Assembly (NCBI GenBank): GCA_038153405.1 | Contig: JAYOYH010000004.1 | Span: 64,001-128,000, forward strand | Direction of reading: 5' to 3' | Length of the DNA: 64,000 bases | From: Gemmatimonadota bacterium | GTDB lineage: Bacteria; Latescibacterota; UBA2968; UBA8231 | Shown: piece by piece, positions 1 through 64,000 of the stretch | How the letters are laid out: each line of letters opens with the position of its first letter | How positions within the stretch are numbered: position 1 is the stretch's first letter | Notes under the pieces: generated by a model | What the model saw: only the letters and a program-made list of their open reading frames with translations | Database searches by the model: none | What the model was told of the DNA's origin: nothing | Made by a program: the position numbers and the translations under genes

Positions 1-2
1 AG

Positions 3-209
3 AAAGAGGCCACGCACAACGAGTATACCGAGGGGATTGAACTCTACTACGAACGCCAGTTCACAGAAGCCAACTTGCGCATCGCGCGCGTCCTCTCACA
101 GACGCCCGACGACAAGGTCGTTCGCCAATTTCAGCAGCGCATCGCCGCGGCCATTGCCAATGGAGTCGCAGCGGATTGGACCGGCGTCGAACTACTCGAT
201 GCCCAGTAG
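3..209 (+). CDS. 3' end of a gene truncated by the window edge; probable adenylate/guanylate cyclase-domain protein (C-terminal TPR-like tail)
   Basis: Frame 3 reads KEATHNEYTEGIELYYERQFTEANLRIARVLSQTPDDKVV...GVAADWTGVELLDAQ* (TAG 207-209). The 'GxxLY..F..A....PDD....DWxGV' pattern is typical of class III cyclase C-termini. Not in the ORF track. Confidence 0.6.
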   Translation, partial: KEATHNEYTEGIELYYERQFTEANLRIARVLSQTPDDKVVRQFQQRIAAAIANGVAADWTGVELLDAQ

Positions 210-218
210 CAAGGTGCT

Positions 219-833
219 CTAACCTGCCAAGAAAAAGACCGCCAGCAGCACCGCCCAAACCCAGGCCAGAAAGTGCCAGTACTGCGCGCAGATCTGCGCG
301 AAAGGCACGTGTGCCCGCCCCAATCCTCCTGCGCGCGTCTTCCAAAATAGCACCCCCATGGCCACCATACCCCCAACCACGTGCAGCGCGTGCAGCAAGA
401 TGAGGGCAAACGCAATGCCATAGACGCCGGCGCGGCCATCGTCGACATAGACAAAGTGGACGCGCAGCAGTTCGGCCAGCGCCGGGCCCTGCACAAAGAC
501 GAAGAGCAGCGACAGCGCCCATACCCAGCGCAGGCGACGCCCCATCTCGACATAATCGTCGCGCCGGGCCGCCTGGCCCATCGTGCGCATCCACCACCCG
601 GTCAACAGCAGCAACGCCGTAGATAGCCACAGCGCCCACGGCAGGTAGAGCGGATCCATACCCGCCGAAGCCGAACTCGCATAGCGGTAGAGCAGGAAAC
701 ACACCACGCCAACGGCAAAGAACATCCCCAGCGCCACCATGAAAATGACCATTCCCAGGCGGTTGTGCCCCGTGCTGTCAGGGCCCTGCCACGAAGCCAA
801 TACGGGCTGTTGATCTGCGCGTTCGCGCTCCAT
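219..833 (-). CDS. Heme-copper (cytochrome c) oxidase subunit III-like membrane protein
   Basis: About 5 TM helices with LHALHVVGG and YWHFL..VW motifs. ATG at 833 lies 2 bp after the upstream stop; the ORF-track extension to 1316 overlaps another gene. Confidence 0.8.
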   Translation of the reverse strand: MERERADQQPVLASWQGPDSTGHNRLGMVIFMVALGMFFAVGVVCFLLYRYASSASAGMDPLYLPWALWLSTALLLLTGWWMRTMGQAARRDDYVEMGRRLRWVWALSLLFVFVQGPALAELLRVHFVYVDDGRAGVYGIAFALILLHALHVVGGMVAMGVLFWKTRAGGLGRAHVPFAQICAQYWHFLAWVWAVLLAVFFLAG

Positions 834-835
834 AG

Positions 836-1642
836 CTAACCCCAGCGATATTCGGGTGGATCGAAAACGAAACCGTGAAAGAATGCGCGATGCTCGGGGC
901 CGAGACTCTGGAAAAAGTTCGCCCCGTACCGCCACTGCTCGGCGCAGGCCAGCATCCATGGGTGTTCGTAGCCGTAGTAAAGCATGGCCCGCTGACCGGA
1001 CGACCGCGTCCACGGGCCGGCCGTATGCCACACGGCGTTGTGAAAGAAAAAGGCCGTCCCCGGCCCGCCGCACACCTGTACGGCGCCGGGAAAGAGATGC
1101 GGATTGCGCAGGTCGCCGGCCGCTGGATCGACGCGCGACCGGTGGCTGCCCGACAACAGTGTGAGATTGCCCTGTCCTTCCTCGCGCATATCGCTCAGAT
1201 AGTAGCCAACCTTGAACTGCATCAGCGGTATGGGCCAACCCAAATTGCGAAAGCCGTCCTGAATTCCATCGATGTGCCAACCAGCGCCGTGGTAGTCTGC
1301 CCTTTCGACTTCCCAAAATGCGTCCGTCGAGTGCAGGTGGGGCATTTCGTTAAACAGAGCGCGCACGTAGGCCATCATCGGTTCGTAATTGAGCAGGTCG
1401 AGAAAGAGCGGATCTTCGTCGAGCAGGTGAAAGATGCGCGCATTAGGCCCCTCTAAGCGCTCGGGAAACGCCGGTTCGCGCGCGCGCACATAAGCGGCGC
1501 TGCGGCGGCGTTCCACCGCCTGTTCCACCGCTGCCCGCAGCGCTTCCACGTGGTCTGGAGGCAAAAAATCATCCAATATCAGATAGCCATTCACATCAAA
1601 GAAAAATCGCTCTGAATCAGTCGGCGATGCGCTCTCGGCCAT
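836..1642 (-). CDS. Phytanoyl-CoA dioxygenase (PhyH) family Fe(II)/2OG dioxygenase
   Basis: FFDVNGYL start, WHID, SGSH, distal WHTAG and R; AGAGGA RBS before ATG 1642. Confidence 0.85.
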   Translation of the reverse strand: MAESASPTDSERFFFDVNGYLILDDFLPPDHVEALRAAVEQAVERRRSAAYVRAREPAFPERLEGPNARIFHLLDEDPLFLDLLNYEPMMAYVRALFNEMPHLHSTDAFWEVERADYHGAGWHIDGIQDGFRNLGWPIPLMQFKVGYYLSDMREEGQGNLTLLSGSHRSRVDPAAGDLRNPHLFPGAVQVCGGPGTAFFFHNAVWHTAGPWTRSSGQRAMLYYGYEHPWMLACAEQWRYGANFFQSLGPEHRAFFHGFVFDPPEYRWG

Positions 1643-1770
1643 ATCCTCTTCTCTCTGCAAAGATTCTACCACTAAGACTAGTATACCCGCCCGCGTCCAC
1701 TGGGGCAATCCCCTTGCCGAACGACGACCCGGCAGCGTAGATTTGCACATCCAGCAACCGGAGATAGCGC

Positions 1771-2952
1771 ATGGAAAACGTTCGTATAACCGATATCCGC
1801 TTAATGGCGCTAGCGCCCTACGGCAACGACGTCGGCCTGTGGAACCTCATTCGCGTCGACAGCGACCAGGGCGTTTGGGGGCTGGGCGAGGCCTATTGGG
1901 GACCGGGCTTCCGCCCCGTCATTGACGCCCTGCTCAAACCGCTCTTCGTCGGCGAAAATCCCTTTGACGTCGACCGCCTCTTCACCCGCGCCTATATGCG
2001 CATGGCCGGCGCCCATACCCAAAACGGGCTGGTAATGACCGCCCTCAGCGGCATTGAAATTGCCCTTTGGGATCTAGCCGGCAAGCTGTGCGGACTGCCG
2101 GCCCACCGCCTGCTCGGCGGGCGCTTTCGCCAGCGCGTGCGCCTCTACCGCACGGGACTGCCTCCCCATTTAGAGGACTACGCGGCCTGCGAAGCATACG
2201 CCGCACAGACGCGAGCCGAGGGCTGGACCGCCATCAAGACGCTCGACGTCGATTCGATGTATGAGCGCTACGATCGCACCTTTGCCGAACCGGGGCACGA
2301 ACCGCTGGCACGCACGCTGTCGGCAGCCGATCTGACGCGCAGCGAAAAGATCATGGCCAACCTGCGCCGCGCCTTTGGCGACGAATTCGACATCGCCGTC
2401 CACTGCCACTGGGCGCTGGACCTGCGCGACGCCCTAGCCCTGGCAGAGCGCATCGCGCCCTACCGTCCCATCTGGTTGGAAGATCCGCTCCCGGTGGCCT
2501 TTTCGCCAGCCTGGCGCGAACTAAAACAGCGCTCGCCCGTGCCCATTTGCACCGGCGAGAATCTCTACAACCGCCACGAATTTCGTCCCTTTATAGAAGA
2601 GGGCGGAGCCGATATCGCCCACGTAGACGTGCCCAAGTCGGGCGGTCTATTGGAGGCCAAGCGCATTGCCGACCTAGCCGATCTACACTATATGAAGACG
2701 GCTATGCACTGCGCCTCTAGCATCGTCGGGCTGACCGCTTCGGCGCAGGCAGCAGCCAGCATGCGCGGCTTCTCCATGTTGGAGCGGGCCGGCGGCGACT
2801 TCGACTGGTATGAAAAGCTAGTGGACAGCGACGTTCCGCTCATCCGCGATGGCTATCTCGAAGTCCCCGAGGGACCCGGCCTGGGACTGCGCCTCAATGC
2901 AGACGTAGCGCGCGCCCATTTGGCGCCGGGCGAAGTCTACTGGGGCGACTGA
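1771..2952 (+). CDS. Mandelate racemase/muconate lactonizing (enolase superfamily) acid-sugar dehydratase-like enzyme
   Basis: SGIEIALWDLAGK..G.P...LLGG, WLEDP, TGEN, PEGPGLG; GGAGA RBS. Confidence 0.9.
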   Translation: MENVRITDIRLMALAPYGNDVGLWNLIRVDSDQGVWGLGEAYWGPGFRPVIDALLKPLFVGENPFDVDRLFTRAYMRMAGAHTQNGLVMTALSGIEIALWDLAGKLCGLPAHRLLGGRFRQRVRLYRTGLPPHLEDYAACEAYAAQTRAEGWTAIKTLDVDSMYERYDRTFAEPGHEPLARTLSAADLTRSEKIMANLRRAFGDEFDIAVHCHWALDLRDALALAERIAPYRPIWLEDPLPVAFSPAWRELKQRSPVPICTGENLYNRHEFRPFIEEGGADIAHVDVPKSGGLLEAKRIADLADLHYMKTAMHCASSIVGLTASAQAAASMRGFSMLERAGGDFDWYEKLVDSDVPLIRDGYLEVPEGPGLGLRLNADVARAHLAPGEVYWGD

Positions 2953-2970
2953 GTTGCTAACCCATCACGC

Positions 2971-3007
2971 AAAGCGGCCCCGCGGCGTTGGATCACCGCA
3001 GGGCCGC
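2971..3007 (-). terminator. Probable intrinsic terminator between convergent genes
   Basis: GCGGCCCCGCGG...CCGCAGGGCCGC 12-bp stem with one G-U pair on the minus strand, followed by TTT on the minus strand. Confidence 0.5.
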
Positions 3008-3031
3008 CCACATGCATCCGATCGCATTCGC

Positions 3032-3886
3032 TTACGCTTCGGCGCGCCAGGTGCCGTCGTAGCCGGTATAGCCCTCCATATACGTCTGTAGGTGCTCGGG
3101 CAGCCGCGCGCGCAGGGCCTTGGCCGTATCGGGCAGCGGCCACGGCGCGGCGATCTTCTCGCGCTTGGGCCGGAAGCCCAAGCCACAGGAATAGCGCCGC
3201 TCGTAGGTGGCCATATTGGCGTGGTAGGTCAACGCTGCAAAGCAAATCAAATCGCCGGGATCGGCCACGATCGCAATACAGCCGGGCACATCCATCTGGT
3301 TCCAACGCACGGATTCATCCGACCCTATGGGGCGAAAGCCGCCGCGGTCTTCCGTCAGTTCAAAGCCCTCCGGCCCGGTCCAATCGGGTTTGTTCGACTT
3401 TTCGATTACGGCAATGCCGCTGCGGTCAGGATGGCTGCCGTTGAGATAAAACCACGACCCACTCGGCATGGAAAAGCGGTTGAGCACGTCGTTGGCAATG
3501 CGCGGCTTAGCTATGTGCCCACGGTGGTCGGTGTGCCAGGTGCCCATGCCTTCGTCCGGGGTACGCAAAATGGCCGCCGAGCGGTGCAGACAGACCTCGT
3601 CCGTGCCGTGCACGGCCCGCACGTAATTCAGGTAGGGCGCGTGCTCGGCTAGGCGCCACAGGGCCTGGCTCGATTCGGCGAACATCATGTGATAGCGATT
3701 GGACGCCTCGGCCAGGTCGCGCTGCGGGTCGAGCGCCCCGTCGATTTCCGCTTTGAGCTCTTCGACCCAATCGCCGTCGATCATCCGGCGAATCACGCAG
3801 TAGCCGTATTCATCGAGACAGCGCAGCGCGTCGTCGATCTGTTCGCGCTCGAAATAGACGTTATAGTCGGGCTGGTAGTCGCTCAT
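3032..3886 (-). CDS. PhyH family dioxygenase
   Basis: LDEYGYCVI, WHTD, PGDLICF..LTYHAN...RRY. Confidence 0.75.
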   Translation of the reverse strand: MSDYQPDYNVYFEREQIDDALRCLDEYGYCVIRRMIDGDWVEELKAEIDGALDPQRDLAEASNRYHMMFAESSQALWRLAEHAPYLNYVRAVHGTDEVCLHRSAAILRTPDEGMGTWHTDHRGHIAKPRIANDVLNRFSMPSGSWFYLNGSHPDRSGIAVIEKSNKPDWTGPEGFELTEDRGGFRPIGSDESVRWNQMDVPGCIAIVADPGDLICFAALTYHANMATYERRYSCGLGFRPKREKIAAPWPLPDTAKALRARLPEHLQTYMEGYTGYDGTWRAEA

Positions 3887-3896
3887 ATATCCTGCC

Positions 3897-4175
3897 TCAG
3901 CTGCGCTCGGTGACCTCCAACAGGTGGTAGCCAAACTGCGTTTTTACCGGCCCAAGCACAGTGTTGAGTTCGCCGCTAAAAACCACCTCGTCAAATTCCT
4001 TGACCATTTGCCCCGGACTAAATGTTCCCAACTCACCGCCCTGACGCCCCGACGGACAGGACGAATGCTGACGCGCCACGTCGGCAAAGTCGGAACCGCC
4101 CTCAATATCTGCCTTCAGCTCCAAGCACTTCGCTTCGCTATCTACCAAAATATGTCGCGCACTTGCACTGGCCAT
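3897..4175 (-). CDS. ppiC: Parvulin-type peptidyl-prolyl cis-trans isomerase (92 aa)
   Basis: ARHILV, HSSCPSGRQGGELG.F.PGQMVKEFD, GPVKTQFGYHLLEV; GAGGGGG RBS. Confidence 0.95.
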   Translation of the reverse strand: MASASARHILVDSEAKCLELKADIEGGSDFADVARQHSSCPSGRQGGELGTFSPGQMVKEFDEVVFSGELNTVLGPVKTQFGYHLLEVTERS

Positions 4176-4311
4176 TGTATCCCCCTCTATCGTTGATATG
4201 CTGCGTTTTTCATCTACGCCACGGCGTCGCTCGCCCCAGCATCTCACCCGTTAAAGTAGGCGCTTTGGCATTTTTTACCACCTCTGCATGCCAGATTGCC
4301 GAGCGCCTACC

Positions 4312-5205
4312 CTATTGCGCCAGCCCATATAGGCGCACGGCGTTGTCGTGCAGGATGAGGCGTTGGTCGTCCTCACTATAGCGGGAGACGATCTGGCGCA
4401 GAACCCCAATCCACTCGCCCAGCGGCGCGCGCAGGGTGCACACCGGCCAGTCGCCGCCGAAGACCACGCGCTCGACGCCAAAGGACGCGATGCAGTGCTC
4501 GACGGTCGGCGCCAACGTTTGGGCACCCCAGCTGTCGGGCGCGCGCGCAACGATGCCCGACAGTTTGCAGACGACATTTTCGCACGCGCCAAGCGCCTGC
4601 ATATCGTCGAGCCACTGCTGGCGCTCGTGCGCGAAGGGATTGTCGAGGTCGGGCTGCGCAGCCCCACTGACGATCTGCGGATCGGCGTTGCCGCAGTGAT
4701 CGACGATAAAGAGCGTATCCGGACACTGCTCGACCAGCGCGACGGCATCGGCTAACTCCGAAGGGCGCATGCACAGATCAAAGCACTTGCCCATGGAGCC
4801 GAGCAGCTGTATCCCCTCGACAAAGCGCGGCTCAATGCAGGTCCCGCGCGCCGCAGCGGGCACGTGCAGGACCTGGCGCACGCCTTTGACATAGGCGTTA
4901 TTGGCAAAGTGCGCCATATAATCGGCGAAGCCCACATCGCCTGGATTGCCGGAAATCACCGCGCCGGCCATCGGGTTGTCGTCGCGCGCGCTCAGTTCGC
5001 AGACAAAATCGACCTCGGCCAAGCGCTGTGCGGGTGCCACGTCGACCTCCATATACACCGTCTTGGCCACGCTGCTGTTCGAAGTTTCGCGCAGGTAATC
5101 GTCCATGCGGTAATTGTTGTTGAGCGCCTCTACGTCGGCCAACCACGGCAGCGAAAATTGACCCAAGTCCCACAGGTGCTGATGCGTATCGACAATAGGA
5201 ATCAT
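4312..5205 (-). CDS. Amidohydrolase_2 family protein, L-fucono/L-rhamnono-lactonase-like
   Basis: IVDTHQHLWD, KGVRQ, IVDHCG, NVVCKLSG, FGGDWPVC. Confidence 0.85.
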   Translation of the reverse strand: MIPIVDTHQHLWDLGQFSLPWLADVEALNNNYRMDDYLRETSNSSVAKTVYMEVDVAPAQRLAEVDFVCELSARDDNPMAGAVISGNPGDVGFADYMAHFANNAYVKGVRQVLHVPAAARGTCIEPRFVEGIQLLGSMGKCFDLCMRPSELADAVALVEQCPDTLFIVDHCGNADPQIVSGAAQPDLDNPFAHERQQWLDDMQALGACENVVCKLSGIVARAPDSWGAQTLAPTVEHCIASFGVERVVFGGDWPVCTLRAPLGEWIGVLRQIVSRYSEDDQRLILHDNAVRLYGLAQ

Positions 5206-5217
5206 TTCTCCACTCCT

Positions 5218-5988
5218 TTATGGAAGACAGAATTGGTCGGAAAGCCAGTCGGAGACAAAGGCGTGCGCCGGCGCGTGGGCGATCAAGAGGCCAATGCGCG
5301 AGCGCAGCGCCGCCCACTGCGGCGTGACGCCACAGCCCCAAAATAGAGCTATCTGCCCCTCGGGTATGCACTCCAATGGCGGTCCTACAATGGGCGTTGT
5401 CAAATCGATCCCAATTGCTTCGGGATCGCCCATGTGCAGCGGTGCGCCGTGATGGTAGACAAAGCGTCCGGTGAGCTGGCAGGCAACGACGGCCTGAGCC
5501 GGCGTCATCAGGCGCATGGTGACAACCATCGGTCCAGTGAAACGACCGGCGCGTTCCGTTTCGATATGCGTCTCGTAGAGCCAGGTCTGCCCTTTGGGCA
5601 CGCCGGCCCGCTCTAGGGCATCGTCAAAACTCGTGCCTGAACCAATTAAGAAAGCGACGCTGTCTTTGCGCCAAAGCTCGGTTATATCCGTGCGCTCTCC
5701 CTCGAGTTGACCGTCCCGATACACGACATAGCGCGATAGATCGGTGCGTAGATCCGCTCCCGGGGCAGCGCGCTTGGGTTCGGGATCGCCGGGATCGGCA
5801 ACCTCCAGCAGCGGGCAGGGCTTGGGGTTGCGCTGGCAGTAGACGAGAAAGTCGTAGGCGTCGTCGCGGGGCAGCACGACGAGGTTGCACTTGACATAGC
5901 CCGGCACGGAGTGCTTGGTAGGCCCCGTCCACTCGCCGCGTCGCATCGCCAAACGGGCGGCGCGTGCAGGATGGTCACAAGACGTCAT
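5218..5988 (-). CDS. DUF1445 / D-glutamate cyclase-like putative hydro-lyase
   Basis: NLVVLP...AYDFL.YCQRNPKPCPLLEV, DLRTDL.RY, MVVTMR, HGAPLHMGDP, FWGCGVTPQ. Confidence 0.85.
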   Translation of the reverse strand: MTSCDHPARAARLAMRRGEWTGPTKHSVPGYVKCNLVVLPRDDAYDFLVYCQRNPKPCPLLEVADPGDPEPKRAAPGADLRTDLSRYVVYRDGQLEGERTDITELWRKDSVAFLIGSGTSFDDALERAGVPKGQTWLYETHIETERAGRFTGPMVVTMRLMTPAQAVVACQLTGRFVYHHGAPLHMGDPEAIGIDLTTPIVGPPLECIPEGQIALFWGCGVTPQWAALRSRIGLLIAHAPAHAFVSDWLSDQFCLP

Positions 5989-6018
5989 AGTAGAATTCCC
6001 ACACTCTCGTCGCCGCGC

Positions 6019-6927
6019 TTAGCGCACACCGGTCCACTTGACCTTGTAATACGGTTCCAGATGGGTCATGACCTGTTCCAGCTCGTACTCGTCCTCCGCG
6101 TCCATGCTCACCGATCCCGGCGTGCGCATTTCAGCGCTGCTTAACACGCCGCGGCGCACGAGAATTTCCTTGCATACGCGCAGCCCTAACAGCAGCAGCA
6201 AATTAATCTGCGGCAGCAGCGCGTTGAAAATCTGCCGCGCGCGCGCTTCGTCTCCCGACTGAAAAGCGTCCCATATCTGCACGTGGATATCGACCGCTTC
6301 GACGGCCGGCATAAAACCAGTGGCCCCGCGCCGCAGCTCGGACAGCATCCAGCGACCGTGCCCGCCACCAAAGACGCCCAAACAGCCCTCCTGCACCTCC
6401 CTCACCACGGCGCTGATTTGGTGCGCGCTGGGCATTTGCTCCTCTTTGAGGTAGGAAATGTGCTCCACTTCGGCAAAGAGATCGCGCATAAAAGAGGCCG
6501 TCAGACCGCCGGAGGTATGCTGGAGAAAGACGGGGCGCTGCGCCGCGGCGGCAATCGCCTCGTAGTAGGCGCGCACCTCATCGGGCGTACCGCCCGACAG
6601 ATAGGGCGGCAGCGCAATCACCGCATCGGCTCCGGCCCGCACCGCCCCCTTTGTGCAGGCGACGGCTACTTCCTTGCTCGGACCGGCCACGCCGGCCACG
6701 ACCGGCAGCCGCCCGGCCGCCGCGTCGACGACTACGCCGATCAACTGCTCGCGCTCGCCCTCGCTCAAATACTGGAACTCGCTGCCCAACACCGGGAAGA
6801 CCAGACCGTGCGCACCGCCTTCGACGCAAAACTCCACTTGTTTCTGCATTCCCTCCACATCGAGCCCACCGTCCGCCGTCAGCGCCGTCTGCATCACCGG
6901 AAAAATGCCCTGCATTACCTCACTCAT
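6019..6927 (-). CDS. DHDPS/NAL family class I aldolase or dehydratase
   Basis: GIFPVMQT, GAHGLV..GSEF..LSEGER, GADAVIALPPY, Schiff-base Lys in YLKEE. Confidence 0.85.
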   Translation of the reverse strand: MSEVMQGIFPVMQTALTADGGLDVEGMQKQVEFCVEGGAHGLVFPVLGSEFQYLSEGEREQLIGVVVDAAAGRLPVVAGVAGPSKEVAVACTKGAVRAGADAVIALPPYLSGGTPDEVRAYYEAIAAAAQRPVFLQHTSGGLTASFMRDLFAEVEHISYLKEEQMPSAHQISAVVREVQEGCLGVFGGGHGRWMLSELRRGATGFMPAVEAVDIHVQIWDAFQSGDEARARQIFNALLPQINLLLLLGLRVCKEILVRRGVLSSAEMRTPGSVSMDAEDEYELEQVMTHLEPYYKVKWTGVR

Positions 6928-6931
6928 TTCC

Positions 6932-7960
6932 CTACTCCATATAGTCGGCAATCCGCTTGGGATGGCCGTCTTCCGTTACCTGCATCGCCGCGATGACCAT
7001 GCAGAAGCTCTCGATATTATCCTGTATGCGCGTAGCCATCGGCGACCCGCCCTCGAGCCAGTCGACAAACTCGGTGAGCAGATACTCGTGGCCAGCCATT
7101 TCGAGAGCCGGTGCCTCATACGCGCATACCTCTTGACCGACCTTGTGCACCGTCACCTCGTTGCCCTCGGCAATTTCGACCGTGCCCCCTTCAAACTCGG
7201 CGCGATAGTACTCGCGGTGCCAGCAGTTGGTTATGCCGGCCGCCGATGAATTGCCCTCATAGGCCGCATGCACGCCGTTGTCCATGCGCATGACGTAGAA
7301 TCCGCTGGAAAAGTGCTTGAAACTCGACCACGATGGGTTCCATCCAAAGCCCTGTAACATTTCGCAGTTGCCACCCGAGAGAAAACGCAGCATGTCAAAG
7401 TGGTGCACCGAGCCCTCAAAGAGCAGGCCAAAGTCCATATCGTGGCGCCAGGTTTTGCCCCACGAACCGTATTGGCGGTAGTCGCAGGCGTAGCGCCCGA
7501 CCACGTGCTGCAGACGCCCTAGCTCGCCCGAGGTGCGGATGCGCACCAGTTCCTGTTTGTTGGATGCATAGCGATAGTTCTGAATAATGCCGCAGGGCAG
7601 TCCCGTCTCATCGGAAACGCGCAGCATGGCCAAAGCGGCCTCCAGTGTATGGGCGATTGGCTTTTCGCACAGCACGGGCAATCCCGCGCGCATAGCCGCA
7701 ACCGCCTGATCGCTGTGAAACTGCGGCGGCGTGCAAATTGCGCAAAAGTCGGCCTCGACTTCGGCTAGAGCGGCATCAAAATCGGTGAAGAGCGCATCCT
7801 CTCCCAGACCCAACTTATCCCTCTGCGCCTTCAGCACCTCTTCGTTGACGTCGACCAAGCCAACGATCTGCACGCGCTGGCCCAGCGCACCCTGCCAGAG
7901 GTTAATCCAATGAGCGGCCATGCCGTTGCCGCCCACCATTAAGCAGCGCTTCGTCGCCAT
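6932..7960 (-). CDS. Gfo/Idh/MocA family oxidoreductase
   Basis: N-terminal Rossmann fold, CTPPQFH, VLCEKP, QNYRY, SVHHFD. Confidence 0.9.
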   Translation of the reverse strand: MATKRCLMVGGNGMAAHWINLWQGALGQRVQIVGLVDVNEEVLKAQRDKLGLGEDALFTDFDAALAEVEADFCAICTPPQFHSDQAVAAMRAGLPVLCEKPIAHTLEAALAMLRVSDETGLPCGIIQNYRYASNKQELVRIRTSGELGRLQHVVGRYACDYRQYGSWGKTWRHDMDFGLLFEGSVHHFDMLRFLSGGNCEMLQGFGWNPSWSSFKHFSSGFYVMRMDNGVHAAYEGNSSAAGITNCWHREYYRAEFEGGTVEIAEGNEVTVHKVGQEVCAYEAPALEMAGHEYLLTEFVDWLEGGSPMATRIQDNIESFCMVIAAMQVTEDGHPKRIADYME

Positions 7961-7974
7961 ATTTCCTCTCCGTC

Positions 7975-9405
7975 TTAACGTATCGAACCGTCGGGCGCAA
8001 TGCGCCGCCGCTCCGCTTCCACTTCCTCAAACCAGTTTTCCAACTCCATCAGCATGCGCGCCGTGCGCGCCGCTTCACGCTCGGCCAGATTCACCTTTTC
8101 CAGCGGATCGTCTTCCAGATTGTAGAGCTCGACGGGGACCGGCGGCGGCACAATTACCTCGGGATCGGGATCATCCATCAGCGCGGTCACTTCGTCCGGA
8201 TGATACTTATACTGGATGTCCATCTCTACATAGCGATCCATGCGCCGCTGGTCCTCCTCGGTCGCCGGCAGCAGGCGCTGCTGCGGCCGCACGAGTTTCC
8301 ACGAACCGTCGCGCATGGCCGCGTTGATCCAACTGACGGGCTGGTAGGGATTGAGCTGCCAGAAGCGCGGCGGCGGCTCTTGGCTAGCCTCACCGCGCAG
8401 CGCAGCCAGCGCATTCCGTCCGTCTAGAGCCCGGCCTTCCGGTCGCTCAATGCCGGCCGCTGCCAACAGCGTCGGCAGCCAGTCGACAAAGTGCACCTGT
8501 TCGTCAATGGCCTGCCCTTCCGGCCAGCCAGCCGGCCAGCGCGCGATCATCGGCACGCGAATACCGCCTTCGTAGACCGACCCCTTTTGTCCATTCAAAC
8601 CACAGTTGTAGCGCTGACAGTTCGTATCGTAACCGGGCGGCACCTGGTCTGGACGCAGACTAAAGGCCGGGCCGTTGTCGCTGGTAAACAGCACTATGGT
8701 GTCGTCGCGCAGACCCAACGCGTCGAGCGTTTCCAACAGGCGCCCGACGCCGGCGTCCATAACCTCGTTCATCGCATAGGTAATGCCTACGCCCGGACTA
8801 AGACCCGTCTCCAGATAAGAACGCACTACGTCGTCGGGGGCCTGCAGGGGCGAGTGTGGCGCATTATAGGTCACACACAGCAGAAAGTTCTCGCGCTGAT
8901 GGCGCTGTAGAAAGGCGACGGCCTCCTCGGTAAAAACATCCGTTAGGTAGCGGCCATCACTCTCCCAGCGCACCCCGTTGCGCTCGATGCGCCAGTCGAA
9001 ATAGTCCATCCACCCGCCGCGAAAACCGCAGAAGGTATCAAAGCCGCGCGCGTTGGGATGGTAGCGATCGTCGAGCGCCCCATTATGCCATTTACCAATC
9101 AGCCCAGTGGCATAGCCGGCCGCACTAAAACAATCGCCTAGCGTCACTTCGTCGAGGGCGATGCGATCCATACCGCGCACCTCCATCGGGTTCAGCGCAC
9201 CCGTGCGATGCGGATAGCGACCCGTCAGCAGCGCCGCACGCGACGGCGAACACACCGGCGCGCCGGCATAGTGCTGCCCCAGGCACAGCCCCTCTGCCGC
9301 CAGCGCGTCCAAATGCGGCGTGCGCGCCGGTCCGTCGTTAAAAAGTCCAACGTCGCCGTAACCCATATCGTCGGCGACGAAGATCAGTACATTCGGCTTG
9401 CGCAT
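7975..9405 (-). CDS. Arylsulfatase (formylglycine-dependent, Cys type)
   Basis: PNVLIFVADDMGYGD, CSPSRAALLTGR, GKWH, SDNG, KGSVYEGGIRVP. Confidence 0.95.
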   Translation of the reverse strand: MRKPNVLIFVADDMGYGDVGLFNDGPARTPHLDALAAEGLCLGQHYAGAPVCSPSRAALLTGRYPHRTGALNPMEVRGMDRIALDEVTLGDCFSAAGYATGLIGKWHNGALDDRYHPNARGFDTFCGFRGGWMDYFDWRIERNGVRWESDGRYLTDVFTEEAVAFLQRHQRENFLLCVTYNAPHSPLQAPDDVVRSYLETGLSPGVGITYAMNEVMDAGVGRLLETLDALGLRDDTIVLFTSDNGPAFSLRPDQVPPGYDTNCQRYNCGLNGQKGSVYEGGIRVPMIARWPAGWPEGQAIDEQVHFVDWLPTLLAAAGIERPEGRALDGRNALAALRGEASQEPPPRFWQLNPYQPVSWINAAMRDGSWKLVRPQQRLLPATEEDQRRMDRYVEMDIQYKYHPDEVTALMDDPDPEVIVPPPVPVELYNLEDDPLEKVNLAEREAARTARMLMELENWFEEVEAERRRIAPDGSIR

Positions 9406-9415
9406 GCGGGCTCTA

Positions 9416-10216
9416 CTAGCGTGAGCGGCTGCTGTAAATCAGCGGATTGAGCTCGTCGTTATCGAGCACATCGCCCTCTTTCAGCGTGGCCATATACGCA
9501 TCCGGCAGCACGTTTTTCTGCCCGTTGAACACTTCGCCATCGGGCATATAGGCACAGGTCATGGCGCGGCGGCGGCCCGGCGTCATATTGGCGCCGGCCC
9601 CGTGTGCGAGCAGGCCGTTGTGAAAAGAGCAATCGCCCGCCTTCATCGGCGCGGCCATGGCCGAGCGCTCCTGCCACTGCGGGTAGACGCGAAAGAGATC
9701 GGCCATTTGCTCGGTAATACCCGAGCTGTCAAACGTCGCCTCCCGGTGCGTGCCCGGCATAAAGTACAGACAGCCGTTGCTCAGCGTCGCATCGTCGAGA
9801 GCCACCCAGATCGAAATGGCGTTGCGCGACGAAAACGACCAGTAGGGATTGTCTAAGTGCCAAGCGGTGGGATTGGCCCAAGGCTCTTTGATCAGCGCCT
9901 GGTCGTGCCAGATGCGAATGCCCTCAACCCCGGCCAGTTCGGCGGCCATCTTGCCGAGACGCTCGTCGAGCATTAGCTCGCGCATCCCATCGTGGTCCAT
10001 CCACAGGTTGAGGCGCTGGGTAAAGACGCGATCGTAATAAGAATCACCGCTCTTCCAATCGCTATTGGCCATCTTCCGATCCTGGCGATTGGCCACCGCT
10101 TCGTCTACGCGCGCGCGCCACGTTGCCAACTCGTCGTCATCGAGAAAGCCTTCTACGACCAGCACGCCGTCGCGCTGATACTGCGCTATTTCTTCGCCAC
10201 TCAATTCACTTCTCAT
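9416..10216 (-). CDS. PhyH family dioxygenase
   Basis: YQRDGVL, HDQALIKEP, WHLDNPYW, WVALDDATLSNGCL, HGAGAN..RRA; the start overlaps the upstream stop. Confidence 0.9.
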   Translation of the reverse strand: MRSELSGEEIAQYQRDGVLVVEGFLDDDELATWRARVDEAVANRQDRKMANSDWKSGDSYYDRVFTQRLNLWMDHDGMRELMLDERLGKMAAELAGVEGIRIWHDQALIKEPWANPTAWHLDNPYWSFSSRNAISIWVALDDATLSNGCLYFMPGTHREATFDSSGITEQMADLFRVYPQWQERSAMAAPMKAGDCSFHNGLLAHGAGANMTPGRRRAMTCAYMPDGEVFNGQKNVLPDAYMATLKEGDVLDNDELNPLIYSSRSR

Positions 10217-11154
10217 GTTATTCTCTCCAGTTCTGCAATGGCAATTCCCCGCTCTCCGGCTACCGAATAGAGCAGATAGAGCCGATCGCCTTCGATGTAG
10301 ATGGCCGGATCGCGCAGCTGGTTGACCGCGCCCTTGGCCAGGCCCATGCGCGAGGGTTCGATCGGCAAATGGCCCCCTTCCCAATCGCGCTGCGGTGCCA
10401 GCAGCCGTTCCGGCTCGGCAAAGGTCCACTCTCGCCAGTCGGCACGCAAGTCCGCCCACGTGTAGAGCAAGCTCTCGGGGGCATCCTCGCTGCGCGAAAA
10501 CACTAGGTGCAACACGTCACCCTCCTGCCACAGCGCCGTGTGACGGCAGCGCGGCAGGTGTGTAGGACCTCGTTCGAAATTGCTCAGGCCATCCGGCGAA
10601 CGGTAGGAAATACCCTTGGCGAAGGCATAGTGCCAGCCGCCGTGCGCAAACACGCGAAAGTAGAATGCCCCGAGTATAGACGGCTCGACGTCAAAATGCA
10701 GTCCGTCGGCCGAATGGGCAACAAACGAAACCTGATTGAGATGCGCCTGGCAAGCCGGCGCGGGTTGGTGAAAATACATGCGCAGCTGGCGCCGCTCGAG
10801 ACAGACGTGCACATCGGGACTGGCAATATGCGCGCGCCCCGGGGCCCGATCCACGTGCAGCACGCCGGGTTCATACACCGTCCACGGCCCGCTCAACGCA
10901 TCGGCGTAGGCCATGCGAATATAGGCGCCGACGTGGTGGGCAAAATAGAGATAGTAGCGCCCCAGCGCGCCGTCGATCCAATCGGGTACGCGCACGAGCG
11001 AGGGTCCGTTTATATTCTCGCCCCGTTCGCCCTCTAAGCCGGTCATGTCTGGGTGAATAATTGGCGCGTCGAGCAGCCGCCTCACCGCAAAGCGCGTGCA
11101 TGCGCGCAGCGGCCTTCCCCCATCCATCGGTGCTTTGACAGTGCCGCATGCCAT
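10213..11154 (-). CDS. Glycoside hydrolase-like five-bladed beta-propeller protein (GH43/GH130-like fold), function unknown
   Basis: NINGPSL, YYLYFAHH, HIASPDV, QLRDPAIY..LYLLYS repeats. Start uncertain (11154 or 11127). Confidence 0.65.
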   Translation of the reverse strand: MACGTVKAPMDGGRPLRACTRFAVRRLLDAPIIHPDMTGLEGERGENINGPSLVRVPDWIDGALGRYYLYFAHHVGAYIRMAYADALSGPWTVYEPGVLHVDRAPGRAHIASPDVHVCLERRQLRMYFHQPAPACQAHLNQVSFVAHSADGLHFDVEPSILGAFYFRVFAHGGWHYAFAKGISYRSPDGLSNFERGPTHLPRCRHTALWQEGDVLHLVFSRSEDAPESLLYTWADLRADWREWTFAEPERLLAPQRDWEGGHLPIEPSRMGLAKGAVNQLRDPAIYIEGDRLYLLYSVAGERGIAIAELERIT

Positions 11155-11155
11155 C

Positions 11156-12481
11156 TTATAGCTCGGGTAATGCGAATACGTCGCCGGTATCGTCGACCCA
11201 CTGCGCCAGGCGCTCGTGCAGCCGATGACGTTCGCTGCGGTAGCGCGTATTAAAGGCCAAATTGACCTGCTCGTAGGGATCTTCGTTGAGGTTGTAGAGC
11301 ATCCACGGCTGCCCTTCCAAGGCGACGTATTTCCAGTTGTCGCGCGTGGCCACCCCGCGCCAGGGCCGGTCAATGCTATCGCCGTGCCCGGTGGGCACGA
11401 CCAGCTGTAAATAGGCCGAGTCGGGATCCGCGACGGCGGCTACCTTGCGCAGGCGATGGTGCGAATAGTCGGTACCGGGCATCCAGTCGGGTACCTCAAT
11501 ATCGCACAGCCCCAGTGAAGTCGGTCCTATGTCGACGTGGTTGATCGGCGCATCGCAGCGCGTGCCGGCCTTCATCTCGTAGCGGCGCCCACCGCCCAGC
11601 ACAAACGGCACGCGCACCGCCTCTTCCCACGGCGAGGTCTTGAGAAACTGCCCCTGTGATCCGTGCATATCGCCGTGATCGGAAAAAAATACAATATGCG
11701 TGCGGTCGTACAGACCGCGCGCGCGCAGCGCTTCGATTACCCGCCCGACGTTCCAATCGAGATTTTCAATCATGGCGTAGTAACCGGCTAGCTCGCGCCG
11801 GGCGCGCTCGCGCACCCCGCTAACGTTCGGCACATTGGGCCGCAGCTGCACGCGCTGCGGCGTATGCCGCCCCATCCACTCCGCCGGCGCCACGTAGGGG
11901 TTGTGCGGTGGCTGTGCGCTCAGTGCAGCGAAGAAAGGCTGATCCACTGCATCGCGCTCCTCTATGTGTCTGAGCAACAGATCCGTCAGCGCATCCGTTT
12001 CGTAGCCGTCGAGGCGATGGGACTCGACTTCCTCTTCACCTACGTGACCGTGTAACCAGGTATCGTACTGCGCGTTGTTGTTTTCGTAACCCAGCCAGGT
12101 ATCAAAGCCACCGCGGCGCGCGCGCGGCACGCGGTGAAATACGGCGCGGCCTTCGCGCTCTTGGAAACCATCTAGGTGCCACTTGCCGAAGTAGGCGGTG
12201 TGATAGCCGGCCGCGCGAAAGGGCTGCGCAACAGTCAACAGCTCCGGCGGCAGACGCATCTGATGCCCGGGCACGGCGCGGTGCGGATAGCGTCCCGACA
12301 GCAGCGAACCGCGATAGGGGCAGCACAGTGGACAGCCGGATACCGCGCGCGAAAACGTCACGCCGTCGGCGGCCAGCGCGTCGATGTGCGGCGTGTGCAG
12401 ATTCGCATCCCCCATACAGCCCAGCGCCTGGGCGCGGTGTTGGTCGCCAAAGATCCAAACTAGATTGGGGCGCTCGCTCAT
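11156..12481 (-). CDS. Sulfatase (Cys type)
   Basis: PNLVWIFGDQHR, CCPYRGSLLSGR, GKWHL, SDHGDM; AGGAGG RBS before ATG 12481. Confidence 0.92.
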   Translation of the reverse strand: MSERPNLVWIFGDQHRAQALGCMGDANLHTPHIDALAADGVTFSRAVSGCPLCCPYRGSLLSGRYPHRAVPGHQMRLPPELLTVAQPFRAAGYHTAYFGKWHLDGFQEREGRAVFHRVPRARRGGFDTWLGYENNNAQYDTWLHGHVGEEEVESHRLDGYETDALTDLLLRHIEERDAVDQPFFAALSAQPPHNPYVAPAEWMGRHTPQRVQLRPNVPNVSGVRERARRELAGYYAMIENLDWNVGRVIEALRARGLYDRTHIVFFSDHGDMHGSQGQFLKTSPWEEAVRVPFVLGGGRRYEMKAGTRCDAPINHVDIGPTSLGLCDIEVPDWMPGTDYSHHRLRKVAAVADPDSAYLQLVVPTGHGDSIDRPWRGVATRDNWKYVALEGQPWMLYNLNEDPYEQVNLAFNTRYRSERHRLHERLAQWVDDTGDVFALPEL

Positions 12482-12740
12482 GCATGTCCTCCTGATGCGG
12501 CTGCCGTGCGACGGCAGCGCGTTCGACTTGTGGTCCCGCGCGGCGTCGCTGCCGTGCGGTAGACTTTCCGTTACCGGTAAACGCGACCCGTCCTCGCCCT
12601 CAATATAGTGGTCGAGCGCATCGACTACCACCTGCATAGAGGCCCGTGTTGACACCCGTCGGGCGAACGCTACTTTACCCATAGGCCGCTAGCCAGCCTC
12701 TCCCGCCGGCCGCTGCACCCCTTGGGCCCGAGTTTGCCAC

Positions 12741-13310
12741 ATGTCACTTCGCTATCTGATCGCCGCCGCACTGCTGCTTGCCGCAGCCGGACTGGTGCTA
12801 TTCCACGACGGCGCCAACGCCTTTGATTTGGACGGCCGCCCATTCGACCCACTTGCTACCCGCGCGGCAGCCACCGCCCTGATTTTTGTCGGCCCCGATT
12901 GCCCGATTTCCAACCGCTACGCACCTGAAATCCAGCGCTTATCTGCCCGCTATGAACGCGACGGAGTGCTGTTTTTTCTGGTCTATCCCGATCCACAATT
13001 GAGCAGCGCCTCCATTCGCCAACACCTGGCGCAGTTTGCCTATGAGCTACCCGCCCTGCGCGATCCGCAGCACGCCCTCGTCGACTTAGCCGAAGCCGGC
13101 GCAACCCCACAGGCCGCAGTCTTTGACGGCGCGGGCGCGCTGGTCTACAGCGGCCGCATAGACGATCGCTATATAGACTTTGGCAAGCAGCGTCCCACCG
13201 CGCGCACGCACGACCTGGATGAAGCGCTGCAGGCTACTCTCGCCGGCAGGCGACCTGCCACCGCGCGCACACCGGCCGTGGGTTGCTATATCGCCGACCT
13301 GAAAGAGTGA
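12741..13310 (+). CDS. Exported redoxin (AhpC/TSA thioredoxin-fold) protein
   Basis: Signal peptide, DCPISNRY, ATPQAAV, YSGRIDD, C-terminal GCYI. Confidence 0.8.
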   Translation: MSLRYLIAAALLLAAAGLVLFHDGANAFDLDGRPFDPLATRAAATALIFVGPDCPISNRYAPEIQRLSARYERDGVLFFLVYPDPQLSSASIRQHLAQFAYELPALRDPQHALVDLAEAGATPQAAVFDGAGALVYSGRIDDRYIDFGKQRPTARTHDLDEALQATLAGRRPATARTPAVGCYIADLKE

Positions 13311-15010
13311 TGCAAATCCGATTATTACGCCGCGCACGCGGCCTCGCTGCCCTACTGCTCGCTCTCTGCGCCTGTCAGCCCGCTGCGCGCGAGGACGCAG
13401 TGCCGACATTTAGCCGCGATATCGCTCCCGTCGTCTTTGCCAACTGCGTGCCTTGCCACCGTGCGGGTGGTCCCGGTCCCTTTCCCTTTACCACCTACGA
13501 TGAGGTCGTCGACCACGCCGGTCAGATTGCCGAGGTAACGGCCAGTCGCTATATGCCGCCCTGGCAGCCGGCAGCCGACTATGGGCGCTTTGTCGGCGAA
13601 CGCAGACTAACAGATGCCCAAATCGACCTAATCGCGCGCTGGGTAGAAGGGGGAACGCCCGCCGGAGATCTGACGCAGCTACCGCCCCTACCCGAATTCT
13701 CTGAGGGATGGCAGCTGGGCACGCCGGATCTGGTCGTCGCCATGGATGCGCCCTATCTCCTGCCGGCCGAAGGCGCTGACCAGTTTCGCAACTTTGTCCT
13801 GCCCGTGCCCGGAGACGGACCGCGCTACATCGAAGCGGTCGAATTCCAAACCGACAACGCGTCCGTTATCCACCACGCTGTGATGATGTTTGATCGCAGC
13901 GGAGCCGCGCGCAAGCACGACGCACGCGAAGAGGGCCCAGGCTTTGACGGCATGGTCTTTGGCCAAGCACAGGGACCCGACGGCCATTTCCTCGGCTGGA
14001 CGCCCGGCAAGCAGGCCTATCGCGACCCGGCGCTGGCCTGGAAGCTGGAACCGGCCACCGATCTGGTCGTACAGCTGCACATGCTGCCTTCGGGTCGACC
14101 CGAAAACGTCGCCGTGCGCGTCGGCTTCTACTACGCCGACGGACCACCGCAGCGCACGCCGGCACTGCTGCGCTTAGGGCGCAAGGACATCGACATTGCC
14201 GCAGGCGATGCCGACTACGCGCTGCGCGATGCCTTTACGCTACCGGTCGACGTCGACGTCGTCGGCATCTATCCACACGCCCACTACCTAGGCAAGCGCA
14301 TGGCCGTCTACGCCGACCTGCCCGACGGGCGCCGCGAGTGGCTGATTCGCATTGAGGAATGGGATTTTAACTGGCAGGACGACTACCGCTACGCCGAACC
14401 GGTCGCGCTGCCGCGCGGCGCGACCATCGTCATGGAGTACACCTACGACAACTCGGCGGCCAATCCGCTCAACCCGCACGATCCACCCCGCCGCATATTC
14501 TACGGCCTGCAGTCGAGCGACGAGATGGGCGATATGACGATGCAGGTCGTTCCGCGCAATGACGACGATCTTAAAACGCTGCAGCAGCACTATGCGCGCA
14601 AGTGGGTCGCGCAGGAAATCCAAGGCTACCAAACCATGCTCTTGCAGGATTCGACCCACGCGGAAAACCACCATACGCTGGCCATGCTCTATCTGCGCAC
14701 CCGACAGAGCACGCAGGCGCAAAAGCACTTTGAGCGATGCATACAGCTGCAGCCCGACTACGCCGAAGCGCGCGTCAACTACGCGATTGCCCTCAGCGCT
14801 GCGCGCAATATTAAAGGCGCAATCGACCAGCTATATGCCGCCGTAAGCAGCCAGCCAGACTACGCCGATGCCCATTTTAATCTGGCCATGGCCCTGTTTC
14901 AAACCGGGCAGCAAGCGGCGGCCAAGGAGCACTTCTCCCACGCTGCACGCCTGCGTCCGGAAATGGCCGAGGCGATCCATCGCCAACTGCAGCGCCTGCA
15001 GCTGCACTAG
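13310..15010 (+). CDS. Lipoprotein with cytochrome c domain, PHM/DBH-type copper monooxygenase-like domains and C-terminal TPRs
   Basis: Lipobox-like LALCAC; CVPCH and MPPW; IHHA, QLHM, PHAHYLGK, DEM; TPRs (PDYAEAR.N, PDYADAHFNL); TGATG overlap with the redoxin gene. Confidence 0.8.
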   Translation: MQIRLLRRARGLAALLLALCACQPAAREDAVPTFSRDIAPVVFANCVPCHRAGGPGPFPFTTYDEVVDHAGQIAEVTASRYMPPWQPAADYGRFVGERRLTDAQIDLIARWVEGGTPAGDLTQLPPLPEFSEGWQLGTPDLVVAMDAPYLLPAEGADQFRNFVLPVPGDGPRYIEAVEFQTDNASVIHHAVMMFDRSGAARKHDAREEGPGFDGMVFGQAQGPDGHFLGWTPGKQAYRDPALAWKLEPATDLVVQLHMLPSGRPENVAVRVGFYYADGPPQRTPALLRLGRKDIDIAAGDADYALRDAFTLPVDVDVVGIYPHAHYLGKRMAVYADLPDGRREWLIRIEEWDFNWQDDYRYAEPVALPRGATIVMEYTYDNSAANPLNPHDPPRRIFYGLQSSDEMGDMTMQVVPRNDDDLKTLQQHYARKWVAQEIQGYQTMLLQDSTHAENHHTLAMLYLRTRQSTQAQKHFERCIQLQPDYAEARVNYAIALSAARNIKGAIDQLYAAVSSQPDYADAHFNLAMALFQTGQQAAAKEHFSHAARLRPEMAEAIHRQLQRLQLH

Positions 15011-15017
15011 CGATGGA

Positions 15018-15701
15018 TCACCATTTCATATTCATCGCCAGGCGCGGATAGTCCGTCACATTGCGGCTGCCCGAGTGGGCGCAGAACACGTGATAGAACA
15101 GCACGTCGCCCCGCCGGGGCACGACCTCCACGCATTCGCCGATATCCGCTTTGTTCAGCTCGCCGCCTAGCACCCACATTGGGCGATAGTAGTCGGGCTG
15201 GCTGCGCGCCAGCGCTGCAATCTTGCGGTGCGAACCAGGCCATACCACCGTGCCTCCGCCCTGCGGCTTGACGTCGTGTAGGAACGTCATCGACGCCACG
15301 CGAAAGGCGTGTGGAAAGGTCTCGTGCCCGTGTTCCTTGATCGAGTGGTCGATGTGCGGTCCGTGCGGCGCCCAGGGCTCTTGCGTTGGAAAGATATTAA
15401 TCGCATAGCCGCTCTTGGGCGCGCGAAACTGGCCGCGGTCCAGCGCGCCTTCGCTCAGCTGCCAAGCTGCCGTGAGCAGCTGCTCGGTATACACGGCCGT
15501 CAGCTCGGCATCTTCGTAGCCGGTGTGGCCGCTCGCGCGCTCCTTCCACGAAGCCGGATCGCTGCGATCCAGTCCCATGCAGCGCCACATCGCCGCCTCG
15601 GCGCGCTCCGCTACGTCGGTGGGGATTAAGCCCGATACGAGCAGGTAGCCGTTTTCGATATACGCTGCCACCTGCTGCTGCGTCAGCACGGGTTCCGTCA
15701 T
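15018..15701 (-). CDS. PhyH family dioxygenase
   Basis: YIENGYL, PHID, WPGSH, GDVLFYH..AHSGSRN...PR. Confidence 0.85.
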   Translation of the reverse strand: MTEPVLTQQQVAAYIENGYLLVSGLIPTDVAERAEAAMWRCMGLDRSDPASWKERASGHTGYEDAELTAVYTEQLLTAAWQLSEGALDRGQFRAPKSGYAINIFPTQEPWAPHGPHIDHSIKEHGHETFPHAFRVASMTFLHDVKPQGGGTVVWPGSHRKIAALARSQPDYYRPMWVLGGELNKADIGECVEVVPRRGDVLFYHVFCAHSGSRNVTDYPRLAMNMKW

Positions 15702-15725
15702 GGCACACTCCTCCTGTATGGCGTC

Positions 15726-17882
15726 CTAGCCAAGTATGAAAATAATATTGCGCGTCTGTCCGGTGATGTAGTCGATGACGATCCACAGCCCGTTGCACAG
15801 CGCTTCACCCGCTATCAGGCCGAGAAAAAAGCGCTGACTGCGCAGATAAAACGCCGGGCCGCCGTAGCGCATAACCATGCGCTTTAGCGCCCAGGCGATA
15901 AAGATGCTAAACCAAATTTTATTCATCAGGTGGTTGGCCGCCACGGCAAAACCAAGCGGATGCAGCGGCCACCACAATAGGTGCTGGCGCGCCCAGGTCA
16001 GCAGCAGCATTACGACCCCGCCAAACGCGAAGAATCCCAATTCCCCCCAGGCAATACCGGCTGGTTCCAGATTGCGCACGGCCGTATCGTAGACCACAGC
16101 GGGACCGCCCTTAAAAAACCAGCCGACTAAATTGATACCGCCGTGCTGATAGGCCATATGGAGCACCATCCAGCACGAACCAAAAGCGCCAATGCACACG
16201 GCCAAATAGGCGCCGTAGAGCACCAGACGTCGGCTGCGGCGATCCATATCTTCAATGAGCTTGAGTCCATTGGCCATCAGCGCGAGAATAAAAATGCGGA
16301 TGTCGGCCGCCCATATATAAGCCAGCGACATGTTGAGCACGCCCCCCGACCCCACTAGCGTCGAGCCCAGACCCTGCACCACTAAGTCGGGTGCGATCAT
16401 CGGCGAGCGCACCGCAGCAAGTCCCGCCTCAGCTACCACGCGACTGATACCGATAAAAATGAGCAGCGCCAAGACGACAAAGAGCAGCGCGACCCACAGC
16501 TTAGTGCCCATCAGCCACAGCCAGCCGACGACGATGGCGCTGCCGCCGACCAAGCCGCACAGCGCACCGCGGTAGGAGGCGACCTCGTCGCTATCGTCTA
16601 CATCGGCTGCTCCGGTCAGCGCCTTGCGCAGCACATCTTTGAGATGCTGGCGGCCCACCCACAGGCCCATCAGCACCATGGCGATGAGTGCACCACCGGC
16701 CTGGTAGGCCAGATAGGGCTGCTCGGCAATGCCGTATACAAAATTCTGCGTCGAGCGCAGACCGGCCAGCGCCAGCGCTTCCGATTCGGCTTTGGCCAGC
16801 AGGTGAAAAAACCACAGGCCGGCGGAGATATGCGTGTTGATCAAATAGGAAAAACCGATAATCGAAAACACTACGCGCAGCTGCAGCGTCTGTGTGCCGA
16901 TATACGAGGCAGCCCATGACAGATTCAGCACCGGATAGGCTGGATCGTAGTTGTGCAAGCCCTTTAACGCGCCAAAAAACAGCGGAATGGCCGCACCATA
17001 CCACATCGCTCGACTTTTGAAGAAGGCGTTGACCAACCCTTTTTCATCTTCGCCGCGCACCATCGCCAACCCCACCTGCGTCAGCGGGTAGGCCAGCCGC
17101 TCGCGCTCCACCCACTGGCGACGCAGGATCACCGCCGCTGAAATCATCGCTACATAGAGCGCCATCAGCAGCAGCCCCCACCACAACAGCGGCTCCACCC
17201 ACGCCTCCCACGGCACCGCAGCCTGCGCGCCCATACCCTCGTAGAACGTTTGATTATCGGTGCCGTCGTCGACCAATATCGAATGCCGCGGCAGCAGCGG
17301 CCCCAGCTTTTCTGCCCACTTATTTTCCGGCGTAGCATAGTAGGCCAGCGACGATATGATGGGCAGCAGCTGCTGGCTCATGCCCATCGTGCACAGGGCC
17401 GAAACCACCAACAGCATGATATAGACCAGCACTAGGTCGGCGCGATTGAGCGCCAGCGTCGAGCCGCGCACGGTAAGCGGCACGTTGGCGACGGCCGAAG
17501 CGATGAGAAAGGCGATCAGCCACAGACCTGGCTTAAGCCAATCAACCTCCTGTCCCGCGTAATAGCCGGCGGACAGGATCAGGGCGAAGGCCGCCAAGCC
17601 GAGGGCCATAGGCACCGAACGAGAGGCCACCTTAAACAGCGCATTGAGCAGGCCGATCAACACGATAAAGAGGAATATGGCACCCGGCGTATTGAAGTCC
17701 CACGCCATAAAGGTGGCGTGCATCGCCGTATTGGCATAGGGCGCGCCAATGGCCAAGAAAAAACTGAGAAACGCGCCGGTCCAAAAGCCGCGCCAGCTTA
17801 TGGAAGCCCCTTGACCAAAGACCAAACCATCGCTGCGCTCGTCGAGGTGCAGGGCGTATTCTTCAGGTATCTCTCTATTCAA
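15726..17882 (-). CDS. Large polytopic membrane protein, DUF6785/DUF6784-like (putative transporter)
   Basis: Many TM segments, LRRQWVERERLAYPL, RVVAEAG, WWPLHPLGF, FFLGLIAGE; TTG start with GGAGA RBS. Confidence 0.7.
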   Translation of the reverse strand: MNREIPEEYALHLDERSDGLVFGQGASISWRGFWTGAFLSFFLAIGAPYANTAMHATFMAWDFNTPGAIFLFIVLIGLLNALFKVASRSVPMALGLAAFALILSAGYYAGQEVDWLKPGLWLIAFLIASAVANVPLTVRGSTLALNRADLVLVYIMLLVVSALCTMGMSQQLLPIISSLAYYATPENKWAEKLGPLLPRHSILVDDGTDNQTFYEGMGAQAAVPWEAWVEPLLWWGLLLMALYVAMISAAVILRRQWVERERLAYPLTQVGLAMVRGEDEKGLVNAFFKSRAMWYGAAIPLFFGALKGLHNYDPAYPVLNLSWAASYIGTQTLQLRVVFSIIGFSYLINTHISAGLWFFHLLAKAESEALALAGLRSTQNFVYGIAEQPYLAYQAGGALIAMVLMGLWVGRQHLKDVLRKALTGAADVDDSDEVASYRGALCGLVGGSAIVVGWLWLMGTKLWVALLFVVLALLIFIGISRVVAEAGLAAVRSPMIAPDLVVQGLGSTLVGSGGVLNMSLAYIWAADIRIFILALMANGLKLIEDMDRRSRRLVLYGAYLAVCIGAFGSCWMVLHMAYQHGGINLVGWFFKGGPAVVYDTAVRNLEPAGIAWGELGFFAFGGVVMLLLTWARQHLLWWPLHPLGFAVAANHLMNKIWFSIFIAWALKRMVMRYGGPAFYLRSQRFFLGLIAGEALCNGLWIVIDYITGQTRNIIFILG

Positions 17883-17975
17883 CTGTTTCTCCGCTCCGCA
17901 GCCATCACACCATGCCCTTACCCTCAGTAAACAAGCGGTCGACGACCAACCGATCTCCTCCCTGTCGTAGCGTAA

Positions 17976-19082
17976 CTAGTGGGCAACCGAGCCATCGACC
18001 TGAAAGTGGCCCGTAATCGGCACCCGCTTCTGCGCATAGTCGGCGACCAAGCCCTCATCGATCTCAACGCCAATGCCCGGCCGATCGGAGACAATGCGGT
18101 AGCCGTTCTCTATCCGCATCGGCTCGTCGACGACGACCGCACCCGCCGCATTGCTCTCCATGAGCACGTAGTTGGGTATGGCCGCGGCAAAGTGGGTAAA
18201 GGCGGCGTTGTTGACGGCACTGCCCATCAGATGGGGAAAGATGCCGACAAAGGCCGACTCGGCAATGGCGGCGATCTTCTTTATTTGCGTAAAACCGCCG
18301 GCCAGCGAGACGTCCGGCCGGATCAGACTGACCAGCTTGCGGTCGATCAGATCCTTAAACTGCTGGATGCTGTAAAAGCGCTCGCCCGTGGCCACCGGCA
18401 AACGCACGCTGCGCGCCATAATTTCCAAGCCCTCGACGCTCTCGGGCGCCAGCGGATCTTCGTAGTAGAGCATGCGGTAAGGCTCCAATTCGCGCGCCAG
18501 CACGATCGCCTCCTCTATGCGTAAATTGCGGTGGATTTCCAGCCCCAAATCAATGCCGTAGCCAATGCCCTCGCGCACGCCAGCCACCATGGCTACCGCT
18601 TCGTCGATGACCTGACTAGCCGGCTTTTGCTCGAAACCGCTGTAAAATGGCGTCATCCGCAGCGAGGTATAACCGTTGGCGACGTGGCTGCGCGCACTGT
18701 CCACGCGCGCGGGCAGCGTTTCGCCGACGATATTTTCAAACACCTTCACTTTGTCGCGACACTTGCCGCCGAGCAACTGGTAGACGGGCAGTCCAACCGA
18801 CTTGCCGAGAAGATCCCACAGGGCGATATCGATAGCGCTCAGTGCGGCACTCAGCACCGCGCCGGCAAAGTGGGTCTGACGCGAAACGACCTGAAAGTGG
18901 TGTTCAATGCGGCGCGCATCTTGGCCGACATAGTACTCGGACAGTTCGTCGATGGCCGCCTTAACGACGCCGTGATGAGCCCACAGACCCGCCTCGCCGT
19001 TGCCGATAATACCGGCATCCGTATAAACGCGTACTAGCAGGTAGCGGTCGACCAGAAAGCTGCGAATTTCCGTTATCTTCAT
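17976..19082 (-). CDS. Enolase superfamily galactonate-dehydratase-like enzyme
   Basis: MKITEI, SAIDIALWDLLGK..G.PVYQLLGG, EIH, YEDP, ATGER, RPGIG. Confidence 0.9.
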   Translation of the reverse strand: MKITEIRSFLVDRYLLVRVYTDAGIIGNGEAGLWAHHGVVKAAIDELSEYYVGQDARRIEHHFQVVSRQTHFAGAVLSAALSAIDIALWDLLGKSVGLPVYQLLGGKCRDKVKVFENIVGETLPARVDSARSHVANGYTSLRMTPFYSGFEQKPASQVIDEAVAMVAGVREGIGYGIDLGLEIHRNLRIEEAIVLARELEPYRMLYYEDPLAPESVEGLEIMARSVRLPVATGERFYSIQQFKDLIDRKLVSLIRPDVSLAGGFTQIKKIAAIAESAFVGIFPHLMGSAVNNAAFTHFAAAIPNYVLMESNAAGAVVVDEPMRIENGYRIVSDRPGIGVEIDEGLVADYAQKRVPITGHFQVDGSVAH

Positions 19083-19104
19083 GTGTTTTCTCCTGGCTAA
19101 GACC

Positions 19105-19854
19105 TTAGTATAGCCCCAACAGCCCCTCTGCACCCGGCACACCCCGCTTTTCGAACGCCTCGCTAAGCCAGCGCGCACGCGAAGGCAGGCCCGGATTGCG
19201 ATAGGCATAGACCACCGCCCAGCGCGTGTCGCTGCCGGCCCTGCGCGGGCTGACGGCGTGGGCAGCGTGCGTCCACATCAGCACGACCGATCCTTCGGGG
19301 GCTGCCAGTTCTTCGATCTCAAGTGGTCGACCGGTGGCCGGATGCACCTTGTCTATGATCCAAGCGGTGCGCAGTTCCTCGTCGGACTCGGCGCGAATGC
19401 CCTCGTCTCTGTAGAGGTGGCTGCCGCGCACGACCTTGAGCGCACCGTCTCCCAGCACAAAACCGTTGACGTAAAAAAAAATGCGCACAAAGCCAAGATC
19501 TGGACGCGCCGCGCCGTATTCGTGGCTGTGCCAGTGCGCTCCCCCATTGCCGCCCGGGCGATTGAGCGATACGCAGTGGTCATAGCGAATGTCTCGACCC
19601 AATACCCAACGAGCCAATTCGACCAACTGCGGATGGCCGATCAAGCTGGCTAAATAGGCGTTGTACTCGGCGGCGTAGTGGTTGGGCCGATAGGCTTCGT
19701 CACCCGGCATAAGCGACTGAATGTGGCTCAGCGCCTCGACCAGTCGCTGTCGCGTTGGAGCCGTCAATAATTCGGGCAGGACCACGTGGCCGTCTCGGTC
19801 TAGCTCGGCCCGTTGGCTATCTGTCCAAATATCGTCGGCAAAGATCGCTTCCAT
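19105..19854 (-). CDS. PhyH family dioxygenase with atypical HxH motif
   Basis: LDRDGHV, WHSHE, GSH, THAAHAV...RWA. Confidence 0.75.
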   Translation of the reverse strand: MEAIFADDIWTDSQRAELDRDGHVVLPELLTAPTRQRLVEALSHIQSLMPGDEAYRPNHYAAEYNAYLASLIGHPQLVELARWVLGRDIRYDHCVSLNRPGGNGGAHWHSHEYGAARPDLGFVRIFFYVNGFVLGDGALKVVRGSHLYRDEGIRAESDEELRTAWIIDKVHPATGRPLEIEELAAPEGSVVLMWTHAAHAVSPRRAGSDTRWAVVYAYRNPGLPSRARWLSEAFEKRGVPGAEGLLGLY

Positions 19855-20172
19855 AGTCTACTCGTCGAAGTAATTTAGTGCTGCATTTTCAGCCGCCCAC
19901 AGTTCGTAAGACATCGCACCGATCGCGTGCCGCGGCAGCGGCGAGGCCGTTGAGCGCTCGTCTCGGGCGAAACACACCGCATGGCACCGCTTTGCCTACC
20001 CCCAGATTAGACGGTGGGCGTGCGTCGAGCAAGCCGATGGGCCGTCGGCATAATCTGACAGATTTCAGCGACTGAATCAAATCAGCGCAACGACCTGACC
20101 TCGTCTATTTTTACTCTATCGCGCAGTAGACAGCACTGCGCTATTTTCGTATGCTGAACGGAGGAGGATACC

Positions 20173-20955
20173 ATGCTTCTAACCGCGGAACAACTGCGCT
20201 TTTTTAAGCAAAACGGCTACCTCATCGTGCGCGGCGTGCTCGACCCAGAAGCAATGGCCAGAGCGCGGGCGCGCCTGTGGGAATACGCGCCACCGGGGCG
20301 CTCACCCGACAAGCCGGAAAGCTGGATTGGTCCCTTTCTGCCAGAAGAAGAAGACGTGGAAAAGCCCAACCACCGGCGCGGCTTTCGCTGGCAGTACCGC
20401 GAGCCTGGAGGCGAGGACTGGATGGTCAACCTCTTGGCCAAAAATCCAGATATATGGAAAATGGCCGAGCAGATGTTGGGCGCGGGCGAACTGTCCGAAC
20501 CGCAGCGCATTCGCGGCATCTACTGCACTCTGCCCTACGGACAGACGCCGCTGCCTCCGCTGCAATGCCACTGCGACGCGCACCCATTTCACCTCGGCGT
20601 AGTCGGCTATATTGACGACGTGCCGCCCAACGGCGGCGGCTTTGCCGTCTGGCCGGGCAGCCATGCCCCCTTCTATCGCGCCTATACATCGCAGTACCGC
20701 AACGAACCAACGGAAGAGTACGACGCCATTCGCCAGCACTACAACAGATTGGAACCGGTAGACTGCCATGGCCGGGCAGGCGACATCGTGTTCTGGCATC
20801 ATCGCCTAGGCCATATGGCCGCACCCAACGCCTCGGAACAAATTCGCCAAGCCGTGCTCTACGACTACGTGAAGAGGGATATCGAAATAACGCAGGAAGA
20901 GGGTCCGCAGGCCGATATGTGGCGCGATTGGTCGGAGGCCATGCGCACCGCCTGA
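20173..20955 (+). CDS. PhyH family dioxygenase
   Basis: FFKQNGYL, HCD, WPGSH, AGDIVFWHHRLGH..N...RQA; GGAGGAGG RBS. Confidence 0.85.
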   Translation: MLLTAEQLRFFKQNGYLIVRGVLDPEAMARARARLWEYAPPGRSPDKPESWIGPFLPEEEDVEKPNHRRGFRWQYREPGGEDWMVNLLAKNPDIWKMAEQMLGAGELSEPQRIRGIYCTLPYGQTPLPPLQCHCDAHPFHLGVVGYIDDVPPNGGGFAVWPGSHAPFYRAYTSQYRNEPTEEYDAIRQHYNRLEPVDCHGRAGDIVFWHHRLGHMAAPNASEQIRQAVLYDYVKRDIEITQEEGPQADMWRDWSEAMRTA

Positions 20956-20997
20956 GAGACACTGCCCAACGTTTCCAACGAATAGTCGATTAAATCT

Positions 20998-21201
20998 ATG
21001 AGCGAAGACATTCAGCGTCGCACCTGCAGGGCCTGCGGCCAGTCCTACGACTACCCCGGCCACCAGAGCATGGCCACGCGCACCTACTGCGAGACCTGCG
21101 TGGAACTGCCCGAAGCGGCGCGGCGCAACTTCGAGCGCATGCGCCGTCGACTCGATCGCCTAGAAAAAGCGGTGGAAGCGCTCAAGGACCAGCGCACCTA
21201 G
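20998..21201 (+). CDS. Small Zn-ribbon (2x CxxC) plus coiled-coil hypothetical protein
   Basis: CRAC...CETC followed by a heptad-rich helix; the stop overlaps the next start (TAGTG). Confidence 0.6.
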   Translation: MSEDIQRRTCRACGQSYDYPGHQSMATRTYCETCVELPEAARRNFERMRRRLDRLEKAVEALKDQRT

Positions 21202-21764
21202 TGGCGGATAACGAATCCAATCGCCGCGCCTTTTTTCGCGAATTTTTTAAGCGCGTCGTCGATCCGGTAGCCGCCTACGCCGAGCATCGCCTGCCGCAGG
21301 AACACACGCTTTTACGGCCGCCCGGCGCCCTGCCCGAACGCACATTTTTAGACACCTGCTATCGCTGCGGCAACTGCGCCGACAGCTGTCCGGTAGAGGC
21401 TATACAGCACAGTCAGAGCGATGACGAGGCGCTGCGCGGTACACCGGTTATCGATCCGGACGCACAGCCGTGCATCGCCTGCGAGGGCCTGCACTGCATG
21501 GCCGCCTGCCCCAGCGGAGCCCTCGTGCCCACACCGCTCGCTCAGATAGCGATGGGCCTAGCGCGCGTAGACGAACAGGCCTGCCATCGCAGTCGTGGAG
21601 AGGACTGTCGCCTGTGTGTCGACGCCTGCCCAACCCCCGAAAAAGCGCTCTCGGTGACTGGAACGGACCCGGTTGTCGTCCACGCTGCGCACTGCATTGG
21701 CTGCGGCCTGTGTCAGCACGTATGCCCAACGACGCCCAAGGCCGTTGTCGTTCGACCTACTTAA
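21201..21764 (+). CDS. 4Fe-4S polyferredoxin, NapF/NapG/MauM-like
   Basis: NRRAFF, LRPPGA..E..FL..CYRCGNCADSCP, four Cys clusters. Confidence 0.85.
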   Translation: MADNESNRRAFFREFFKRVVDPVAAYAEHRLPQEHTLLRPPGALPERTFLDTCYRCGNCADSCPVEAIQHSQSDDEALRGTPVIDPDAQPCIACEGLHCMAACPSGALVPTPLAQIAMGLARVDEQACHRSRGEDCRLCVDACPTPEKALSVTGTDPVVVHAAHCIGCGLCQHVCPTTPKAVVVRPT

Positions 21765-21837
21765 AGAGCGCAACGGAGCAAAACCGCACAGAGCGCTCCG
21801 CAGGAAATACCAATTAATCGGCGCAGTGCAAAACGAG

Positions 21838-21871
21838 AAAAAGGCCCGGTAGGTATCCCCGGACCTTTTTT
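21838..21871. terminator. Bidirectional intrinsic terminator
   Basis: AAAAAGGCCCGG-loop-CCGGACCTTTTTT between convergent genes, with A/T tracts on both sides. Confidence 0.75.
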
Positions 21872-21895
21872 ATCGTTCTGGGCAGGCCGCTCCTG

Positions 21896-23068
21896 CTACG
21901 CCAGCTTTTGCACCGCCTCATGCATCAGTTGACCAATCGGCAGGTTGTGCGGACAGGCCGCCTCCGCCGCGCTAAAGTCAACCCCTTCTATGCGCTTGGC
22001 CTCAGCCGGCAGTTGGGCAAAGAGTTGGCGACCGCGGCGGCGCTCACCGTAGTTCTCATAGTACATGCGGTAGCGCAGCGTCTCGGCGATTTGCAGCGGA
22101 GCGGCCAGCGCCACCTCGCACCGTTCGCTGCAGCCGCGGCAGTACAGATGATCGGTCTCGGCCGCGTATTCGCGCAGCATTTGGCGCTCATCAAAACCCA
22201 TAGCAGGACTGCGCGCCGCCGCCGCATTTTCCTTGACCTGTTTGATATTCTTCATCGCCGATACGGCGCCGGCGATGCGCTCGTCGGCCCATACGGCCTT
22301 AAGGGCAGCTTGGTGCGGATTAAAGCCCTTGGCCTTGAACTTGTCGACACTGTCGGCAAACGAGACAGCGCCGCCCTGCGTCTTCATCGCAATCAGCCCA
22401 ATATTGGCTTTGTGCATTTTGTCGATGGCTTTGTTGAGGGCTGCGTCGTCGTAATCGCGGAAATTGTACTTGAACATGACCGCATCGACGAAGCCCACCT
22501 CGGCGGCTTTTTCCAAAGTGGCTACCATATTGCCGTGGTGCGATGAAAAACCGAAAAAGCGAATCTTGCCCGATTTTTTGAGGTTTTCAGCCGTCTTCAT
22601 CATCTCTGCATCAAGGCGATCGGGATTGCCCAAGTTGTGCAGGAAGTAGAGGTCGACGACGTCCATACGCAAGCTCTCAAGCGAACCGTCGAGATTAGCG
22701 ACAAACGACTCCGGATCGTGGTCCGTGCTCTTTGTGACGATAAAGCACTCTGAGCGTCGCCCACTTTTCTCGAGGATGTTGCCCACCATTTTTTCGCTCT
22801 TGCCGCCGACATAGCTCTGCGCCGTATCAATGTAATTGATGCCTTCAGTCAGCGCGGCATTGAGCAGGGGGGGCGTTACGGGCAGCGCCGTACCCATGGT
22901 CAGAATGGGGATCTCGACCCCGGTCTTCCCTAGTATGCGCGTGGGCATCGACTTGTCTTCTGCTGCTTCGGCTCGACCAACGGCCGAGGCCAGCACGGCT
23001 CCTGCTCCTATGGCACCGCTCGCGGCGATAAACTCGCGCCGCGTCAGCTTCTTGTCCTTATTGCGCAT
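21896..23068 (-). CDS. Tat-signal aldo/keto reductase with C-terminal Fe-S Cys motif
   Basis: LTRREFI signal, GINYIDTAQSY, DLYFLHN, IAMKT, CRGC..RC...ACP. Confidence 0.85.
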   Translation of the reverse strand: MRNKDKKLTRREFIAASGAIGAGAVLASAVGRAEAAEDKSMPTRILGKTGVEIPILTMGTALPVTPPLLNAALTEGINYIDTAQSYVGGKSEKMVGNILEKSGRRSECFIVTKSTDHDPESFVANLDGSLESLRMDVVDLYFLHNLGNPDRLDAEMMKTAENLKKSGKIRFFGFSSHHGNMVATLEKAAEVGFVDAVMFKYNFRDYDDAALNKAIDKMHKANIGLIAMKTQGGAVSFADSVDKFKAKGFNPHQAALKAVWADERIAGAVSAMKNIKQVKENAAAARSPAMGFDERQMLREYAAETDHLYCRGCSERCEVALAAPLQIAETLRYRMYYENYGERRRGRQLFAQLPAEAKRIEGVDFSAAEAACPHNLPIGQLMHEAVQKLA

Positions 23069-23082
23069 GCTCTTTCTCCCCG

Positions 23083-24708
23083 TTAAGCGTTTTCGCTCAA
23101 ATCGATATGCAACAGTCCACTGCGGTCCTTCTGCCCGCCGCTGCAGCCGCACCCGCCTCCAGTATCGCTCCCCCCACCGCAGCAACCCTCTTGTCCACCG
23201 GCCATGCCCAGCAGCAGCGAACGCTCTTTCGAACGCGTTTCCCCGACCGCCGTAACGCGAATCGCTCGGTGATCCTGCACCGGACACTCGTGCTCACAGA
23301 TACCGCAGCCAATGCACACTTCCGGATCGACGTAGGGACGCGTCAGCACCACCTTTTCGCCCCAGCGGTTGGTAATTTCTACTTCGCGCGAGTAAATCGC
23401 TTTGGGCGAGGTCGGACACACCTCTTCGCACACGACGCAGGGCGTGTCCATCGCCCACGGCAGGCAGCGCCCGCGATCGTAGAAAGCCGTGCCCGTCTTT
23501 ACCGGCCCCATATCGGTGAACTGGCCAATGCCCAATTTCTGTTCGATAGAAATTTTCTGGATGGCCCCGGTCGGACAGACTTCGCCGCACAGCGTGCAGT
23601 TCAGTTCGCAATAGCCCGTGCGCATATTCATAATCGGCGTCCAGATGCCTTCTAGCCCACCTTCTAACATAGCCGGCTGCAGCACGTTGCTCGGACATAC
23701 GCGAATGCACTGATCGCACTTGATACAGCGCTCTAAAAACTCGTGTTCGGCCACCGAGCCGGGCGGGCGCACGACCTCTTTCTTAAAGAGCTCGTCGACG
23801 TCGCCGCTGCGCCGCGAAAAGGGAAAGCTCAGCGCGCCGATCAGGCCGGCCATCACCGCGCGACGGCCGCTGATCTGCGGTCCCGTCACTTCGCCCTTTA
23901 TATCGGGCATAAAGTCGAAGGAAAGCGCATCGTGTGGACAGTCGTCGATGCAGTTAAAGCATACAAAGCACTCCGACTTGCGCAGGTTCGTATGCGGATC
24001 GGATGCCCCCTCGCAGCGCTGCAGGCACAGATCGCAGTCGACGCATTTGACCGTATCGCGGTGGATGCGCCACAGCGAAAAGCGCGACAGCAGGCCCAGC
24101 GTTGCACCGAGCGGGCAGAGAACGCGGCAGAAAAAGCGCGGTATGACCAGGTTCATGCCGATGAGAAAGAACAGCAGAAAGCCGACGACCCAACCCAGCT
24201 GGTGGACGTGCGGACGCACGTAAAACCACTCGGTCGGCATGTCCAACGCCGGCAGCACCGCTACAGTAAACGAGCGAAAGAGCAGGCAAATGGGATCGAG
24301 CAAGCCGATCTGCAGCGAGCCAAACAGTGCGGCCGCTCCCATGCCGATCAAGATGTAGTACTTGAGGGCAAAGAGCTTTCGGTATCGATTGCTCTCGATG
24401 TTTTCGGTAATCGTGCGGCGATTAAAGAGCCAGCCCGTAAACTGGTGCAGAATCCCGTACGGGCAGATCCAATTACAGAAAAAGCGTCCGAGAAAGAGCG
24501 TCGGTATGAGCAGGACCAGCGACCAGACGAGCCCCTGATACAGCGTGTGCGTAGTCATGGCCGTCGCAATGGCCACCAGGGGATTTACTTCGAGGAAAAT
24601 CGATACCGGATAGCCTTTTAAGTAGCTGAACTGCGTCACAAAGCAGAAAAAGAGAAACAGCCCCATAAAGAAAATCTGAGTGATCAGGCGAACGATTGTT
24701 ATGCGCAT
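23083..24708 (-). CDS. Membrane polyferredoxin (NapH/MauN-like TM domain fused to a NapG/MauM-like domain)
   Basis: [23 protein letters not shown], multiple CxxCxxC motifs, VRPPGS..E..FL..CIKCDQC. Confidence 0.88.
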
Positions 24709-24717
24709 AATAGGCTC

Positions 24718-25698
24718 CTATCCGACCTGTATTTCGCGCCAGTTGAGGCGCCGCCAATCCGTCGTGCCCAATCCGCGCTGTGCCGCCTTGTGCAAGTAGG
24801 GCAAATTGGCCGCATCGCGCCCCAGCAGCGAATAGCCATACGTATCGACGGCGACCATATCGGTGCCGACGACCAGCGTATCGCCAACGGCCACGTCGCT
24901 CAGGCTGCCGCCGGTCGGCCCGTTGCGCATCAGCACGCGCGTCGCGTCGAGTAGGACCAGCGTCGGCTTGACCATATGTGGAAAATCGGAGACAATGCCG
25001 TGGATGGCCTGGTGAAACTGGTTGCGGCGACCGCCCAGCATGCCGTACCAGTTCTTCATGGTCATGGAGCCGGAGCACAGGTTGTGGTCCTTACACGGGG
25101 CAATGCCAATCACTTTATCCACCGCGGCAAAGGGTTTGTAAAACGTCGTCCACGTGCCCAATACTTCGCCGTCGATTTTAACCTCTGCAAAAGACGAGTT
25201 CCTGGGTAGCATAAGCTCGGCGCCAACCTCATCGGCAGCGGCCTTGATACCCGACTTGAAAAAGCATCCTTCGGGCTGATTAATCGGATTGTCGGCTACG
25301 ATGATTTTTCGGGCACCGGCTTCGCGGCACAGGACGGCGACGGCCTTGAGCACGCCGGGACTCGTCGTCGCGCCGAGCAGCGGCGCGCGATCAAAGGCGA
25401 CATTGGGTTTGAGCAGCACCGCATCGCCCTTGTTAACAAAGCGCTCAATGCCGCCCATTTCCCCTATCGCAGCGCGCACCATGGCCTCGGCGTCGGTGCC
25501 GTGGGCAATGGCCATGGCCACGGCGTTGGCACCGCGGTCCACGGCAAAAGAAGGCAGCACCTTAGCGGCGGCAATCTGCGCATCGCGAAAGTACTGCCCA
25601 CCGCCGCGCGGATCGTAGAGTAGCCCAGCGCCCAGAGTCGAGCCGGCAACGGCCAGTCCCGTCAGTCCGGCTCGGCGTAGAAAATCGCGTCGTTCCAT
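24718..25698 (-). CDS. Tat-signal DUF362 domain protein
   Basis: MERRDFL signal, GGIERFV..GD.VLLKPN, TTSP, TMKNWYG, D.VAVD. Confidence 0.85.
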   Translation of the reverse strand: MERRDFLRRAGLTGLAVAGSTLGAGLLYDPRGGGQYFRDAQIAAAKVLPSFAVDRGANAVAMAIAHGTDAEAMVRAAIGEMGGIERFVNKGDAVLLKPNVAFDRAPLLGATTSPGVLKAVAVLCREAGARKIIVADNPINQPEGCFFKSGIKAAADEVGAELMLPRNSSFAEVKIDGEVLGTWTTFYKPFAAVDKVIGIAPCKDHNLCSGSMTMKNWYGMLGGRRNQFHQAIHGIVSDFPHMVKPTLVLLDATRVLMRNGPTGGSLSDVAVGDTLVVGTDMVAVDTYGYSLLGRDAANLPYLHKAAQRGLGTTDWRRLNWREIQVG

Positions 25699-25789
25699 GG
25701 TTTCGTGCCGTTCCTCAATCGGTGAATGCACGCCGTCGGTCACCCAACGGACCGTCGGCGAATAAACGCATATTCAGCAACTGGTCAAT

Positions 25790-26860
25790 CTACTTACCCA
25801 GTTGCGCGATAGCGCGCAGCAAGTCGTCGGCACCGCGCTCGGCCACCGCGCGCCCTTCGGCCAGATTGACCCCCGCAAACAGGGTGCCATGCTGAAAGAT
25901 CACATCGTAAAACCCGCCGAAGTCTCCGGTAAAAACCTGCGTTCCACCTACCGTGCGCGGCGCGCTCACTTCGCCGTAGTCGCGCAGATAGGCCAGGTAT
26001 TGTTCCATCGTCGCGGCGGCGGCCTCAGGCGTTTCGTGCAGCGACACAAAAGACGTCCACTCGTCGGCCGCGCTGCGATACTTGGCCGTATAGGTTTCTT
26101 TGAGAAAGTCGAGACTCAGCGCATCGCGCTTAAAGTACTGGACGAAGAGCCTATTTTCGCGCGGAAAATGTTCCAGTCCCCACACGCTGCCTTCGCTATC
26201 TGGCAGCCGTGCGACGAGTGTGCGCGCGATCGCTTCGCTGGCCGCGCGCATCGCTTCGCCCATATCGGAAGCGATGATCTGCGCGTAATAGGTGCCCTTC
26301 CAAAAGAAATAGCTGCTCTCGGCGCGATAGCCCTGATCGCCCAGCGCCTGCAGCTCGGCTTCTTCCGGTCGTTCGACGGCGTAGATGCCAAAGGCGTTGT
26401 CCAACGCATCCATATCGTAGACGAATACGTCGATAAACTGGCCATCGCCGCCGGCTAGCCCAACAAAGTCCATGCCCGCTACATCGTAAGCCAGGTATTG
26501 TTCAGCGCGGCCGTTGATTTTTTCATAGAGCGTCTCGGCCGTAAACGACTCGACGGCACCCAGATCGCGCCAACCTTCGGGCGCCAAGCCGCGCAGCGGC
26601 GCAGATTCCACTGCCCCTGCCGCACCGGCAACGCGCCCTTCACCGCTCTCTTCAACCAGCTTGACCTGCTGTCGAACCGGAGCCTCCTGAGACAAAAGGT
26701 TTTGATCTAGCGCAAAGAGATTGGGATCGAAGTGCTGCCCCTTGATATAGGTACCGACGCCGAGGCCGGCGATCAACAGCAGCATCAGGGCGCCGATGCC
26801 CGTCTCCATGCCCGAGATTTCCGTGCGCTCAAAAGCGCGTTTACCAACGCCGCCAAACAT
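25790..26860 (-). CDS. Membrane-anchored DUF6599-like protein
   Basis: N-terminal TM helix; LYEKINGRAEQYL.Y, VYDM...NAFGIY, FWKG.YY. Confidence 0.7.
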   Translation of the reverse strand: MFGGVGKRAFERTEISGMETGIGALMLLLIAGLGVGTYIKGQHFDPNLFALDQNLLSQEAPVRQQVKLVEESGEGRVAGAAGAVESAPLRGLAPEGWRDLGAVESFTAETLYEKINGRAEQYLAYDVAGMDFVGLAGGDGQFIDVFVYDMDALDNAFGIYAVERPEEAELQALGDQGYRAESSYFFWKGTYYAQIIASDMGEAMRAASEAIARTLVARLPDSEGSVWGLEHFPRENRLFVQYFKRDALSLDFLKETYTAKYRSAADEWTSFVSLHETPEAAAATMEQYLAYLRDYGEVSAPRTVGGTQVFTGDFGGFYDVIFQHGTLFAGVNLAEGRAVAERGADDLLRAIAQLGK

Positions 26861-26900
26861 AGAATCTGCCTTCCGTTCTAAAGTTGCTTTCCGCGCTTCG

Positions 26901-27785
26901 TCAGCGGATCAGCCTGCGCGGCCGCTCGATCAGGTTGCGCAGATAGTCGCAGTAGGCGTTGCCCTTGGCCATACCGGCAATTGCCAACAGCTGATCCGCT
27001 CCGATGTAGTTCTTCATATAGGCAATTTCTTCAATACAGCCCACCTTCAAGCCCTGTCGATGCTCAATCGTCTGCACGAAGTTGCTCGCTTCCAACAGAC
27101 TTTCGTGCGTGCCCGTATCCAGCCAGGCAAAACCGCGCCCCAGCACTTCGACGCCCAGTTCGCCGCGCGACAGATAGACTTTGTTCAAGTCGGTGATCTC
27201 TAGCTCGCCGCGCGCCGACGGCTTTAAACTACGCGCGATATCCACGGCCTCCCCGTCATAAAAATAGAGGCCGATCACCGCGTAATTAGAGCGCGGGTTC
27301 TGCGGTTTTTCCTCAATGCCGACCGCTCGCTTATCGGCGTCGAACTCGACGACGCCGTAGCGTTCGGGATCCTGGACGTAATAGGCAAAGACCATGCCGC
27401 CTTCTTCGATCTGGCCGGCGCGCTGCAGCATATTCGACAGGCCGTGGCCGTAGAGAAAGTTGTCGCCGAGAATTAGTGCGCTCGGCTCGTCTCCAACGAA
27501 ATCGGCACCGATTGTATAGGACTGAGCCAGCCCTTCGGGACGCGGCTGTACCGCGTATTGAATATCTAAACCGAGGCGCGAGCCATCGCCGAGCAATTGC
27601 CGGTACAGATCGATGTGCTCGGGCGAAGAGATAACGAGCACTTCGCGGATATCGGCCAGCATGAGGACCGATAGGGGATAGTAGATCATCGGCTTGTCAA
27701 AAACGGGCAGAATCTGCTTTGACAGCGATACGGTCAGTGGATAGAGCCGCGTTCCCTGCCCTCCCGCCAGTATAATTCCTCTCAT
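26901..27785 (-). CDS. rfbA: Glucose-1-phosphate thymidylyltransferase
   Basis: GIILAGG.GTRLYP.T...[39 protein letters not shown]. Confidence 0.95.
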
Positions 27786-27918
27786 ATGACGTCCCTTAGC
27801 TAGTCTCCGATAAGTCCATTCGATGCACACGACGCCCGTAGACATACCGATAAGGCGTCGTACATTCTATGCTAATATGGGATATAACTCAATTGGCGAC
27901 CACCCCAAAAGGAGTGCA

Positions 27919-28443
27919 ATGAAGATCGTTCTAGTCGGCTACCGAGCGGCCGGAAAATCGACGCTGGGAAAACGTATTTCAGATAAATTGGCCATGCCGT
28001 ACCTCGATATCGACCGCGGCATTGAGGAACGCATAGGCGAGCAAACGCTGACGGATTTTTATGGAAAAGTGGGCGAAGATGGATTCCGCCCCATAGAAAC
28101 AGAAGTCGTGGTCGAAATGTGCCGCACCGAACGCGCCGTTATTGCCTTTGGCGCAGGCTCTCTGATGCGCGCGCGCAACCAGCAAGCAGCTAAAGACAAC
28201 GCCCTAGTTGTCTACCTCCAGGTGCCGGTCGACGAGCTGTGGCGACGTATCTGCTCCGATCCCAACAGCGGCCACACCCGCCCCAACTTGGCCGGCGGCG
28301 GCCTGCAAGAAGTGGAATATATGCTCGCCCTGCGCGAGCCCACCTATGTGGCCTGCGCCAACCTCGTACTCGATGGAACGCGAGCAACTGAGGAACTGCT
28401 GCAACGCGTAGTGGAGTCGTATCGGGCCGCAGGCGGCGCGTAG
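27919..28443 (+). CDS. aroK: Shikimate kinase
   Basis: G....GKST P-loop, DID, GE..FR..E, RP.L, R...Y; AAGGAG RBS. Confidence 0.85.
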   Translation: MKIVLVGYRAAGKSTLGKRISDKLAMPYLDIDRGIEERIGEQTLTDFYGKVGEDGFRPIETEVVVEMCRTERAVIAFGAGSLMRARNQQAAKDNALVVYLQVPVDELWRRICSDPNSGHTRPNLAGGGLQEVEYMLALREPTYVACANLVLDGTRATEELLQRVVESYRAAGGA

Positions 28444-28462
28444 AGCACGGCTGCCGATTGGC

Positions 28463-29350
28463 TTATCCCGCATAGCCAACAGAAGCTACGCCGCGGCTCT
28501 GCGGATCAATTTTGACCAACGATCCAGCCAGTGGCTGCTCTGCCAGCGCCTTTTCGTCCAGCTGTTGGACGGCTGAGGTAACGTACAATTCGTCCATATC
28601 TTCGCCGCCAAAAGCACAGGACGTGACGTTGGCAAAGGGCATGGCATACTCGGCCATCAATTTCCCGCTGCGCGGATCGTAGCGCTTGACCGACCAGCCG
28701 CCATACACGGCAATCCACAGCGTGCCGTCCGCGTCGATGGCCATGCCGTCAAAAATGCCCGCGCCTTCGTTTTCGCATACGACGCGCTCGTTGTCGATGG
28801 CCCCCGTTTCCACGTCGTAGTCATAGGCCCGCACGTTGTTGAGCGGCGAGTCGATGTAGTACATGGTGCGGCCATCGGCAGACCAGACGATTCCATTGGA
28901 AACCGACACAGGCGCCAGGCGCCTGTGCACGCTGTGGTCGACGTCCAGACAGTAGAGCGCTCCGGCATCTTTGGCACCTTTGAATTCCATGGTACCAGCC
29001 CACAGCCGACCAACGGGATCGCACTTACCATCGTTGAAGCGATTGGCCGGCACGCCGCGCTCTGGATCGTCGCCAATCGGCGTCAGCTTTCCGCTATCTA
29101 TATCGATATGGGCAAAGCCGTTATGCAAGGCCACCACCAGCCCTCCGCTCTGCCGTGGAACCACGGTACCGACCGCCTGACAGGTATTCAACGTGCGGTT
29201 GATACCGTTGACCGGATCGTATACATAGACTTCGCAACCGAGAATATCAACCCAGTAGAGCACCTTCTTTTTGCTGTCCCACAGGGCGCCCTCTCCGACC
29301 AGAGTGCGATTCTCCACAACCAATTGAACGTCAACACGCTCTACGGCCAT
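28463..29350 (-). CDS. SMP-30/gluconolactonase/LRE family lactonase
   Basis: GEGALWD, RFNDGKCDP.GR.WAG, SNGI.WS, DGMAID, TSCAFGG. Confidence 0.92.
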   Translation of the reverse strand: MAVERVDVQLVVENRTLVGEGALWDSKKKVLYWVDILGCEVYVYDPVNGINRTLNTCQAVGTVVPRQSGGLVVALHNGFAHIDIDSGKLTPIGDDPERGVPANRFNDGKCDPVGRLWAGTMEFKGAKDAGALYCLDVDHSVHRRLAPVSVSNGIVWSADGRTMYYIDSPLNNVRAYDYDVETGAIDNERVVCENEGAGIFDGMAIDADGTLWIAVYGGWSVKRYDPRSGKLMAEYAMPFANVTSCAFGGEDMDELYVTSAVQQLDEKALAEQPLAGSLVKIDPQSRGVASVGYAG

Positions 29351-29386
29351 CGCGCTATCCTCTGCATTTTTTGCGCTATTATCACG

Positions 29387-32059
29387 CTAGTGTATCAACC
29401 TGTCCATTTCGGCCAGCAGCGCCGCGGAGCTAAACGGCTTCATAACCAGAGCATCTACAGTCGCCCCTGATGCGATCGCCGGACTCTTTCCATCGGACAT
29501 TTTCAACCCCAAGATAGGCAGGTGGATATCGTGGTGGCTTACCGCCTCTCGCAGCGCAGACACCCACTGCTCTCCCTTGGATTCACTCATATCCATATCG
29601 ACCAACGCGATATCAAAACCATTCGCACCGTCTTCTATCAAGCTGCTTTCACTGGCGCCCAAGACAACGGCCCAACCGGCTTTCTCCAGCATGCCTCCCA
29701 CCAGCAATTGCTGGAATGAATCGTCTGAAAAAAGCAGGGCGCGTCTACCCGACTGTTCTATCTTCTCTCCTGCTCCAGCGGCGACCGCACGAGTATCGCG
29801 ATCTAATCGAATGCTGAAACTAAACGTGCTGCCCTTTCCTACTTCGCTTTGCACATTCATACTACCACCCATCATTTTCACCAATTCAGCACAAATGCTC
29901 AGCCCTAGGCCCGTGCCGCCGAATCGGCGAGTCGTCGAAGAATCCTCTTGTACAAAGGCGTCAAAAATGGTTTGCAGTTTGTCTTCCGCAATGCCGATGC
30001 CCGTGTCCCGAACCGATACATCAACTGCGATGTGATCGCCGTCGAGGCGACTGCCGATGACCAATTCAACCCAACCAACTTCCGTGAATTTGGCAGCGTT
30101 TCCGAGCAGGTTTATCATGATTTGGCGCAGGCGCACGGGGTCGCCGAGTACATTGGCTTCAGAAACGGCCCTTTTATTGTAACGGAGTTCGACTTTGCCG
30201 CTTGTAAAGCGATTCGACATCAGCTTTACGGTGGAGTCGAACTCTAGGAGCAAGTCAAAACTTGTTTGCTCTAAACTGAGCTTACCCGCCTCAATTTTAG
30301 ATAAATCGAGAATATCATTGAGAATATTCAACAGCTGCTTGCCCGCCATTTGCACGATGTCGAGGGACTCGCGTTGATCAATGCTCAACGATGAGTCGAG
30401 CACCAGCTCCGTCATCCCAAGGATGGCATTCATCGGCGTGCGTATTTCGTGGCTCATATTAGCCAAAAATTCGCTCTTAGCTAGGTTGGCTTCATCGGCG
30501 ACTGCGCGCGCCCTTTGTGCCTCTATTAGCGCTTTCTCCATGTTATTTTCGGCACGATCGCGCCTGGACAGGTCCATCAAGCGCAAGCTGGCCACGGAAA
30601 TCTGACTGCACATCTCTACCATAGTCGCTATCAATGATGTATTACAGCCCAACTCGGAGATCAAACCTACGGCCAGTGATCCCTGCACAAAAGGCACGTC
30701 TATAACCAGCGTGGGGCGGTATTTTTCGCCCAGCCCACCATACTTTTCAGCCTCTATATAGCGCTCCCATACTTCGTTGCGCTTCCAGTGCTTAATTAGC
30801 AGGGGGATTTCGCCCGCTTGTATAGAAACTTCTTTGGTTACGACCTGTCCATTCATGTAGTTATACGACGTTACGCGCTCGGTTTTCTCATCAATCAGGT
30901 TGACACCCCAAGCTTGAAAATCGACACCTATCTGGGCGTATCCATCGCCTATTGCACTAACTACGGATTCGAAGTCTTCAACGCGTTGCATTTGCAGGAT
31001 GGCGTTCTGAATGCGTAGCTTGACCGATTGTACGGTCTCCGCAAGATTATGCAGCATATTCTTTCGAAAGCGGAGCAAATCGAATGTGTTCACCCACTCC
31101 CCTACCTCAGCACCGTTCTCGATTGATAAGTCGCCCACTTGGCTCGGATACAAACTCACCGAACCTTCTCCATACAGGGGAACTTCTAATAAGCAGCATA
31201 CATCTTCTATACCCGCTGTGCGCAGACGCTCTCTCTCGACTAAAACCAGATTCCCAGAGCTCCACGCTTCGCTAATCCAAGGTCGATCGGCCAGCCGATT
31301 GGCATCGTACTCAACTAAGAAATTTTTCGCCACATCTCTTATATCGACGTAATAACCGTCGCGCGTAGCGGGAAAATGCACTTCTATCTTGGCAATACGC
31401 CAACCGAGTCTCTGCATCGCACCGACGAACTCTATATCAATTATTCGCTGTTTTTCGACGTAATCGACCGCATCGAGCATGAGTTTTCTAAGGCGGTTCT
31501 GCTCGCGTTGGGTTTGCAGCGCGCGCGACGTCAGTTTTTGCGCATCAATTAACTCCTGCTGAACCACCAACAGCTCGATATTGTGCATCTCCCGCTCGAC
31601 GAATTTGGCCAACTGGGCGAGGGTTAGGTTATCCTCATCGCTAAACGACCGCGGCTCTGTGTCTATAATGCATAGGGTTCCGACGAGTTGCCCATCGGGG
31701 GCCGCTAGCGGCCGTCCTGCGTAGAAGCGAATATGCGGTTCTCCAACCACCAGTGGATTGTCGGCAAATCGGCTATCTTCTAGCGCATTTTCCACGATAA
31801 ATGTGGAAGGCTGATGAATAGCATGTCCGCAGAAAGAAACATCGCGCGAGGTCGATTTGGCATCCAATCCGTAGCATGCCTTAAACCACTGTCGATCGCT
31901 ATCGACTAGACTGACCAGTGCGATGGGTACGCGAAAGATAGACCCTGCCAATCGAACGATGCTGTCAAAGCGATCTTCCGGTTCCGTATCGAGCAGTTCC
32001 AGTTTTTTCAACGAGTCTATCCGTAACTCTTCGCCAATCGGCAAGTCGGGCTTTAGCAC
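29387..32059 (-). CDS. Hybrid sensor histidine kinase (GAF, GAF-like domains, HisKA, HATPase, divergent REC)
   Basis: FYAGRPL...[26 protein letters not shown]-box; N, G1, F and G2 boxes; C-terminal D..M / KP receiver. Confidence 0.92.
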
Positions 32060-32222
32060 AGCATCGCCTTCCGTTCACTAAACGACAACGCAGGAATGAT
32101 AGTGGCATACGTTTTATGCCACGTATATATGAGAACACGTTCGACAAGATCGGCTATAGACCGACTCTGTCTCTCAGCAATTTTACCACCCATTAGCACC
32201 GTCAATCCCCGGTGCGCATCGC

Positions 32223-33323
32223 CTAATAATCGGCAACCGATCCGTCGCGCAGACGGTTGTCCGGCCATTGAAATCGATTTTGCGGATCGTTGCCCGCGGC
32301 CGTGGCTTTTTCCTCGTCTATGTCCACGCCAATGCCCGGCCCCTCTGGCAGCGATACAAAGCCTTCGTCGTCCATCGTCCACGTCTTGTGGACCACACCA
32401 TCTGCCATCTGATTGTCGTAGCCCTCATGAATCAGAAAGAGCGGTATCGTCGCCGCCACGTGCAGACTGGCCGTCAACCCCAAATAGGACATGGTGCAGT
32501 GCGGGGCGATGGGCACATGATGAGCCTCGCACAGGGCCGCGATCTTGCGCATCTGGCTTATGCCACCCGTGTGACCGACGTCCGGCTGCAGAATATCGAT
32601 TACCTGTGCTTCGAGTAGCTCGCGCACCTCCCATATCGTGCGGTCGCGCTCTCCCGTAGCTAGCGGCACGGACACGCTCTGGCGCACTTTGGCCATCGCC
32701 TCGATGTTGCCCGGTACCCAAGCCTCTTCCAAAAAGAGGAGGTCGTCGGATTTCAGATAGCCAGCAAACTGCTTGACCAACGGCAAGGGCAGCATGCTGT
32801 GTGCATCAAACATAACCGCGCCATCTCGTCCGACCTTTTCGCGCGCAGCGCGCACTCGGCCAACTAAGTCCTCGACCTCGGCAGGCGTGCCGGCGTGGTA
32901 CTGCGAACCGCCAGGGCTGACCTTGATCGCCTTCGGGCTGGGGTACTTCCAGATCTTATCGCGCACGGGACCGCCCAGCAGGCGATATATCGGCACGCCG
33001 TAGAGTTTCCCCGCAATATCCCACAGCGCCATATCAATGCCCGAAATTACGTGCACCATCAAGCCGCCGCCGCGCAGGTTGCGATGGGCGCGGAACAGGC
33101 GCTGCCAGTGATGTTCGATGCGCGTGGGATTCTCTCCGACGATCATTTCTCCGAGCGACTCGGCTAGGGCACAGGCGACGGCCGTATCCATATTGTTGAT
33201 CTCGCCCCAGCCGGTAATGCCCATATTGGTCTGTATCTTTACATAGCCTTTGCGGCCGGCGGGAATGGCGCGCAGCGACTGCACGCGGATTTGCGAACCC
33301 CTGTCGGCAACTGGATCCGTCAT
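32223..33323 (-). CDS. Enolase superfamily galactonate-dehydratase-like enzyme
   Basis: SGIDMALWDIAGK, FDAH, FLEE, ATGER, LQPD, APH, PEGPGIG. Confidence 0.9.
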   Translation of the reverse strand: MTDPVADRGSQIRVQSLRAIPAGRKGYVKIQTNMGITGWGEINNMDTAVACALAESLGEMIVGENPTRIEHHWQRLFRAHRNLRGGGLMVHVISGIDMALWDIAGKLYGVPIYRLLGGPVRDKIWKYPSPKAIKVSPGGSQYHAGTPAEVEDLVGRVRAAREKVGRDGAVMFDAHSMLPLPLVKQFAGYLKSDDLLFLEEAWVPGNIEAMAKVRQSVSVPLATGERDRTIWEVRELLEAQVIDILQPDVGHTGGISQMRKIAALCEAHHVPIAPHCTMSYLGLTASLHVAATIPLFLIHEGYDNQMADGVVHKTWTMDDEGFVSLPEGPGIGVDIDEEKATAAGNDPQNRFQWPDNRLRDGSVADY

Positions 33324-33324
33324 A

Positions 33325-34497
33325 TCAGCGACCCTTGGCCTCTTTTTCTTCGTGAAGCGCGCGCATAATCGGGTGATGACTCATGCCCTGCGCGCGCAGT
33401 TCGGCGTAGCGCTTCTCGTCGACGCCCTCGCGGTTCAAATAGCCGCGTATATCGTAGCGCCCCTTCTGCGTAGGCTCGAGCAGCCCTTCTTCCAACATGA
33501 GCTCTAACGGATAGCCCTTTTCCTGCAGGGGCAGGCGCACCATCTGATTTCTGCGCGCCGATTCGAGTAGCGCCATAAGTATTTCGACCGTGGCGCGCGC
33601 ATTATGGCCTGCACCGCGGTGGCCTTCGCCACCCTCGATCCAAGCGATGAGCTCTTTGGTCTGGCGCGCGTTGGCCATGCCACCAATGGTGTCGATTTTT
33701 TCCGGCGCAACACCCAAGTCTTCCATGCGCCAACCGCCTGTTTCGGCGTTAAAAAGGCGCGTCCACGTCTCCGTCGTCTCCACCATGCCCTCGGTCCCGC
33801 GAAAGACAAAGCGCGCACAGGAGGCATCTTGCATATCCAAATCGCACTGCATAAAGATCTGCGAGCCATCGGCCATATGGATCAACCCCATACAGCCGTC
33901 TTCAATGGGCGTATCGCGTTCAAAGCGCTCGCTCTGGCGCTCGACGGCTCCCATCACCCACTCCGCCTCGGGGTCGCCCATGATAAAGCGCATCCCGTCA
34001 ATGGCGTGCGTCCCACAGTTGAGCAGGCCGGCGGCCACCTTGGCATCGGCGCGCAGCAGTTGACCGATTGCGCCGCCCTGCACCAGTGCTCGTGCCCGTT
34101 CCCAGCCCGGCGTAAAGCGGCGCTGGTGGCTAATGACAAGCTTGGTGCCGCTGCGCTCGCAGGCCTCTACCATTTGGTCGGCCAAGCCCATGCCCACGGC
34201 CATCGGCTTTTCGCATATGACCCCTTTGACGCCGGCATTGGCCGCGGCGATCGTCGGCCCAGGATGCAACAGATGCCAGGTACACACGCTGACGATATCC
34301 GGCTGCGCTGTGCTCAGCATCTCGTCTACCGTGGAAAAGGCCTGGGCAATGCCATACTCGTTTTGAAACTGCGCGCGTGCGACTTCGAGCGGGTCGACTA
34401 CGGCAACGACCTCAACGCCAGCCAGCTGATAGCCGCGCAAGTGACTGTGGGCGATATCACCGCAGCCGACAATAGCCGCTGTATACGTACGAGCCAT
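33325..34497 (-). CDS. Gfo/Idh/MocA family oxidoreductase
   Basis: IVGCG.IA, ICEKPMA, HQRRF, GTHAID. Confidence 0.9.
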   Translation of the reverse strand: MARTYTAAIVGCGDIAHSHLRGYQLAGVEVVAVVDPLEVARAQFQNEYGIAQAFSTVDEMLSTAQPDIVSVCTWHLLHPGPTIAAANAGVKGVICEKPMAVGMGLADQMVEACERSGTKLVISHQRRFTPGWERARALVQGGAIGQLLRADAKVAAGLLNCGTHAIDGMRFIMGDPEAEWVMGAVERQSERFERDTPIEDGCMGLIHMADGSQIFMQCDLDMQDASCARFVFRGTEGMVETTETWTRLFNAETGGWRMEDLGVAPEKIDTIGGMANARQTKELIAWIEGGEGHRGAGHNARATVEILMALLESARRNQMVRLPLQEKGYPLELMLEEGLLEPTQKGRYDIRGYLNREGVDEKRYAELRAQGMSHHPIMRALHEEKEAKGR

Positions 34498-34561
34498 CAA
34501 CAACCTCCCCTATACCGTGTTGGAGAGAGCGGCGAGCACCTTGCCCGCCCCCGATGTCCTT

Positions 34562-35374
34562 CTATTGGCTGCGATCCTGTTTTCCAATAGCCCTGAGAAT
34601 CACCGCCTCGGCCCACTGCGGCCACAGCGCGTAGACAGCGGCCAACAGCTTGAGCTTCCAGGGCATCACCAACTGACGCGGGCGCTCCCGCATTGCGCGG
34701 GCAATCCGCGTGCTGGCTTCTTCTATAGTGATCGACTCACTGCTGTGGCGGCGCGACGTCTGCCCCAGCGCGCGGCCGTCTCCACCAAGTGCGCTCTGGC
34801 GTAGGTTGGTGCCGCGCAGCCAGTGCGGCAACACGACCATTACATCGACGCCAGTACCGCGCAGTTCCAAGCGCAGCACATCGCAAAAACCCTGCACGGC
34901 GTGCTTGGACGCTACGTAGCCACTGTGCAGCGGTACGGGGACCTTTCCCTGCACCGACGACACGGCGACAAAGAGTCCCCGGCTGGCTTTGAGATGGGAC
35001 AGCGACGCGTGTGCACAGTGCACTACGCCCATATAGTTGACGTCCATCAAGCGCCGAAATACATCGGTGTCTTCAACCTGATCAAAGCGCACCCACATGC
35101 TGATACCGGCGTTAGCAACGACAAAATCAATTCCATCCCACGCCCGCTCAGCCGCCTGCATAGCAGCGCGCACGTCGTCTATGCGCGCCACGTCCCCCAC
35201 CTGCACCAGCACGTCGACACCGCGTTTGCGACATTGGGCGGCAACTTCTTCCAAGCGCTCGAGATTGGTAGCAAAGAGCACCAGTTTGGCGCCCTGAGCG
35301 GCTAGCTCCTGCGCCAGCGCTGCGCCCAGACCAGACGAAGCGCCGGTCAGCACGACCCGCTTGTCTTTTAGCAT
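34562..35374 (-). CDS. Short-chain dehydrogenase/reductase, DHRS7/DHRS7B-like
   Basis: TGASSGLG, NAGIS, SSVQGK, catalytic YVASK(HA); overlaps the 3' end of the AGPS-like gene by 7 bp. Confidence 0.9.
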   Translation of the reverse strand: MLKDKRVVLTGASSGLGAALAQELAAQGAKLVLFATNLERLEEVAAQCRKRGVDVLVQVGDVARIDDVRAAMQAAERAWDGIDFVVANAGISMWVRFDQVEDTDVFRRLMDVNYMGVVHCAHASLSHLKASRGLFVAVSSVQGKVPVPLHSGYVASKHAVQGFCDVLRLELRGTGVDVMVVLPHWLRGTNLRQSALGGDGRALGQTSRRHSSESITIEEASTRIARAMRERPRQLVMPWKLKLLAAVYALWPQWAEAVILRAIGKQDRSQ

Positions 35375-37140
35375 AGAGGATCGCCGAATGCGCCGTTGCC
35401 TATCGAAAAAATGTTATTGGGATCCATCGCGCGCTTGGCCTGGCGCAGCACTTCCATGCCATTGGCACTATGCACCTGGGGCAAGAACGCGCGGCGGACC
35501 TTGCCGACGCCGTGGTGATGCGAGAGCGAACCGCCGTGATCGAGCACTATCTGGCGCAGCGCGCTTTCGACGTCGTGGTAGACGTGCTCGGGGTCGTCGA
35601 GACCAGCACTTGAAAATGCCATGGTAAAGTAAATACACACGCCGGTGTGATAGGTCTGAGTGACGCGGAACGAAAGGTAGGGCTTGCCCTTAACGCCGCG
35701 CTGCTGGCACTCGTCCCACAGACACGTGCGAACAGCCGAGGTCACATCTAAAATGCGATCCCACGGAACAGAGGTTTCAAATGTCTCGCCGAGAATGCCA
35801 AATTGGTTGAAGAAGTCGCGTATATAGGCAATGCCAAAGGTCAGCATATAGCCGCGCTGCCCGTTGCTTGCACCGCCGGAGATAGCGCCAAACTTCTTGG
35901 CGGTAGAGAAGATGATCTTTTCTTGGTGCTCCACTTCGCTGGCTGTTCCCTCCATGGCAATGGTGCAAGCAGCTAGCTCATTGGCGTCAAACCCCTTTAC
36001 CTTGAACAGAAAAAAGCGCTGAATGCGCTGCTCGATCTTTTTCAGGCCCACGGCCTCGGGCTTTAGCGCTTGACCGAAGCGAAACTCGTTGTTGTTGACC
36101 AGGCGAATGCTGGCCGGCAGCACGCCCTCACGCTGGCGCAGCTCTTTTAAAAATGCCACGCCCGTGGTGAAATTGGGAAAAACGAGCGAACCGAATTTAC
36201 GCACCTTGGGCAAGGGGTAAATTTTGAGCACGGCCTTGGTTATAATGCCAAAATTGCCCTCGCTGCCAAAGAGCAGACCGCGCGGCTGCACGCCCGTCGA
36301 GTTGCGCGGCGTCGCCCGCAGTGTTTCCACCGCACCCGTCGGCGCAATCAGCGTTGCTTCGAGCACGATGTCCTCTATATTGCCGTACTTGTTTTTCTTC
36401 ATGCCGCTGGCGTTGGTCGATATCCACCCACCCAGCGTCGACAGCTCAACGCTATCGGGGTCGTGTCCCGATGTATAGCCCTGCGATTCCAGTTCGCGCT
36501 CTAAATCGCGCCCGCAAATACCCGCCTCGACGCAGGCCATTAGGTTGTCTCGGTCGAGCGACAGAATCCGGTTCATACGACTCATATCGACCGAGGCGAT
36601 TGGCCGCGTCTCCCCGCTGCGCAGCGACAGTGCACCGCTGACGTTGGTGCCGCCACCGTAGGGCACTAAACAAACGCCGTGAATATTGGCCGCTTCTACA
36701 ATACGCTGTACCTGCTCTTCGCTTTGCGGGTAGAGCACTAAGTCGACAAAGCGTTCTAAAGGGGCGCCATACAACACCCTATACACCTCGTTGACGCTGA
36801 GCTGGCCGTGGCTATGGCGCAGCCGCTCGGCATCGGAGTCAACCATTTGATCCTCCGCGAGCACCGCCCTCAACTGGGCGATAAAGGCGACATTTTGCCG
36901 GGCCGGCGGCAGTGGGTCATGCGCTCGCTCGGGCAACACGTCCTGAGGACGAAAAGACGTGCCGAGCACGTCTTCTGCAAAGGGAATGAAATAGGGCATG
37001 GTATAGCCGCAGATGGGATAGCGATTGCCCGTCACCCGCACGCTGCCCTCGTCGACAAACTCAAAGCGCGTGTCGGTATATCCCCATTTATGAGCGTGAC
37101 GCTCGCCTGCCTCGTACGAATAGCTCCCGTTGCCTCTCAT
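35368..37140 (-). CDS. agpS: Alkyldihydroxyacetonephosphate synthase (AGPS/ADPS)-like FAD enzyme
   Basis: KWGY, GHDPDS.E.STLGGWIST.ASGMKKN.YGNIED, PASIRL, NGQRGY.LT..IAYIRD, RVTQTY..G.CIYF, GGSLSHHHGVGK; these match animal AGPS as remembered. Confidence 0.85.
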   Translation of the reverse strand: MRGNGSYSYEAGERHAHKWGYTDTRFEFVDEGSVRVTGNRYPICGYTMPYFIPFAEDVLGTSFRPQDVLPERAHDPLPPARQNVAFIAQLRAVLAEDQMVDSDAERLRHSHGQLSVNEVYRVLYGAPLERFVDLVLYPQSEEQVQRIVEAANIHGVCLVPYGGGTNVSGALSLRSGETRPIASVDMSRMNRILSLDRDNLMACVEAGICGRDLERELESQGYTSGHDPDSVELSTLGGWISTNASGMKKNKYGNIEDIVLEATLIAPTGAVETLRATPRNSTGVQPRGLLFGSEGNFGIITKAVLKIYPLPKVRKFGSLVFPNFTTGVAFLKELRQREGVLPASIRLVNNNEFRFGQALKPEAVGLKKIEQRIQRFFLFKVKGFDANELAACTIAMEGTASEVEHQEKIIFSTAKKFGAISGGASNGQRGYMLTFGIAYIRDFFNQFGILGETFETSVPWDRILDVTSAVRTCLWDECQQRGVKGKPYLSFRVTQTYHTGVCIYFTMAFSSAGLDDPEHVYHDVESALRQIVLDHGGSLSHHHGVGKVRRAFLPQVHSANGMEVLRQAKRAMDPNNIFSIGNGAFGDPLC

Positions 37141-37174
37141 GAGCTCACTCCGTCCTTCCATCGTTTGACAATGA

Positions 37175-37918
37175 TCAAAATTCAGGCAGTTCAGCCAATT
37201 CGCTACCTGCCATATTGTCGCCCCGACAGTGCCACACGCGGTGCGAAGCATTGCGCTCGGCCAGCACCTTCGAAGTCAAGGCAAAATAGCGCATGGTGTA
37301 GCCGCAGCGACGCATGGCGCTGCGATTGGCCGCCGCGCCGTGGACGATGCGCGCGTCGTGCAGCGAGCATTCGTTGGGCTGCAGTTCAAAGTAAACAGCC
37401 TGCGACTCGTCGAGTTGGTCGGCGATGATCTGCCGTGGAAATGTGTTGTTTTCGCGATCGACTTCTTCGTAATCGGAAAATCCGTTGACCTGCGTGCCGG
37501 GCAACACGCGCATACAGCCATTGTCGCGCGTAGAGGGATCGATAGCCAGCCACACGGTGACGATCTGATCCATTCTATCCATGCGCCCGTTCCAATAGGC
37601 GGAATCCTCGTGCCAGGGCGTGGCGCGCCCAACCATCGGCTCTTTGCAGATAAAGTGGCTACTCCACAGCCCGATGTGAGGACCGATAAACGGCTCGACG
37701 AGGTCGAGCACCTCATCGGCGAGCAGAAACTCAAATAGAGCCGGGCAAGTGAAGTGAGGCACGTCGAGTTGGTCGGCGCGCCGACCGTCCTCTTTAGCGG
37801 CCAGCAGTCCCTCGAAGAGCGCGGTCAAGCGGACAAATTTATCATCGCTAAAGAGCGGGCTATTGTGCAGCCAATAACCATTTTCTTTATAGAATTTGGC
37901 GGCGTTATCCGCGAGCAC
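37175..37918 (-). CDS. PhyH family dioxygenase
   Basis: YKENGY, SSHFICK, PWHEDSAYW, WLAID..T.DNGC, HGAAAN..RR; GTG start with AGGAGG RBS. Confidence 0.9.
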   Translation of the reverse strand: MLADNAAKFYKENGYWLHNSPLFSDDKFVRLTALFEGLLAAKEDGRRADQLDVPHFTCPALFEFLLADEVLDLVEPFIGPHIGLWSSHFICKEPMVGRATPWHEDSAYWNGRMDRMDQIVTVWLAIDPSTRDNGCMRVLPGTQVNGFSDYEEVDRENNTFPRQIIADQLDESQAVYFELQPNECSLHDARIVHGAAANRSAMRRCGYTMRYFALTSKVLAERNASHRVWHCRGDNMAGSELAELPEF

Positions 37919-38002
37919 GTGCGACCTCCTGCGCAGGGTATCAACGGCGCTAACAAGGTACTATGCACACCGTCCACTTGCAAGCTATATGCCGCTCCAC
38001 CA

Positions 38003-38031
38003 TTGGATGCGCACCGACATTGTGCTACCTT
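38003..38031 (+). promoter_or_regulatory. Possible sigma70-type promoter for the RraA-family gene
   Basis: TTGGAT-N17-TACCTT with an extended TG, about 50 nt upstream of ATG 38080. Confidence 0.3.
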
Positions 38032-38079
38032 AAGTCGTCGGTTTAACACCGTGTCCATTCGCGTCGCCGAGGAGAGACC

Positions 38080-38880
38080 ATGGCCAAGAAAATTGTAACG
38101 CCCGATATCAAGCGCCCTTCCAAGAAACTGATTAAAGCGCTCGAGGGCATAAGCGCGGCAACCGCGGCCGGTGAGCTGCGCAAGCTGGGCATTCGCGACC
38201 CGAGCTTTGTCGGCCCCGTGCCGCGCACGCCGGGCAAAAAAGTCATCGGCCCAGCCATCACCCTTCAGTTCATGCCGATTCGCGAAGACGTGTATGCCGT
38301 CGGCGAGTACACCGACCCCGAACTCCAGCTACACCGCCACGCCCTCTACCACACGCAGCCGGGTGACATCGTCTGCGTCGATGCGCGCGGCGATATGCAG
38401 AGCGGCGTGTTCGGCGAAATGATGTTGACTTATTTTGCCGGTGCCGGCGGTGCTGGCATCGTAGTCGACGGCTGTATCCGCGACTTTCCCCAAGTCGTGG
38501 AAGATCTCGACATCGGCCTGTGGATTAAGGGCACGACGCCCAACTTTCACACCCAAACCAACATCTTTCCCTTCGCCGTCAACGTGCCCATTGCCTGCGG
38601 AGGCCGCTTGGTCATACCCGGCGATATCATCATTGCCGACGACGATGGCGCCGTGCTGGTGCCCGCTAAGCTCGCACCGCAGCTCATCGCCGCGGCACAA
38701 GCTCACGCCGAATGGGAGGTGTTCAGCAAAATGCGCCTTGCTCAGGGTGGCCATCTGCGCAAGTACTACCCGCTCAGCGCCGAGGCGCGCGTGGAGTACG
38801 AAGCGTGGAAAAAGGAGCAGGAAGGACCGGCTGAAAATCCCGTTGCAAAAAAGAGGGCAACGCACAAGGCAAAGAAGTAG
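38080..38880 (+). CDS. RraA / HMG aldolase family protein
   Basis: GPAITLQF.P.RED, GVFGEM, GIVVDGCIRD, PGDIIIADDDGA. Confidence 0.85.
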   Translation: MAKKIVTPDIKRPSKKLIKALEGISAATAAGELRKLGIRDPSFVGPVPRTPGKKVIGPAITLQFMPIREDVYAVGEYTDPELQLHRHALYHTQPGDIVCVDARGDMQSGVFGEMMLTYFAGAGGAGIVVDGCIRDFPQVVEDLDIGLWIKGTTPNFHTQTNIFPFAVNVPIACGGRLVIPGDIIIADDDGAVLVPAKLAPQLIAAAQAHAEWEVFSKMRLAQGGHLRKYYPLSAEARVEYEAWKKEQEGPAENPVAKKRATHKAKK

Positions 38881-38902
38881 TCCTCGCTCCAATCGCTTGG
38901 CA

Positions 38903-38936
38903 GGCAGCGGATGCATAACCGCAAGCATCCGCTGCC
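38903..38936. repeat. Perfect 12-bp inverted repeat between co-directional genes (stabilising hairpin or weak terminator)
   Basis: GGCAGCGGATGC-N10-GCATCCGCTGCC, no strong U tract. Confidence 0.55.
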
Positions 38937-38959
38937 GCTGCTTAACCGGATAATGCTCC

Positions 38960-40726
38960 ATGAACGCATCCCAGCGACCTAACATCGTTTTTGTGCTCAC
39001 CGACGACCAAGGCTATGGCGACTTAGGTTGCCACGGCAACGGCGCGATAAACACTCCGCATATCGATCGCTTTTACGGCCGCGCCGTGCGCTTTAGCAAC
39101 TACCACGTCGGCAGCACCTGTGCCCCGACGCGCGCCGGCATTCTCACCGGCCACTACTGCAACAGCGCCGGCGTCTGGCATACCATCGGCGGTCGCTCGC
39201 TGCTGCGCGCCGACGAATGGACGCTGGCCAACGCCCTGCGCGAGGCCGGCTACCGAACCGGCCACTTTGGCAAGTGGCATTTGGGCGACAGCGCGCCCTA
39301 TCGACCGCACGAGCGCGGCTTTGAGGAAACCGTCTACCACGCCGGCGGTGGCATCGGCAACACCGGCGATGCCTGGGGCAACGACTATTTCGACGACACC
39401 TATTTTAAAAACGGAGAGCCCGCCCCCTTTAGCGGCTACTGCACAGACGTATTTTTCCGCGAGGGCCTGCGCTTTATTGAGGAACACAGCGACGAGCCAT
39501 TTTTCTGCTATATTGCCACCAACGCGCCGCACGGTCCGCTCAACGTCGAGCCGCACTACGTCGAGCCCTATCGCACAACGACGCCGCACGAAGACCGCGC
39601 GCGCTTTTACGGCATGATATCCAATATAGACGAGAATTTTGGCCGCCTCGTGACCCATTTAGAAACACTGGGCATCGCCGACCAAACGATCTTGGTATTC
39701 ATGACCGACAACGGCACGGCGACCGGCGTCGAGCTCGACGCGGAGCAGTTTCCGCTCGAGGGGCCCGGATCGTTTAACGCCGGTATGCGCGGAAAAAAGG
39801 GGTCGCCCTACGAGGGCGGCCATCGCGTGCCTTTTTTCTTGCGCTACGCCGACGGCGGCTTTGCACACGGGCGCGACATCAATGCCCTGACCTCCTACGT
39901 CGATTTTATGCCTACCCTGCTCGATCTGTGCAGAATCGACGTGCCCGCCGAACGAACGTTCCACGGACACAGCCTGACCCCTCTGCTGCGCGGCACCGAA
40001 GACGCGACTTGGGCTGAACGCACCACGTTCTGCGACACCCAGCGCGTTGCCCGACCCGTCAAATGGCGACGCAGCGCCGTAATGCAGGGCCCCTGGCGCT
40101 TGATCGACGGCCGGGCACTGTACAATCTGGAAGACGACCCGGGTCAGCGCAGCGATATGGCCACACGCCATCCGGACCGCGTTATCGCCCTGCGTGCGGC
40201 CTACGAGGACTGGTGGACGCTCGTTTCAACTCAATTTGACCGCGATGAACCCATCGCTCTGGGCGCAGACGACAGCACCGTAAAGATTACGACCCACGAC
40301 CTGCGCAACGAAAGCTGCAACGTCGCTTGGAACCAAGGACAGGTGCGCGCTGGACAGGTGTGCAGTGGCTATTGGGCGGTGGATATCAAACGGCCCGGAC
40401 GCTACCATATCGAGCTGCGCCGCTGGCCGGAAGAAACCGGCTATGCCCTGCAGGCCAGTATCGACGGCGATGATAGCCACTGGCGCCGCGACAGCATCAA
40501 GGCCAGTGACGCCCATTTCTACGAGGGCGGCCAAGCCATTGCCGTGCAGTGGGCACAGGTCGAGATCGCCGGCACGACGCAGCACAGCGAAGTCTCAGCC
40601 GAAGATGCCAGCGCGCTATTCTCGCTCGAACTGGCCGCGGGGCCCACGCAGCTCTTTGCGGCATTCTACGATAGCAAAGAGCGCTGCATGGCACCCTACT
40701 ACGCCTACGTGCGCTACGCTGGATAA
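38960..40726 (+). CDS. Arylsulfatase (Cys type) with C-terminal extension
   Basis: PNIVFVLTDDQGYGD, CAPTRAGILTG, GKWHLGD, TDNG, YEGGHRVP. Confidence 0.95.
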   Translation: MNASQRPNIVFVLTDDQGYGDLGCHGNGAINTPHIDRFYGRAVRFSNYHVGSTCAPTRAGILTGHYCNSAGVWHTIGGRSLLRADEWTLANALREAGYRTGHFGKWHLGDSAPYRPHERGFEETVYHAGGGIGNTGDAWGNDYFDDTYFKNGEPAPFSGYCTDVFFREGLRFIEEHSDEPFFCYIATNAPHGPLNVEPHYVEPYRTTTPHEDRARFYGMISNIDENFGRLVTHLETLGIADQTILVFMTDNGTATGVELDAEQFPLEGPGSFNAGMRGKKGSPYEGGHRVPFFLRYADGGFAHGRDINALTSYVDFMPTLLDLCRIDVPAERTFHGHSLTPLLRGTEDATWAERTTFCDTQRVARPVKWRRSAVMQGPWRLIDGRALYNLEDDPGQRSDMATRHPDRVIALRAAYEDWWTLVSTQFDRDEPIALGADDSTVKITTHDLRNESCNVAWNQGQVRAGQVCSGYWAVDIKRPGRYHIELRRWPEETGYALQASIDGDDSHWRRDSIKASDAHFYEGGQAIAVQWAQVEIAGTTQHSEVSAEDASALFSLELAAGPTQLFAAFYDSKERCMAPYYAYVRYAG

Positions 40727-40934
40727 GCATACCATGAAGAACATGAGAACCAAGGTCTCCTTATCACGCACCCCAATAGACCGACATGCAGAGCGTCCGT
40801 ATCAGCAAGCAGTTGGACCCGTCCAGCATCGCGATAGATGATGCACAAGCCTCGATCCGGGCAGCGCAATTGTCTAAAGCCGGGCATGCGGCGTCACCCC
40901 AAAGCACCGCGCTCCACTGCGCCCTAGCAGAGCG

Positions 40935-41654
40935 CTATGTAGCCGTTCCGATATTGCCCAAATACGCCTCGACTTCGGCAATGTCGAGCACGTCGCCCAG
41001 ATCGATATCGATATCCAGCATATTGACCTCGTGCAGCAGTTCGCAGCGCTCACCCACGGCTTGGCGCGGCACCACGACGCGAAAAGTGTGGGCTGCATCG
41101 CGGCACGTGGCGTAGACACAGTGGCTCGTGCTAACGCCGGTTACGATCAGCGTGTCCACACCGAGCGCCGTCAGCATATCGAGCAGGTTGGTGCCCTTAA
41201 ATGCCGAGGCGTACTTCTTGCGCACGATGCGCTCATCATCGCGCCGTTCGACGCGCGGATCAAGCCCGAATAGCGGCATGTCCTCCGGGTGTATATTGTC
41301 GGCGCACTTGCCGTCGTGGGGCGTCGGCGGGTCGGCCGGATCGTAGTCGTAGGTCGTAAAGATAACGGGAATCTCCGCCGCGCGAGCCGAACGCAGCATT
41401 CTACAGGCACCCTCTACCACAGCATCGACGTTGCTGCCCATAGGCGGCCGGCCCGGACGCGTCCACCACAGGGCTAGGTCGATAACAATCAGCGCTGGAC
41501 GCGCGCCAAATCCGGCCCGCGTGCCCCAACCCAATTCTATATAGCGCTCCTTGAGCTCGGCAATATGCGCTTTTAACGGCCCTCGTAGTTCATCGGGCAA
41601 ACGCAGCGCTGGCGAGCCAAAAGGCAGTGGTCCGTCTGTTTGATATGACGTCAT
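40935..41654 (-). CDS. Isochorismatase-family cysteine hydrolase (N-carbamoylsarcosine/maleamate amidase-like)
   Basis: GFGARPALIVID, KKYASAF.GT, GVSTSHCV (Asp-Lys-Cys triad). Confidence 0.88.
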   Translation of the reverse strand: MTSYQTDGPLPFGSPALRLPDELRGPLKAHIAELKERYIELGWGTRAGFGARPALIVIDLALWWTRPGRPPMGSNVDAVVEGACRMLRSARAAEIPVIFTTYDYDPADPPTPHDGKCADNIHPEDMPLFGLDPRVERRDDERIVRKKYASAFKGTNLLDMLTALGVDTLIVTGVSTSHCVYATCRDAAHTFRVVVPRQAVGERCELLHEVNMLDIDIDLGDVLDIAEVEAYLGNIGTAT

Positions 41655-41778
41655 TTTTTCCTCTCTCTGATAGATAGTCAAACCCGCAGCGAATACTGCG
41701 CAACGCGTGCGGCGAGCTGATCAATATAGCGTATGGCCATAGACGACACAGCACGCGCCAGTAACATTTTAACCGATG

Positions 41779-41804
41779 TGAAACCGAACTGTGGACAGGA
41801 CGTC
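41779..41804 (+). promoter_or_regulatory. Possible ECF sigma promoter TGAAAC-N16-CGTC
   Basis: Exact hexamer and tetramer with a 16-nt spacer, upstream of the Spy-like gene. Confidence 0.35.
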
Positions 41805-41854
41805 CTCCTAAGTGAAGCAAATAACGCATGCGCTAAGAAAAAATGCGTCGAGCT

Positions 41855-41883
41855 GGAATGGAATCCCCACTGGCTCTGTCTAA
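41855..41883 (+). promoter_or_regulatory. ECF (sigmaE-like) promoter GGAAT-N18-GTCTAA
   Basis: GGAAT at 41855-41859 and GTCTAA at 41878-41883; the same motif lies upstream of the convergent gene. Confidence 0.6.
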
Positions 41884-41963
41884 CGAGCCCATAGGGGCAC
41901 TGTGCACAATCGACGCGGTGCCGAGTCAGTAGTTTTCAACTCTTATTAGGAGATCTTTTCTAT

Positions 41964-43007
41964 ATGCGGATAAAACACGTAGCGGCTCTAGCCTTGCTGA
42001 CAGTTATAATCCAGACGCCTCCCGCCGAGGCAAACGGACGCAAGGAGCAACGCGGGATTGGGGTCGAACAGCTGGGACTGAGCGAAGAGCAGCAAGCTCA
42101 ACTAGAAGCCATACGCACAGCGTTTGACGCGCGCGCACAAACGCTGCGCGAGACGCACAAATCTGATGAGCTAGCGGTTTTGAGCGAAGAGCAGTTGGCT
42201 ACGCTAACGGCCTACCGGAGCGAAGAGAATGGACGCGCAGGTCATCGCATTGACCTAGGTCTCAGCGAAGAGCAAATGGCCGCGATAAGGGACCTCGGCG
42301 CCGCCTATAAAGAGGCGCGCACTGCACTCCAACAAGCGCGCAGAGAGGCCGTGGCCGCCCTGCTAACCGACGAGCAGTTGACCGCACTTGCCGCGCTGCG
42401 CAACCCGCCATCAATGCGCGGTCAGCGCATTTCCCTAGCCGAACGGCTGGGACTCAGCGCAGAACAACAGACGGAGCTCACGGCGCTGCGCACAAACTAT
42501 GCCGAGCGCGCACAGGCGCTGCACGAAGCGCACCGAGCCGACAAACGGTCCGTTCTAACAGAGGAGCAGCTAGCCGCGCTGATAGCCTATCATAGCGAGG
42601 GACATCGCCGCGGCGACAAACATCTCAACTTGGGTCTGAGCGACGATCAGATCAGCTCCATTAACGATCTCGACGCGACCTATCGCCAAGCGCGCACCTC
42701 CCTATATGCAGCCCATCAGGAAGCTGTAGCTGCCCTGCTGACCGAAGAGCAATTAGCCCTACTCGAAGCGCTGCACAGCGCGCCGCCGTTTCGCGGCATC
42801 CACCGCGGTCGACATGGATATGGCAATCGCGTCGAAGCAAACAGGGGCGGCGGTGCAAACGAATCCATCGACGGGCTTGCCGATCCCGGCACTGGCGAAG
42901 GGCAGACGGGTGAATCTTCCCTGCTGTGGTCCGGTGCCAGCGAGTTGACAACCGCAGTAGAAAACACCCGTTGGGGACGCATTAAGAACGACCTTTTGAG
43001 AAAGTAA
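41964..43007 (+). CDS. Secreted Spy/CpxP (LTXXQ)-repeat protein with C-terminal TAVE..WG.IK motif
   Basis: Signal peptide ending AEA; eight LSEEQ/LTDEQ-type motifs in two ~120-aa repeats; AGGAG RBS. Confidence 0.75.
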   Translation: MRIKHVAALALLTVIIQTPPAEANGRKEQRGIGVEQLGLSEEQQAQLEAIRTAFDARAQTLRETHKSDELAVLSEEQLATLTAYRSEENGRAGHRIDLGLSEEQMAAIRDLGAAYKEARTALQQARREAVAALLTDEQLTALAALRNPPSMRGQRISLAERLGLSAEQQTELTALRTNYAERAQALHEAHRADKRSVLTEEQLAALIAYHSEGHRRGDKHLNLGLSDDQISSINDLDATYRQARTSLYAAHQEAVAALLTEEQLALLEALHSAPPFRGIHRGRHGYGNRVEANRGGGANESIDGLADPGTGEGQTGESSLLWSGASELTTAVENTRWGRIKNDLLRK

Positions 43008-43045
43008 AACAGACGGGCGCACGCATCGGCGAAGGACCGAAAGCA

Positions 43046-43082
43046 GAGGGGGGCTGCGCTACGATCTACCGCAGCCCCCCTC
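43046..43082. terminator. 13-bp perfect hairpin between convergent genes
   Basis: GAGGGGGGCTGCG-N11-CGCAGCCCCCCTC; U tract weak. Confidence 0.55.
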
Positions 43083-43135
43083 GCGCGTTCTATCCTTGAG
43101 CGCTAGCGCGCTGCAGTTTTCTAATGCGCTGCGAC

Positions 43136-43618
43136 CTAGAATCCACGCTGGCCACCGCCACGCTGGCCACCGCCACCGCCGCGCTGACCACCGCCACCCC
43201 ACTGACCGCGACGAGCCTGCGCCTCTTCCATTTGCTGGTTAAACTTACTAAGTTGGTCTTCGTTGAGCACCTGACCCAACGTCGCCATCACCTCCTCGCG
43301 CACAGTCTCCATATGCTCGCGCATGGCCTCGCGCATAGCCTGCCAATCACCGCCAGCCATATCGACCATCGCGCTCTGCTGCTTGACATACGTGTTCTTG
43401 AGACCAGCTCGCAGCTTGACCAACTGCTCGTCCGTAACAGCGAACCGATCGTCAAAAGCCAGCATACCCAGCACTTGCTCGGGTGACAGTCCCCCCCCCA
43501 TCATACCGCGACCACCCCCCTGCCCGCGCCCCCCGCCGCCGGGCTGGGCCACTGCGGGTAGGGCGACCAGCAGGCAGCCCAGCGCTACGCCTAACATCCA
43601 TTTGTACCGATTCGACAT
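43136..43618 (-). CDS. Small secreted Gly-rich LTXXQ/Spy-like protein
   Basis: Signal peptide ending AVA; VTDEQ and LNEDQ motifs; GGGQR repeats; AAGGAG RBS. Confidence 0.7.
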   Translation of the reverse strand: MSNRYKWMLGVALGCLLVALPAVAQPGGGGRGQGGGRGMMGGGLSPEQVLGMLAFDDRFAVTDEQLVKLRAGLKNTYVKQQSAMVDMAGGDWQAMREAMREHMETVREEVMATLGQVLNEDQLSKFNQQMEEAQARRGQWGGGGQRGGGGGQRGGGQRGF

Positions 43619-43663
43619 GTCCCCATTCTCCTTTTGTTTAAGAGGGCTATTAATGCCCCCCCA

Positions 43664-43692
43664 TTAGACAGTGATGGGAACCATAGTATTCC
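43664..43692 (-). promoter_or_regulatory. ECF (sigmaE-like) promoter GGAAT-N18-GTCTAA
   Basis: Plus-strand ATTCC at 43688-43692 and TTAGAC at 43664-43669 with an 18-nt spacer, 45 nt upstream of ATG 43618. Confidence 0.6.
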
Positions 43693-43755
43693 CCCGCAAC
43701 TCGATCTCTCGGCCACGTTTCGCCAGCAACGCCTCGGTGTGTTGGAAGGCAGCGC

Positions 43756-44916
43756 TCAACCAGCGAGCTGTTCTTCGAGAAATTCAAAGGCGCGCCGCGT
43801 AGCCGCCACGTGCCCCTCGCCGTGGTCGATGAATTCAAAGCGCGCCGCCAGCCCCAACTGCCGATAATGGGCGGCCACCGTCACGCTCTCTCGGCGCGCC
43901 GCCTCCTGGTCAACGGCGCCATCGTGAATGCCCGCTTCGACGGCAAAGGCGCGCGGCGCAATGAGCGAAGCGATATCAGCATCGGAAAAAGAGGAGACCT
44001 GTGCGGGTAGAATCTGCCCTTCGGCAAACCAATCGAGATAGTTGGTGCGACTATAGGGTCCGATGAGTTTGGGCAGGCGTTCGTTGAAGTAGGCGCTGCA
44101 CACGCTGGCGCGGACCCGCCCGTCGAGCGCTGGCAAATACAGCGCCGTCTGCCCGCCGCGCGATAGGCCATAGCAGCCAATGCGCCCAGCGTCGACCGCC
44201 TCGTCCTGCACGAGCAGATCGACACCGCGCGATGAGGCCATGACGTCTAGGCCCAACAGCGTGCCGCCGGCCAGCACGCAGAGGCGGTGCAGGCGATTCT
44301 TGCCGTAGTGCACATCGCGATCGGCAAAGCCGGGCAGCGGCACGTCGACCGCATCGCTGGCCGTTCCATAGCCGCTGGGATGGTGTGGAGCAACGACGCA
44401 GTATCCGCGTCGCACTGCCCGCAACCCCATAGAGCGATAGGCGTAGTCCTCGGCGTTGGCGCTGGCTACCAGCCCACAGGCCATCTCCGGCGTGCCCATA
44501 TAGCCGTGCTGCACCAACAACCCGGGATGAGGGCCCGGTGATTTGGGCCGCATGCACACCGCATAGGTTTGCAAACCGGGCAAAATCTCGTAAAAAAAGC
44601 GCGTGGCAATGGCCCCCTCGTCTTCCCACAGCAGCGCCTCTTCTCGTGCAATAGCCGATGTGCGCCCCTGTGGCTCAGACCAAAAACCCAACATTCGCGC
44701 AAAGCGCTGGCGCATCGGCTCTACGCTCTCTACGTACGCTTGGGCACTGGTGTAATCGCGCGTCCACTGTGCCGGACGAGCGCTGTCCAGGTCGACCAAG
44801 TGATCGCGTAGGTAGCGCTCATAGGATTGGTATGCGCGCTGGCGATGGTCATCTACGGCCCGTGGGTCAACGGGTTCTACGTTGGCGGCACCGGCCGGCT
44901 GCTCGATTTCATGCAT
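43756..44916 (-). CDS. Alpha/beta hydrolase (dienelactone hydrolase / Abhydrolase_7-like)
   Basis: VQHG, RIGCYGLSRGG nucleophile elbow, G.HD, distal GH. Confidence 0.8.
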   Translation of the reverse strand: MHEIEQPAGAANVEPVDPRAVDDHRQRAYQSYERYLRDHLVDLDSARPAQWTRDYTSAQAYVESVEPMRQRFARMLGFWSEPQGRTSAIAREEALLWEDEGAIATRFFYEILPGLQTYAVCMRPKSPGPHPGLLVQHGYMGTPEMACGLVASANAEDYAYRSMGLRAVRRGYCVVAPHHPSGYGTASDAVDVPLPGFADRDVHYGKNRLHRLCVLAGGTLLGLDVMASSRGVDLLVQDEAVDAGRIGCYGLSRGGQTALYLPALDGRVRASVCSAYFNERLPKLIGPYSRTNYLDWFAEGQILPAQVSSFSDADIASLIAPRAFAVEAGIHDGAVDQEAARRESVTVAAHYRQLGLAARFEFIDHGEGHVAATRRAFEFLEEQLAG

Positions 44917-44920
44917 GGCG

Positions 44921-47479
44921 TCAATCGCCCAGCAAACGCACGATGCCGCGCGTTCCGTCCACCTCGACCTCCATGCCTTCCTCTAATACGCGCATAGCCT
45001 GCGCGGCGTTGACGACCGCCGGCAAACCCAGCTCGCGTGCGACGAGGGAGGAGTGACTCGCGCCTCCGCCAATTTCTACGACCAGGGCAGCGGCGACCAG
45101 CATCAGCGGCGTCAGCTGTGGACTGGCGGCGTGCGTGACCAACACGTCGCCCTCTTCCAACGCCAGATCGACCTGACCGGCCCGCACAAAGCGCACGCGG
45201 CCGCGCCGCACGCCCGGACTGACGCCCTGGGCTACGATCCGCCGCCCTTCTGCGTCGTCGAAATACCCCTTTTCAGCATCGCGCTCTTCGGCTTTACCAA
45301 GCACGTCGGGCGCATCCAACTGGCGCCATTGTTCCCAAGTGCGGCGCCGTCCTTCGGCCACCGCTTGTAGCGATGCGACGGGCTGGCCGTCTTCCAGCGC
45401 CTGCAGCGCTCCAACGAACTCATCGCGTTCGAGAAAGAAGATCGCCTCGGACGCCTCTACGACTCCACCATCGACCAGGCGGGCGGACAGCTCCAGCACC
45501 GTGCGCCGCATCAGCGGCCAGCCGTACTGCAGATAGAAGTTAGCGTCTTCGCGCGCCGAGGCATTGGTTTGATAGTAATCGATAAGCGCCTCCATCATTT
45601 CGCGCTCTTCGCCTTCAACTTGGCCCAGCACGCGTTCGACGGTCGCCTCACGCAGCGCGGCAGCGCGCTGGCGCTGCTGTTCGGGGGCGACCAACTCGCG
45701 GCGCGCAAACGCAGCTATCACGCGGCACAGGCCCGACCAATCCTCGCCGGAGGTCGGCCAAAAAAAATCGATGCTGGTCAACTGATGGCCGTATTCGCCA
45801 GCGTACGAACGAACGCCTTCGGCCAACCATTCGGGCAGCTGTTCGAGCGGCGGCGCCGATTCCAGCAACGCTGCCAGCCCGTCTGTAGCGCGCACCTTCT
45901 GCGCCAGTTCATAGAGCGCTTGCTGACCGTCAAAAACGCGACTCGGGTAGCCGCTGAACAGCACGCTAAAGTGTTCGCGCCCGGCTTCGGGTATCTTTTC
46001 TTCGTAGTGAGGCTTGAACCCCATTTCTTCAAAGCCGTAACCGATCGGCGCGATAATATACCATATTTCGCCGGCCTCCTCGGCCAGCGCTTCGACCCAT
46101 CCAATCAGTTCGCGCACGCCGCTATGTGCTATATCGCGCCGGCGATGCTGGGCGAAGTGCTCGACATAGCCCGGCAGCAGGTGCCGATGCCAGTGGCGCA
46201 GATGCTCTTTACCCTCCTGCATATGGCGCAGGCGCTCCTGGCGTTTTTCTTCTTCGCTCTTTTCCGGCTCACCTTCCTTCTTGCCGCGATGGGGAAAGTT
46301 CTGTCGCGTGTAGAAATAGCCGTTGATCAGGCAAAACCACGGATGGGGCATCGAAAAGGTAGGACGGTGTTTCCACCCCAATCGCCCGGTGCCAAACTGC
46401 TCGCGCGCCGCCACCAGCTTGGGCAGGATCCACGAACCAAACAGGGGTGTTACCGCTTCGGGCAGCCACTCACCCAGACGCCAATTGCGCCGCCAGCGCG
46501 CGTTGGGAATGGGCGTTTTCCATTCGACACCGTCGCTTTCGCGCCGCTGCACCAAGGGGCGCGCCTGCAGCAGGTAGAGCTCGTCGGCGACCAGCGCCCA
46601 CTCCACGTCCTGCGGATCTCCCCCCAACGCCTCCTCTACGCCAAGGGCGAGTTTGGCGACGCGACTCGCCTGTTCCTCGCTGAGCGCGCGTCCGGCCCCG
46701 TCGACGGCCACCGCTTCAGTGCCGCCACCGCCTCTAGCTACGATCTGCTCGGTCTGGCCACCGGCCTCGTAGCTGAGCACGTCCCCGGAGGCGCGCCCAA
46801 TGACGATTTCATCGGCTGCTACCTTGCCGGATACCGTGCCTTCGCCCAAGCCCAGCGCCGCCGATACGTAGACCTGTTCATAGTCGCCGCTGAGCGGGTG
46901 TACGGTAAAGGCTACGCCCGCCGCCCGAGCAGGCACCATGGCCTGTATGACGACGCCCATGCGCAGCGGCTGGGCCGACATGTCGAGGGCGCGCACATAG
47001 CGTAAGGCGCGATCGCTGTACAGCGAAGCCCACACACCCTTCAGAGCCTCCACGCACGCTTCCAGCGAATGCAGATTGAGAAAGGAATCGTGCTGTCCGG
47101 CAAAGGACAGATCGGCGCGGTCCTCCAGCGTCGAAGAGGAACGCATCGCCACCGACACATCACCCAGTTCAGCCAGCGCCTGGCGCAGCGATTGGCGCAC
47201 GTCATCCTGCACCTGACCAGCGGCGATCAGATCGCGCAGGCGGGCGGGCCATGGACCCAACTCGGCCGGCGGACACGCGTCGATTACAGCGAGAAATTCG
47301 GCGGCCGTATCTGCGCTGCCGTTGGCGACCAAAAAGTGCGTAAGGGCATCGCTCGTTATGGCGAAACCGGCTGGCACGGCAAAACCCGCCGCGCTGAGCT
47401 GCGAAAGGCGCGAGGCCTTGGGACCACAGCGCCAGGCCGCATCGCCGTGCGCCTGGCCAAACGGCAGTATATACTCCAC
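44921..47479 (-). CDS. PEP-utilising-type dikinase/phosphotransferase with rifampin-phosphotransferase (RPH)-like domain order
   Basis: ATP-grasp motifs RSS..ED....SFAGQ and DVEWA...LLQARP, long central domain, C-terminal phospho-His swivel GG..SHSS.VARE.G.PAVV; no PEP-binding barrel. Confidence 0.85.
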   Translation of the reverse strand: MEYILPFGQAHGDAAWRCGPKASRLSQLSAAGFAVPAGFAITSDALTHFLVANGSADTAAEFLAVIDACPPAELGPWPARLRDLIAAGQVQDDVRQSLRQALAELGDVSVAMRSSSTLEDRADLSFAGQHDSFLNLHSLEACVEALKGVWASLYSDRALRYVRALDMSAQPLRMGVVIQAMVPARAAGVAFTVHPLSGDYEQVYVSAALGLGEGTVSGKVAADEIVIGRASGDVLSYEAGGQTEQIVARGGGGTEAVAVDGAGRALSEEQASRVAKLALGVEEALGGDPQDVEWALVADELYLLQARPLVQRRESDGVEWKTPIPNARWRRNWRLGEWLPEAVTPLFGSWILPKLVAAREQFGTGRLGWKHRPTFSMPHPWFCLINGYFYTRQNFPHRGKKEGEPEKSEEEKRQERLRHMQEGKEHLRHWHRHLLPGYVEHFAQHRRRDIAHSGVRELIGWVEALAEEAGEIWYIIAPIGYGFEEMGFKPHYEEKIPEAGREHFSVLFSGYPSRVFDGQQALYELAQKVRATDGLAALLESAPPLEQLPEWLAEGVRSYAGEYGHQLTSIDFFWPTSGEDWSGLCRVIAAFARRELVAPEQQRQRAAALREATVERVLGQVEGEEREMMEALIDYYQTNASAREDANFYLQYGWPLMRRTVLELSARLVDGGVVEASEAIFFLERDEFVGALQALEDGQPVASLQAVAEGRRRTWEQWRQLDAPDVLGKAEERDAEKGYFDDAEGRRIVAQGVSPGVRRGRVRFVRAGQVDLALEEGDVLVTHAASPQLTPLMLVAAALVVEIGGGASHSSLVARELGLPAVVNAAQAMRVLEEGMEVEVDGTRGIVRLLGD

Positions 47480-47490
47480 GGTCTCTCTCC

Positions 47491-48426
47491 CTAATCAGCG
47501 AGCATGGCGCTGAGCGCCTGTCGATCCTCGCCACTCAGCTCCCACTCGACGCCGGCGGCGTTGGCCACCACCTGTTCGGGCTGCGTCGCCCCGGCAATGA
47601 CTGACGATACGGCCGGCTGGGCACACAGGCCAGCAATCGCCAATTCCAATAGCGAGTGACTGCGCTCCTGTGCAAATGCTTCGAGCGCCTCGAGTATGGC
47701 GAAGTTGGCGTCGGTTAGTAGTTGCTCGCCGCGTTCCGACCCGGTCAAGCGCGCTCCCTTGGGCGACTCCTGCCCGCGGCGATACTTGCCGGTCAACAGG
47801 CCCGATTCAAGCGGGAAAAAGGGGATTACGCCCACGCCGTACTCCTCGCAGTAGGGAATTACCTCGCCCTCTATATCGCGCTTGAGCAGGTTGTAGTAGT
47901 TTTGCACCGAGACAAAGGGCTCCAGCCCGTCGCGACGCGCCGTCCACTCGGCCTCGCACAGATGCCAAGCGGCAAAGTTTGAACAGCCTATGTAGCGCAC
48001 TTTGCCCTGGCGCACCAAATCATCCAGCGCGCGCAGCGTCTCTTCAATCGGCACGCTGCGATCGACGCGATGAATCTGATAGAGATCGATATAATCCGTC
48101 TGCAGGCGCTGCAGGCTCTCCTCGACGCAGGTCATAATATGCTGGCGCGATCCCCCCATGCCCATTGGACCATCGTGCATTTTCATGCCGAATTTCGTGG
48201 CGATGAGCGCACGGTGACGACGCCCTTTAAGGGCTTGGCCAATATGCGTCTCGGACTCACCGGCCGAATAGATATTAGCCGTATCGATAAAGTTTACACC
48301 GACCTCTAGCGCTGCGTCGAGCACGCGCGCGCTCTGTGCTGCGTCGCAGCGGCGACCGAAATTATTCGTCCCCAACCCCAACAGCGATACTTCGAGGCCG
48401 GAGCGACCCAGGCGTCGATATTTCAT
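47491..48426 (-). CDS. Aldo/keto reductase
   Basis: LGRSGL.VS, FIDTANIY, IATKFG, DYIDLYQIH, GKVRYIGCSN. Confidence 0.93.
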   Translation of the reverse strand: MKYRRLGRSGLEVSLLGLGTNNFGRRCDAAQSARVLDAALEVGVNFIDTANIYSAGESETHIGQALKGRRHRALIATKFGMKMHDGPMGMGGSRQHIMTCVEESLQRLQTDYIDLYQIHRVDRSVPIEETLRALDDLVRQGKVRYIGCSNFAAWHLCEAEWTARRDGLEPFVSVQNYYNLLKRDIEGEVIPYCEEYGVGVIPFFPLESGLLTGKYRRGQESPKGARLTGSERGEQLLTDANFAILEALEAFAQERSHSLLELAIAGLCAQPAVSSVIAGATQPEQVVANAAGVEWELSGEDRQALSAMLAD

Positions 48427-48502
48427 AGCATACCTCTTTATACGAGAGAAAAAGATCCGCGCTCCAAGCTGAGCACAGACGTTTCCGGGGCCATCTTTAC
48501 AT

Positions 48503-50284
48503 TCAAGCTAGTTGTGCACTGGTCCCATCAACACCCCCATCTTCGTACTGCAGTTGATGTAGGCGATGGTAGATGCCGCGCTGGGCCAGCAGTTCATCGT
48601 GGCGTCCCTCTTCGCGAATCTCGCCGTGGTGCATAACCAAAATTTTGTCGGCGTTGCGTATGGTGGATAGGCGGTGGGCGATGACGATAGACGTGCGGCT
48701 CTGCATGAGCTTTTCCACCGCTTCCTGAATCCACATTTCCGTTTCCGTATCGACACTGGCCGTCGCTTCGTCGAGCACCAGTATATCGGGACTGCTGGCC
48801 AGCGCGCGCGCAAAGGAAATGAGCTGGCGCTGACCGGCTGAGAACGATGCGCCGCGCTCGCCGACCTGGTGTCCGTAGCCGTCGGGCAGCTTGTTTATAA
48901 AGCGGTCGGCATTGACACTGTGCGCGGCCTGCTCAACTTGGGCTCGCGTCATATCGCCGTCGCCCAGCGCGATATTGCGCTCGACGTCACCGCTAAACAG
49001 AAAGACATCCTGCTGCACAATACCCACTCTGCGGCGCAGGGCCTGCACGTCCCACTGGCGAATATCAACCCCATCGACGCGGATGGTCCCGCGCTGAATA
49101 TCGTAAAAGCGGCAAACTAGGTTGATAATGGTGCTCTTGCCGGCCCCGGTGGCACCGACGATGGCCACGCTCTGCCCCGGCTCGACGCGGAACGAAACGT
49201 CGCGCAGCACCCAATCCTCGCCGCTGTAAGCGAAGAACACGCCGTCAAACTCGATGGCGCCCTGCAAATGGGACTGTGCGTATCCATCGCCGACCGGTTC
49301 GGGCGCGCTGTCGACCAACTCGAAAATGCGCTCGGAAGAAGCCATGGCAATTTGCAGCGTATTGTAGCGCTCGGCAATGTCGCGAATCGGCATAAAGAAA
49401 CGCGGCACGTACTGCAGCATGGCTACCAACACGCCCCATTGGATATCTCCGCCGAGGACTTGGCCTCCACCATACCACAGGACGAGCGCCAGCAGCGAAG
49501 AACCGGCCAGTTCCATAAAGGGGAAGTAGATCGAATGATAGAGCGTGCTCTGCACGCGTGCTTCCAGATAGCTATCGTTGCCGCGGTCAAAGCGCTCGGC
49601 AGCGCGGCGTTCAAAACCGAATAACTGCACCACTTCAATCCCGGAAAGGCTCTCCTGTAGCGATGCGCTAAAACTATCAAAGCGCGTGCGCGCGATGCGA
49701 TAAGCTTGGAAGGTCTTTTTTTGTAGCCAAAACGTCACCGCAGCGGCCAGCGGCAGCACCGCGCAGGTCAGCGCGCCCAATTCGACGTCCATATAGAATA
49801 TGTAAGCGAGTATGGTCAGAATGGTGAGCATATCGCTGCACATTGATACCACGCCATCGGTAAATAGCTCGTTGAGCGCGTCGACGTCACTGGTGTTACG
49901 CGCCATCAAACGCCCGATGGGCGTGCGATCAAAAAAGCGCAGCGGCAGCTTCTGCATGCACGAAAAGATCTGCGCGCGCACGTCGCGCATGGCCCACTGG
50001 CCGACCATACTAGTTGTCCAGCTCTGCGCATAGCCGACGACAAACTGCACGACGAGCAGGCCGAGAAAAACGCCGATAATCCAACCTAAACCCTCGCGAT
50101 CGCCCATCAATACGTAGTCATCAATGGCGATCTTTGTGAGGAAAGGGCCTCCCTGACGCGCAGCAGATGATACGAGGACCAGCACAAAAGTGAAGGCCAC
50201 CCACCCCGCATAGGGGCGCAGATAACCCAATAGGCGCACGAGCAGCTTGGGATCGACGCCTTTGGTCTCGAGCGCTTCTTCCAC
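48503..50284 (-). CDS. ABC exporter fused TMD-NBD subunit (MdlB/YheH-like)
   Basis: GATGAGKS, FSAGQRQ, LDEATASVD, AHR. Confidence 0.92.
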   Translation of the reverse strand: MEEALETKGVDPKLLVRLLGYLRPYAGWVAFTFVLVLVSSAARQGGPFLTKIAIDDYVLMGDREGLGWIIGVFLGLLVVQFVVGYAQSWTTSMVGQWAMRDVRAQIFSCMQKLPLRFFDRTPIGRLMARNTSDVDALNELFTDGVVSMCSDMLTILTILAYIFYMDVELGALTCAVLPLAAAVTFWLQKKTFQAYRIARTRFDSFSASLQESLSGIEVVQLFGFERRAAERFDRGNDSYLEARVQSTLYHSIYFPFMELAGSSLLALVLWYGGGQVLGGDIQWGVLVAMLQYVPRFFMPIRDIAERYNTLQIAMASSERIFELVDSAPEPVGDGYAQSHLQGAIEFDGVFFAYSGEDWVLRDVSFRVEPGQSVAIVGATGAGKSTIINLVCRFYDIQRGTIRVDGVDIRQWDVQALRRRVGIVQQDVFLFSGDVERNIALGDGDMTRAQVEQAAHSVNADRFINKLPDGYGHQVGERGASFSAGQRQLISFARALASSPDILVLDEATASVDTETEMWIQEAVEKLMQSRTSIVIAHRLSTIRNADKILVMHHGEIREEGRHDELLAQRGIYHRLHQLQYEDGGVDGTSAQLA

Positions 50285-50285
50285 T

Positions 50286-52055
50286 CTAGAGCGCCTCCAA
50301 CTCGCTGCTCAAGTTCTGGCGTCGACACATATCGGCGTAGATGCCGTCGCGTGCCTGCAACTGTTCGTGCGTGCCCAGTTCAACCACGCGCCCTTCGTCG
50401 AGGACGACAATTTGGTCGGCATCTTTGACCGTCGATATGCGATGGGCAATGATGATGGTCGTGCGCTCCGCCATAATGCCGCGCAGTCGCTTGAGGATCT
50501 CTTCTTCGGTATGGGTGTCGACGGCGGCCAGCGCATCGTCGAGTATGAGAATTTTCGGCTTGCGGATTACGGCACGCGCCAGCGCCGTGCGCTGTTTTTG
50601 ACCACCCGACAGCGTGACGCCGCGCTCGCCGACAACGGTTTCTAACCCCAGTGGAAACGACCTTAGATCTGCTGCTAGCTGCGCGATCTCTACCGCCTCC
50701 TCAACGCCAATTTCGGTCGATTGATCGGATCCGAGCAGGACGTTCTCGCGCAGCGTGTCAGAAAAGAGAAAGGTTTCCTGCGGCACGTAGCCGATGGCCT
50801 CGCGCAGATCGCCGAGGGGAATCTGGCCAATGGGAACGCCGTCGATCAGCAGCTGTCCATCGACGGCCTCAATGAGCCTGGGAATAAAGCGCGCCAGCGT
50901 CGTCTTGCCCGAACCGACGCGCCCGACGATGGCCAGCGTGCTGCCAGCCGGCACCCGGATACTGATGTCTTTCAGCGCCGAACGCCCATCGTACGAGAAT
51001 GATGCCGAACGGAACTCTACTTCGCCGCGCAGCGCCATGCGCTCAGCGCCACCCAGCGCCTGCGGCTGCACATCAATAACGCTCTGGATGCGACCCATCG
51101 AAGCGACGGCGCGCTGATACTCGTCGACAATGCGCCCCAGCAGCATCATCGGTCGTCCCATGCGAATTAAATAGGCATTGAATGCAACAAAGGCGCCCAG
51201 ACTCATGGCCCCATCGATTACGCGCAGCCCACCCAACCACAGGATAACCAGCATCGAAGCGCCGTTGAGCAAGAAAGTGAACGGATAGAATAGGGCGCGA
51301 ATTTTAACGAGACGGCGATTGCGTTCGACGTAGTCTTCGTTGAGTTTGGCAAAGTCTTCCATCTCGGCCTTCTCCAGTGCATAGGCCTTAACTACGCGCA
51401 TGCCGGAGAGGTTTTCCTGAATGTGTGCAACCATTTCGGCGAATTGCTCCTGCACCTGGCGATAGCCGCTGCGCACTTTTTCGCCCACCCAGCGCGTAGT
51501 GAGCACCATCGCCGGCATCGGCAACAGAGACAGCACGGCCAGCTGCCAGTCGATAAAGCACATCAGCACCAGCGTGAGTACAAAGGTCAGCGCACCGGTG
51601 AGCGACATGCGAAAGGCGTGGTGCAAAAAGCGCTGAATGGCCTCGACGTCGTTAGTGGCCCGCGCCATCAGATCGCCGACGCGTCGCTGGTGGAAATAGG
51701 ACAGGGGCAAGCGCAGCAAGTGGTTGACGTAGGCGCTGCGAATATCGCGCTCGACCTTGCGCGAGACGATCGTCAGATAGTAGCGCATGCCGATCGACAG
51801 CAGCCAGTTGAGCAAGGACATACCGGCGATAAGACCGGCGTAGAAGGCCAGGTCGCCTTCGAGACTACCCGTTTTATAGGCCGCTGTAGCTGCGCCTTTT
51901 AGTGCCATTTCAATCGCCTCAATACCCCACTGCATCAGCTTGGGAATCATCAGCGATATGGCCAGCGTTACAAAGAGCAAAAACAGGCCGAGTCCGACCT
52001 GGGCCCGATAGGGCTGGAGAAAACGGGCAAAGGGTTGAAAGAGATTAAAACGCAA
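50286..52055 (-). CDS. ABC exporter fused TMD-NBD subunit (MdlA/YheI-like)
   Basis: GDLMARATND, GRVGSGKT, LSGGQKQ, LDDALAAVD. Confidence 0.92.
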   Translation of the reverse strand: MRFNLFQPFARFLQPYRAQVGLGLFLLFVTLAISLMIPKLMQWGIEAIEMALKGAATAAYKTGSLEGDLAFYAGLIAGMSLLNWLLSIGMRYYLTIVSRKVERDIRSAYVNHLLRLPLSYFHQRRVGDLMARATNDVEAIQRFLHHAFRMSLTGALTFVLTLVLMCFIDWQLAVLSLLPMPAMVLTTRWVGEKVRSGYRQVQEQFAEMVAHIQENLSGMRVVKAYALEKAEMEDFAKLNEDYVERNRRLVKIRALFYPFTFLLNGASMLVILWLGGLRVIDGAMSLGAFVAFNAYLIRMGRPMMLLGRIVDEYQRAVASMGRIQSVIDVQPQALGGAERMALRGEVEFRSASFSYDGRSALKDISIRVPAGSTLAIVGRVGSGKTTLARFIPRLIEAVDGQLLIDGVPIGQIPLGDLREAIGYVPQETFLFSDTLRENVLLGSDQSTEIGVEEAVEIAQLAADLRSFPLGLETVVGERGVTLSGGQKQRTALARAVIRKPKILILDDALAAVDTHTEEEILKRLRGIMAERTTIIIAHRISTVKDADQIVVLDEGRVVELGTHEQLQARDGIYADMCRRQNLSSELEAL

Positions 52056-52079
52056 AAGACCTCTTCAGGTTGGCTTGTC

Positions 52080-53894
52080 TCAGGTCGATTCTACGCGTTC
52101 ACCGCGCCACAGGTGCCGCATTTCCTCGCAGTCTTTGAGCAGTTCTCGCAGCGTGCCTACCGCTTCAATCCGCCCATCCTTTAATACGATAATTTGATCG
52201 GCACGCTCCAGTGCCGGCCGCCGGTGCGACACGACTAGCGAGGCCCCGCGCCGAGCGGCAAATACCCGATCCCACAGCACATTTTCTGTTTCCACGTCGA
52301 GCGCCGACGAAAGATCATCAAAGACGTAGAGCCCGGCGCGCCGAACAAACATCCGCGCTGCTGCCGTCCGCTGCATCTGTCCACCCGAGAGCTTGACGCC
52401 GCGCGGACCAACTAACGTATCGAGTCCCCCTTCTAGCGTCGGCAGGTCATCCTCCATAACGCCTAGGCGAATAGCCTCGGCAATCTCGTCCGGTTCGCCA
52501 GAGACGCCCATCAATATATTATCGCGCAGCTTTTCGCTAAATAGGCGCGGCACCTGTGGCGTATAAGCGCAGCGCGGCGGCACGAAGAACGATTTGGTGT
52601 CTTCTACGAGCTGACCGTTCCAAACGATGTGGCCCTCCTGCTTGGGCAACACGCCGAGCAACGTGCGCAACAGCGTTGTCTTACCTGAACCTATGCGTCC
52701 GGTTACGACATTAAATGAATCGGGGCCTAAGTCAAAGTCGATATCGTGCACGCCGTTGGTCGAGTTGTCAAAGACGTGTTTTAGGCCGCGCACTTCTAGC
52801 CGTTCCAACCGACCGCTCTCTGCCATTTCTACCCCGGCCACGGGCGGCGCTTCTTCCGTCAGATATACCGGCCCGTGCTGGACCAATTCGTCGGATCGAC
52901 GCAGTTCGGCTGTGCGCTCCATGCGGCTGAGCGATACCTCGGCGCGCCGATGTTGGGCCATTACCGAACCAATGAGCGAACCGCTGCGCGCCACTTCGCC
53001 CACGTAGGTCGTAAAGAGGGCAAAGTCGCCGACGGTAAAATGCCCCGAGCGCATTTGCTCTGCTACCATGATGAGAATAGCACCGGTGGCGACGTGGCTG
53101 ATATTGAAATTGATGGAAAACAGCATCTGCGTAAACAGATTGTCTACCAACGTCGATTTGCGCCGCGCATCGTTGAGCCGGCGAAAGCGATCGACTACCG
53201 GCGACTCGGTGGTGGCGACCTGTACGGCCAGCACCGAGCTAAACATTTCGTTGGCAAAATTGGTCGCCGCTTCGGTAGCCGCGCGCTGCGCTGCTCGGTA
53301 GCGCTGAATGTGCTTGCGAGCAATATCGACAATGGTGACGATGAGAATACTCGGCACGACGGTAACCGCCGTAACGGCTACGTCGATCTTAGCCATATAG
53401 CTAATGGCCAAGATCGCAAAGATCATATTGCCCCACAGATTGACGTATTGCTCCAAGTAGCGCACCACCGCCTCCACATCGTCGCGGAAGCGGTTGGTCG
53501 CCTCGCCAGACGAGACGCTGACGCGGCGGGGGTTTTGCACTTCTAACACGGCTTTCAGCAAATTCTTGCGCAGCAGCGATTCGACGTGAAAACGCCAGCG
53601 CACGCCAACCAGTGCCGCGATAAAGAGCGTTGCGCGGTCGCCGAATTCCAAGAGGACAAAAAAGACCACAAGCGTCCAAGCATTAAAACCGGCAGCCGCC
53701 TCTCCGCTCAGCGCATTAAAAAATGCCTGCATAATCAGGCCCACGGCAAAGGGCTGCAAGTCATCGAGGCCGCGGAAAAATACGGTGGCCAAGAACAAAC
53801 CCGGGCGATAGCGCAATAGCTTCAGCGCCGTCTGACCTGTGGTCATGCCCTCCGCCGCAGAGAAGGTGCCGTTGTCAGCAGGTGCCGTACTCAT
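52080..53894 (-). CDS. ABC exporter fused TMD-NBD subunit
   Basis: [24 protein letters not shown]. Confidence 0.9.
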
Positions 53895-55666
53895 ACGAGG
53901 ACCTTTTCCAAACCCGCTGCCAATAGCTGGGCAAAACGCGAATGGGGATCGTTTGCCAGCGCCGTGCGATCGCCGTGCTCGGCAATATGCCCTCCCTGCA
54001 GCACCATGATCTCATCAACTTTTTCCACTGTACCTAAATGGTGGGCAATGATAATCCCCGTGCGCCCCTGCAGCAGCTTCTGCACGGCGCGGTCAATACG
54101 CGTTTCCGTAGCTGGGTCGAGTCGCGAAGAAGGCTCGTCGAGGATGACGATGCCCGGATCTTTGAGAAATACGCGTGCAAAAGCCAGCAGTTGGGCTTCG
54201 CCAGCCGACAGCGCGCCAGAGCTGACGTTGGAGTCTAGACCCTCGGGCAGCGCGCCAAACCAAGGCCCCAGACCAAGTTCCTCGATGGCCTCTAACAGGC
54301 GCTCATCGGCGATGCCTTCGGTAAAGAGCGATAGGTTTTCGCGCAAACTGGCATTGAAAATCTGCACGTCCTGCGTCACCATACCCACCTTGCCGCGCAG
54401 TTGTTCCAAGCGCACCTGATGCAGCGGCTGCCCGCCGACGCGAATCTGACCCGCATCGACGTCGTAAAAGCGGAATAGTAGGCGCGTTAGCGTTGTCTTG
54501 CCGCTGCCGGTGCGCCCAAGCAGGCCCAGTACGCGACCCGGTTGCAGGGCAAAAGATACGTCGCGCAGCACCGGTTCGCCCTGAAAATAGCCAAAAGTCA
54601 CCCCATCGAATTGGACGCCAAGCGCCTGGCCTGCAGGCAAGGTGCCTGTGCCTTCCGCAATGCGCGTGCGCGTGCGAAAGAGCGCCTCAATGCGCTTAAA
54701 GCCGGCTGTGGCCTTCTGTAAATCGTTGATTTGTCGGCTGATTTGAAAGAGCGGCCAGCGCAGCATCGACGTATAGCTAAAAATGAGATAGACCGCGCCA
54801 AGAGTGAATACACCCTCACCGTACAGCCAGATCCCCATCCCCATCGAAAGCGCATGGCCAAAGGTGAAGAGGATCGTCGTGATAGAGCGCAGCACCGCCC
54901 CCATGGTCTCGGAGCGCACGGCGCGTCCATAGGCGTCGCGGTTGACGTTAAAAAAGCGATTAGCGATATAGGCAACCGCCCCGTTAGGGCGAATGTCTTC
55001 GATGCCGGCAAGCCGTTCCTCTAGGAAGCCATAGAGGCGCGAATAGCCTTCGCGCTCGGCCGCATAGTGGGGCACGGCCATGCTGCGCGTAAGGTTGTAG
55101 ACGAAAAAGGCTATAACGGTAAATACGCTCATCGCCACGCCAATGCGCCAGTCCTCGCGAAAGAGCAGCGCCAGCACGCCGAAGAGAAAGAAGATACTGC
55201 CGATGACCTGCACGACGAATTCGGAAAAGAAGTTGGACAGCGCCGTGGCATCGCCATCGACGCGCTCGACCATTTCGCCCGGCGTACGCTCGTGATGAAA
55301 GGACATATCCAAGCGCAAACAGTGCTCAGCCAGATCGCCGCGCATGGTATTGGTCGCCCGCCAACCGACGTCCTGCCCCAAGTATGAGCCGGCCAAGTAG
55401 ACGAACTGCCGGCAGATACCAATGGCTAAAAAGAGCAGCGCTGCATCCGTCAATTCGCCCACCGTGCCGCCCTCGCGCGCCGTATCGATAAAGTAGCGGA
55501 CGATCTGCGGGTTGAGCAGGTTCATGCCGATGCCGAAGAAAATGCAGACGGCCAGCAGCGCTACGCGCGCCTTATAGGGCTTTAGATACTGCCCCAACAG
55601 CGCGGCATACGCGCGCAGGGAAACGCGCTCAACGGCGGTGCCGTCTTCTGCCCGGGCGTATTTCAT
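53891..55666 (-). CDS. ABC exporter fused TMD-NBD subunit
   Basis: [28 protein letters not shown] overlap with the next gene. Confidence 0.9.
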
Positions 55667-55716
55667 CTGGTCTTTCAGCGCGATGCGATCCGTCGAGAGA
55701 GGCGACCGACAACTAT

Positions 55717-55730
55717 ACTGACCGGTCAGT
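55717..55730. promoter_or_regulatory. Perfect 14-bp palindrome, putative repressor (TetR-like) operator
   Basis: ACTGACCGGTCAGT, 50 bp upstream of the ABC exporter operon and abutting a minus-strand TATAGT. Confidence 0.55.
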
Positions 55731-55827
55731 TCATTTTATAGGCAAAAAATATATCAACCGACCTGTTCCCCGCGCAAGCCCACCGCGCAATATACCTTTG
55801 CTGAGAGCGCGTTGACCACAAGAAAAC

Positions 55828-56766
55828 CTATAGCGTCACCACGCCCTTGATATACCCCTCCACCTGTCCAGCCACCAGGCGCTGCATAAAATCTGGGTAC
55901 TCTTCCAGCGGCAGCACGTGCGTAACCAGCGGCTGCAGGTCGATCACGCCCTTGTCCAGCAGGCGGATAGCCGGTGGAAAGGGATCGCGCAACCGCGCAG
56001 AAGGCGCCGAGTTGACGATTGTCAGTCCCTTGGTATGCCACGCGCTGGGATTGAAATGGGCGCGTTCGCCCTTGATCCAGCCAAACAAATTGATCCGACC
56101 ACCGCGCCGAGCGATATCGGCCGCCAAATCTAAACCCTGCTGCGAACCGCTCGTATCTACGACGACGTCGATATCGCGCGCTTTTAACGCCGCTTGCACT
56201 CCGTCAAAATCGGCCGCCGTCACGTCGTACACTTCGTCGGCACCCATCTGCTTGGCCAACTGCAGCCGACGCGCGTCGACGTCGAGGGCGACGATCTGCT
56301 CATAGCCCATGCCCGCCAGCCCCTGCAGCATCATCAAACCCATAAAACCGCAGCCTATCATAGCCAAGCGCTCGCCTACGCGGACTTGGCACTGGTCGAT
56401 CCCCGTCACCACGCAGGAGACCGGTTCGACGATCCAATAGGGGTCTTGGAGAGGGGAAGCTGGAATGGCGTAGAGCGGAGAAGCGCCGATATTGCGCAGG
56501 CGGGCAAACCCCCCGCCCACGACGCGCTGGCCTATTTCGACGCCCTCGACGCCCGGTCCCAGTTTGCTCACATAGCCCACGCCTTCGTGCCCCGGCGGTG
56601 CGGCAAACGGCGCGGCGCTCCCCGCTCTACAGGTCTGGATATCCCATGCGCAAATGCCGCAGGCCGCCACCTCGATTTGCACTTGTCCCGGCCCGGGATC
56701 GCCAACTTCCACGTCGACGAGTTCGACGCCCCCCTCCGCTCTGTACTGCACGCTGTGCACTTTCAT
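55828..56766 (-). CDS. Zinc-binding medium-chain dehydrogenase lacking the structural-Zn loop
   Basis: CGIC..D, GHEG.G, EPVSC, G.GFMG Rossmann motif. Confidence 0.85.
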   Translation of the reverse strand: MKVHSVQYRAEGGVELVDVEVGDPGPGQVQIEVAACGICAWDIQTCRAGSAAPFAAPPGHEGVGYVSKLGPGVEGVEIGQRVVGGGFARLRNIGASPLYAIPASPLQDPYWIVEPVSCVVTGIDQCQVRVGERLAMIGCGFMGLMMLQGLAGMGYEQIVALDVDARRLQLAKQMGADEVYDVTAADFDGVQAALKARDIDVVVDTSGSQQGLDLAADIARRGGRINLFGWIKGERAHFNPSAWHTKGLTIVNSAPSARLRDPFPPAIRLLDKGVIDLQPLVTHVLPLEEYPDFMQRLVAGQVEGYIKGVVTL

Positions 56767-56840
56767 ATCGCCTTCTCCCGATCCACTGATCACTCCCTTC
56801 TCAAAAAGCCCACGCCCGCCTGCCGCACCGTGCAGAAAAC

Positions 56841-58724
56841 CTATTTGCGCGGTGTCGCGCGGCCACTACGCCGCGGTTTGCGCCCCGACGCCCCATCGAC
56901 TTGGCGCTGCGTGCCCAGCAGCCTTTCCAATAGGTCGGGCCGCTTTAAACGCTGTAAGACCTGGCGAACCCAGGAGGTATTTTCGCCCTTGTACCAGAAG
57001 AAGAAGCGGTGTTGGTCTCGCTTCTCGCGCTCGCTGCGCACCGTCGGCACCTCTTTTAGGGTATAGGGATCGTAGCCAGAATAGTACATCACGGTGGCCA
57101 CGGTCATCGGCGTCGGCGTGAAGTCCTGCACCTGCTCCAGTTGAAAGCCGGCCTCCTTTGTCTGACAGGCCAGATCGGCCATATCCTCCAACTGCGAGCC
57201 GGGATGGCTGGAGATAAAATAGGGAATCAGTTGCTGACGCAGCCCCGCTTTTTTGTTAAAGCGATCAAATTTTTCTTTAAACGCATCAAAGAACTTGAAC
57301 GACGGCTTGCGCATGAGCTTGAGCACCGCGTCTGACGTGTGCTCGGGCGCAATCTTCAGGCGACCCGAAACGCGGTTGACTACGAGCTCCTCAATATATT
57401 CGTCGCAGCGGTTGGCCCGCTGCTCTTGCTCCGAGCCGCGCACCAGCATATCGTAGCGAATGCCGCTAGATACAAAGGCTTTTTTCACCTGCGGGTGAGC
57501 CGAGGCACTGCGGTAAATATCGAGCAGCGGCTGGTGGTTCATATCTAGGTTATGGCAAATCGTCGGGTGTATGCAGGAAGGGCTTACACAGCGATCGCAG
57601 ATGGCCTGTACCTTGCCCTTCATCTTATACATATTGCCCGAGGGACCGCCCAAATCACTGATATAGCCCTTGAAATCGGGCATCTGTGTAATCTGATCGA
57701 CCTCTTTCATAATCGACTGTTTTGAGCGGCTGGCGATCATTTTCCCCTGATGGGCGGAGATCGTGCAAAAGCTGCACCCACCAAAGCACCCGCGGTGCAT
57801 ATTAACGGAAAACTTGATCATCTCAAAGGCGGGAATGGCACCGCGCTTTTCGTATTTTGGATGGGGCTGGCGCGTATAGGGCAGGTCAAACGAGGCGTCG
57901 ATTTCCGCCTCGCCCATCGTTTGATAGGGCGGGTTGATAACCAGCAGGCGATCGCCAACCCGCTGCAGTAGACGGCGACCAAACTGCTTGTTCGACTCCT
58001 GCTCGATATACTTGAAGTTGCGCGCAAAGGCCTTCTTGTCGCGCAGACACTGCTCGTGCGAAGTCAGCTCAACGCTGTCCCAGTTTTTGTTTTTGGGCAT
58101 CTCTCGGCCAGCCGGCTGCATAAAGGCCGTCTGTGGAATCGTCCTCAACGACGCAAAGGGCACACCGCGGTCGAGCAGGCGCAGCATTTCGCGCAGCGGC
58201 TGTTCGCCCATGCCATAGACGAGCAGGTCAGCGCCGCTGTCGGCGAGAATGGAAGGCTTGAGCGCATCCGACCAATAGTCGTAGTGCGTGACCCGACGCA
58301 GCGAACCTTCAATGCCGCCAATGACGACGGGGGTATCTGGGTAGAGCCTCTTGAGAATCTGCGCATAGACCGTCGCGGCATAGTCAGGGCGAAAACCAGA
58401 CTGACCGCCCGGCGTATACGCATCGGTCGAACGCTTTCTCTTGGCCGCCGTATAGTGGTTGACCATTGGATCCATGCAGCCGGAGGAAATGCCAAAAAAC
58501 AGCCGCGGTGTGCCCAGTTTTTTAAAATCGCGCAGGTCGTCGCGCCAATTGGGCTGCGCTACGATAGCGACGCGAAAGCCCTCCGACTCAACGATGCGCG
58601 CAATAACGGCGTGGCCAAAGGCCGGATGGTCGACGTAGGCGTCACCCGAGATAATGATGACGTCCAGCTCGTCCCATCCACGCGCTTCGACTTCTTTCTT
58701 TGTCGTGGGCAAAAATTCACTCAT
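56841..58724 (-). CDS. ygiQ: YgiQ family radical SAM protein
   Basis: SGDAYVDHPAFG, GGIEGSLRR..HYDYW, RGCFGGCSFC, PYFISSHPG, QVQDFTPTP. Confidence 0.92.
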   Translation of the reverse strand: MSEFLPTTKKEVEARGWDELDVIIISGDAYVDHPAFGHAVIARIVESEGFRVAIVAQPNWRDDLRDFKKLGTPRLFFGISSGCMDPMVNHYTAAKRKRSTDAYTPGGQSGFRPDYAATVYAQILKRLYPDTPVVIGGIEGSLRRVTHYDYWSDALKPSILADSGADLLVYGMGEQPLREMLRLLDRGVPFASLRTIPQTAFMQPAGREMPKNKNWDSVELTSHEQCLRDKKAFARNFKYIEQESNKQFGRRLLQRVGDRLLVINPPYQTMGEAEIDASFDLPYTRQPHPKYEKRGAIPAFEMIKFSVNMHRGCFGGCSFCTISAHQGKMIASRSKQSIMKEVDQITQMPDFKGYISDLGGPSGNMYKMKGKVQAICDRCVSPSCIHPTICHNLDMNHQPLLDIYRSASAHPQVKKAFVSSGIRYDMLVRGSEQEQRANRCDEYIEELVVNRVSGRLKIAPEHTSDAVLKLMRKPSFKFFDAFKEKFDRFNKKAGLRQQLIPYFISSHPGSQLEDMADLACQTKEAGFQLEQVQDFTPTPMTVATVMYYSGYDPYTLKEVPTVRSEREKRDQHRFFFWYKGENTSWVRQVLQRLKRPDLLERLLGTQRQVDGASGRKPRRSGRATPRK

Positions 58725-58994
58725 ATAGGTATCTCCATATTCCGTGATATATAAAAGTATACATTGCATGCCATAAGTAAACTGCACTCCCTCTTGCCGT
58801 CTTTCCTACCATTGCTTGCATTTTAATCTATTTCGCGACATGTACGCGTTATGGCCAACTCCGCCATCGCTCCATTGCACCAGCTAAATGGGCAGCGCGC
58901 AGAGCACATAGGTCAAAACGTTCGCGAATAGAGAGCGCATATATACACACCATCTCGAACCCACGGCAAAGGCCATACAAAGAGGAGAATCGAT

Positions 58995-59930
58995 GTGGAA
59001 AAGATTGTGCTAGGACGCACGGGGCTTGCCGTTTCGCGCATGGGCATTGGCGGCGGCGGACCCAGCCAACTGGGCCAACGCACGGGCAGGAGTGCCGATG
59101 AGTCGGCCGATATACTGCGCCGGGCATTTGATGCGGGCGTCAACTTCGTAGACACCTCGGAGGACTACGGCACCGAGCCGATCATTGCCCGCGCGCTGGC
59201 GTCGCGCGCGCGCGATACCATTGTGATATCGACCAAAAAATCGACGCGCCACCAGCGGGTAACGCCTAGCACCGTGCGCGAAAGCATAGACCAGAGCCTG
59301 CGCCAGCTCAACACCGATTACATCGACCTATACAATCTGCACGGCGTTGTGCCACAGGATTACGACTACCTCGCCGAGGACGTATATCCGGAGCTGCTAA
59401 AGGCGCGCCAAGCCGGCAAGATTCGCAGCATCGGCATTACCGAGATGTTCAACGAGGATACGGGACACGAGACGATGGCACGCGCCGCACACGACGGCCT
59501 GTGGGATGTGCTGATGGTCGGCTTCAACGTGCTCAACCAGACGGCGCGCGGGCGCGTATTTGCAGAAGCGCAAAAAAACAACATCGGCATTCAGGTGATG
59601 TTCGCCGTGCGCAAGGCCCTGCGCTCCCCCGCCGACCTGCGCCCCTTTGTCGCCGAGCTGATCGAGCGCGGGCAGCTCGACCCCGACGAGATCAATGCCG
59701 AGCGCCCGCTGGCCTTTCTACTCGACGACGGGCTGGCCGAATCGCTGACGGACGCGTCCTACCGCTTTTGCCGCGACGAGCCCGGGGTCCACATCGTGCT
59801 GTCGGGTACGGGGAACCCAGAGCATTTGGCGCACAACATGCGCTCTTTCGAGCGCCCGCCGCTGCCGGCCGACACTGCCGCGCGCCTGCGCCATATCTTT
59901 CGCCACGTCGACTCGACGACGGGCCAGTAG
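58995..59930 (+). CDS. Aldo/keto reductase
   Basis: LGRTGL.VS, NFVDTS.DY, ISTK, DYIDLYNLH; GTG start with GAGGAG RBS. Confidence 0.9.
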   Translation: MEKIVLGRTGLAVSRMGIGGGGPSQLGQRTGRSADESADILRRAFDAGVNFVDTSEDYGTEPIIARALASRARDTIVISTKKSTRHQRVTPSTVRESIDQSLRQLNTDYIDLYNLHGVVPQDYDYLAEDVYPELLKARQAGKIRSIGITEMFNEDTGHETMARAAHDGLWDVLMVGFNVLNQTARGRVFAEAQKNNIGIQVMFAVRKALRSPADLRPFVAELIERGQLDPDEINAERPLAFLLDDGLAESLTDASYRFCRDEPGVHIVLSGTGNPEHLAHNMRSFERPPLPADTAARLRHIFRHVDSTTGQ

Positions 59931-60000
59931 CGCACCCGGCGCCGCCTAGGCGAGATCATGACCGTGCCGTCGGGCGCAGCGCAACGAGAGTTTGGATGCT

Positions 60001-61305
60001 TTAGCCGGCGCGGCGGTACGATGCGGCGAGTAGGATATCGCGCCCGCGCCGCGTGCTGATACGCGGCTTGAGCTGCATGAGCAGAGCGTAGAGCCCAAAG
60101 AGCAGACGGTTGACAAAGATAAAGTGCTTGGAGGCGCGGATATCGCGCCACTGCATAGAGGCGCGAATGTATTCGTTGAGCTGTCGGCGAAACTCGGGAT
60201 CGCCAAAGTCAAAGCTCTCACTTGCATACGGCGTGAGTACGAAGCGGCCAAATTCCCGTAAAAAGGCGTAGAGTTCGTCCTGCGGCTCGGACGATCGCTC
60301 GTCGAGAATGCCCACTTCGCGATAGCAGGAGCGAATGGCCTCGGCGTCGTCCTTGACGTGCGCGGCCAGCATATAGACGCAGGTGTCGAGAAAGTCGCGC
60401 GGAAATTCTTTGACGCAGCCAAAGTCGATGATGCCGAGGCGATCGTCGTCGCGAAAGAGGAAGTTACCCGGATGAATGTCGGCGTGGAAAGAGTAGATAC
60501 CGCGCTCCACTTGGTCGTGGATAAAGTCCCACAGCAGCTGACCAAAGTGATCTATGCGCTGCTGGTCGGGCTGGCCAGCGAGAAACTCACCGAGGTGCAC
60601 GCCCCCTACGTAGGTCATTGTCAGCACGCGCTCGCTGCTCAGTTCGGGCAGCCACTGCGGCATGACGACCCTATCATCGCCGTCGTAGAGACCGCCGAAC
60701 GACTCGATCTGCCGCCCCTCGTTAAGGTAGTCGGTTTCTTCGAGCAGTTTGTCTCGTATTTCCGTGAAGTAAACGTCTATATCCTCGCCCTTGAACAGCG
60801 GGCGAAACAGCGTGCGCGCCATACTCAGATCAGAGCCGATGGTATCGCGCACGTTGGGATACTGGAGCTTAACGGCCAGTTGGCGCCCGTCCTGCCCTTG
60901 CGCCCTATGCACTTGACCGATAGATGCGGCGGCAACCGCCTCGTCGTCAAAGCGCGCAAAAAGCGCCTCGGGATCGGCCCTCAACTCGCGGCGAATTTGC
61001 GCGCGCACTAGCGCGCGGCTCATCGGCGGAACGCGGTACTGGGCGTCGGCCATCACTTCGATAAATTCGTCGGGCAGCACACCGGTATCCATGCTCAGCG
61101 ACTGCGCCAGCTTTAGCGCCGTGCCGCGCAGGCGCGTGAAATCCTTGAATACCTGAGCGGCATTTTCGCGGTTGAGCTGACTGCGCGACGGCGCGCTCCC
61201 CGCCGAGCGGCGCGCGTAGTAGCGGGCGTAGTTCGTGCCCACCTTGAGACCGGTCCCAGCCAGTATCTTGCCGCGCTGCAGCTTGCCGGAGGGGAATTCG
61301 CTCAT
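60001..61305 (-). CDS. AarF/ABC1/UbiB family atypical kinase
   Basis: LKLAQ, AAASIGQVH, VKLQYP, EETDY, HADIHPGNF, IDFGC; ATGA overlap with the TetR gene. Confidence 0.92.
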   Translation of the reverse strand: MSEFPSGKLQRGKILAGTGLKVGTNYARYYARRSAGSAPSRSQLNRENAAQVFKDFTRLRGTALKLAQSLSMDTGVLPDEFIEVMADAQYRVPPMSRALVRAQIRRELRADPEALFARFDDEAVAAASIGQVHRAQGQDGRQLAVKLQYPNVRDTIGSDLSMARTLFRPLFKGEDIDVYFTEIRDKLLEETDYLNEGRQIESFGGLYDGDDRVVMPQWLPELSSERVLTMTYVGGVHLGEFLAGQPDQQRIDHFGQLLWDFIHDQVERGIYSFHADIHPGNFLFRDDDRLGIIDFGCVKEFPRDFLDTCVYMLAAHVKDDAEAIRSCYREVGILDERSSEPQDELYAFLREFGRFVLTPYASESFDFGDPEFRRQLNEYIRASMQWRDIRASKHFIFVNRLLFGLYALLMQLKPRISTRRGRDILLAASYRRAG

Positions 61306-61970
61306 CGCACCCACTCCAGTGCCTTGCCCAAGAGGGCGTTGCCGAAGGGCAGCCGGATCACGTTGTTGGCCATCAGGTATTTGAGCAAGTCTCCGCCGGC
61401 GTATATCAGCTCGCGCGAGCGCAGCGCCTGCCCGACAAAGGCGACGATCTTATCGACCAGTGCCGTTGTGCGCTCGCCATCGGCGCTGTCGTCGGCAATC
61501 CAAAAGCGCACCAGGTGCATGTATTCCTTGGCAAAGAAAGCGGCCAGCGGTTCTGGGGCACAGGTGTCGGCCAGCATCTCGGCAAAAAGCACCTCGACCT
61601 CGCGCTGGAACTGCGACGTGCCCGAAGCGCGAAAAATCTCGCCGACAAAATGCTCTTCGACGAACTCGCGCTGCTCCTGCAGCATATCGAACATCGCGTA
61701 GGCAAAGTTGGCCAGCTTTTCCTCGGCCGGCCAGTCTGCATAATCGGGCACTTCGTCGACCATCGCCCGGTAGCGCTGCACGCAGAGCGGATAGTAGTAT
61801 TTGAGTATCGCACTGCGCGAATGAAAGAGGCGAATGATATCGACTTTCTTAACCCGGGTCTTGCGCGCCAAATTAGCCGTGGTAAAGTTGGCGCGATCGT
61901 CTACGTACAGCTCTATGGCCGCCTCGACGATTTTTTGTTTCTGGGCTAGGTCTCTGTCCGTGCCCGGCAT
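61302..61970 (-). CDS. TetR/AcrR family transcriptional regulator
   Basis: N-terminal HTH-like segment (IVEAAIEL...LARKT.V....F.S); C-terminal FW..DDS...ERT..LVDK. Confidence 0.7.
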   Translation of the reverse strand: MPGTDRDLAQKQKIVEAAIELYVDDRANFTTANLARKTRVKKVDIIRLFHSRSAILKYYYPLCVQRYRAMVDEVPDYADWPAEEKLANFAYAMFDMLQEQREFVEEHFVGEIFRASGTSQFQREVEVLFAEMLADTCAPEPLAAFFAKEYMHLVRFWIADDSADGERTTALVDKIVAFVGQALRSRELIYAGGDLLKYLMANNVIRLPFGNALLGKALEWVR

Positions 61971-62266
61971 GTTACAATGCTCGCTTTCTGCGCCGCGAAA
62001 AGTCGCTGGAAATTAGTGGAATAGCTTCTCAGAAGAACATTTCCAAGAGTCATCAAAATGCAAGAAGCGAAACAAAATAAATGCGCGCGGAGCAGGCGTC
62101 CACACGGAACGATCGCAGCGCACTGGCAAACCTATGTAAACGGCGTTTTAGTGCGGTAAAATGACGTGCGTGGGAAGTCGCATCGTTGGCGGCGATGACC
62201 AGTGGCCCGCCGTGGGCCTAGCAGCGGTTGGGCACACACTTCGCACGGGCGTTACCCGAGCGCAGC

Positions 62267-62671
62267 CTAGCGCACATCGTAGTGTTTCTTGCAGTAGCCT
62301 TGCGCGAAATGCTTGCCCTGGCACTGATCTATCTGGCAGGCGGTGCGCCCGTATATCCTTTCGCGCTCGGGCGTGAGACGACCGTGGCGGCGCACCTGCT
62401 GGTAGTGGCGCGGACAGTAGCCCTTGGCAACGGGCCCGGCCTGGCAGCCGTTTGCCCTGCACTCGCTGTATGCGCTGCTGCGGCTAGTTTCGTACTCCAA
62501 TTCGGGCGTGAGACGACCGTGGCGGCGCACCTGTTGGTAGTGGCGCGGACAATACCCAACCGTGCGCGCTACCTGCTCACACGAAGGCGCCTCGCAACGC
62601 AGCGCGTTGCCTTCTTTAGCTAGATCATCTCGACCGTTTTCCCGTCGGTACGTGCGCATTGCGTCTGACAT
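62267..62671 (-). CDS. Small protein with three Cx4C-x9-CxxHY Zn-binding repeats (VegA / phage HNH N-terminal-like)
   Basis: CEAPSC..GYCPRHYQQVRRHG, CRANGC..GYCPRHYQQVRRHG, CQIDQC..GYCKKHY; GAAGGG RBS. Confidence 0.7.
   Translation of the reverse strand: MSDAMRTYRRENGRDDLAKEGNALRCEAPSCEQVARTVGYCPRHYQQVRRHGRLTPELEYETSRSSAYSECRANGCQAGPVAKGYCPRHYQQVRRHGRLTPERERIYGRTACQIDQCQGKHFAQGYCKKHYDVR
62367..62551. repeat. Intragenic 50-bp direct repeat (62367-62416 and 62502-62551), 49/50 identical, 135-bp period
   Basis: TCGGGCGTGAGACGACCGTGGCGGCGCACCTG(C/T)TGGTAGTGGCGCGGACA occurs twice. Confidence 0.9.
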
Positions 62672-62717
62672 ATACACATCCCTTCGCCTGCTAACTACGG
62701 ATCCTTTACTGGCCTAT

Positions 62718-63626
62718 CTACCCCTTCACCGCACCTAATTGAATGCCGCTTATAAACCACCGCTGGCAGAGCACGAATACGATGATCATGGGAATCAACA
62801 TCAGCACAGAGCCGGCGCAGATAAGGCCGTAGTCGTTGTTATACAAATCCGATAGCTTGGCCAAACCAACGGGCAAGACCATCATCGAGTCGGAATCCGT
62901 CATAATTAGCGGCCATACAAAAGAGCGCCAGTTGCCCAGGAAGGTAAAAATGGCCAGCGCACCCAGCGCCGGTTTGGCCAGCGGCAGCACGACGTGCCAG
63001 AAAACGCCCCACGTCGAGCAGCCGTCAATATAGGCCGCCTCTTCGATTTCACGCGAAACGCCGAGCAGAAACTGGCGCAGCATAAACGTGCCGTAGGCGC
63101 TAAAGCACCCCGGTGCAATCAGGGCAAAGTAGCTGTCCAAACCGACCGGATGACCAATGTACTGGCTTCCAAAATAGAGAAATCCACTAAAAAAATTCGT
63201 GTCGCCAAAGGCGTTCAGCCAAAGCGGAATTTTCTTCATCAATACAAATTGGGGAATCATCAGCACGTCGGAGGGAATCATCATTGTCGCTAGATACCCC
63301 AGAAAAATCACGTCGCGGCCGCGAAACTGCAGGCGCGCAAACGCAAACGCTGCCAGCGCGCTAGTGGAGACTTGCACGGCCGTAATCGTGCTGGCGATAA
63401 ACAGCGAGTTAGCGTAGTAGCGCGCAAAGGCAAATGCCTCTACGACGCCCGTGTAATTGTCCGAGGTCCAGCGCGGCGGAATCCAGCCCAGCGTCACGTC
63501 GACGTTATACTTAAACGATGTGAGTAGGGTCCACACCAGCGGCACGGTCATCAGGCACATCAGGAGCACAAGCGCACCGTAAATGGCGCCCATCTGCCAG
63601 CGCTGCTGCGCGGATACGGGCGACAT
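62718..63626 (-). CDS. Carbohydrate ABC transporter permease (MalG-like)
   Basis: EIEEAAYIDG EAA motif, PLAKP, W.SFVWP. Confidence 0.92.
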   Translation of the reverse strand: MSPVSAQQRWQMGAIYGALVLLMCLMTVPLVWTLLTSFKYNVDVTLGWIPPRWTSDNYTGVVEAFAFARYYANSLFIASTITAVQVSTSALAAFAFARLQFRGRDVIFLGYLATMMIPSDVLMIPQFVLMKKIPLWLNAFGDTNFFSGFLYFGSQYIGHPVGLDSYFALIAPGCFSAYGTFMLRQFLLGVSREIEEAAYIDGCSTWGVFWHVVLPLAKPALGALAIFTFLGNWRSFVWPLIMTDSDSMMVLPVGLAKLSDLYNNDYGLICAGSVLMLIPMIIVFVLCQRWFISGIQLGAVKG

Positions 63627-64000
63627 TACGATGTCTCCAATCGACTGCCGCCATAGCGCCAGTTGATTAGCGTAGCAACAAAGATGAGGGCGAAGAGCAC
63701 CATGGAAATCGTTGCCGCATAGCCGACTTCTAGCTGCTGATACGCTTGCGTGTAGATGTAGTAGCTAATCGTCGTCGTCGAGCCACCCGGTCCTCCACCC
63801 GTCATTATATAAGCTGCTTCAAACCCCCCCTGCAAACCGCCGATCACGCTGGTTACGAGAATAAAAAACGTAGTCGGTGCCAGCTGTGGAATCGTTATGT
63901 AGCGCAGTTTCATCCAGCCGTTAGCGCCGTCAATATCGGCTGCCTCATAGAGTTCAGGAGGGATGTTCTGCAAGCCGGCCAGATAGAGAATCATACTAAA
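63626..64000 (-). CDS. Carbohydrate ABC transporter permease (MalF-like), 5' end truncated by the window edge
   Basis: LAGLQNIP.ELYEAA.IDGA, TGGGP; TAATG overlap with the next gene. Confidence 0.9.
   Translation of the reverse strand, partial: FSMILYLAGLQNIPPELYEAADIDGANGWMKLRYITIPQLAPTTFFILVTSVIGGLQGGFEAAYIMTGGGPGGSTTTISYYIYTQAYQQLEVGYAATISMVLFALIFVATLINWRYGGSRLETS

Follow-up and report, generated by a model that had tools for sequence, protein, structure and literature searches.

A bacterial alkyl-DHAP synthase (AGPS) operon is already known from Myxococcus xanthus, in which MXAN_1676-1675-1674 encode AGPS, FARAT and an epimerase-type NAD protein (10.1101/2025.10.10.681575; PMC9131029). 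Loss of this AGPS lowers ether lipids only slightly (PMC9131029), which was counted against our main reading. In animals, the peroxisomal pathway comprises FAR1, GNPAT, AGPS, DHRS7B/PexRAP and DHRS7; DHRS7B and DHRS7 reduce alkyl- and acyl-DHAP using NADPH, and G3P acylation predominates (PMC13200781). According to the accessible part of a preprint, homologues of agps and elbD occur in MAGs of Latescibacterota, Poribacteria and Acidobacteriota from sponges, and sponges, a habitat of Latescibacterota, contain C14-C18 monoalkyl glycerol ethers (bioRxiv 10.64898/2026.06.23.733905). This part of the preprint ties agps to plasmalogens and names no SDR partner, new acyltransferase or loss of GpsA, PlsX and PlsY. 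In the present study, an AGPS gene overlapping an SDR gene was analysed in a window of 64,000 nucleotides, which is the whole stretch of DNA under study, from a Latescibacterota genome. We propose an acyl-DHAP pathway of four genes, of which this conserved pair is probably the downstream half and which would be the main phospholipid entry in this Latescibacterota class. Our literature search, with most subscription papers outside its reach, found no description of the operon, of the acyltransferase or of the loss across the class, and none of a diatom fusion or of a LarA-like protein with elb.

Like the M. xanthus operon, the proposed pathway unites a fatty acyl reductase (FAR) and an acyltransferase with a bacterial AGPS, and the AGPSs of the two systems fall in the same broad clade; loci of the M. 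xanthus layout were recovered in our search (L067, L079, L080, L082, L083, L087 and L088). It differs in that the FAR of Latescibacterota is separate or lies within an ElbD-like protein, the acyltransferase belongs to an unnamed family of 630-650 aa and a classical SDR takes the place of the epimerase-type NAD protein. With the animal pathway it shares the same four predicted reactions and the conserved AGPS residues, but the bacterial AGPS is not sister to the mammal AGPS and the acyltransferase sequence is not GNPAT-like.

The AGPS gene (P0001) lies on the minus strand at 35368-37140 and encodes 590 aa. This start was favoured over that of a longer 627-aa ORF because a Shine-Dalgarno-like GGAG (37148-37151, minus strand) is located 7 nt ahead of the ATG at 37140. 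All eight AGPS motifs quoted in the first-pass annotation were found in the translation, which contains the FAD_binding_4 and FAD-oxidase_C domains. Residues 18-579 align with residues 95-653 of guinea-pig AGPS (PDB 4bby) at 512 bits (E 1.9e-152), compared with 300 bits for Dictyostelium ADPS and at most 99 bits for other FAD oxidases. In the alignment, H226, R346, R441, Y504 and H541-543 correspond to H300, R419, R515, Y578 and H615-617 of the guinea-pig enzyme (PDB 4bca deviates at Y578). Among 80 AGPS loci, R346, R441, Y504, H226, H542 and H543 were kept in all and H541 in 79. We take R352, R447 and Y508 of the Dictyostelium enzyme to be the equivalents of the mammalian AGPS positions. Catalytic weight has been shown for these three residues (PMC3509576) and for His616/617 of AGPS (PMC13019191). 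The AGPS identity first proposed, including the Arg, the Tyr and the HHH loop, is therefore upheld by the full-length match and the kept active-site residues. P0001 is a true AGPS-clade enzyme, and alkyl-DHAP synthase activity is predicted from its sequence. The contrary view, that it is a generic GlcD/D-lactate-type oxidase, has next to no probability. Its top NCBIfam match is GlcD, though far under the cut-off (159 of 568 bits), against which stand the much higher score to AGPS than to GlcD-type oxidases, the intact AGPS active site and the placement in the AGPS clade; this identity was excluded as far as sequence allows. An N-terminal hydrophobic stretch, present in 97 of 120 relatives, is lacking in P0001.

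The phylogeny suggested in the first-pass annotation was built, and P0001 was placed inside the AGPS clade. The term animal-type, used there for the enzyme, is acceptable for a broad clade common to animals, myxobacteria, diatoms and oomycetes, but not if it implies that P0001 is sister to the mammal row. Such a sister position was rejected (AU p 6e-27) with 55 rows under LG+G4, where a single partial row represented mammals and the tested group was named after the tree was seen. A Myxococcota AGPS outscores P0001 against 4bby (548 vs 512 bits), and P0001 is no nearer to animal AGPS than myxobacterial AGPS is. In the tree, the AGPSs from SDR-linked loci of Latescibacterota, Poribacteria, Marinimicrobia and Acidobacteriota/Planctomycetota group together.

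The SDR gene (P0002, 34562-35374, minus strand) encodes a classical SDR of 270 aa, which matches the PRK06181 family above cut-off. Its ATG lies within the last AGPS codons, and the resulting 7-bp start/stop overlap (ATGCTAA, 35368-35374, minus strand) is of a kind typical of translational coupling. This overlap and the five SDR motifs had been reported correctly. P0002 carries TGASSGLG, S140 and Y153xxxK157, the classical Ser-Tyr-Lys catalytic set, and belongs to an AGPS-linked clade marked by HWLRGTNLR and a basic RRHSSES segment. After strand 2 it has Thr where most relatives carry a basic residue, which was counted against the main reading as regards cofactor choice. The AGPS-SDR pairing, whose conservation had been left to be checked, was found in 58 of 76 testable related loci, and of the 41 class genomes that consist of a single contig, 39 have the SDR within 2 kb downstream of AGPS. 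The AGPS-linked SDRs of the four lineages grouped above likewise form one clade (SH-aLRT 100). In Terriglobia, AGPS is adjoined by an SDR of another subfamily, and in one Myxococcota locus an epimerase-type NAD protein follows AGPS-FARAT.

The P0002 motifs GAKLVL, NAGIS, SS.QGK, SKHA.Q.F.D.LR.E and TNL...A...DG are presumably shared with DHRS7B. No animal DHRS7B was among the 120 matches listed for P0002 in two protein searches, and the broad group into which the protein falls also includes plant 11-beta-HSD-like proteins and, at 36-37% identity, bacterial proteins that carry the JGI label 'SDR family member 7B'. Gene context indicates that P0002 is likely the acyl/alkyl-DHAP reductase. On this context depends the reductase part of the earlier proposal, that two consecutive eukaryote-style ether-lipid steps are encoded as a bacterial operon; the AGPS identity and the conserved pairing bear out the remainder. 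It is quite unlikely that the SDR does another job beside a genuine AGPS, such as reducing fatty aldehydes to alcohols or modifying lipids by oxidoreduction, while some other enzyme reduces alkyl-DHAP. PRK06181-type SDRs are indeed common in bacteria with no known AGPS link, and Chloroflexota AGPS loci are without an SDR nearby. However, the SDR tracks AGPS and not FAR, being found in 0/5 genomes of genus g15 and 0/3 of family f2, where FAR and the acyltransferase persist. Furthermore, a C2 reductase is required without GpsA, and no other candidate is linked.

The FAR and the DHAP acyltransferase had been said to lie outside the window, and the genome search located both classes elsewhere: a free-standing FAR gene of 544 aa (contig C1, 140549-142183) and a PlsC-fold acyltransferase of 631 aa (contig C39, 35396-37291). 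The four pathway genes are spread over three contigs, which was counted against the main reading. The expected FAR was thus recovered, but the expected GNPAT/PlsB-like acyltransferase was not, as the 631-aa protein gave no NCBIfam match and no PDB sequence match. Both genes are the best matches of the sister-family operon genes, and in two sister families of the class all four genes form one operon. The order FAR-acyltransferase-AGPS was observed in 19 of 80 loci, 18 of them with the SDR. The acyltransferase is directly 5' of AGPS in 21/22 single-contig genomes of families f3 and f4; it adjoins AGPS in 0/19 single-contig f1 genomes, which was also counted against the main reading. In other lineages, AGPS lies beside or is fused within alcohol- and acyl-supplying enzymes.

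The acyltransferase has a weak PF01553 match and a GPAT/AGPAT fold with an HX4D-type motif. H430 is invariant, and the motif reads HQSVFD here, with Glu replacing Asp in many relatives. Its nearest structure is PlsC 5kym (Z 13.7, rmsd 3.3, 216 aligned); PlsC is an sn-2 enzyme, and this was counted against the main reading, as was the presence of YPAGT at the site of the PEG motif, which we take to be usual for the acyltransferase family. With FARAT or ElbD acyltransferase domains as queries, the protein was not found at E 1e-4. Its N-terminal 340 residues gave only short helical-bundle matches (Z <8) and no Foldseek match at E 0.001.

The class survey included 131 class genomes, with the genome of the window left out, and 36 genomes outside the class as comparison; the genomes are related by kinship and the counts are not independent. 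AGPS was present in 122/131, the acyltransferase in 129/131, FAR in 127/131 and the SDR in 118/131, against 1/36, 2/36, 3/36 and 1/36 outside. GpsA and PlsY were each found in 0/131 class genomes vs 29/36 outside, and PlsX over cut-off in 1/131 (G145) vs 33/36; none of the three was found in the genome of the window. The class differs in this from M. xanthus, where the AGPS route is minor. Since these usual starter genes were not found class-wide, the acyl-DHAP route is likely how the class starts its membrane lipids. One genome (G034) retains GpsA, PlsX and PlsY beside the operon, which was counted against this reading. Outside the phylum, GpsA was present in 3/5 AGPS-SDR genomes (two Marinimicrobia-type, one Poribacteria) and absent in 2, therefore its loss is not general.

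In the proposed pathway, the 631-aa enzyme, with its PlsC fold, would acylate DHAP in place of GNPAT, and the 544-aa member of the FAR family would supply the fatty alcohol. AGPS, having the required residues, would swap the acyl group of acyl-DHAP for this alcohol by the flavin-adduct ping-pong of its family. The SDR, judging from its context, would reduce the C2 ketone with NAD(P)H to 1-O-alkyl-glycerol-3-phosphate, and may also reduce acyl-DHAP towards ester lipid. A 226-aa PlsC-like enzyme, CdsA and PgsA/PssA/PIP-synthase-like enzymes, whose genes are present in the genome, would complete the lipids. Alkyl ethers (sn-1) rather than plasmalogens are predicted because, as a possible further difference from M. 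xanthus, no CarF/PEDS1 (PF10520) match was obtained in the genome of the window, where the controls gave no match either.

Alternatively, AGPS and the SDR could give a minor ether lipid only, as in M. xanthus, with the bulk made from free G3P (by GlpK, a reversed GlpD or an unrecognised dehydrogenase), which the 631-aa enzyme would acylate at sn-1. Glycerol kinase (GlpK) is present in 70/131 class genomes and in the genome of the window, where GlpD adjoins it and PgsA, which needs G3P, also occurs; these findings were counted against the main reading. In addition, the structural matches of the acyltransferase include GPAT1 (Z 9.9) as well as plastid GPAT (Z 8.4), its gene is also found in genomes that lack AGPS, and MXAN_1676 is a minor route in its host. 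We nevertheless regard this explanation as unlikely. GlpK was found in 0/19 single-contig f1 genomes and GlpD in 0/5 of those tested, yet all retain AGPS, SDR, FAR and the acyltransferase; the same five are also without GlpK and so have no recognised free-G3P source. Moreover, AGPS-less genomes carry a substitute cassette.

That GpsA, PlsX and PlsY were lost because the class builds archaeal-type isoprenoid ether lipids, with the AGPS module as an accessory, is highly improbable. GGGPS is found in the genome of the window and in 57/57 class genomes, and DGGGPS-like and G1PDH-like genes, both under cut-off, occur in the former; we counted these against the acyl-DHAP reading. However, a survey of 12 FCB phyla reported GGGPS and DGGGPS in every one of them (PMC6431249), and their presence therefore does not account for a loss specific to this class. 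Strong G1PDH-family matches (E <1e-20) occurred in only 3/57 class genomes, and PlsC-type acyltransferases are kept in 57/57. Several loci have a YegS/DAGK-family kinase gene just after the operon, and in the genome of the window such a kinase is divergent from FAR. It could be an alkylglycerol kinase if the pair salvaged or degraded host or environmental ether lipids, an extremely improbable role, as the operon with FAR and acyltransferase is biosynthetic in layout and in G072 adjoins plsX-less fatty-acid genes (fabH-, fabD- and fabG-like ORFs).

Eight AGPS-less genomes carry a LarA-like gene, mostly beside a Zn-dehydrogenase, and such a gene was found in 0/124 AGPS genomes. In AGPS-less relatives, HAD, Zn-dehydrogenase and LarA-like genes adjoin FAR or ElbD. 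This AGPS-or-LarA pattern points to the LarA-like protein as a candidate ether-forming enzyme of the Elb pathway, and makes it testable how that pathway forms the ether bond without AGPS. The resemblance to the myxobacterial elb cluster (ElbA-E) lies in family f1, where in many genomes FAR is the start of an ElbD-like protein of 1400-1480 aa, to one of which the FAR of our genome is 64% identical. The latter differs in being a free 544-aa protein with no ElbD C-terminal part at its locus, and neither a close HAD or LarA-like partner nor the four-domain ElbD with ElbB/C/E was found in this genome. It is possible, though somewhat less likely than not, that the class swapped the G3P/PlsXY start for an obligatory DHAP route, with membranes largely of sn-1 alkyl ethers, an acyltransferase from a new family and what would be the first alkyl-DHAP reductase identified in bacteria, and that AGPS-SDR is interchangeable with a LarA-like and Zn-dehydrogenase module whose LarA-like protein would be the missing flavin-independent Elb ether-forming enzyme.

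If the acyl-DHAP pathway is as proposed, a bacterial lineage would start its phospholipids from DHAP and not from G3P, by a route hitherto treated as eukaryotic and secondary. It would name candidate producers of monoalkyl glycerol ethers in sponges and marine samples, provide testable candidate enzymes for DHAP acylation and alkyl-DHAP reduction in bacteria, and enlarge the bacterial AGPS pool that bears on the myxobacterial origin proposed for the eukaryotic pathway.

A PhyH-family dioxygenase gene (37175-37918, minus strand) lies 34 nt upstream of AGPS. It was rejected as a pathway member and is probably a passenger, because it is one of 44 phmmer matches in the genome and is linked in only 7/80 AGPS loci, in two of which it is fused to AGPS. 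For the Gfo/Idh/MocA and enolase-family genes downstream of the pair, conservation was not found outside close kin. In RNA data from three runs of one study (shares 0.06-0.17), no contig piece spanned the AGPS/SDR overlap, and short exact contig pieces were recovered on AGPS, the SDR and neighbouring genes.

In the present study, two overlapping ORFs on the minus strand of the genome G000 (93% complete; window G000:C4:64001-128000) were followed up, namely the FAD protein P0001 (35368-37140, 590 aa) and the SDR P0002 (34562-35374, 270 aa), to which 7 bp are common. The phylum is called Latescibacterota after the labels of the nearest named relatives, which are Candidatus Latescibacterota or Gemmatimonadota MAGs. 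The first-pass annotation had read the pair as an animal-type alkyl-DHAP synthase (AGPS) with a DHRS7B/PexRAP-like reductase in a bacterial ether-lipid operon, and all of its listed motifs were found in the two translated ORFs; those of P0002 are presumed to match DHRS7B. P0001 scored 512 bits against guinea-pig AGPS (residues 18-579 aligned), 300 bits against Dictyostelium ADPS and at most 99 bits against other FAD oxidases. Guinea-pig H300, R419, R515, Y578 and H615-617 correspond, counted along the alignment, to H226, R346, R441, Y504 and H541-543 of P0001, and each of these residues is conserved in at least 79 of the 80 related loci. These scores and retained residues confirmed the AGPS identity. 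A PhyH gene lies at 37175-37918 of the window, and PhyH-AGPS fusions occur in two close relatives (L017 and L018; P0011 and P0013). An N-terminal hydrophobic stretch is found in 97 of 120 AGPS relatives and is absent in the genus of P0001, and window positions 41964-43007 encode a 347-aa secreted-looking protein with LTXXQ/Spy-like repeats.

The AGPS family divided in two in both a 137-row FastTree and a 55-row IQ-TREE quick tree of hand-picked rows, from which fragments with fewer than 480 covered positions were left out save four added eukaryote-like rows. P0001 grouped with mammal, oomycete, heterolobosean, diatom and Myxococcota rows, and outside the second clade of diplonemid and actinobacterial rows. 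A constraint uniting its clade with the mammal row and its neighbour was rejected (p-AU 6e-27, with a partial mammal sequence and a group named after the tree was seen), and a Myxococcota AGPS reached 548 bits against the same guinea-pig structure. Hence, on sequence grounds, P0001 is an AGPS of the broad animal/myxobacterial kind and not specially animal-like: the broad clade shared with the mammal row stood, but the specific tie to it did not.

The pairing with the SDR, which scores above the PRK06181 cut-off, proved to be conserved. An SDR lies no more than 2.2 kb downstream of AGPS in 58 of the 76 testable loci (the best 80 of 346 found, minus 4 cut by contig ends). Of the 41 single-contig class genomes with AGPS, 39 have one no more than 2 kb downstream. 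A single clade with motifs of its own (SH-aLRT 100) unites the SDRs linked to AGPS in Latescibacterota, Poribacteria, Marinimicrobia and Acidobacteriota/Planctomycetota. In Terriglobia, an SDR of another subfamily follows AGPS; in one Myxococcota locus, AGPS and FARAT, a FAR-acyltransferase protein, are followed by an epimerase-type NAD protein, as is likewise the case in M. xanthus. Such repeated recruitment of NAD(P) enzymes beside AGPS is consistent with a chemical need for alkyl-DHAP reduction, which in mammals is carried out by DHRS7B and DHRS7 (PMC13200781).

The observation is thus real and conserved, and it is wider than was first seen. The first-pass annotation had asked for a genome search, and this recovered one strong fatty acyl reductase (FAR; 544 aa, contig C1), which matches PF07993 and PF03015 and scores 240 bits against the structure of a plant FAR. 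It also recovered two proteins matching PF01553, one PlsC-like with 226 aa and the other with 631 aa. The order FAR, 630-650-aa protein, AGPS occurs in 19 of 80 loci, with the SDR next in 18 of those, and the best matches of these operon genes within G000 are its FAR and 631-aa genes. The 631-aa protein gave no match in NCBIfam and no PDB sequence match; its Atlas cluster is unnamed, the next matches there being PF01553. Its model (pLDDT 79) has a C-terminal GPAT/AGPAT fold (Z 13.7 to PlsC, 9.9 to GPAT1, 8.4 to plastid GPAT), and structure comparison of the helical N-terminal part gave no clear match. The operon is whole in 21 of 22 single-contig genomes of families f3/f4 and split in f1 (whole in 0 of 19), where only AGPS and SDR still adjoin and FAR forms, in many genomes, the start of a protein like ElbD of the myxobacterial elb cluster. 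Since an ElbD-like gene occupies the equivalent position in G135, the FAR of G000 looks like a truncated ElbD. Within the stretch G000:C1:134084-142183, this FAR gene is oriented divergently to a YegS/DAGK kinase gene, behind which come MlaD-domain and ABC-transporter-like genes. At G000:C10:44875-51207, the 226-aa PlsC-like gene shares a co-oriented run with genes for an acyl-CoA synthetase and a distant LarA-like protein, and CdsA, PgsA, PssA and a PIP-synthase-like gene were all found in G000.

In the class (131 of the 168 genomes of the phylum, G000 not counted), 122 genomes had AGPS, 129 the acyltransferase, 127 FAR and 118 the SDR, compared with 1, 2, 3 and 1 of the 36 genomes outside. 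GpsA and PlsY were each found in 0 of 131 class genomes versus 29 of 36 outside, and PlsX in 1 (3 more under the cut-off) versus 33 of 36, the controls being positive. As these genomes are kin and not independent, the absence probably reflects one loss plus two cases outside the class (G008 and G031). A search of 57 class genomes, namely G000 and 56 with a completeness of 95% or more, gave a single short PlsC-type match in most genomes of families f3/f4. Glycerol kinase was present in G000 and 70 of 131 class genomes and in 0 of 19 single-contig f1 genomes; GlpD was found in 0 of 5 such genomes tested.

AGPS is absent from 9 class genomes. A Lar_N-domain (LarA-like) protein of about 515 aa is encoded in six of these as well as in G008 and G031, and was found in 0 of 124 AGPS genomes; the other three of the nine are fragmented and 75-91% complete. 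G037 and G039 have the order acyl-CoA synthetase, FAR, acyltransferase, HAD, Zn-dehydrogenase, LarA-like, and in their relative G038 the same slot holds AGPS and SDR, then a similar small gene. The LarA-like gene adjoins the Zn-dehydrogenase in 5 of 6 loci inspected, and neither GpsA nor PlsY was found in any of the 8 LarA-like genomes. From this mutual exclusion, slot sharing and lack of GpsA/PlsY, we infer that ether formation and C2 reduction are carried out by one of two alternative modules, AGPS-SDR or LarA-like plus Zn-dehydrogenase. The function of M. xanthus ElbC is described as not known (PMC9131029).

Most likely, the acyltransferase would form acyl-DHAP, FAR the fatty alcohol, AGPS alkyl-DHAP, and the SDR 1-O-alkyl-G3P and perhaps also LPA from acyl-DHAP, after which PlsC and CdsA would take over. 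Genes, folds, residues and linkage were observed, and we infer each activity. Counting against this route, GlpK, GlpD and PgsA are all present in G000, the acyltransferase fold is PlsC-like, the role of AGPS is minor in M. xanthus, and G034 has both routes. Archaeal-type genes also count against it, GGGPS being present in 57 of 57 class genomes. In G000, GGGPS (G000:C88:4039-4713, above cut-off), a DGGGPS-like gene (G000:C9:48455-49144) and a G1PDH-like gene (G000:C4:41981-43336) make an archaeal-type route alongside the AGPS route possible; GGGPS/DGGGPS-type genes are, however, known throughout the FCB phyla (PMC6431249).

An AGPS operon has been described in M. xanthus, along with an AGPS tree that failed to resolve (bioRxiv 10.1101/2025.10.10.681575; PMC13012113); the main text of PMC13012113 has no mention of Latescibacterota, and its datasets may list these genomes. 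Distant bacterial agps homologues (PMC13159169), agps and elbD matches in Latescibacterota MAGs (bioRxiv 10.64898/2026.06.23.733905) and elbD-like clusters in sponges (PMC9426513) have been reported. Our literature search yielded no publication that describes the four-gene operon, the 631-aa acyltransferase, the class-wide loss or the AGPS/LarA-like swap.

Other architectures were also seen. In Marinimicrobia-type loci (L036, L048, L068, L073, L074, L078), an HMG-CoA-reductase-like gene, a short PlsC-like gene, AGPS and SDR are consecutive; by analogy with the HMG-CoA-reductase-like fatty acyl-CoA reductase FcrA, near which AGPS was noted (PMC11948995), such an enzyme probably replaces FAR in this third architecture. 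Chloroflexota loci (L060-L064, L070, L072) have an AGPS from the clade of P0001, with neither SDR nor FAR adjoining. Terriglobia loci (L069, L071, L075, L077, L085) combine a myxobacterial-type AGPS with the different SDR; PlsY and an ACP-synthetase-acyltransferase gene adjoin the pair, and most of these loci also carry a lipid kinase; GpsA gave no match in one genome of that type. Polypeptides of 2100-2700 aa (P0269 of Thalassiosira profunda, KAL9182467.1, P0275, P0288 and similar) join ACBP, often a DegT-type domain, FAR, acyltransferase and AGPS, and are putative all-in-one ether-lipid synthases; the only named row among them is the diatom, on whose fusion our search found no paper. In P0248, from a Gammaproteobacteria MAG (MDF2866949.1), AGPS is fused to a PlsC-type acyltransferase.
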